From positions 1,800,001 through 1,832,000 of the forward strand of contig NZ_CP064923.1 in assembly GCF_018336915.1 (NCBI RefSeq): a DNA stretch of 32,000 nucleotides. Reading direction: 5' to 3'. Each line of letters opens with the position of its first letter. Position 1 is the stretch's first letter. The position numbers and the translations under genes were made by a program. This DNA is from Acaryochloris marina S15. GTDB taxonomy: Bacteria > Cyanobacteriota > Cyanobacteriia > Thermosynechococcales > Thermosynechococcaceae. The notes under the pieces are model-generated. The model ran no database searches. It was not told the origin of the DNA and was given only the letters and a program-made list of their open reading frames with translations. Positions 1-32,000 of the stretch are shown here, in pieces.

Positions 1-65
1 AGATGTATTGGTGTCTTTGCCCCATGGCCAAGACACCCTATCGATTGCCAATGTCTAGTTAGAAC

Positions 66-105
66 ATAAAAAATCAGGTGTTGAGAGAAGCCCCAACACC
101 TGATT
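66..105 (-). terminator. Rho-independent terminator downstream of prk
   Basis: Perfect 12-bp inverted repeat: AATCAGGTGTTG (72-83) pairs with CAACACCTGATT (94-105) around a 10-nt loop. On the minus strand the stem runs straight into a T-run (complement of the A-run at 66-71). It lies 26 nt after the prk stop at 131. Confidence 0.8.
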
Positions 106-130
106 CTAGAAGTCTATAGATAGGAATGTG

Positions 131-1135
131 TTACACGCCAACCGGTTCAGAGACCTTGGTTGCGGTCAACTTCTCATAAGTCGAACGCATTTTTAGCCCT
201 GCAATCACCTGGAACAAGCCAGAGCCATTGTTAGACCCGGGATAATCTCTGTGCTTCAGCAGCAATTCAGTCATCTCGCCTTCAAACTTAGTAGAGGTAT
301 TGCTGAGATGGCCTTCGATATAAATGACTTCATCCAGTCTCTCAAACTGACCGTCCACTTCAAGAACAGAAACGGCGTTACCGTAATAGTCATCAGGGCC
401 ATAGGCCATTTTGATGCCGGGATAAGAACAGGTCAACTTACGGCCACAGGGAATCCAGTTGATGGTCGATCCTTCATCAAACAGGTATACCGGAGCAAAA
501 TCAGGCACACCGTCTTTTTGAATCAATCGGACTCGCAGGATGCTGCCGGGCTTCTCTTCTTTGAGAAGCTGAGTCGGTAAGATTTGAATCACAACATCAG
601 CATGTTGTTTTTGGGGGTCAATATAGGCTTCAAAGTCAGTGCGGCGAGCATTGATAGAGGCAAGAACGTCCTCATAGGTGTGACCCCGCTCAGCCATATC
701 TCGCTGAATCTTCCAGGCAATTTTGACTTCATCGCTAATGTCTAAATAAACGCTGAAATCAATCAGTCCTCGAACCCGCTCATCATGGAGCGGATGCAGA
801 CCCTCAATCACGATCACATGGTTGGGGTCGACACGTTCAGGGGGATCAAGGAGACCTGTTTCGTGGTTGTAAATGGGCTTATCAATTGATTGACCACTTT
901 TGAGGGTTTTGATTTGTTCGTACATCAAATCAAAGTTATTGGCTCTAGGATCTAGAGCAGTAATACCTGTTTCCTTCCGTTGATAACGATCCAAGCTGTG
1001 GTAATCATCTAGGCAAATAACCGTGATGAATTGCTCCCCAAATAGATCCTCCAGTCGGCGCAGGAAAGTAGATTTACCGCATCCAGAGTCACCGGCAACG
1101 CCGATTAGAACAACACGGTCTGGTTTAGTGGTCAT
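131..1135 (-). CDS. prk: Phosphoribulokinase
   Basis: The translation has a P-loop (GVAGDSGCGKST) followed by the uridine-kinase/PRK-type core (ICLDDYHSLDR, VIEGLHPL, DISDEVKIAWKIQRD). This is full-length similarity to cyanobacterial PRK. I trimmed the start to the ATG at 1135 (MTTKPDRVVLIG), because PRKs begin a few residues before the P-loop. The 26 extra codons of the ORF track look non-coding. Confidence 0.93.
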   Translation of the reverse strand: MTTKPDRVVLIGVAGDSGCGKSTFLRRLEDLFGEQFITVICLDDYHSLDRYQRKETGITALDPRANNFDLMYEQIKTLKSGQSIDKPIYNHETGLLDPPERVDPNHVIVIEGLHPLHDERVRGLIDFSVYLDISDEVKIAWKIQRDMAERGHTYEDVLASINARRTDFEAYIDPQKQHADVVIQILPTQLLKEEKPGSILRVRLIQKDGVPDFAPVYLFDEGSTINWIPCGRKLTCSYPGIKMAYGPDDYYGNAVSVLEVDGQFERLDEVIYIEGHLSNTSTKFEGEMTELLLKHRDYPGSNNGSGLFQVIAGLKMRSTYEKLTATKVSEPVGV

Positions 1136-1386
1136 AACTACGATTTCCTTTATACATCCTATCTCAACAGCAACTAACCCCAGGCACCAACCCGTATGAG
1201 AAGGGGTTTGCACAGATAGAGCATTAATATTGCTCCCTTCTGATATTACTAGGCGTTTGTACCCTCTGGATAGCCAAACCTAGAAGAGACCCCAATCATG
1301 TGGCCGTCCATTCAGAGACTGGGGATAGCGCAAATTTCTTTAGTAGTTCCTATGCTACCAAGATTAGAGCGGTTAACTCACGATGA

Positions 1387-1731
1387 TTACTCAGGCTGAT
1401 CTACGGGGTCAGATTCAGGAGGCGTAGGAGACGATGTGAGATTCTGCCAGAGGATCTGGACGGATAAAGCGCTTAAACCCAATGCTGCCATGCAGAAAAT
1501 TCCGGTGGCTAAGGTGCTTAACCCCACTACTAAGGTCTTGAGGGCAATGGCGATTTTAACGGCCGTTTGATTATCCGATGTGAACGGATGTTCAGCAAAA
1601 GACTGGGCAATTTTAGATGAAAGTTTAGCTAGAGGGAAAGCCATGGTTCCAGCCATAACAGCGCCGGTCATGGTTCGCCAAATGCTGGGAGGATTAGGCT
1701 TATTTGTGGATGGTGACTCAGACATGGGCAA
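1387..1731 (-). CDS. Small two-TM membrane protein, resembles cyanobacterial DUF3082 family
   Basis: 114-aa ORF with two hydrophobic segments (AVMAGTMAFPLAKL and LVVGLSTLATGIFCMAALGLSAL) and a Pro-rich tail. The family assignment is from memory of the sequence pattern, not from a search. Confidence 0.55.
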   Translation of the reverse strand: MPMSESPSTNKPNPPSIWRTMTGAVMAGTMAFPLAKLSSKIAQSFAEHPFTSDNQTAVKIAIALKTLVVGLSTLATGIFCMAALGLSALSVQILWQNLTSSPTPPESDPVDQPE

Positions 1732-1885
1732 ACTTTTTCAGCGGATGATGGCAGGGGAATAATTTCACTATAGTAAAGCGTTGGAGATTTTTTGAGTCAA
1801 TGGCTTAGATCAATCGCGAAGACTCCTAAGGCATTCACTTCTTTCGTTCTCCTTAACCGTTATTAACTGTTACCTGACTGTTCTT

Positions 1886-3256
1886 ATGAGTGAAACGATT
1901 GAAAACCTAGTGGTCATTGGCTCAGGGCCAGCTGGGTATACTGCGGCCATCTACGCGGCCCGAGCGAACCTAAAGCCATTTGTGTTTGCGGGGTATCAGG
2001 CTGGAGGACTTCCGGGCGGACAGCTGATGACCACCACAGAAGTGGAGAATTTCCCGGGCTTTCCCGATGGGATTACAGGACCGCAGCTGATGGATCGGAT
2101 GAAGCTACAGGCTCTACGCTGGGGAAGCGAGATTGTCACCGAAGATGTAACGTCTGTTGACTTTCAGCAGTTTCCATTCGTGATTCAGTCAGAAGAAAGA
2201 ATAGTGAAGGCCCATAGCGTGGTCATCGCGACAGGGGCAACCGCAAGACGATTAGGTCTACCTGCAGAGAAAGCGTTTTGGAGTCGGGGGATTTCTGCCT
2301 GCGCTATCTGCGATGGGGCAACACCTATTTTTAAGAATGAAGAACTCGCTGTGGTCGGGGGTGGGGATTCTGCTGCCGAAGAAGCCGTCTATCTGACGAA
2401 GTATGGCTCTCACGTACATCTACTGGTTCGCTCAGGGCATATGCGAGCTAGCAAGGCCATGCAGGACCGGGTGATCAGAAATTCTAAAGTCACCGTCCAT
2501 TGGCAAACCGAGGTGATGGATGTTTTTGGCGATACACAGCTCCAGGGACTCAAAATCAAAAATTGTCAGACTTCTGAGGTTCAAGAATTGCAGGTGCGGG
2601 GGCTATTTTATGCCATCGGCCACCAGCCCAATACCCAACTCTTCACCCAGCAACTGGATTTAGATGGGACGGGGTACATCCTGACTCAGCCCGATTCAGT
2701 CAGCACTAATATTTCGGGTGTGTTTGCTGCTGGAGATGTCCAAGATCATGAGTTCAGACAAGCAATTACAGCAGCTGGAACGGGATGTATGGCGGCCTTA
2801 TTGGCAGAACGCTGGTTGTCCTCCCAAGACTTGATCCAGGAATTTCACCAATCAGAAGCGTCTGAACCAACAGAAGATGGAAGCCATCCGCCAGAGTATA
2901 AGTTGTCTGCAGAGTTTGATCCCAACACCACTCGTCACCAGGGTGCGTTTGCCTTGCGGAAGCTGTTTCATGAGAGCGATCGCATCATCGTAGTGAAATA
3001 TGCGTCTCCTACCTGTGGTCCCTGCCATATCCTACAGCCGATCTTGAGTCGCGTGATTGATGAATTTGAAGGACAGGTGCACTATGTAGAAATTGACATT
3101 GCCGAAGATCCAGATATCGCTGAATCTGCCTCGATTACAGGCACCCCAACGGTTCAGGTGTTTCAGGATAAATCCTTATTGCGGGAGTTCAAAGGGATTA
3201 AAGCGAAGCAAGAATACCGGGACACCATCAACGGACTGCTGACCGCGACATCTTAG
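1886..3256 (+). CDS. ntrc: NADPH-dependent thioredoxin reductase C (thioredoxin reductase fused to a thioredoxin domain)
   Basis: The N-terminal part is a TrxB-type flavoenzyme: [13 protein letters not shown] motif, redox CAIC (ACAICDG), GGGDSA NADPH motif. The C-terminal roughly 120 aa is a thioredoxin fold with CGPC. This fusion architecture defines NTRC. Confidence 0.9.
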
Positions 3257-3373
3257 AGATTTGAATTCCTGATGGGTTAGAAACCCTCATGTAAACGAAG
3301 AGAGTTACAATGTGATAAGCATATGTAAAATTTTGTAATCTTTATTTCATAACCGTCTGAGATAAGCAAATCA

Positions 3374-4345
3374 ATGACCTCAGTAACATCCCTTTTTGAT
3401 CCAGTTGAAGCCGATTTAGTCATCCTGGTTGATAACCTCAAAGACCTGGTACGTGCCCAACATCCAGTTCTTTACGCTGCGGCTGAACACCTGTTTCAAG
3501 CTGGAGGGAAGCGGATGCGCCCAGCCATTGTCCTCCTCCTCTCCAGAGCACTGCTCCCGGCTCAAGATCTCACCCCTCGACATCGACGGTTGGCAGAGAT
3601 CACCGAGATGATTCATACCGCCAGCCTGCTGCATGATGATGTGGTAGATGATTCAGGGGTTCGTCGTGGAGTACCGTCTGTCCATAGCCTTTTTGGCAAC
3701 CGCATTGCCATTCAAGCCGGTGATTTTCTGTTTGCCCAAGCGTCCTGGTATTTGGCGAACTTAGACAACCTAGAGGTGGTAAAACTGCTGTCTGAAGTGA
3801 TTAAGGATTTCGCTGAAGGAGAAATCCAGCAGGGCATCAACTGCTTTGATACCTCCTTGACCCTAGAAGCCTATTTAGAGAAGTCCTATTACAAGACTGC
3901 TTCCTTAATGGCGAATAGCGCTAAAGCTGCAGGGGTTTTGAGCGGTACGTCTTTGCAAGTGAACCAGGATTTATATGCCTATGGTCGCTGTGTGGGCTTA
4001 GCATTCCAAATTGTTGATGATATTTTGGACTTCACAGGGTCGACGAATGCCCTGGGCAAACCGGCCTGTTCAGATCTGCGCAGTGGTAATTTAACGGCAC
4101 CCGTCCTGTTTGCGATCGCAGAAAAGCCCTACCTGAAAGTATTGATTGATCGGCATTTGGAGCAGGAAGAAGACTTAGAAGAAGCCATTGCCCTTGTGAA
4201 TGACAGTCAAGGGATTCCTAAATCCCGAGCCCTTGCCGAACAATTTTCCCATCAGGCCGTTCACCATCTGGACTTCCTCCCCGCTTCTGATTCCCGTCAA
4301 GCGCTGATTGATTTAACGGAATATATCCTCAAACGACTCTACTGA
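3374..4345 (+). CDS. sds: All-trans long-chain polyprenyl (solanesyl/nonaprenyl) diphosphate synthase
   Basis: Both Asp-rich motifs of trans-prenyltransferases are present (LLHDDVVDD and FQIVDDILD), and the length is 323 aa. The chain-length call follows the usual cyanobacterial orthologue and is not proven here. Confidence 0.85.
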   Translation: MTSVTSLFDPVEADLVILVDNLKDLVRAQHPVLYAAAEHLFQAGGKRMRPAIVLLLSRALLPAQDLTPRHRRLAEITEMIHTASLLHDDVVDDSGVRRGVPSVHSLFGNRIAIQAGDFLFAQASWYLANLDNLEVVKLLSEVIKDFAEGEIQQGINCFDTSLTLEAYLEKSYYKTASLMANSAKAAGVLSGTSLQVNQDLYAYGRCVGLAFQIVDDILDFTGSTNALGKPACSDLRSGNLTAPVLFAIAEKPYLKVLIDRHLEQEEDLEEAIALVNDSQGIPKSRALAEQFSHQAVHHLDFLPASDSRQALIDLTEYILKRLY

Positions 4346-4394
4346 GGAGTACTCTAGTGATCTAGAAGATTGTCCATTTCACGAGAGAACCGCT

Positions 4395-4991
4395 ATGACC
4401 TCAGAGGATCGGCCCACACCTGAGGCAGACCCCATTCCAGCATGGCGCAAACTGTGGCAATCCCAGAAAGATAACGTTTTCACCCTTGTGATCGCACTCC
4501 TCCTCGCCCTACTGATTCGAGGATTTGTGGCGGAGTCTCGCTATATCCCCTCGGTCTCGATGGAGCCCACCTTGACACCCGGTGATCGAATCGTGGTTGA
4601 AAAGCTTTCCTATCGACTCCGTCAGCCTGAAGCGGGCGATATTGTGGTATTCCATACGCCCTTACCCTTACAAGCCGTTGGCTATGGGCCTGAGCAAGCC
4701 TTTATTAAACGAGTGATTGGTCTTGAAGGGCAAACTGTTGCGGTCCAGAATGGCCAAGTTTATGTGGATGGCCAGCCCCTAACTGAACGCTACATTGCAG
4801 AAGCCCCTCAGTATGAATTAGCACCGGTTAGGGTGCCTGAGGGCAATCTATTTGTGATGGGAGATAACCGCAACAATAGCAACGACTCCCACATTTGGGG
4901 ATTTTTACCCCTATCGAATTTAATTGGTCGGGCGAATCTGCGATTTTGGCCTCTGGAGCATATTAACTGGCTTCGTAGTTCATTGCCTTGA
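4395..4991 (+). CDS. lepB: Signal peptidase I
   Basis: N-terminal TM helix, catalytic Ser box (IPSVSMEPTL), Lys box (IKRVIGLEGQ) and GDNRNNSNDSH box. Confidence 0.9.
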   Translation: MTSEDRPTPEADPIPAWRKLWQSQKDNVFTLVIALLLALLIRGFVAESRYIPSVSMEPTLTPGDRIVVEKLSYRLRQPEAGDIVVFHTPLPLQAVGYGPEQAFIKRVIGLEGQTVAVQNGQVYVDGQPLTERYIAEAPQYELAPVRVPEGNLFVMGDNRNNSNDSHIWGFLPLSNLIGRANLRFWPLEHINWLRSSLP

Positions 4992-5068
4992 ACGGATTAG
5001 CGCCCCTGAACAACCATATGGCACAATGGGAAACACTGCATATATAAGCTACTAAATCAGGTATTTCT

Positions 5069-6154
5069 GTGAGTTCTACTGCGACCAAAGCGCCTACTCG
5101 CGCTGTTTTCCCATTCACAGCCATCGTTGGCCAAGAAGAAATGAAGCTGGCGCTGATCCTCAACACCATTGATCCTCGAATTGGTGGCGTGATGATTATG
5201 GGCGATCGCGGGACCGGGAAAACCACAACCATTCGGGCTTTGGCCAATTTGTTGCCCGAGATTGATGTAGTGGCTGAAGATCCCTTCAATAGTGACCCCG
5301 CTGATCCAGAACTCATGAGTGATGAGGTCAAAGCATTAACAGCAAGCGGCCAAACACCAGCCATCACTCAAATGCAGGTGCCTATGGTGGATTTACCCTT
5401 AGGTGCGACCGAAGATCGGGTCTGCGGCACCATCGACATTGAAAAGGCCTTGGCAGAAGGGGTCAAAGCCTTTGAACCCGGCTTATTGGCAAAGGCTAAT
5501 CGTGGCATTCTCTACGTGGATGAGGTCAACCTGTTAGATGATCACTTGGTTGACGTGTTGTTAGACTCAGCCGCCTCGGGTTGGAACACTGTAGAACGAG
5601 AAGGAATTTCGATTCGTCACCCTGCTCGCTTTGTGTTAGTGGGGTCCGGCAACCCTGAAGAAGGAGAGTTGCGTCCCCAGCTCCTCGACCGATTTGGGAT
5701 GCATGCTGAAATTCATACGGTGAAAGATCCGACCCTGCGAGTGCAAATCGTGGAAGAGCGTTCCCAGTTCGATCAAGAGCCCCACTCTTATTTGGACAAT
5801 CATACGGACAACCAAAAGGCACTCCAAGATCAGATTATTAGTGCCCAAAACAATCTGCCTAACGTCAATATTGATCATGAGTTACGGGTCAATATTTCTC
5901 AGGTTTGTTCAGAACTGGATGTCGATGGCCTACGGGGCGATATTGTGTCTAACCGTGCAGCTAAAGCCATTGCAGCGTTTGAAGGACGTACAGAAGTCAC
6001 GGTTGATGATATTCGTCGAGTGATCACCCTTTGTTTGCGCCACCGCCTGAGAAAAGATCCCCTAGAATCTATTGACTCTGGTTACAAAGTGAGTAAGGTT
6101 TTCCGTCAAGTTTTTGGTTTGCCGGATGAAGAAGAAGCTGATATTGCGGCTTAA
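5069..6154 (+). CDS. chlI: Magnesium chelatase ATPase subunit I
   Basis: [19 protein letters not shown], Walker [10 protein letters not shown] and Walker [11 protein letters not shown]. Full-length ChlI-like, 361 aa, with a GTG start at 5069. Confidence 0.93.
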
Positions 6155-6207
6155 ATGGTACCCATCAAAGTTTGACGACTGCCTCTTGATACATGGAATG
6201 AGGGCAG

Positions 6208-6230
6208 CACGGGCTGAACCCGTGATTGTT
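6208..6230 (+). terminator. Possible weak terminator after chlI
   Basis: The hairpin CACGGG-ctgaa-CCCGTG is followed by ATTGTTT, 54 nt after the chlI stop. The stem is short and the U-tract interrupted, so this is tentative. Confidence 0.3.
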
Positions 6231-6303
6231 TGGGTATGAAAGTTGGCCCTTTAGAGCAATTATTGGCCTGGGCTGAAGAGCCTTCAACAGTCGGTACTTG
6301 CGA

Positions 6304-7605
6304 CTAAAGAACGGATACGTAGGAATAATCAAACTTACCGAAAAGACCACACCAAGCTAGATTCAACTTCTCGAAGCAGTGAACTAACCATTGAACAGAA
6401 GCTTGCTTCTGGGATTCGTAGTGATTAAACAGAAGTGCGAATCGTTTTTCTAGGTAGGGCTTGATTTTCTTGCAAATTAAGACCACTTTGAGCACTAAGC
6501 TAACGGTAGAGGTGGAGCCCACATTGTTAATCAAATCCATGAAAATCCAATGTTTGGGTTTTTGTCGACTCTCAATGACTAAGAAGTTTAAGACCTGTTG
6601 GCAAGTTCTAACCATCAAGAAGTCGTTCATGGTGCGATCGTTGCTTTCAGGGAACATGTGCTGTAAGCATTGATACAGCTGATTATTAAACCGACATTGA
6701 CCAAATTTGGTGTCGATGGATGAGGCTAAATACTCATAAAAGTCATTTTTGAAATGCTTATAGGTTGAAGTGGCTGCATGCTGCTGCATCAGAAAATGCT
6801 TGGCTAAGTCCTGATGGGTATTTCGCGAGTCCACCTTGCCGACAAAATGCTTTAGGGATCCGCGCAGGTCTGAATCACTTAACAGGGTGGGGTTATGAAC
6901 AGGCTGAATAATTTTTCCCGCTGAATGGGGCTGTCCTACAGTTTGAATTAACGGTTGAGGATCTCTAGTTTGCCGCTTTAAGAGATCCGTCATATACAGA
7001 GATAAATCCACCTCAAATTTCTGCTGGGCTTGAGCCTGAGCTTGATGAATCACTTGCTGATGCTCTTGAGTATCTCCTTGTGAGACCAAGCAATGCTTGT
7101 ATAAGTAGGGATATCGCTGTAAAAGAGTGACAAGGGGTTGTTGCCCAGACGCTGCTCCCCCCGGATTCATAAAGTCTGCGAATCGACGTAGTCTTTGAAA
7201 GTGTTGGCTTTTCGCAAAATGCTTAACGAGTAACCGGAGCCGGGTCTTCGTCTGAGTCCGACCTAAGCTGGCTGGCATACCGCTTGCCTGGCCTAAGAGA
7301 GTAATGAGTTGTGAAATGGCATAACGACAATCAAATTGGGTTTGCCAACGGTTGACCAAAATATAGCAACATCGATTGAGAAATAAACAAAACTCATCTT
7401 GTTTTGTCGTAGATTTGACAATGGCATTTATTGCTTGCCTAATTTCTGGTTCTTGATATCCTGATGTGCCTAGAAATAAAGACTGGAATCGGTGTAAAAC
7501 ATCTTGTGGAGATTCAGAGCGTACACAAGCAAGAAGATGATCATAAACCCTCTGCTCATTAGAAACAGAGCGGGACTGATGATGATAAGGCAACTGGGTA
7601 TTCAC
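6304..7605 (-). CDS. Hypothetical protein, no recognisable domain
   Basis: Long uninterrupted 433-codon ORF with an apparent GTG start and no clear SD. It has no signal peptide, TM segment or motif I can name. The next in-frame Met is about 109 codons downstream, so the start is uncertain. Confidence 0.6.
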   Translation of the reverse strand: MNTQLPYHHQSRSVSNEQRVYDHLLACVRSESPQDVLHRFQSLFLGTSGYQEPEIRQAINAIVKSTTKQDEFCLFLNRCCYILVNRWQTQFDCRYAISQLITLLGQASGMPASLGRTQTKTRLRLLVKHFAKSQHFQRLRRFADFMNPGGAASGQQPLVTLLQRYPYLYKHCLVSQGDTQEHQQVIHQAQAQAQQKFEVDLSLYMTDLLKRQTRDPQPLIQTVGQPHSAGKIIQPVHNPTLLSDSDLRGSLKHFVGKVDSRNTHQDLAKHFLMQQHAATSTYKHFKNDFYEYLASSIDTKFGQCRFNNQLYQCLQHMFPESNDRTMNDFLMVRTCQQVLNFLVIESRQKPKHWIFMDLINNVGSTSTVSLVLKVVLICKKIKPYLEKRFALLFNHYESQKQASVQWLVHCFEKLNLAWCGLFGKFDYSYVSVL

Positions 7606-8088
7606 TGGATTTCTAGAGAGTAGGGCTTACAGTTAAGTGATCCGAACAACAACCACTGGTGTTTGAGTTAACTGCTTCCTAATTCAAGGTGCTCCCCAAC
7701 TTCCTGAATTATGTAGCGTGTGATTAGTATGCCCAAACTTGTAACCAAATTACAAAATATCTCTCTAATTGAGGTGTGATCAAAAGCACATTGAAAAGTG
7801 ATCTAAATCACCGTAATAGCTTGTAAATGACAAGCTTATAATTACTAAGCTGATTATGATGATTTGCTATTAACTTATTTGTATAAAAAAAGAGGCCTTT
7901 TATACATCAAAAAAAGACTGAAATGTCACATATTATATATAAGTTCTACATAAATTATACGTTTCGAAAAATGAGCTTTATGATAGCGTCAACGTCAGCT
8001 CTCCTTGTTTTTAGCTGATCAGAATCTGAAAAAAAAATTCAAAAACCCTCATTATTTTCTATTAATGGCGGCATAAGATTACATTTCT

Positions 8089-8526
8089 TTAACTTATGAG
8101 TTGATTAATGGCATCTTGCAAGACTTGAGGAGAGGTGCGGAGAATTCGGCCATTTTTAGAATTAACCGGTACAAGAGTAACGCGCCCCAACACACAGGGC
8201 TTTTCCGTATTGATGCAGAAAATATCTTGATCCCAGAAGAGCCTAACTTTGTCTAGCTTGCTCAGTCTGGTTTTAACGATGACCTCGTTTCCCATCTGGA
8301 TGGCTTTTCGATATTGGAGAGATAAGTCAATGACAGGGAGATCACAGCCCAATTGGACTAATGTTGCATATTCCAGGCCTACGGTGCGAAAAGCGGCAAT
8401 GCGAGCAGCTTCCATCCATTCTAGATAGGAACCATGCCAGACTACTCCTGCATAATCCGTATGACAAGGCTGAACACGGATGGGATATTCAAACCACGGA
8501 CTGGAACATTGAGGGGAAGGATTCAT
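8089..8526 (-). CDS. Hotdog-fold acyl-CoA thioesterase (4HBT/YbgC-like)
   Basis: 145 aa. The N-terminal pattern IRVQPCHTDYAGVVWHGSYLEWMEAAR is typical of 4HBT-type thioesterases. The substrate cannot be inferred. Confidence 0.7.
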   Translation of the reverse strand: MNPSPQCSSPWFEYPIRVQPCHTDYAGVVWHGSYLEWMEAARIAAFRTVGLEYATLVQLGCDLPVIDLSLQYRKAIQMGNEVIVKTRLSKLDKVRLFWDQDIFCINTEKPCVLGRVTLVPVNSKNGRILRTSPQVLQDAINQLIS

Positions 8527-8568
8527 GAAATGTCATGGCAAATAACGGCTTGCCCCAACTAAGATACA

Positions 8569-8871
8569 TCAGTCCTGAATGGGCACTGCCTCAACATCAA
8601 CGGTTTCCTGGCTATCAGATTCATTACTATCGGGTTGTGTGTTTACTTGACGTTTTTTGTAGCCTTCAATTAACACCTGAGAGAGTTCTGAAACAAAGAG
8701 CGTCAGCAAGGCGAGATCATCAATTTGACCGACGATGGGAAAGATATCTGGAGAAATATCGAATGGACTTAAGAGGTATGCCAAGGTGCCAGCAATAATC
8801 CATCCTCGATATTTCGGATTACGCAGGCTATTTCGATACCAGTTATAAATTGCTTTGATGGAAAAATTCAT
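8569..8871 (-). CDS. DUF1232 (YkvA-like) membrane protein
   Basis: 100 aa with the characteristic LLSPFDISPDIFPIVGQIDDLALL motif. It sits 42 nt upstream of the thioesterase on the same strand. Confidence 0.7.
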   Translation of the reverse strand: MNFSIKAIYNWYRNSLRNPKYRGWIIAGTLAYLLSPFDISPDIFPIVGQIDDLALLTLFVSELSQVLIEGYKKRQVNTQPDSNESDSQETVDVEAVPIQD

Positions 8872-9170
8872 TGGCTTGGATCTCCTTTGCTCTTCTATTT
8901 TGTCAGAACTTAGATAACAGATCTGGTGTGGATTCCCGCCAAAGAGCTCTCTATCCTTTATCAGGCAAAATTGGCTTAATCTAGTTCGTTAAATCGGTAA
9001 TACTTATATTTGTTCTTCTAATAGAGCAATATCAGTGAATTGAGGGGCGACTAGATTTATTTTATAAATGAATAAGTCATGCTATATCTTATACTTCATG
9101 ATGAGATAGAAATAGACAGAAAACGTCGTACATTATTGATCTCATCGTCGGATTGGGCAAAGGAACTATC

Positions 9171-9842
9171 GTGAATATTATCGAGCTATTTGAGAAGGGA
9201 GGGCCCACAATATGGCCATTACTCGGACTTTCCATATTAGCGATTGGAACTGTTTTTGAGCGGTTATGGTTCTGGAGCAATCTTCTCAGAGGAGAACGAA
9301 AAACAGCGAAGCAAATTCTGGATGCTGCCCGCCGAGATTGGGATGAAGCGACTCACCTAGCTCGACAATTTAGCAATCAACCCATTGGTCGATTTCTGTT
9401 CACCCCCCTACGGTTAGCAAATCAAGAACCAGAAATTTTTAGATTAGCCTTAGAGGCCTCTGCTGATGAAGAGCTGACGGCAATGCGCAGGGGCAGCAAA
9501 GTCCTAGAAGCTGTGATTGCTTTATCTCCTCTATTGGGATTATTTGGAACAATTTTAGGTTTGCAAAATTCTCTAGGAAAATTGAATTTTGAAGAATTTG
9601 GTCAAATTGTCGGTAATCCAGCTTTAGGGATTGACCAGGCTTTAACGAGTACCTTGGTAGGATTGGCCATTGCGATTGTTTCATTGACGTTTTATCGGCT
9701 GTTTCAAGGGTTGGTATTTAATCAGGCACGTATTTTTCGACGGACGGGGAATGAGCTAGAGCTGGTCTATCGACAGTTTTGGTTGCAACCTACAGAAACA
9801 CGACCTGCCCTGACCCCTCAAAACGATGCTCCCAATCCTTAA
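9171..9842 (+). CDS. exbB: MotA/TolQ/ExbB-family proton channel
   Basis: ELFEKGGPTIWPLLGLSILAI at the N-terminus and the C-terminal TolQ/ExbB helices (GTILGL, ALTSTLVGLAIAI). I moved the start to the GTG at 9171, which has AAGGA 6 nt upstream. The ORF track begins at an in-frame TTG at 9153. Confidence 0.85.
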   Translation: MNIIELFEKGGPTIWPLLGLSILAIGTVFERLWFWSNLLRGERKTAKQILDAARRDWDEATHLARQFSNQPIGRFLFTPLRLANQEPEIFRLALEASADEELTAMRRGSKVLEAVIALSPLLGLFGTILGLQNSLGKLNFEEFGQIVGNPALGIDQALTSTLVGLAIAIVSLTFYRLFQGLVFNQARIFRRTGNELELVYRQFWLQPTETRPALTPQNDAPNP

Positions 9843-9881
9843 GGATATTGATTTGCCCGTTGATCGCCAGTATGAAGTCCT

Positions 9882-10490
9882 ATGAAAACATTTATAGAAA
9901 ATGAAGAAGCAGAGATTCAAGTTGAACTAATTCCGCTATTAGATGTCGTTTTTTGTCTCCTGGCGGTGTTTATCTTGGGAACGGTAGGGTTGAGTCGGCC
10001 TGAAGGGATTAATCTCAATCTTCCTAAGGCAGAAACAGGGACGCCCCAATTTAGCAGTAAATTCAGAGTGCAAGTTGGCATTCTCGGAGAGTTGTTGGCG
10101 AATAATCAACCGGTTAATCAAACTCAGCTGAAGCAGTTAGTGAGTCGCTATCTGCAAACGACCCCTCAAGGTGTTGTCATTTTGAAGGCTGATGGAGGTG
10201 CTACTTACGATCAGGTGATTACGGTTTTGGATGTGCTGCGGTCTGTGGGGGGAGAGCGGGTGGCTCTAGAGACCGTTAAAAGTGATCCAGTGACCCCTCC
10301 TGGTCAGGTTCCAGGTCAGGTTCCAGGTCAAAATGACGTGTTACCCGTTCCATCTGTAGATGGCCCTAATCCAGGGACCTTTCCCGCTGCGCCCAATCAG
10401 CCGTCTACTCAACCGATTACCCCGTTACCAGGACAACCTCTCGCTCCTTTACCGGGTTCTCAGCCTCAACCCAGCCCTGCTGCACCGTAA
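9882..10490 (+). CDS. exbD: ExbD/TolR-family protein with long Pro-rich C-terminal extension
   Basis: N-terminal TM (LIPLLDVVFCLLAVFIL) plus the ExbD periplasmic core (VILKADGGATYDQVITVLDVLRSVG), then about 70 aa with low-complexity P/Q/G-rich composition. Confidence 0.85.
   Translation: MKTFIENEEAEIQVELIPLLDVVFCLLAVFILGTVGLSRPEGINLNLPKAETGTPQFSSKFRVQVGILGELLANNQPVNQTQLKQLVSRYLQTTPQGVVILKADGGATYDQVITVLDVLRSVGGERVALETVKSDPVTPPGQVPGQVPGQNDVLPVPSVDGPNPGTFPAAPNQPSTQPITPLPGQPLAPLPGSQPQPSPAAP
10299..10331 (+). repeat. 12-bp tandem repeat (about 2.7 copies) inside exbD
   Basis: cctggtcaggtt / ccaggtcaggtt / ccaggtcaa, encoding PGQVPGQVPGQ. Confidence 0.9.
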
Positions 10491-10502
10491 GTACGCAATC
10501 AA

Positions 10503-11537
10503 TTAGTTCTGAGGTGATAAGGCTTGGTTTAGGGCTTGAAGTTGTGGGGTCGTTCCCATGCAAATCAGTAGATCTTGGCTGCGAAATTCAGTTTGTGCTG
10601 ATGGAGCGCCAATGAGTTCACCGTTGTCCCGACGGATGGCGAGGATGGAGGCACCGGTTTGCGATCGCACCCCCAATACCCCCAAGGTCTGACCAATATA
10701 GGGACAACTCTCCGTATCGATCAGCAGTTCTTCGATATAAAAATCCGGTTCACTGCCCGTTAAAGCCACATCCATAAAGTTGACGACTTGGGGCCGTAAG
10801 GCCGCTGCAACCATCCGTTTGCCAACGGTCATATAGGGGGAAACTACAGCATCTGCTCCGACTTGCTGCATTTTGGCTAGGGCATCTTCGCTATTGGCCC
10901 GGACAATGGCTCTGATGTTGGGATTGATGTTTTTAGCGGACAACACGGCGTATAGATTGTCGGCATCGGATGCCAGAGTAGTGACGATACCGCAGGCTCG
11001 TTCTATACCGGCTTGTAATAGGGTTTGATTTTGGATCGCGCTACCTTGAACTGTGACATAGCCCAAATTTTGGGCCATTTCAACCCCTTCTTCATCCTGA
11101 TCAATAATCACAAAGGGGATATTCTCTGAGGTGAACTCTTGGGCAATCTGTTGGCCGGTGCGACCAAACCCGCAGAGTACAAAGTGCTCTGAGACATCTT
11201 CTAGGAGCCGCCGCTGTTGTTGTAAACGGACTCCGTCTCGGAAATACCCTTGAATCACGGCTTCTGTAAAGCGATTGGCAATATAGCCGAGCCAAATCAC
11301 CCCGACGATAATCAAGACAATCGTGAATAACCGACCGCGATCGCTGAGGGGGTTCACTTCCATAAAGCCAACGGTGGAGAGGGTAATCACCGTCATATAG
11401 AGGGCATCGGTCAGGGGCCAATGTTCAACCAACCAATACCAAAGGGTGCCTAAGACAATGACGCCTCCGAAGGCCCCAATTCCTAAAAATAATTCTCGTT
11501 GAATCTGCTGATACTTTTTCTCCAAAATCGAGTACAC
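10503..11537 (-). CDS. Two-TM pore-loop cation channel with cytoplasmic RCK (TrkA-N plus TrkA-C) domains, MthK-like
   Basis: TM1, pore helix and filter-like TLSTVGFME, then TM2. A Rossmann motif (VLCGFGRTGQQIAQEF) and a TrkA-C-like C-terminus follow. Confidence 0.8.
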   Translation of the reverse strand: MYSILEKKYQQIQRELFLGIGAFGGVIVLGTLWYWLVEHWPLTDALYMTVITLSTVGFMEVNPLSDRGRLFTIVLIIVGVIWLGYIANRFTEAVIQGYFRDGVRLQQQRRLLEDVSEHFVLCGFGRTGQQIAQEFTSENIPFVIIDQDEEGVEMAQNLGYVTVQGSAIQNQTLLQAGIERACGIVTTLASDADNLYAVLSAKNINPNIRAIVRANSEDALAKMQQVGADAVVSPYMTVGKRMVAAALRPQVVNFMDVALTGSEPDFYIEELLIDTESCPYIGQTLGVLGVRSQTGASILAIRRDNGELIGAPSAQTEFRSQDLLICMGTTPQLQALNQALSPQN

Positions 11538-11864
11538 GGCAATAGTCCGTCGAAGAAATTGACCTGAACATCTGGGGAAAAAGATATTCGCCTCTAAATA
11601 GTAGGTCTAGATCGGTGTGTTTACAGATGGGAGTGGATTGAGTTGCATCTCGATAATTTCAGGGCTTCAGAGTATGACGAAGTATTTCGCTTTTTTATAA
11701 ACAAATCTAAATATTCTGGGGGTTAGTAGCAAATAATACGGTAGGAGTATTAGGAATCTGAATCAAAAACGGTAGTCACTAAGTGTGGAGTAATCCACGG
11801 GGGGACTTATTACGAGTGACTCTGCTAGTCATCAACCAATACTCTACCCGAGGAGGATAGACAA

Positions 11865-12293
11865 GTGATTCCATTAGCATGGGGCGTCAACACAATCCTA
11901 GGATTAGTCCTAAAACTGATTGTGACCGCCATTAGTCTCTTCATCATTTCCAAATTGCCATTTTTGGGTGTAGAAATTGATAGCCCGGGTAAGGCTGTCT
12001 TTTCTGCTTTTATCTTCGGCATCCTGAATGCTTTGGTCGTGCCTTTGTTTGGCCTATTGGAGTTAGGACCAAAACTGACTGATATTGTGATTGCTGGCCC
12101 CATTCACTTTGTCCTGAATATCATTATTTTTGCCCTGGCCGCTGCATTGGTGCCTGGGTTTAGCCTGAAAAATAAGATTTTAGATCCCATCGTCGGATCC
12201 ATCCTACTCACCATATTGAATACAGTGATTAATCATCTCCTACCTTTTGGTGGAACAGCAAAGGCAGCCTTGGTTATGGCTGGAATTGGTTAG
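11865..12293 (+). CDS. Phage-holin-family-IV-like (PF04020/DUF360-like) membrane protein
   Basis: 142 aa with four hydrophobic helices. The pattern ISLFIISKLPFLGVEIDSPGKAVFSAFIFGILNALVVPLF resembles this family. The GTG start has GAGGAGGA about 7 nt upstream. Confidence 0.6.
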   Translation: MIPLAWGVNTILGLVLKLIVTAISLFIISKLPFLGVEIDSPGKAVFSAFIFGILNALVVPLFGLLELGPKLTDIVIAGPIHFVLNIIIFALAAALVPGFSLKNKILDPIVGSILLTILNTVINHLLPFGGTAKAALVMAGIG

Positions 12294-12332
12294 TTTTCCT
12301 GTCAACGGTTTATTCGTTCCGCTGGCTAGCCA

Positions 12333-14042
12333 TTAGGTTTCAACGGACACAGGATGAGCCGTTACGGTTGGGCGGGTGGTTCGAGCCGCAATGGGCATGC
12401 GCCAACCCGTGCCAAAGGCTCGATCCGTAATCTTGAGTCCCGGCGGTGCTTGGCGACGTTTGAACTCAGCCCTTTTTACCATTTGAATAATGCGGTCCAC
12501 GATCGCAGCAGGGTGACCTGCTGCGATTATTTGTTGGCTAGATTGATGATTGTCGACATAGCGATAGAGAATATCATCCAACACCTCGTAGTCAGGCAGG
12601 GAGTCTTGATCCACTTGTCCGGGTTTGAGTTCAGCACTGGGGGGCTTGGTAATCACAGATTCGGGAATGATGATGTTCTGCTCTCCCAGTTCAGGCGGGG
12701 TGTTGGTATTAAGCCATCGGCATAGCTCGTACACACGGGTTTTAGGTACATCTGCAATGGCTGCTAAGCCCCCGTTCATATCCCCATAGAGGGTGCAGTA
12801 GCCGACGGCCATTTCCGATTTGTTGCCTGTGGAGATCAGCAAACGACTAAATTTATTGGCAATGGCCATCAGTAAATTGCCGCGAATCCGGGCTTGAATA
12901 TTTTCTTCGGCTACACCGGATTCTGTACCCGCAAAAACGGAGCCTAGGATATCGTCGTAGGTCTGCATCGCGGGTGCGATCTCTAACTGCGTAGTGGGCA
13001 TTCCTAAGTTCTGAGCCAGATCTTCCGCATCTTTAATGGAATGGTCAGAGCTATAGGGTGAAGGCATCAATACGCCCAAGACATTCTCCGGACCCAGGGC
13101 GGCAGCAGCAATGGCGGCGACTAAGGAAGAGTCAATGCCGCCACTGAGCCCTAGAACCGCTTGGCTAAACCCACATTTTTGAGCATAGTCCCGCAATCCC
13201 AGCACCAAGGTTGACCAGATTTCAGCATTGATATCAGTAACGGTAGGTTCGATTCGACTGGACAGTAAATCATGAGCTTCGTAGGTGAGGAATAATAAAT
13301 CCTGGGCAAAGCCGTTAGCTCGACCGACCACGTTTCCCTGGCGATTGACGGCGACACTGCGGCCATCAAAAATTAAGTCATCATTCCCTCCCACCTGATT
13401 GGCATAGATCAAGGGACAGTGATATTGCTGAGCATGGTGCCGCAACATCGCTTCTCGTAGTTCTTGCTTGCCTACGCAGAAGGGAGAGGCGGATAAGTTG
13501 ATAATCAAATCTACGTTGTAGCTCATCAGTTCTGCAACCGGATCAACCGCGTAGGCTTGTTTCTCCCAGAAATCTGAATTGTTCCACAGATCCTCACAGA
13601 TGGTGACCCCAATTTTGCCTTCTTTCAGGTCCAGGACATTGGGTTGGTTGCCAGGTTCAAAATAGCGATCTTCATCGAACACATCGTAGGTGGGCAACAA
13701 ATGCTTATGAAAACACTGTTGAATCTCGCCCTTATGCAAATGGACAATGCTATTGAATAAGGGTTTACCCCCCTGAGCCTTGTTCTGCTGCACGCTGCCC
13801 ACCAGCACATGAAGTTTGGCTGGCAACTGGGTGGCAAGCTGTTCTAATGCGGTTTGGGCCGCCTCCACAAAGCTAGGGTCGAGCAACAAGTCTCTTGGGG
13901 GATAACCACAAAGGGACAGCTCTGGGGTCAAGAGTAAGGTCGCCCCCTGCTGTTCGGCTGTGGTTGCCGCCGCTTCAATAGCCGCAGCATTTCCCACTAA
14001 ATCACCAATGGTGGGATTCAATTGTGCGATCGCAATCTTCAT
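12333..14042 (-). CDS. nadE: Glutamine-dependent NAD+ synthetase (CN-hydrolase domain plus NAD synthetase domain)
   Basis: 569 aa. The N-terminal nitrilase-like domain has TPELSLCGYPP and ICEDLW. The C-terminal PP-loop reads GLSGGIDSS. Confidence 0.92.
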   Translation of the reverse strand: MKIAIAQLNPTIGDLVGNAAAIEAAATTAEQQGATLLLTPELSLCGYPPRDLLLDPSFVEAAQTALEQLATQLPAKLHVLVGSVQQNKAQGGKPLFNSIVHLHKGEIQQCFHKHLLPTYDVFDEDRYFEPGNQPNVLDLKEGKIGVTICEDLWNNSDFWEKQAYAVDPVAELMSYNVDLIINLSASPFCVGKQELREAMLRHHAQQYHCPLIYANQVGGNDDLIFDGRSVAVNRQGNVVGRANGFAQDLLFLTYEAHDLLSSRIEPTVTDINAEIWSTLVLGLRDYAQKCGFSQAVLGLSGGIDSSLVAAIAAAALGPENVLGVLMPSPYSSDHSIKDAEDLAQNLGMPTTQLEIAPAMQTYDDILGSVFAGTESGVAEENIQARIRGNLLMAIANKFSRLLISTGNKSEMAVGYCTLYGDMNGGLAAIADVPKTRVYELCRWLNTNTPPELGEQNIIIPESVITKPPSAELKPGQVDQDSLPDYEVLDDILYRYVDNHQSSQQIIAAGHPAAIVDRIIQMVKRAEFKRRQAPPGLKITDRAFGTGWRMPIAARTTRPTVTAHPVSVET

Positions 14043-14051
14043 TTTTCGTTC

Positions 14052-14816
14052 CTACACAAAAACTAGCGGTTTATCCCGAAAAGGTGCAAAGGCTTCGACA
14101 TCGAAGCGATATAAAGTGGCAGGGCGACCCGCCCCGCGGCAGATTTTCTCCCCCGTATCGGCCAAAAATCCTAACTTCAACAGTCGAGATCGGAAATTAG
14201 AGTAATCCGTGAAGTTCTCCCCCAAAACAGTGCTGTAAAGCTGATAGAGATCTGCCAGGGTAAAGCAGTCTGGCAACACCTCAAAGGCGACAGGACTGTA
14301 CTCCAACTTGTTACATAGCCGTTGATGACCATAGTTGAGAATGTCTGGGTGATCAAAGGCGAGATTGGGTAATGCCTCGACGGGATGCCAATCAATTTCA
14401 CAGCCTTCGTCCACGATCAGCATGGCATCTTCATAACGGACGAGAGCGAAATAGCTGACGGATAAGTAGCGCACCCCAAAGCTGTCCGGCGCTTCCCGCG
14501 GATCTCGATGGGGACCACCAAAACTATAGAGCTGTTCAAGATACAGGTTCTCCACCCGTAACTTTTCCGCCAGAATTCGATAGGCAGCGGCCTCCAGGGA
14601 TTCGCCTTCTCGCACCAAGGTTCCGGGTAAAGCCCAGTCTCCTAAATAGGGATCACTGTGGCGCTTGACGAGCAGGGCCAGCAGACGATTTTGAGCCGTG
14701 TCCACGGAAAAAATGACATTGTCTACGCCGACCTTGAACTCTGCTAGGGCTGGGGTGGGGTAGTCAAGAGTAGAGGTTGTGGAGTTTCGTCGAGATGAGG
14801 ATGGGGCGCGTTCCAT
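14052..14816 (-). CDS. nrtR: Nudix-related transcriptional regulator of NAD metabolism (NrtR-like)
   Basis: An N-terminal Nudix fold with a degenerate Nudix box (GESLEAAAYRILAEKL rather than REUxEE) is joined to a C-terminal winged-helix segment ending GRPATLYRF. The gene is embedded in a NAD biosynthesis operon. The only usable start codon is the ATG at 14816. Confidence 0.7.
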   Translation of the reverse strand: MERAPSSSRRNSTTSTLDYPTPALAEFKVGVDNVIFSVDTAQNRLLALLVKRHSDPYLGDWALPGTLVREGESLEAAAYRILAEKLRVENLYLEQLYSFGGPHRDPREAPDSFGVRYLSVSYFALVRYEDAMLIVDEGCEIDWHPVEALPNLAFDHPDILNYGHQRLCNKLEYSPVAFEVLPDCFTLADLYQLYSTVLGENFTDYSNFRSRLLKLGFLADTGEKICRGAGRPATLYRFDVEAFAPFRDKPLVFV

Positions 14817-15376
14817 GAGTACAGATGATGTTGTTGAATGTAGGCAGCAATGGCGGGGGGGACATCGTTAATATCCCCCGTATGGCGATAGTGACTGGAT
14901 GATACGGGTGGGCCTTGAAAATTGGCGATGGCCAATTGTGCTCCCATCCTTTGGAGGGCTGTTAAGGCATCAGAATGGAGCTGAGCATCCGGTCGGTGCA
15001 AAATCAGGAGCTGGACTTGCTGGAATAAGGTTTCGACTCCATACCAATGGGGTAACGTTGTCACCACATCTGAACCGACCACTAGGGTTAGTTCAGCATG
15101 GGGCCAGAGCTGTTGGGCCTGCTGCACCGTGAACAGAGTCTTGGAATGACTTAACTCAGCCTGTAACCCCACATGTTCACAGCGCTGTTGCGAATCCTGA
15201 ATAAGCAATGCCAACATCCGCTGACGTTCAGACAAGACAGACTGGTGCTGTTTAAAGGGGTTGTCTGATGCCCAGATGGCCACATAATCGTAAAGCCCAG
15301 CTAACCATTCAATAATGGATTGATGCCCCACTGTGGGTGGGTCAGCACTGGTGCCGAAAAGTGCAATTTTCTTCAT
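14744..15376 (-). CDS. nadD: Nicotinate-nucleotide adenylyltransferase
   Basis: MKKIALFGTSADPPTVGHQ contains the (H/T)xGH nucleotidyltransferase motif. I trimmed the start to the ATG at 15376. The C-terminal 24 codons overlap nrtR. Confidence 0.85.
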   Translation of the reverse strand: MKKIALFGTSADPPTVGHQSIIEWLAGLYDYVAIWASDNPFKQHQSVLSERQRMLALLIQDSQQRCEHVGLQAELSHSKTLFTVQQAQQLWPHAELTLVVGSDVVTTLPHWYGVETLFQQVQLLILHRPDAQLHSDALTALQRMGAQLAIANFQGPPVSSSHYRHTGDINDVPPAIAAYIQQHHLYSWNAPHPHLDETPQPLLLTTPPQP

Positions 15377-15425
15377 AGAGCAAATCATCTAAGGGAACGG
15401 GGCGAGAAGGCGGGGGGACCGAGGG

Positions 15426-16808
15426 CTAGGCAGCCTCCGATGTCCGGCGAGTAGCTGCTGTTAAGGCTTGCAAATCGGTAGATAAGTGAATGGGCAAAGA
15501 GACCGGATTCGCCACACAACGAACCTCTGCTGACAAGCTTTGCACGGAAGCCAAGGTCCGTTGGGCAATGGTCTCCAAAGATTCTGGAGATGTGAGGCAT
15601 TGCCCTGCTTTCATCACAGGTTGTAAGAGGGGTTGACCCACAGGGGCCGCATCGTTGATCAAGCCCAGCTGATCTTGAATCACCTGCCCCTGATGAAACT
15701 GGCGGAAAATTTGTTTGCGTCCGGGATAGGTAATTTTGCCATTGGCCTCTTTCATAACCGGCTTATCATCGATGTCAACGAGTTTATACACACCGTTGAC
15801 AGGACTGCCCGTCACGAGCTTAGTCCCGACGCCATAGCCATTGATGTAGGCTCCAGCTTGGCGGAGTCGGAGAATCTCTTGCTCATCTAAATCTCCACTG
15901 ACCACAATTTTGGCCTTGGGCAGAAGCTGGTGAATCTGTTGGGATAATTCCACTAAATTTCCGGAGTCAAGGCGGATAGCGGGTACCTCTAGTTCCCCTG
16001 CTTTAACTTTCTCCGCCAGGGTTTGGGCTGCTGCGAGGGTGTCATAGGTATCAATCAACAAAGCGGCCTGGGGAAAGGTCCGGTGGAAGGCAGTAAAGGC
16101 CTGAAGTTCGGTCCCTTGGGTGGCAGTCATAGCCATAACTAACGCGTGGGCCATGGTTCCACTGGGTGTTCGGCCGAGCTTTTGGGCTGCTAAGACATTG
16201 GAAGTGGCATTTAATCCGGCAGCTAAGGCAGCTCGGGCTGCCCAGACCGAAGCCTGGGGCCCAAATGCTCGGCGGGTACCAAATTCTAAGACCGTGGCGT
16301 CGGGGCCAGCCGCGTCTCGCAATCGAGCTGCACGGGTGGCGATTAAGGTTTGATAGTTGATGGTATTAAGGATAAACGTTTCTACCCACTGGGCTTGCCA
16401 CAAAGGAGCCTCAATCCTCAAAAAGGGTTCATTGGCAAAGATCGGTGTTCCCTCTGGGACAGCCCAAACATCCCCGGTAAATCGACCCTGTTCTAACATG
16501 CTCCAAAACTGGGTGGGGGCATGACTAAATAAATCAGTTTCTTGGAGATACTGAATTTGCTGATCCGTAAATTTTAGGTTTTGTAGGTAATCTAAAACCT
16601 GTGCTAAACCCATCGCGACTAAATAGCCAAACTTGGCAGGTAAGCGCCGAACCGTTAATTCAAAGCTTGCAGGTATTTCTGCAAGATTCTCATTCAAATA
16701 GCAAGCAGACATGGTGGCTTGATATAAATCGGTCAAGAGATTATAGTCACTGGCAGAGAGGTTTAAAGATTGATCGGCTACCTCAGGGGGCTTAACCAGT
16801 CCTAACAT
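15426..16808 (-). CDS. pncB: Nicotinate phosphoribosyltransferase
   Basis: Full-length similarity to the NAPRTase family (LLTDLYQATMSACY, FGTRRA, GTMAHA). I set the start at the ATG at 16808, which has AGGAG 7 nt upstream. The ORF track begins at a TTG at 16832. Confidence 0.88.
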   Translation of the reverse strand: MLGLVKPPEVADQSLNLSASDYNLLTDLYQATMSACYLNENLAEIPASFELTVRRLPAKFGYLVAMGLAQVLDYLQNLKFTDQQIQYLQETDLFSHAPTQFWSMLEQGRFTGDVWAVPEGTPIFANEPFLRIEAPLWQAQWVETFILNTINYQTLIATRAARLRDAAGPDATVLEFGTRRAFGPQASVWAARAALAAGLNATSNVLAAQKLGRTPSGTMAHALVMAMTATQGTELQAFTAFHRTFPQAALLIDTYDTLAAAQTLAEKVKAGELEVPAIRLDSGNLVELSQQIHQLLPKAKIVVSGDLDEQEILRLRQAGAYINGYGVGTKLVTGSPVNGVYKLVDIDDKPVMKEANGKITYPGRKQIFRQFHQGQVIQDQLGLINDAAPVGQPLLQPVMKAGQCLTSPESLETIAQRTLASVQSLSAEVRCVANPVSLPIHLSTDLQALTAATRRTSEAA

Positions 16809-16906
16809 CGCTGAACTCCTAGTAAATATCAATGAAACCCCTGTGGAATCAGGGAGCAGCGATTGTCTAAAGATGAACTAAAACTCATTTTAGAAGCGCT
16901 TGTTTT

Positions 16907-16931
16907 AATTATAGTAAAAATTACCATAATT
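16907..16931 (-). promoter_or_regulatory. 25-bp imperfect palindrome in the pncB-nadD-nrtR-nadE promoter region; candidate NrtR operator overlapping a TATAAT box
   Basis: AATTATAGTAA-AAA-TTACCATAATT, with 10 of 11 arm positions complementary. It lies 99-123 nt upstream of the pncB ATG. The minus-strand reading contains TATAAT (complement of 16908-16913). Confidence 0.4.
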
Positions 16932-17137
16932 GCAAAGTCACCTCAAGAATAGGTTGGTAATTGTATTTAACTGAATTGCTCCGTTCGGAACAATTCTATA
17001 GACCCAGATCGTCAAGCAGATTGTTGAAGTGCAGGGTCAAGGATTCAAGAGATCTTTGCTACGACGGCAAATGATAAGATGGCCAGAACCTGAACTGATT
17101 ACGTCAGCGTCCTTACAGAGTTTATCGAACAGTGTTT

Positions 17138-17782
17138 ATGCAACCTTCCCGCTCATTCATCCCCGGTAACCGATATCTAGCCCTATTGGTTGCGTCTGTC
17201 TCTTTTGTCTCCTTCTTGCCTGTATCAGTTCAAGCTCAACGCGCAGGAGATTTAGATGGCTCTGGTGCTAGCCAGTCCTCTGATTTAGATAATGTTGAAG
17301 TATTGAGTCCCAGTATTACAGGGGGGTTATTTAGTATTCCAGCGGGAAAACGCTTGATGACTGAGGCCGAAAGCGCCTACAGTTCTCAAAATTTTGATTT
17401 GGCGGCCAACAAGCTTCAAGATGCCCGTCAAATCATGAACCAGCTTTCCAACTTCTATTCAACCCTGACCTCTAGTTTTCTAGGCGTTGACCGCCGGGTT
17501 TCCGAAAGTCACCGGAAAAAAGCACTAGAAACAGCACAACTTCGAGATAAATCAACCTATCAGCTGGCTTTGGTGTATCGAGCCCAAAATAAGCCCGAGA
17601 AAGCAATTCCTTTGTTAATTGAGATTATCCGTAGCCAAAACCCGTCTCGAAATTTGGGTAAGAAATCCTACCAGCAGTTGGTGGAATTAGGTTTTTCTGA
17701 CATTCCCTACCCCCGCACTCCAGGTGCTAAAACCTCCACTTCACCTGAAACGTCTCCAGAAGCGCCTGCACAGCCCAAGTAA
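17138..17782 (+). CDS. Secreted hypothetical protein (signal peptide, helical/TPR-like, Pro/Ser/Thr tail)
   Basis: N-terminal signal peptide (LALLVASVSFVSFLPVSVQAQ). The rest is helical with no nameable motif. I chose the ATG at 17138 over the GTG at 17132. Confidence 0.65.
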   Translation: MQPSRSFIPGNRYLALLVASVSFVSFLPVSVQAQRAGDLDGSGASQSSDLDNVEVLSPSITGGLFSIPAGKRLMTEAESAYSSQNFDLAANKLQDARQIMNQLSNFYSTLTSSFLGVDRRVSESHRKKALETAQLRDKSTYQLALVYRAQNKPEKAIPLLIEIIRSQNPSRNLGKKSYQQLVELGFSDIPYPRTPGAKTSTSPETSPEAPAQPK

Positions 17783-17880
17783 ATCCTCTTCTCATCTGCT
17801 TTTTGAAGTATTGAGGTTGCATAACGGACTCATAGTTTAAAGCTAAACTAGTGACGTTCTTATTTTCTTCAAGCATCTAG

Positions 17881-18153
17881 ATGATTAACCCGGATGACCT
17901 TACTGCAATGATTCAAGCTGGTTTGCCTGGGGCTGAAGTTTTTGTTCAGGATCTAACTGGGGGTGGTGATCATTATCAAGCAACGATCATTTCTGCCGAG
18001 TTTGCAGGCAAAACCCTGGTTCAACAACATCAGTTGGTCTATCGCTCAGTCAATCAAGTGATGGCCAGTGAGCAGTTGCATGCCCTAGCGCTGAAAACAT
18101 TCACGCCTGAAAAGTGGCAGGCCCAACAAGCAGATGTGGTGCAGTCCTCCTAA
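17881..18153 (+). CDS. BolA-family protein
   Basis: 90 aa. GGGDHYQATIISAEFAGK and LHALALKTFTPEKW are typical BolA signatures. It sits immediately upstream of a monothiol glutaredoxin, its usual partner. Confidence 0.85.
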   Translation: MINPDDLTAMIQAGLPGAEVFVQDLTGGGDHYQATIISAEFAGKTLVQQHQLVYRSVNQVMASEQLHALALKTFTPEKWQAQQADVVQSS

Positions 18154-18210
18154 CGACTGAATCACATCAATCATAAACCCCCTGATTAGAAGTAATTTTT
18201 GGATCCTGTT

Positions 18211-18534
18211 ATGACACCTGAATTGAAAGAACGCCTTGATAATTTAGTTCAAACCAACAAAGTCCTCGTGTTTATGAAGGGCTCTAAGCTGATGCCTCAA
18301 TGTGGATTTTCTAATAATGCGGTTCAGATCCTTAATAGTCTTGGCGCACCCTACGAAACGGTAGATGTGCTAGAAGACTCCGATATTCGCCAAGGAATTA
18401 AAGAGTATTCCAACTGGCCAACCATTCCCCAGGTCTATATCAATGGGGAGTTTGTGGGTGGTTCTGATGTCTTGATCGAGCTATATCAGCAGGGTGAGCT
18501 GCAGCAGTTGGTCGAGGTTGCCTTAGCCTCTTAA
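18211..18534 (+). CDS. grxD: Monothiol (CGFS) glutaredoxin, Grx4 family
   Basis: The CGFS active site (PQCGFSN) and [18 protein letters not shown] are present. The start is the ATG at 18211; the ORF track begins at an upstream TTG. Confidence 0.9.
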
Positions 18535-18570
18535 ATTATTTCAGCAGGTCTTTCTTTGCCGTAGCAAGAC

Positions 18571-19605
18571 TTAGCTCATCGATGGGAAGTCATCGAGATA
18601 GTCGCTGACATCGGCATCTGGTAAGACTAAAGTCGCCCGTTCACTGGCAATGGGCGCTTTGGGCTTTTCAGGGGTAGGTGCAGGGGTGTTGTTTTGCTCT
18701 GGTGCTTCGCTAGAAGTGGGTCCTGCTTGGCTCATCAACGTTTTTAAGAGCTTCCGACTGAGTTCCATATAGGAAGTAGATTGATCCTGCGAAGAGGTTC
18801 TCTCCGGTAAGATGACCTTCTGCATGAGGTACTCAATAGTCTCTTCTTTGACCCAGCCTCTACGAACCAGTACTTCTCCTAGTCGCATACCGGTAATTTG
18901 CTGATCAGCCAGGGCTACTTCGATCTGTGCTGAGGTTAATAGACCCGCTTCCATAAGATAATTACCGAGTTTTTTACTATCGGCAAAGTTCTTTTGGTTG
19001 GCGTTATCTGAGTTTGTTTGAGGGACGAGCTGGCTTAAATTATCTTCCCAGCCGCATTCTTGGCAATCCCAATAAACGGGAGGTGGGTCTTGCTGAATAT
19101 AGGGGCTGCCACACCGGGGGCACTTGCCTGTAAAGAACGGATGATCCTTGAGGACTTTGAGATCCTCCAAGCTGCTCATATGGAGCAATACTTCAGCGAC
19201 AGACGATCTCTGGGGTGCTGGTGGAGCCTGACGATGGGGTGGAACAGATTGAGAAGGGGCAGGAATATCTGGACGAGCGGCGTTACGGGTGGGTGAGGGA
19301 GCTGAGTTACTTAATCTAAACTCGTGAATGAGGCTGGCTGTCTTTTTCCCAGGATGTGGGTTATAAATCTTGACTGAACTAAACCCAGCAGGATGGAGCA
19401 TTAATAGCTGATCCCGGAGCATTTGGATCAACGTAGATTGCTGTGCCTTTTGAGGGGTATGCAAGAGAATCTGTAAGCAATCGTCTTTATGCTTCACTTT
19501 GATGTGAGCACCTTTGGGCATCAGGTGACGATTGAGTACGACAGCAATAGCTTGTTGATTTCCTTGTTGAGCGAGCTTCAGAATTTTTGTTTGATCAACG
19601 TCCAC
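18571..19605 (-). CDS. Hypothetical protein with CxxC...CxxC zinc ribbon and an MshEN-like (T2SSE_N-type) putative c-di-GMP-binding module
   Basis: 344 aa. The zinc ribbon is CPRCGSPYIQQDPPPVYWDCQEC (aa 162-184). KLGNYLMEAGLLTSAQIEVALADQ, a 5-aa spacer and RLGEVLVRRGWVKEETIEYLMQKV (aa 212-264) follow. Pro-rich linkers flank these modules. Confidence 0.7.
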   Translation of the reverse strand: MDVDQTKILKLAQQGNQQAIAVVLNRHLMPKGAHIKVKHKDDCLQILLHTPQKAQQSTLIQMLRDQLLMLHPAGFSSVKIYNPHPGKKTASLIHEFRLSNSAPSPTRNAARPDIPAPSQSVPPHRQAPPAPQRSSVAEVLLHMSSLEDLKVLKDHPFFTGKCPRCGSPYIQQDPPPVYWDCQECGWEDNLSQLVPQTNSDNANQKNFADSKKLGNYLMEAGLLTSAQIEVALADQQITGMRLGEVLVRRGWVKEETIEYLMQKVILPERTSSQDQSTSYMELSRKLLKTLMSQAGPTSSEAPEQNNTPAPTPEKPKAPIASERATLVLPDADVSDYLDDFPSMS

Positions 19606-19980
19606 TACAAATTTCTACCCTAGATTTGCTGTTCTCACCTATAGTTATCCTACCCATTACAGGGTGTGAAATATCTTAGTTCTTGAAATATCATCAATAT
19701 GGTGGGTCATGGTGACTGAATTCCGCCTTGGATTAGTTTCCCTCGAGAGGTTAAACATTCAATCACAAGTATCTGTTAACCTAACAGACGATAGCCAACA
19801 AGAATAAATGGACATTTAGTTCTCTGTATGTCCAGATTCTAAAGCCAATCTAGGTTATTGACCACACTGATGTAGAAAGACTGAAGTTTTATTATTTTAA
19901 GACCTCATGGTTTTCTTCTCGGCTAGCGATCCACCGATTTCGCTGAGTTAATATTTGTAGTTTTTCTTTTTTCCCTTATT

Positions 19981-20724
19981 GTGAATAACCTGCGTACTGT
20001 TTCTGACACAAAACGAGCTTTTTACTCTATCCATACCCGTCCTGTGAATTCAGTGTATCGAAGGGTGGTGGAGGAGCTCATGGTAGAGATGCATCTACTG
20101 CGGGTAAATGAAGATTTTCGCTACGATCCTATTTTTGCCTTGGGCGTGACCACCTCCTTTGACCGGTTTATGGATGGGTATCAGCCTGAGAATGATAAAG
20201 ACACAATTTTTAGCGCTTTGTGTAAGGCCCAGGAAGCCGATCCAGTGCAAATGCAGAAGGATGGCCAGCGTTTAACAGAATTGGCCCAGTCGAAATCTGC
20301 CCAGGAAATGTTGGATTGGATTACCCAAGCGGCTAATTCCGGGGGTGATGAGCTGCAGTGGCAGCTAAGGAATATTGCTCAAAATCCTAAGTTTAAGTAC
20401 AGCCGCCTGTTTGCGATTGGGTTGTTTACCCTTTTAGAACTCAGTGAAGGGAACATCACTCAAGATGAAGAATCTTTGGCAGAGTTTCTGCCTAATATTT
20501 GTACAGTGCTCAATATTTCTGAGAGTAAGCTGCAAAAGGATTTAGAAATCTATCGAGGGAATTTGGACAAAATTGCCCAAGTTCGTCAGGCCATGGATGA
20601 TATTTTGGAAGCTCAAAAGAAGCGTAGAGATGCAGACCAGGCTAAGCAAGAAGGTTCTGATGATACACCTGCTGCCGAGGCTAGTACCCCAGATTCTGAA
20701 CCTACGTCTGAGGTCTCCAGTTAA
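19981..20724 (+). CDS. thf1: Thylakoid formation protein Thf1 / Psb29
   Basis: The N-terminus (NNLRTVSDTKRAFYSIHTRPVNSVYRRVVEELMVEMHLL) closely matches the Thf1 family. The tail is acidic and S/T-rich. GTG start. Confidence 0.88.
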   Translation: MNNLRTVSDTKRAFYSIHTRPVNSVYRRVVEELMVEMHLLRVNEDFRYDPIFALGVTTSFDRFMDGYQPENDKDTIFSALCKAQEADPVQMQKDGQRLTELAQSKSAQEMLDWITQAANSGGDELQWQLRNIAQNPKFKYSRLFAIGLFTLLELSEGNITQDEESLAEFLPNICTVLNISESKLQKDLEIYRGNLDKIAQVRQAMDDILEAQKKRRDADQAKQEGSDDTPAAEASTPDSEPTSEVSS

Positions 20725-20749
20725 TTTTCTGTCTTAACGGAGTAATACC

Positions 20750-21712
20750 ATGACCGCATCTGTCTGCCTTATTCCGGCCCATAGCTATGAGCAATCTTCT
20801 CTAAAGGAATCTTTAGAATCGGTTCTTGCCCCTTTGGGAGGGATGACAAAATTTGTCACTCCAGGTGATCGGGTTTTACTTAAACCTAATTTGTTAACGG
20901 GGGGACGTCCCCAGAACGAATGTACGACTCGGCCTGAATTGGTTGCGAGGGTGGCGGAGATGGTCATAGCAGCTGGTGGTCATCCTTTTATTGGTGATAG
21001 TCCGGCTTTTGGGAGTGCTCGGGGTGTTGCAGAAGCCAATGGTTACGAACCTCTGTTAACGGCCCTCGATATCCCCATTGTGGAGTTACATGGCGGTCGT
21101 TATCCCACAGAGAGCCAGACCTTTGATCATCTGAGACTGTCGAAAGAGGCGATGGAAGCGGATGTGATTATTAATCTGCCGAAGGTGAAGTCCCATGTCC
21201 AGCTCACGATGACGTTGGGGGTCAAGAATTTATTTGGCTGTGTTCCCGGCAAAATGAAAGCCTGGTGGCATATGGAGGCGGGGAAGGATGTGGATCGGTT
21301 TGGGGAAATGCTGGTCGAAACAGCCCGAACCCTAGCTCCTAACCTGACTATTGTGGATGGCATCATTGCCCATGAAGGTAATGGCCCTAGTAACGGTGAT
21401 CCTAGGCGCTTAGGGATAATGGCGGCTTCTGAGGATGTCTTTGCGTTAGACCGAGCTATTTTGAAGATGTTGCAGGTGGAACCAGAACAAGTGCCCACAA
21501 TGGCAGCAGCTCTTCGTCTGGGATATTGTCCAGATTGGCAAGATATTCAGTTTCTTTTATGTCATCCCCATGATTTGCAGGTCACGGATTGGCGGTTGCC
21601 AGATCATTTGATGCCCATTGATTTTGGGGCACCTCGGGTTCTACGGTCGACTTTCAAGCATCTCTATATCCGCTGGATTAAAGAACCCATGACAGCCTAT
21701 GCTCAGCGGTAG
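20750..21712 (+). CDS. DUF362 domain-containing protein
   Basis: 320 aa. The patterns LKPNLL, IINLPKVKSHVQLTMTLGVKNLFGCVPG and DGIIAHEGNGP are typical of DUF362. Function is unknown. Confidence 0.65.
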   Translation: MTASVCLIPAHSYEQSSLKESLESVLAPLGGMTKFVTPGDRVLLKPNLLTGGRPQNECTTRPELVARVAEMVIAAGGHPFIGDSPAFGSARGVAEANGYEPLLTALDIPIVELHGGRYPTESQTFDHLRLSKEAMEADVIINLPKVKSHVQLTMTLGVKNLFGCVPGKMKAWWHMEAGKDVDRFGEMLVETARTLAPNLTIVDGIIAHEGNGPSNGDPRRLGIMAASEDVFALDRAILKMLQVEPEQVPTMAAALRLGYCPDWQDIQFLLCHPHDLQVTDWRLPDHLMPIDFGAPRVLRSTFKHLYIRWIKEPMTAYAQR

Positions 21713-21732
21713 GTGACGATAGCTTTATAACG

Positions 21733-22368
21733 TTGACGCAGATCTGCTGGTTAAAGACGGTGAGACATCATCGGGCCATTGGTATGATTCGGGCTTCTGA
21801 ATTGGCCTTGGGGTTTCGCATGGCTGAGGCGATTGCCCAAGCCGGTATGATGCTGATCGAAATTGCCTGGAATAGTGACCAAGCCGCTACCTTGGTGACT
21901 CAGCTTCGGGAAGCCCTACCAGACTGTCAAATTGGTGTGGGAACGATTATGACAGTTGATCAGTTACGAGTTGCGATCGCAGCTGGCGCACAGTTTTGTT
22001 TTTGCCCCCATGTCAACCTAGATATTATTCAGGCGGCAGTGGCTAATGATATTCCCATTATCCCCGGAGCATTGTCCCCCACAGAGATTGTCACGGCCTG
22101 GCAGGCCGGAGCTAGTAGTGTCAAGATTTTTCCCGTGGCAACGATGGGAGGAAGCCAATATATCCAGAGTTTGCAAGGTCCCCTAGGACATATCCCTTTG
22201 ATACCCACGGGTGGTGTGACGTTAGAGAATGCTGTGGCCCTGATTGAAGCAGGGGCTGTGGGGGTGGGGTTATCGAGTTACTTATTTCCCAAGGGGGCAC
22301 TCCAAGCTGGGGATTGGCCAGCAATTACCCGCAGAACAGAGCAGCTATTGCAGCAATTGCAGCCGTGA
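21733..22368 (+). CDS. eda: KDPG / 4-hydroxy-2-oxoglutarate aldolase
   Basis: LIEIAWNS, IGVGTIMT, IPGALSPTEI and VKIFPV are Eda-family TIM-barrel motifs. The start is ambiguous (TTG at 21733 or GTG at 21760). Confidence 0.8.
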   Translation: MTQICWLKTVRHHRAIGMIRASELALGFRMAEAIAQAGMMLIEIAWNSDQAATLVTQLREALPDCQIGVGTIMTVDQLRVAIAAGAQFCFCPHVNLDIIQAAVANDIPIIPGALSPTEIVTAWQAGASSVKIFPVATMGGSQYIQSLQGPLGHIPLIPTGGVTLENAVALIEAGAVGVGLSSYLFPKGALQAGDWPAITRRTEQLLQQLQP

Positions 22369-22481
22369 TTAATGGCGGAGCTTATCGGGTCAAACAGTGC
22401 GCTGGTGAGGTTGGTTACAATGACGGGGAGCGATATCTTGGGTAATGAATAACTATCGTGTTGATACTGGGGAGCTGAGAC

Positions 22482-23066
22482 ATGATTGCCAAAGCAGAGT
22501 TACTGGCTGCGATCGCAGGTACAAATCGAGGTGTGATCACTACAGAAGCCAATCGCAGTTTAGTTCTGGATAAAGTCGTTCAGCTCGAAGTTCAAAATCC
22601 TACGCCACAACCCTTAAGCGAACAAGAACTACTCAGTGGTGTTTGGCGGTTAATTTATACAACGAGTCCTGATTTGCTGGGTTTGGCACGACTACCCGTG
22701 GTGCCTGCAGGGCCGATTTATCAATGTATTCGAGGTCAGGAACTAAAGCTGTATAACGTTTTGGAGTTGCAGGGTATCCCGTTCTTAGAGGGTGTGCTTT
22801 GTGTGGCAGCTCGGCTGACCCCCGTATCAGAGCGACGGGTCCAAGTCAATTTTGAGCGCTCTATTTTGGGGGTGAAGGGGTTAATGAATTATCCTTCCTT
22901 GGATGTCTTGATTTCTCGTTTGGAGACTCAGAGCCCAGTTGCAGCCCTCTCAATGCCCTTAGATGCCGATCGTTCAGCAGGCTGGCTAGAAACGACCTAT
23001 TTAGACGAGGACTTGCGCATTGGCCGGGGCAATAATGATAGCCTCTTTGTGTTGACAAGAGTCTAA
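22482..23066 (+). CDS. PAP/fibrillin-family (plastid lipid-associated) protein
   Basis: LSGVWRLIYTTSPDLL and the C-terminal YLDEDLRIGRGNNDSLFVL are fibrillin family signatures. Confidence 0.8.
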   Translation: MIAKAELLAAIAGTNRGVITTEANRSLVLDKVVQLEVQNPTPQPLSEQELLSGVWRLIYTTSPDLLGLARLPVVPAGPIYQCIRGQELKLYNVLELQGIPFLEGVLCVAARLTPVSERRVQVNFERSILGVKGLMNYPSLDVLISRLETQSPVAALSMPLDADRSAGWLETTYLDEDLRIGRGNNDSLFVLTRV

Positions 23067-23069
23067 AGG

Positions 23070-24161
23070 TTGAGGATGGCCCGACCCACTTTATATGCAG
23101 CGATTACCAACCATGGCTTTGGTCATGCCACTCGCACTGCAGCGGTCTTAGCAGAAATTCAGCGGTTGGTCCCCGATGTGCTCCTGATTGTGGTCACGAG
23201 TGCCCCTCGATGGCTGATTGAGTCCTATCTGCCTGGAGACTTTATTTACCGTTCTCGGGTCTTTGATGTAGGAGTGATTCAGAAGGATGGTCTGAATATG
23301 AATATTCCTGCCACCCTGACGCAGCTGCAGGCAATTCGTACCTATCAACAACGGTTAGTTGCTGGTGAAGTGGACTATATCAAGCAGACCGGCGCCCAGC
23401 TTGTTTTAGCCGATATTCCCCCATTGGCGAGTGTGATTGCTGAAAAAGCAGGGATTCCCTGCTGGATGGCCAGCAACTTTGGCTGGGATTTGATCTATGA
23501 GCAGTGGGGAGAGGATTTTGCGGAAATTGTGGAATGGGTGCGAGAGTGTTTCGGCAAATGCGATCGCTTATTTCGCCTCCCGTTTCACGAGCCCATGTCA
23601 GCATTCTCCAACATTACAGATATCGGCCTGACAGGGGCTTCACCTCGCTATACCACCCTTGAATTGCGCCGTGTTTTTGGGATTACAGCTGACCCAGAAA
23701 AGACCGTTCTGCTCAGCTTTGGTGGACTGGGGCTCGCTAAAATTCCCTACCGCAATCTTCAGCAGTTTCCAGATTGGCAATTTATTACCTTTGATCGCCT
23801 TGCCCCAGATATCTATACCAACCTAATCAAGGTTACGGATAGCAAATATCGGCCAGTGGATATGATGCCTTTATGTAGTCGCATTATCAGCAAGCCGGGT
23901 TATGGCACCTTTGCTGAAGCCTGTAGGCTTGACATTCCCATTATTTCCATCCCTCGGGATGATTTTGCTGAAGCGCAATTTCTATTAACGGGGCTACAAG
24001 ACCATAACCATCATTATTTACTGGCAGAAAATGAGTTTACTGAAAGCCAGTGGGAGTTTTTGTTTCAGCCTTTACTGCCACCGCGGAAAGAAACATCCCT
24101 GCCCAAAGATGGGACACATACTTTGGCAACGGCTGTGATCAATTATCTGTATCAGGACTAG
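23070..24161 (+). CDS. GT-B-fold glycosyltransferase-like protein (MurG/GT28-GT1-like)
   Basis: The N-terminus has NHGFGHATR. The C-terminal ISKPGYGTFAEACRLDIPIISIPR resembles the nucleotide-sugar-binding segment of GT-B enzymes. The start is the TTG at 23070 or the ATG at 23076. Confidence 0.45.
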   Translation: MRMARPTLYAAITNHGFGHATRTAAVLAEIQRLVPDVLLIVVTSAPRWLIESYLPGDFIYRSRVFDVGVIQKDGLNMNIPATLTQLQAIRTYQQRLVAGEVDYIKQTGAQLVLADIPPLASVIAEKAGIPCWMASNFGWDLIYEQWGEDFAEIVEWVRECFGKCDRLFRLPFHEPMSAFSNITDIGLTGASPRYTTLELRRVFGITADPEKTVLLSFGGLGLAKIPYRNLQQFPDWQFITFDRLAPDIYTNLIKVTDSKYRPVDMMPLCSRIISKPGYGTFAEACRLDIPIISIPRDDFAEAQFLLTGLQDHNHHYLLAENEFTESQWEFLFQPLLPPRKETSLPKDGTHTLATAVINYLYQD

Positions 24162-24175
24162 CTCTGGAATTGGTT

Positions 24176-24547
24176 TTACATTAAATGCTTCAGACGACGA
24201 AGTCGATCGGAATAACTCCGCATTACTTCAATGGCAAACATAGGAGTATTTTGGATCGCAAAAAGAAATCGCTCCTGATTCAAGTACACCAGGCTACAGT
24301 CACTTCGAGCAATAGCAGTCGAGGCTCTTGTTCCAGAGGGTTGAACTAACGCTCCTTCTCCAAAGACATCTCCTGCCTGAATGGTTTCGACGACCTTGCC
24401 TTTGACGACTAAATCTACTTTTCCAGTTAATAGCCCAAACATGACTTCACCGGCTTCGCCTTCTGCAAATATAGTGTCTCCTGCTTTCTTAAACAGGGGA
24501 GCATCGGCTTTATGAAAGATACTGACGGTTCTTGCAGGTTCTGCCAT
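24176..24547 (-). CDS. Stand-alone cyclic-nucleotide-binding (cNMP/CAP-family) domain protein
   Basis: 123 aa consisting of a cNMP-binding beta-roll only (FAEGEAGEVMFGLLTGKV, GDVFGEGALV, RASTAIA). No effector or DNA-binding domain is attached. Confidence 0.75.
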   Translation of the reverse strand: MAEPARTVSIFHKADAPLFKKAGDTIFAEGEAGEVMFGLLTGKVDLVVKGKVVETIQAGDVFGEGALVQPSGTRASTAIARSDCSLVYLNQERFLFAIQNTPMFAIEVMRSYSDRLRRLKHLM

Positions 24548-25014
24548 AGGAACGCTAAATCTCCTTAGATTATTTCAAGGGTACGTCAAAATCTTCAGAT
24601 CTGCTTTGTACCCATTGAGTTAATTACATAAATTAAATGTCAATGAATTTTATTGAGTTCTGTATGTTTCACTGTCGGAGAGCCAAAAGAAATATTTTTC
24701 TCAGCATGTCTCAAGGTCTAATTGAACAAACCAAAACTTGTTGGAAGTCAAAAGAGATATAGCATGTTCCACACCAGGAGAACCGTGATCGATTGGCTTA
24801 GGTTTGGTTAAGGGTCAAATATGGCAGCTCACGTTGATGCTTAGTCCCAACATGATTGCGGGCATACTCTAAACGTCCACATTTTTATCACTTTTGATGG
24901 TACCAATAGAGCCGAATCCCTATTGGAATGTGGATGAGATAGTTGCTTTTTTTCTGACCTATCTCAGTTCCAAGTTTGTTGGATTGTTTCTGCTGGCGTA
25001 ATCTCTATCAACTC

Positions 25015-25605
25015 ATGCAATACCCATTAACTCTTAAATTCAAGCTATGGGCCTTCGCCCCTCAGATTTTTGTAACTGATAATACGGGCAGTCTTGTCCT
25101 TTATGTTAAACAGAAGTTGTTTAAGTTAAAAGAGCAAATTACTGTCTGTGCAGATGAGGCTCAAACCCAGCAGCTTTATAGTATTGGTGCCGATCGGATT
25201 ATCGATTTCTCGGCTCGGTATCATTTCCGCGATCGCACAGGCCAAGAACTCGGCTCCGTCAAGCGCAAAGGCATGAAGTCTATCTGGAAAGCCCATTACG
25301 ATATTGCTGCAGGGCAGTCAGAAGTCCCGGCACTATCCATCCATGAGGAGAACCCCTGGGTCAAAATCATGGATGCGCTATTTGCCGAAATTCCCATTAT
25401 TGGTATGTTTACGGGCTATCTTTTTAACCCCACTTATTTAGTGACTCGACCCGATGGCACTGTGGTAATGCGCTTTAGTAAAGTACCTGCCTTCTTGTCT
25501 CGCATCTTTACGATCAAGCAGGTTGATCAGATGACTGAAGATGAACAGCAAATGGTGGTTTTAAGCTTGTTAATGATGATTTTGTTAGAGCGTCATCGGG
25601 GCTAA
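25015..25605 (+). CDS. Hypothetical protein, possibly LURP-one/scramblase-like (tubby-like fold with C-terminal hydrophobic helix)
   Basis: Alternating beta-strand pattern and a terminal hydrophobic helix (VVLSLLMMILLE). The family call is weak and from memory. I set the start at the ATG at 25015 rather than the TTG at 24976. Confidence 0.5.
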   Translation: MQYPLTLKFKLWAFAPQIFVTDNTGSLVLYVKQKLFKLKEQITVCADEAQTQQLYSIGADRIIDFSARYHFRDRTGQELGSVKRKGMKSIWKAHYDIAAGQSEVPALSIHEENPWVKIMDALFAEIPIIGMFTGYLFNPTYLVTRPDGTVVMRFSKVPAFLSRIFTIKQVDQMTEDEQQMVVLSLLMMILLERHRG

Positions 25606-25606
25606 A

Positions 25607-27559
25607 TCACTCATGAAAATCGGCTTCCCATACCCCGATGTAGATCCGATCTTTGTCATTGCGTTGAATGATACCTTTTAGCTCACCCACCCGAAACTCA
25701 TATTCCTGGGCCTGTCTTTGGTAAATCAAAGTCAGTTGTTCTACCACTTTTGCTGGGGGACGGTCTTTGAGCATTCCTTGCAGGGCTAATCGGAGGGGGC
25801 TGAGTCCTACTGTTTGGGCAAAGGCTGCTTCAGTTTGTCGCAGCCGTTGGGTATCCGCATCCAACAAGAAGCCAAAGTCTGTTTGATGGGGTTGGAGGTT
25901 TTTGTACAACAGTCCATAACTATTCGGCCAGTAACCTGGACTTTTCAAGGTTGGGGGACCTAATGCAGCCTGGATATCTGTTTCGGTTACCCCGACACTA
26001 AAAACCGGTACGCTTTTGTTTTCAGCAATCAATACAACGCCACCAGAAGCATTGGGTGGCATTGATTCTATGGGAGCCGGGGTCGGTTTAGGTGAAGGAG
26101 CTGAGGCGGATGGACGCTCCTCGGTCTGGGTTGGTTGTACAGGAGATTGAGGTGAGTTTGAGGGTTGGTTGGCTGGGACTAGAACTTCTGGTGGAGCCAG
26201 CTCTACTTGGGGCTGGCGATGTCTAGAAAACCCCCAAAGAGCACAACTAATTCCCAAAACACCCACCAGAAAGATACCTATGGGTTTCCAATACTTGCTG
26301 ATTGGTCCCACAGAATCAGCTCCTGGGGGTTGTTCAGAACGCAGGGAAACCGCTTCAGAGACTGTTGCTGTTGAGAGAGAATCTTCGGTTTCTAGGGGAT
26401 CTAGGATTTGAGAGATCTGTTGCTCTAGCCAAATCTGATCAAATACCAATCGATAGATTTGGTTGGCCACTTTAACTTGCTGGCCGTCCTGAACGAGCAG
26501 CCCCAAACGCAACAACTCGGTTTCTTCTTCTGCTTGGGTAGATTGGGCTTGTAACTGATGCCAAACGACTTGATAGTAGGTCAATAAATCAATGGGATCA
26601 CAGGTTGAATTCTGAAGAATTTGTGCTTCAAGGCTGCTGAGATGTTTGGTGGCAAAGCCTGATCGCCAATGATGAATAATTTGGTTCTGAACAAGCTGCT
26701 CAACAACAGCGGATTCTTCTCCAGCTCTAACAAAGGAACCGGTGCGGACGAGGTGAGCGACTTTTTGGTTGAGTACAGAGTGATTGTTGGTCCAGGTGAG
26801 AATGGCTTCTAAAAGCCGATAGGGATAGGCTCCAGCTTTACTCAGATTGAGAAATTGGAGTCTGATCTTGTCGTAGGGATGGAGTTTTTTTCGTTCTCTC
26901 TGAATCCACTCAGGGTTAAAAACGGACCGAAACAGGGGATGGGCAATGATGAGGCGATTGTTGCGAAGGGTGACTAGTTCTAGGTTAAGCAGGGCTGTTT
27001 GTTCTAGGTCTCCGGTGAAGGGAATGTCGTACTGGGTGAGAATTTGTTCGTAAATTTGGAGGAGGGAGTAAGGGTTGGCGAGTTCATTCTCTAATAAATA
27101 CTCCCGCAGATGCTGCCAATATTCTGGGGTATTGAAATTGATGGCCTGATCTGTTTCGGATGGTTGGGATTGGGGGATATCCTGGAGATGGGTTAGGAAA
27201 AAGTTAATGGTTTTGAGTTTGATCCAACCATTGGCTACGGCCAAGACGCCAAACCGGAGTTGAGTTAGGTTTTGTTGTTCTAGGAGGTAGTCAATTTGGG
27301 TGTCGGTGAGTAGGTGGGCTTGGCGTAGATATTGCCCGATAGGTAACAGATCCGGATCGTGAAAGAGGGTAGGCCATTGTTCGGCGAAGAAATCAGCCGT
27401 GGGTTCGTGGAGCCAGCCATGTTCGCAGAGGAGATCGCCGAGGCGATGTTGATTGATAGTTTGTTCTTGTAGGGCAAGACTAACTTGAGCGGCAGAGACT
27501 AATCCGGCTTGTTGGAGGACGATTCCAAGAGGGTGAGTGGTAGTAGGTGCTGAAGGCAT
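25607..27559 (-). CDS. Single-pass membrane protein with two tandem MshEN-like modules, winged-helix-like repeats, a Pro-rich linker and an extracytoplasmic C-terminal domain
   Basis: MshEN-like modules at aa 19-70 and 82-134 of the 659-aa ORF. Two copies of an L..LGLV....V.N.IYR.VF...W-type segment follow. The TM helix is IGIFLVGVLGISCALWGF (aa 435-453), followed by a P/S/Q-rich linker. The start is the ATG at 27559 or the TTG at 27586. Confidence 0.75.
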   Translation of the reverse strand: MPSAPTTTHPLGIVLQQAGLVSAAQVSLALQEQTINQHRLGDLLCEHGWLHEPTADFFAEQWPTLFHDPDLLPIGQYLRQAHLLTDTQIDYLLEQQNLTQLRFGVLAVANGWIKLKTINFFLTHLQDIPQSQPSETDQAINFNTPEYWQHLREYLLENELANPYSLLQIYEQILTQYDIPFTGDLEQTALLNLELVTLRNNRLIIAHPLFRSVFNPEWIQRERKKLHPYDKIRLQFLNLSKAGAYPYRLLEAILTWTNNHSVLNQKVAHLVRTGSFVRAGEESAVVEQLVQNQIIHHWRSGFATKHLSSLEAQILQNSTCDPIDLLTYYQVVWHQLQAQSTQAEEETELLRLGLLVQDGQQVKVANQIYRLVFDQIWLEQQISQILDPLETEDSLSTATVSEAVSLRSEQPPGADSVGPISKYWKPIGIFLVGVLGISCALWGFSRHRQPQVELAPPEVLVPANQPSNSPQSPVQPTQTEERPSASAPSPKPTPAPIESMPPNASGGVVLIAENKSVPVFSVGVTETDIQAALGPPTLKSPGYWPNSYGLLYKNLQPHQTDFGFLLDADTQRLRQTEAAFAQTVGLSPLRLALQGMLKDRPPAKVVEQLTLIYQRQAQEYEFRVGELKGIIQRNDKDRIYIGVWEADFHE

Positions 27560-28092
27560 GATGATGATCAGCTTAGGGGCTGTCAATCAGGGCGTTGGAT
27601 ACTATGACTCTAGACTATTGAATAAGTTCTAGCTATAAAATTATTTCGAAAGATTAAATTAGATGGTCGATTGAATAAATTATTGGCAGAAGAGAATCTA
27701 GTGGATTTGCTGGGTGAGGAGGGCTAATCGGCTATCGATTAGCATTTTACTAGTGGAAGTACAAATGTTTGTATCTAATTTCGTTTGCTGTAAGACGGGA
27801 ATAGGGAGTCGATAATTACCCCTAAAGAAATAGCTATTCTAAATTTGATAGTTATTCGTTGGTCAATATTGCGTAATTCTTTCTATTGACTCTGAAGAAA
27901 GAGTAGCACTTCAAATAAGGAATTATAGGGAATTTAAGTTAGGTCAAATTTATGTTGGTAGGCCATAGTATTTTTAGTGCTGAGAGATAAATAGTGCTAT
28001 TGGTACTGCCATACTTATGCCCTTAGCTAACAACCCCAATATCTTAAAGAAATGCTGATTAATTGTATAAAGACTGGAATTGAGGATGAATT

Positions 28093-28356
28093 ATGGCTGA
28101 ACGACCAGTAACTGAATTAACTGATGGCGAGAAGAAAGAACTTTCTGCCCTTCTTGGTAAATTTTTTCAGGATAAAGAGATTTCAACACAAGCCCTTGTT
28201 GTTGATATATCAACCAAAGCAGATGCAGAAGAGAAACTTTCAAGAACAACGAAAACAAGTCTGTATTGTAGATGGGGATGTTGGGCTTGCCAAAATCCAC
28301 CCCCCAATCCTTTAGATCCTTGTTCACCTTGGGGTTTGTGCTGGGACTGTAGATAG
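28093..28356 (+). CDS. 87-aa protein: hydrophilic helical N-terminal region plus a six-Cys, four-Trp C-terminal core; unknown family
   Basis: ATG at 28093 with GAGGA 6 nt upstream. The ORF stays open through a very AT-rich region and a perfect terminator hairpin lies 82 nt after the stop. The core is CRWGCWACQNPPPNPLDPCSPWGLCWDCR. Confidence 0.6.
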   Translation: MAERPVTELTDGEKKELSALLGKFFQDKEISTQALVVDISTKADAEEKLSRTTKTSLYCRWGCWACQNPPPNPLDPCSPWGLCWDCR

Positions 28357-28437
28357 CTAAAGATCTGTAACCAAGATTTACTTAGAACTGTCTACGAAAA
28401 GTTTATATCCGTTTAAGCACTAATAAACTATTATTTT

Positions 28438-28475
28438 GACGTAATGAATACCAATATTCATTACGTCTTTTTATT
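28438..28475 (+). terminator. Rho-independent terminator between the 87-aa gene and the TpsA-like gene
   Basis: Perfect 13-bp stem: GACGTAATGAATA (28438-28450), loop CCAA, TATTCATTACGTC (28455-28467). TTTTTATT follows. Confidence 0.85.
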
Positions 28476-28496
28476 GGGGGAGTCTAATATCCTGGC

Positions 28497-31391
28497 ATGG
28501 TAATCAATATTTATAAGCAATATTTGCAGCTGGGCAGTACTGTACTTATACTTAGCGGGGTTATTTTTACTACTAATATCAAAGAAACTAAGGCTGAAGC
28601 TATACCGGATAGTTCCCTAGGCATAGAAGCTTCGATTGTTATACCTAATCAAAATATAAATGGCCGGCCTGCAAGTTTAGTCCAAGGTGGTGCAGTCCGT
28701 AATGCTGCTACGGTGTTTCATAGTTTTGAAAGATTTAGCATATCTGAAAGCCAAGCCATATATTTTGATAATCCTTCAAGAATTAAGACTATTGTCAGTA
28801 GAGTGACTGGCATTAGCCCATCCGATATCAATGGAACGCTAGGGCTGTGGAACAGTCTAGCGGGAACGTTGGGTAATGCTGATTTGTTTTTCATTAATTC
28901 TCGTGGAATTTCCTTTGGTCCCAAAGCAGCTTTGGACCTCAATGGTTCATTTCTCGCTTCTACTGCAACATCAATAAATTTTGGGGATGACTATCAATTC
29001 AGCACAGTTAACCCTACTGCTCCTCCTTTATTGACAATTAATGTACCGACAGGGTTACAGATTTCTTCCCCTAAATCTACTATTTCCAGTCAAGCTACTT
29101 TTAATATCATTCCCTTGCCAACATTTGGATTAAACGTCATGCCTGGTAATACTTTGGCATTGGTTGGTGGCGACATCCTTATTCAAGGAGGGAGTGTAGG
29201 AGCACCGGAAGGCCGCATCGAACTGGGCGGTGTGCTTAATGGAGAGGTGGGTTTACAACCTGACTTCAGAGGATGGAAGTTGGACTACTCTCAAATCCAA
29301 AACTATAGAGATATCTTGGTAGACAAGCAGTCAATTGTGGCTGCTAATGGAGTTGGAGGTGGTGAGATTCGTTTGCAGGGTAAAAATATTGTTATTGATG
29401 ATAATTCAAGGATTTTTGCGACGGTAAATTTTGGAGCAGAACCAGGGGGCATCATAGAGATTGATGCTTCTGAAATTCTACAGATTAGAAACGGGAGCGG
29501 TATTTTCACCTCTACTTTGGCAGATGGTGATGCAGGAGATATTTTGATCAAGGCTGACAAAGTATTTTTACAAAATGATGCAGCTATTGCCACAGATTCT
29601 GCTTTTATAAATCTTGGTTTTTTTCTAATGCGAGCTAATGGAAATAGTGGCAACATCTATATCACTGCACCTGAATCAGTTGAAATAATCAATAATAGCC
29701 AGATCTCGACAACAACGAATACTCCAGGGAATGCTGGTCTGATCAATATTGAAACAGGTCGTCTGGTTGCTAGAGAATCATCATTATTCCCAGCGATTAA
29801 TTCTGTAGCAGAAATTGGCAGCGAAGGTGATGCAGGTGATGTCAACCTGTTTGCAACTCAGTTTGTTCAAATAAACAATAGCTCCATTTCTACCTCTACT
29901 GCTGGTCTTGGAGATGCTGGAGATTTAAAAATCAATACATCAGAGCTTCTTTTGACAAATGGTGGCAGACTTGAGGCTTCAACAGTTGGTTCAGGAAAGG
30001 GGGGGAATATTGCTGCCTTTGTATCTGATCAGATTAATATTTCGGGCAATACTCCAAATGCAGGCCAACCTAGTGGCATCTTTTCCATAGTTGAGGTAGG
30101 AGCATCTGGGGCAGGCGGTCAACTACTCTTAAGTACAGGCCAAGTAGTCATTGACAATGGTGGCCAAATTTCTACCTCTACTACTGGTTTTGGAGCTGCT
30201 GGCAAGATTGATATTAGGGCATCACAAGGAGTTACCTTAATCGATCCTGGAAGCGGAGTGTTTGCTAACACTACTGATACTGGACAAGGAGGAACTATTT
30301 CATTGTTTACCCCAAATTTTCTGATTGAGAAGGGGGCTGTTGTCAATGCCAGTACTTCTGGGAATGGTCGAGGGGGCAGCATTTTTATCCGGTCCAATCG
30401 TTTTACAGCTCGTCAAGGAGGTCAACTTCTATCTACGGCATCGGGTCAGGGACCAGCAGGGGATATCACCTTACAAGTGCGCGACAACATCACCTTGATT
30501 GGGGCCAATAGTGGATTGTTTGCTAGCACTACACCTGATTCTACTGGGGCTGCTGGCAATATCTTTATCGATCCGATACAAGTGTTGATCACCAATGGTG
30601 CAGCGGTATCAGCGACTAGCTTAGGTATGGGTAAAGGGGGAGATATTCAATTGCGCGCCCGCAATTTAACCCTAGACCAGGGCCAAATTACGGCTGAAGC
30701 AGCAGTGGCCCCAGCGGGGGATATTCAGTTAAATATTGCCAACTTCTTACTATTACGAAATGGCAGTTTGATTTCGACGACTGCGGGTGGGGATGCTACG
30801 GGGGGCAATATTGATATCAATGCTCAACTCGTTACAGCATTTCCATCGGAGAATAGTGATATTACGGCTAATGCCCTCAATGGTCCAGGTGGCAATATTA
30901 CCATTACGACTCAAGGGGTTTTTGGCCTAGAGGTCCGAGACACGCTTACGAATTCCAGTGATATTGCGGCGTTTTCTCAGACTAATCCCCAACTCAACGG
31001 CATTGTCGAAATCATCACTCCTGAGGTGGACCCTAGCGAAAACTTATCTGAACAACCCGATGCCGTTGAAAAGCCGACGGAGATCTCTAGGGGGTGTAAC
31101 GCCCAAACGGCTAGTAGTAGTTTTGTGAGTAAGGGGCGAGGGGGCTTGCCCCACAATCCAGCGACTGCTTTGAGTAGTGAAGCTATCTGGCAGGATCTAC
31201 GTGCGCAAGAAATACAGTCTCCTGTGCAATCCATTAGTCAAATGACACCCAAATCCACTCCACAGGCACCTGTTGCTGCTCCATTCAAATGGGTAGAAGC
31301 CAAAGCTTGGCAAAGGTTACCTAATGGGAAAGTGAAGCTTGTGGGCAATTCAATCAATCAAAACACTTTGCATCCCGCGCCCTCTTGCTAG
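28497..31391 (+). CDS. Filamentous-haemagglutinin N-terminal (TPS) domain exoprotein, TpsA-like, with a right-handed beta-helix repeat body
   Basis: Signal peptide, then a TPS domain (aa 36-165: GGAVRNAATVFHSFERFSI, IVSRVTGISPSDINGTLG, NADLFFINSRGISFGPKA, GSFLASTA). About 650 aa of G/N/S/T-rich repeats follow (GNAGLINI, GDAGDLKI, GKGGNI). The conserved C-terminal segment C-x12-SKGRGGLPHNP resembles that of cyanobacterial homologues. Confidence 0.88.
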   Translation: MVINIYKQYLQLGSTVLILSGVIFTTNIKETKAEAIPDSSLGIEASIVIPNQNINGRPASLVQGGAVRNAATVFHSFERFSISESQAIYFDNPSRIKTIVSRVTGISPSDINGTLGLWNSLAGTLGNADLFFINSRGISFGPKAALDLNGSFLASTATSINFGDDYQFSTVNPTAPPLLTINVPTGLQISSPKSTISSQATFNIIPLPTFGLNVMPGNTLALVGGDILIQGGSVGAPEGRIELGGVLNGEVGLQPDFRGWKLDYSQIQNYRDILVDKQSIVAANGVGGGEIRLQGKNIVIDDNSRIFATVNFGAEPGGIIEIDASEILQIRNGSGIFTSTLADGDAGDILIKADKVFLQNDAAIATDSAFINLGFFLMRANGNSGNIYITAPESVEIINNSQISTTTNTPGNAGLINIETGRLVARESSLFPAINSVAEIGSEGDAGDVNLFATQFVQINNSSISTSTAGLGDAGDLKINTSELLLTNGGRLEASTVGSGKGGNIAAFVSDQINISGNTPNAGQPSGIFSIVEVGASGAGGQLLLSTGQVVIDNGGQISTSTTGFGAAGKIDIRASQGVTLIDPGSGVFANTTDTGQGGTISLFTPNFLIEKGAVVNASTSGNGRGGSIFIRSNRFTARQGGQLLSTASGQGPAGDITLQVRDNITLIGANSGLFASTTPDSTGAAGNIFIDPIQVLITNGAAVSATSLGMGKGGDIQLRARNLTLDQGQITAEAAVAPAGDIQLNIANFLLLRNGSLISTTAGGDATGGNIDINAQLVTAFPSENSDITANALNGPGGNITITTQGVFGLEVRDTLTNSSDIAAFSQTNPQLNGIVEIITPEVDPSENLSEQPDAVEKPTEISRGCNAQTASSSFVSKGRGGLPHNPATALSSEAIWQDLRAQEIQSPVQSISQMTPKSTPQAPVAAPFKWVEAKAWQRLPNGKVKLVGNSINQNTLHPAPSC

Positions 31392-31714
31392 TTCATGTTC
31401 TCTGTCAGTGAAAGGTTCTAGTGCTTTGAAAGGGAATAGCGTAAGCTGCTGTAATCTGAATTACAAACTTATGTAAATCTCTGCACAAATGCCAGCTATT
31501 TTTCTGATAAATGGGTAGTTCGCCATTCATCCTGTCATTTGGGTTGCTATTTAGCATCACTGATGATTCTTGACTTGTTAATCTTTTTTAGTGATCGCAA
31601 AATATAGGCTAGCTGTGATAGATAATAAGCACATCCCATATGATCTTTACTAATTCGATTTTTTCTTTTAAGTCAAGAAAGTATAAGTCAAATATGTAGG
31701 TTGAGTGATTTCAG

Positions 31715-32000
31715 ATGGAATCCCCTAAATACCAATCAAATGAAGGAATAAAGATTGAAGGGGAAATCACATTGCTGATGTATCAGACGACATCAGACAA
31801 GAAAAAAGTTCAGCTCAGCTTATTCAAGCTGACAACAGATGATGATGAAATATTTACTTTCTGCAATCACTATAAAGAGTCTTCCAGTTCAAAAAGCATA
31901 AATATATTAGTGAGTCTGGAAAGCCTGCAATTTTTTGATGAATATAGTCAGAATCATTTTAGTCTCTTGAATAGAGTTGTAATCTCAGTTCGAGAGCAAG
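31715..32000 (+). CDS. 5-prime part of an ORF running off the window (unknown function)
   Basis: An ATG at 31715 is followed by 95 stop-free codons in AT-rich DNA (MESPKYQSNEGIKIEGEITLLMYQ...). It is absent from the ORF track because it has no stop in the window. I see no signal peptide and no clear SD. Confidence 0.4.
   Translation, partial: MESPKYQSNEGIKIEGEITLLMYQTTSDKKKVQLSLFKLTTDDDEIFTFCNHYKESSSSKSINILVSLESLQFFDEYSQNHFSLLNRVVISVREQ

Follow-up and report, generated by a model that had tools for sequence, protein, structure and literature searches.

A conserved Cys/Trp-rich small protein encoded directly upstream of a TpsA-like exoprotein in Acaryochloris marina: a putative Cys-stapled partner of the operon

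Identification of the small gene

The stretch of DNA analysed here (the window) comprises 32,000 nt of the Acaryochloris marina S15 contig NZ_CP064923.1 and harbours an 87-aa small-protein gene on the forward strand (28093–28356; ATG at 28093, TAG at 28356), whose product was identified by exact-sequence look-up as WP_212665329.1, a hypothetical protein of Acaryochloris marina at NCBI. A Shine–Dalgarno-like GAGGA (28082–28086, forward strand) can be read directly from the sequence 6 nt 5' of the ATG, as had been pointed out in an earlier inspection of the same letters (the sequence-only reading), and its AGGA core is kept at the same position in the other strains. An in-frame TGA (28087–28089) just 5' of the start codon blocks any N-terminal extension. 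Therefore, the absence of a signal peptide from this short form of the protein, also claimed in that reading, is real, with a maximum Kyte–Doolittle hydropathy over 15 residues of 0.49.

The ORF is a real small gene, as had been proposed: its frame is the only one open across all seven diverged strains, and it shows dN/dS values of 0.05–0.23 at a synonymous divergence that is near or past saturation (dS 0.3–2.7). Possible selection on an overlapping frame was checked as well, the other two frames giving dN/dS values of 1.0–4.7. A 78-aa antisense ORF (28091–28327) was rejected, since it is not conserved among the strains. GC3 is unusually low both in the small gene (0.26) and in the TPS exoprotein gene downstream of it (0.34), compared with 0.47–0.54 in housekeeping genes.

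Gene neighbourhood

The claim that the small gene lies immediately upstream of a TpsA-like exoprotein gene was borne out by a clear domain match of the 964-aa product (28497–31391, forward strand; Pfam TPS, E=4.5e-48; NCBIfam adhes_NPXG), which combines a signal peptide, the TPS domain, beta-helix repeats, a conserved GC...GRGGLP motif and a terminal Cys. It is followed by the start of a leishmanolysin-like (M8) peptidase gene that runs off the window (31715–32000, forward strand), the translation of which matches the M8 genes of loci L014 and L003; a full-length M8 orthologue matches Pfam Peptidase_M8. On the other side of the small gene, a divergent gene (25607–27586, reverse strand) encodes a 659-aa membrane protein with one TM helix, a periplasmic C-terminal domain and two MshEN-type c-di-GMP-binding motifs (NCBIfam NF053729, E=1.2e-18, two stretches).

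Neighbours were tabulated up to 10 kb on either side in the eight sufficiently covered short-form loci, and over the whole cluster as far as its downstream limit, i.e. a convergent S41 peptidase gene, with the cluster end reached via the locus of a TPS orthologue. The gene order is MshEN c-di-GMP receptor (divergent), small gene, TPS gene, M8 peptidase gene, a gene for a protein of ~165 aa, a further TPS gene and a TPR-CHAT gene. In every short-form locus, the TPS gene directly follows the small gene, and the MshEN gene adjoins the latter in all sufficiently covered ones except L010. Of the neighbours that the sequence-only reading had suggested for homologues, TPS and CHAT genes were thus encountered, while no radical-SAM, YcaO, LanM, P450, MNIO or PCAT/ABC gene was present in the cluster in these eight loci; its statement that no maturase or exporter is visible can therefore be extended beyond the window to the end of the cluster. 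Compared with a two-partner secretion locus, the TPS-domain exoprotein gene adjoins the small gene, but the interval from the MshEN gene to the convergent S41 peptidase gene contains no TpsB gene (POTRA/ShlB). A motif scan and tblastn gave no second copy of the small gene upstream of the second TPS gene.

A TPR-CHAT locus in Nostoc is devoid of a TPS gene. We found no account of TPS-CHAT clusters in cyanobacteria in the literature, and a paper on polymorphic toxins mentions Acaryochloris only for an unrelated toxin.

Intercistronic hairpin and upstream block

A terminator scan detected a 13-bp hairpin (28438–28467, forward strand) followed by TTTTTATT, i.e. an intercistronic RNA hairpin with a T-rich tail (28438–28475) that is likely a leaky terminator or attenuator. 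Across seven strains, compensatory double changes occur in 7 of 16 hairpin pairs, 88 % of the hairpin cells are paired (compared with 28–45 % in slid controls), and none of 500 shuffles reached the covariation score. The distance from the end of the hairpin to the TPS start codon is 30 nt, a spacer without any promoter-like site. Given this position of a covarying hairpin, co-transcription with attenuation is likely, and the small gene and the TPS gene, to judge by their spacing only, are likely co-transcribed; alternatively, an internal promoter for the TPS gene may lie inside the small ORF. Where the sequence-only reading had seen a dedicated terminator of an independently expressed gene, the hairpin, its T-rich tail and the good RBS are indeed present, but the structure sits just ahead of the TPS ATG, the T-tract is degenerate in the other strains, and, with no space left for a separate TPS promoter, independent expression is doubtful.

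This arrangement is reminiscent of operons, e.g. those of fimbrial major subunits, whose downstream genes are expressed at a lower level owing to a hairpin behind the first one. Both consist of a small, well-translated first cistron, a conserved stem-loop and a gene for a large surface or secreted protein; however, the small protein described here is not a pilin or fimbrial subunit, and read-through is putative in the present case.

Upstream of the operon, 174–234 nt 5' of the ATG, a non-coding block (TTGGTCAATATTGCGTAATTCTTTCTATTGACTCTGAAGAAAGAGTAGCAC...; 27859–27919, forward strand) is conserved in all strains and represents a candidate promoter/operator. In L010, ~140 nt between this block and the ATG are deleted, while the block itself is kept. 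Rfam gave no match in the 5' region or the spacer, and the idea of a riboswitch or known RNA family was dropped.

A two-part protein with a Cys/Trp-rich core

The two-part layout proposed earlier, i.e. an N-terminal arm followed by a Cys/Trp core, was recovered in full. For the arm (residues 1–58; 28093–28266, forward strand), which is highly charged, AlphaFold2 predicts an amphipathic helix (residues 11–27) followed by a disordered linker (residues 29–57). Its dN/dS is 0.13–0.26, and a TKTSL[YF] junction just before the core is conserved. In the exhaustive profile search described below, this arm or 'leader' was seen only in full-length members of the family.

The remaining 29 residues (CRWGCWAC-QNPPPNPLDP-CSPWGLCWDCR; 28267–28353, forward strand) form the core, which lies where the sequence-only reading had located it and contains the 6 Cys and 4 Trp counted there, with a net charge of 0. 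Its conservation is at least as strong as that of the leader (dN/dS 0.00–0.22). Ten residues are invariant across the family (R60, G62, C63, C66, P71, P76, C77, C83, W84 and R87), so that four Cys and a single Trp of the core are fixed, the other two Cys and three Trp being variable. In P0003 and P0004, two of the nine members, C59 is replaced by F/Y together with C86 by Y, and purifying selection persists in this clade (core dN/dS 0.10 at dS 0.60). The joint loss of C59 and C86 amounts to one evolutionary event.

The internal duplication of the core described earlier is present in the window protein, but is only partly kept across the family. When the core was shuffled 200,000 times, a pair of CWxC motifs arose in 0.56 % of cases and the two WG(x)CWxC motifs seen in the window protein in none; across the family, however, only C[WY]xC is common to both halves, since the second 'WG' varies (WN, YS, WY). 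The likeness of the two halves at the DNA level, which had been put forward as additional support, does exist, but it is forced by the codons for Trp, Gly and Cys and therefore provides no independent evidence for a duplication.

In the AlphaFold2 model of the short form, the core contains two strands, residues 61–64 (WGCW) and 83–86 (CWDC), with a core pLDDT of 70–74, and the corresponding strands of the long form described below (residues 145–148 and 165–168) are modelled with a core pLDDT of 88–94; this confidence rests on a very shallow alignment of nine sequences. The strands are joined by a Pro-rich loop, with 10 residues between C66 and C77, and their register does not place C59 opposite C86. 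The core is thus predicted to be an autonomously folded two-stranded beta-hairpin mini-domain, although the high AlphaFold2 confidence could equally reflect a zinc-knuckle-like motif.

Several known types of modification were considered for the core and its leader. Cyclotide-like head-to-tail cyclisation would require a leaving group after R87, which is the last residue; c-type haem attachment would require a CxxCH motif, and a double-glycine leader a G-[GAS] site. None of these is present, and all three ideas were rejected.

Family distribution and the long form

Homologues were sought with profiles, exhaustively among 1.84 billion representative proteins and by way of a word index in a 5.8-billion-protein collection. 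Together, both searches returned only nine true sequence clusters, seven of the short and two of the long form, which share the conserved pattern of four Cys and one Trp. Eight of them come from Acaryochloris and one from an unidentified metagenome, i.e. the family is confined to Acaryochloris apart from this one metagenome cluster. P0006, a 612-aa ORF with eight 'matches', was rejected as repetitive junk. When GTDB species genomes were scanned with a degenerate DNA pattern of the core, A. marina MBIC11017 was the sole match; the 26 matches in JGI metagenomes were all GC-rich, off-frame chance ones and were discarded.

The short form measures 84–94 aa, lacks a signal peptide, and its gene always precedes that of a TPS-domain exoprotein with no other gene in between. 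The long form (P0007 and P0009), of 166–169 aa, has a Sec-type signal peptide at one end and the same core at the other; the lineage carrying it is represented by samples SRR29950795–97. Both N-termini are hydrophobic (Kyte–Doolittle 2.18 and 1.79, respectively), and each is accompanied by positive charge in the n-region and by an AXA site for cleavage. When aligned, the short form and the C-terminal half of P0009 show weak colinearity, whereas the N-terminal region of the long form, roughly 85–90 residues, is unrelated to the short form.

In agreement with the earlier impression that no known family accommodates the protein, the window protein, P0005, P0007 and P0009 had no match in Pfam at E values up to 10, and P0008 only a 12.7-bit sub-threshold noise match (PCDH15_12th). 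NCBIfam, likewise at E values up to 10, gave only a 13-bit noise match to a phage tail protein model, a PADLOC scan with the small protein and related sequences was negative, and a PDB sequence search returned noise only (E 5.5). Two Foldseek searches against the PDB were also without a match, a 29-residue motif being near the limit of this method. The core as modelled is therefore a new Cys/Trp-rich hairpin mini-domain without a match in Pfam, NCBIfam or PDB, and an unannotated domain of 29 residues can be defined.

A putative Cys-stapled partner of the TPS operon

The interpretation that we favour, with a probability of around 40 %, is that the small protein is a Cys-stapled mini-protein partnering the TPS operon, rather than the precursor of a ribosomally synthesized and post-translationally modified peptide (RiPP). 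The disulfide state, the export of the short form, the co-transcription with the TPS gene and the partnership with its product are what we infer here. The cysteines would staple the predicted hairpin, in which the WGCW strand pairs with CWDC across the Pro-rich loop. Because the core ends proteins of 166–169 aa that bear a Sec signal, the mini-domain may have evolved for work outside the cytoplasm, where its Cys would be oxidised to two or three disulfides; C63, C66, C77 and C83 would be obligatory, and C59 and C86 a dispensable pair replaceable by aromatics.

The 87-aa form may then be an N-terminally truncated long form that was taken up into a TpsA-type exoprotein operon as its first cistron. 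If so, the family offers a tractable evolutionary case, in which a Sec-exported protein apparently lost its N-terminal part and came to head a two-partner-secretion-type operon next to a c-di-GMP receptor. The conserved hairpin would pass only part of the transcription into the TPS gene, and such partial read-through would leave the small protein in excess over the exoprotein. It could thus act as a putative accessory or partner of a surface cluster comprising TPS proteins, a protease and a c-di-GMP receptor, without dedicated modifying enzymes, and would arrive at the envelope through a pathway whose genes lie outside the cluster. An interaction of the short form with TPS exoproteins, if it exists, would make the protein an unusual small accessory factor in this type of secretion and would open a way into the TPS-CHAT clusters of cyanobacteria, which are poorly understood. 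Several observations speak against the stapled-partner interpretation, namely that the short form has no signal peptide, that the cluster has no exporter, and that C59 and C86, lost together in a single event, do not face each other in the modelled strand register.

In its predicted shape, the core recalls tachyplesin, protegrin and theta-defensin, which are disulfide-stapled beta-hairpin peptides. Shared features are a core of ~20–30 residues, two antiparallel strands (predicted in the present case), alternating aromatic residues and Cys, a ...C-R at the C-terminus, and Cys pairs of which two are obligatory and one is optional. In contrast to these peptides, the core described here is bacterial, has a net charge of 0 instead of being cationic and membrane-active, contains a 10-residue Pro-rich loop, and its Cys spacings do not form a regular ladder.

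Alternative interpretations

If the short form is cytoplasmic, its Cys cannot form disulfides and must either bind metal or stay reduced. A possible, albeit doubtful, alternative is therefore a cytoplasmic metal-stapled mini-protein, with Zn held in a zinc-ribbon-like CxxC...CxxC or in a Cys4 site of the invariant Cys, or with a Cu(I)-thiolate cluster, whose helical arm would contact a partner and which would serve as a regulator or chaperone of the TPS/protease operon. Cys-rich copper storage proteins occur in exported (Csp1) and cytosolic (Csp3) forms, which provides a precedent for a metal binder in two compartments. The lack of a signal peptide, the highly charged N-terminus and the absence of an exporter from the cluster are consistent with a cytosolic location, and AlphaFold2 is confident on the core despite the very shallow alignment. 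The zinc knuckles CWAC and CWDC suggested in the sequence-only reading have a suitable spacing (C63xxC66...C83xxC86), the first pair is invariant, and the four invariant Cys alone could make a Cys4 site; however, C86, the proposed ligand of the second knuckle, is a Tyr in the P0003/P0004 clade, which has also lost C59 while remaining under selection. Furthermore, P0007 and P0009 combine the core with a Sec-type signal peptide, which places the long forms outside the cytoplasm, where Cys4-Zn sites are rare. No zinc-ribbon model of Pfam or NCBIfam matches even at E values up to 10, the PDB contains neither a sequence nor a fold match, and the knuckles lack the usual CPxCG-type residues.

Small cytosolic Cys-pair proteins are known in cyanobacteria, e.g. 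NblD, which acts as a protein-binding factor (PMC7865187). NblD and the CPxCG zinc ribbons are similarly small, without a signal peptide, and contain two CxxC about 16 residues apart on short beta-strands. The window protein nevertheless shows no sequence or profile similarity to them and has six Cys instead of four, one knuckle Cys being dispensable; it is Trp-rich, without the CPxCG residues, and its homologues carry Sec signal peptides. The first Cys pair of NblD is N-terminal (C9, C12), and NblD is absent from most Acaryochloris (PMC7865187).

The sequence-only reading had also proposed a RiPP precursor, in which the 58-residue leader would direct Cys/Trp cross-linking, i.e. ranthipeptide-like thioethers or Trp cross-links, by enzymes encoded elsewhere, with the leader possibly removed by the M8 or CHAT protease before export. 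We consider this unlikely. The layout of leader and core, with the core at the extreme C-terminus, the six Cys within 29 residues, the TKTSL[YF] junction and the two proteases of the cluster would all suit such a precursor. However, the eight sufficiently covered short-form loci contain none of the modifying or export genes listed above, no NCBIfam RiPP-precursor model (including that for SCIFF precursors) matches, there is no double-glycine cleavage motif, and the leader occurs in no other protein in the exhaustive profile search and fits no leader model of Pfam or NCBIfam. Moreover, the core varies no more than the leader does, is predicted to be a folded mini-domain, with its highest confidence in the long form, and recurs in Sec-exported proteins behind an unrelated N-terminal region. 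SCIFF peptides have been described from Clostridia. SCIFF and ranthipeptide precursors (six Cys in about 45 residues, matured by radical-SAM enzymes) resemble the window protein in their leader-like N-terminus and six-Cys C-terminal part, but its cluster has no radical-SAM/SPASM maturase, either adjacent or elsewhere, and its family is confined to one cyanobacterial genus. For genome mining, this calls for caution, as an architecture of leader plus Cys-rich core is by itself no sign of a RiPP.

It is likewise improbable, but worth mentioning, that the M8 or CHAT protease of the cluster cuts the core from its leader, and that the core is exported by a non-Sec route as a new TPS-linked peptide with cystines or Trp-Cys cross-links. 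Such a peptide may serve as a signal, a protease inhibitor or a fibre cap, and would represent a class of peptide product made without a classical maturase.

Finally, a functionless remnant, i.e. a truncated copy of the long form that is still open, or an upstream ORF of which the translation matters and not the product, would account for the apparent N-terminal truncation and the atypical codon usage (GC3), but is very improbable given the purifying selection on both leader and core, the 82 nt between the stop codon and the hairpin, which are too far for ribosome-coupled attenuation, and a frame that is intact in seven lineages.

An orphan gene family of Acaryochloris

The small gene runs on the + strand from the ATG at 28093 to the TAG at 28356, preceded by a GAGGA at 28082-28086, 6 nt 5' of the start codon, so that both the 87 residues and the near-ideal ribosome-binding site of the sequence-only reading were recovered unchanged. 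Its product is WP_212665329.1, annotated as 'hypothetical protein [Acaryochloris marina]'. Orthologous DNA was retrieved from other strains to compare frames and dN/dS (Nei-Gojobori). The annotated frame alone was stop-free in all seven diverged versions, and dN/dS was 0.05-0.23 in this frame (dS 0.3-2.7) versus 1.0-4.7 in the two shifted frames, placing purifying selection on the annotated frame among those that overlap. Both parts of the protein are constrained, i.e. the leader (residues 1-58; dN/dS 0.13-0.26) and the C-terminal 29-residue core (0.00-0.22). An antisense 78-aa ORF over the gene is not conserved across strains and was discarded. The small gene, already taken as real from its sequence, is a genuine, well-supported orphan gene family.

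It also remains without a recognised family, as neither Pfam and NCBIfam scans nor a PDB sequence search and Foldseek against the PDB returned any relative. Three relatives turned up among 5.8 billion proteins searched by word index. Exhaustive profile searching of 1.84 billion cluster representatives brought in the clusters P0004, P0005 and P0007, with one further match rejected as a repetitive junk ORF, and a second profile search gained P0008 (A. marina MBIC10699/MBIC11017) and P0009. A degenerate DNA pattern of the core matched A. marina MBIC11017 only among 185,579 species genomes, and nothing but chance GC-rich sequence in JGI metagenomes. Since GyrB on the P0007 contig clusters with A. 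marina GyrB at at least 90 % identity, that protein also derives from an Acaryochloris lineage. Judged by these searches, the family appears tiny and restricted to the genus.

Two architectures and a shared Cys/Trp core

The family occurs in two forms. The short form (seven clusters, 84-94 aa) has no hydrophobic N-terminal segment and lies directly upstream of a TPS-domain gene, whereas the long form (P0007 and P0009, 166-169 aa) has a charged n-region, a hydrophobic segment and an AXA site, and its neighbours are not shared. Long forms start with MAFNK and a K/R-rich stretch, continue with the hydrophobic stretch and reach AFA followed by D, or ALA followed by E; their N-terminal Kyte-Doolittle values are 2.18 and 1.79 versus 0.49 for the short form. 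This N-terminus is, by its sequence features, a predicted Sec-type signal with N-in/C-out polarity. The 87-aa protein indeed has no signal peptide, and a longer N-terminus is excluded by the in-frame TGA at 28087-28089.

After the signal follow about 105 residues called disordered by AlphaFold2, and both long forms end in the same core as the short form (CWDCR-stop). As residues 3-87 of the window protein are colinear with residues 89-169 of P0009 (39 % identity, BLASTP), the short form looks like an N-terminally truncated long form; the change would have run from long to short, because the more distant P0009 has the long form. The P0007 gene sits after cyanoexosortase A and its associated protein and the P0009 gene adjoins a divergent ABC/MFP pair, with no conserved partner emerging between the two loci. 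At the L011 locus of another Acaryochloris lineage (6202-10501), the long-form gene directly follows an operon of a VIT/VWA protein, cyanoexosortase A and the associated protein; the VIT/VWA protein resembles 'marine proteobacterial sortase target' at 512.9 bits, under the curated cut-off of 551.65. As a PEP-CTERM tail is lacking from the long form, the linkage may be fortuitous.

Beginning at 28267, the core includes six Cys and four Trp. When the core of the window protein was shuffled 200,000 times, 0.56 % of the shuffles contained two CWxC motifs and none had two WG(x)CWxC motifs; the repeat is thus non-random for its composition. Only the closest relatives, however, have the duplicated W-G-x-C-W-x-C exactly, and the element common to both halves family-wide is C-[WY]-x-C. 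Relatives nonetheless keep the Cys pattern, with R60, G62, C63, C66, P71, P76, C77, C83, W84 and R87 invariant in nine of nine members. In P0003 and P0004, C59 is replaced by F/Y, C86 by Y and W61 by A, yet the core is still under purifying selection (dN/dS 0.10 at dS 0.60); four Cys are therefore enough for function, with C59 and C86 acting as a unit.

AlphaFold2 gives the short form a helix (11-27), disorder (29-57) and strands at 61-64 (WGCW) and 83-86 (CWDC), with a core pLDDT of 70-74; in P0009 the equivalent strands reach 88-94 and the remainder stays below 50. On these models, the core is a confidently predicted, autonomous and previously undescribed mini-fold.

Proposed operon and neighbouring genes

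A 13-bp stem-loop (28438-28467, +), followed by TTTTTATT, separates the small gene from the first TPS exoprotein gene. Across seven strains, 7 of its 16 pairs show compensatory double changes, 88 % of the cells are paired versus 28-45 % with the 3' arm slid, and its covariation score was reached by 0/500 shuffles. Of the 'dedicated terminator' proposed earlier, the hairpin and its T-tract stand, and the structure is conserved; dedication is questioned by a T-tract that, though good in the window, degenerates in other strains (e.g. TTGCTTTT and TTGATAGT), by the conserved TPS start codon only 30 nt on, and by the lack of a promoter-like site in this spacer. The simplest reading is that both genes form one operon, an internal promoter being the alternative, and that the hairpin acts as a leaky terminator or stabiliser, which would leave the small protein in excess over the exoprotein.

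Upstream, a 60-nt non-coding block (27859-27919, TTGGTCAATATTGCGTAATTCTTTCTATTGACTCTGAAGAAAGAGTAGCAC...) is conserved in every strain, even in strain L010, where about 140 nt between block and ATG are deleted. Rfam assigned it to no family, and it is likely a promoter/operator; within it, a GTA-N8-TAT element bears a loose resemblance to an NtcA-type site. Within the divergent intergenic region, the + strand also shows a terminator-like hairpin at 27723-27743 (GCTAATCGGCTATCGATTAGC followed by ATTTT). No + strand gene precedes it, the stretch around it is not conserved in A. marina MBIC11017, and the match is probably due to chance.

The small gene lies between a divergent gene (25607-27586, -) for a 650-659-aa membrane protein with two MshEN-type c-di-GMP-binding motifs (E=1.2e-18), one TM helix and a periplasmic domain, and TPS exoprotein 1 (28497-31391, +; Pfam TPS, E=4.5e-48). 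There follow a leishmanolysin-like M8 peptidase (from 31715), a protein of about 150-215 aa sharing its N-terminal domain, TPS exoprotein 2 and a TPR-CHAT protease, and the cluster closes at a convergent PDZ/S41 peptidase gene. As the sequence-only reading had it for the window, no maturase or exporter is present up to that gene: radical-SAM, YcaO, LanM, P450, MNIO, ABC/PCAT and TpsB genes are absent from the cluster in any strain examined, and PADLOC found no defence system in it. GC3 is 0.26 in the small gene and 0.34 in TPS1 versus 0.47-0.54 in the housekeeping genes at 1-24000 of the window, and the flanking intergenic regions have 31-34 % GC. This fits a common origin of both genes as an island, and the cluster looks like one with foreign or relaxed codon usage.

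Possible function

We tentatively favour, at a probability of roughly 40 %, a cysteine-stapled hairpin mini-protein independent of dedicated enzymes, in its disulfide-bonded, extracytoplasmic version. The core domain would be extracytoplasmic in origin. This speaks for disulfides, of which those among the four invariant Cys would be essential and a C59/C86 pair optional. The TPS operon may then have recruited the truncated form as its first and abundant product; this form would either be exported by a route encoded outside the cluster or belong to a domain that is metal-stapled in both compartments, for which the copper storage proteins Csp1 (exported) and Csp3 (cytosolic) set a precedent.

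A cytoplasmic short form stapled by metal is only somewhat less likely. The CWAC/CWDC zinc-knuckle pair considered previously would agree with the missing signal peptide and the suitable CxxC spacing; against it, the loss of C86 in P0003/P0004 undermines that specific pair, and some members of the family are exported, a setting in which Cys4-Zn sites are uncommon. The proposed RiPP precursor is doubtful and poorly supported, given a cluster devoid of maturase and exporter, a leader common to no other peptide, a core no less conserved than the leader and predicted to fold on its own, and the same core at the end of Sec-exported proteins. The rest of the probability falls on something else.

In how it would work, the small protein comes closest to small Cys-stapled hairpins or zinc-knuckle mini-proteins; tested by sequence, structure and neighbourhood, it is a member of none of the systems compared. 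NblD, a characterised 66-aa cyanobacterial protein with four Cys, the first pair being N-terminal (C9, C12), is an analogue in kind only, and most Acaryochloris have no NblD (PMC7865187). Nothing points to exotic chemistry, and the family is best placed among the small cysteine-stapled proteins. Its interest lies in a new mini-fold and the operon position; its taxonomic range is narrow.

Further features of the cluster proteins

The divergent 659-aa MshEN protein, missing from strain L010, also has a weak AAA_35-like region and a Pro-rich linker, and its periplasmic domain matches no family. It may serve the neighbouring adhesin/protease cluster as a LapD-like inside-out c-di-GMP receptor.

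All ten TPS exoproteins examined (window, L001, L002, L006, L010, L014 and L046) end in a conserved Cys (PAPSC or PIATC) and carry K/R-G-C...SSF..GRGGLP about 95-100 residues before it, followed by WQDLR and EAKxW...G+V.L motifs, which suggests a disulfide-closed C-terminal module.

The N-terminal domain common to the M8-like peptidase and the next protein spans about 60 residues (window 31715-32000, L001-L006, L014 and L046). Both proteins are without signal peptides and diverge strongly between otherwise syntenic strains, and several have short Cys- or Pro-rich C-terminal tails (DDCWPCLD, ACCHNCSEK, CRCKKCRIKL and PPPPPPPPPPPF); this variability resembles that of polymorphic effector cassettes. 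On a Nostoc contig with a TPR-CHAT gene (L050, 1-9882), an unrelated class II lanthipeptide-type cluster lies immediately upstream, comprising a LanM-like enzyme, two NHLP-type precursors, a C39-peptidase ABC exporter and an MFP.
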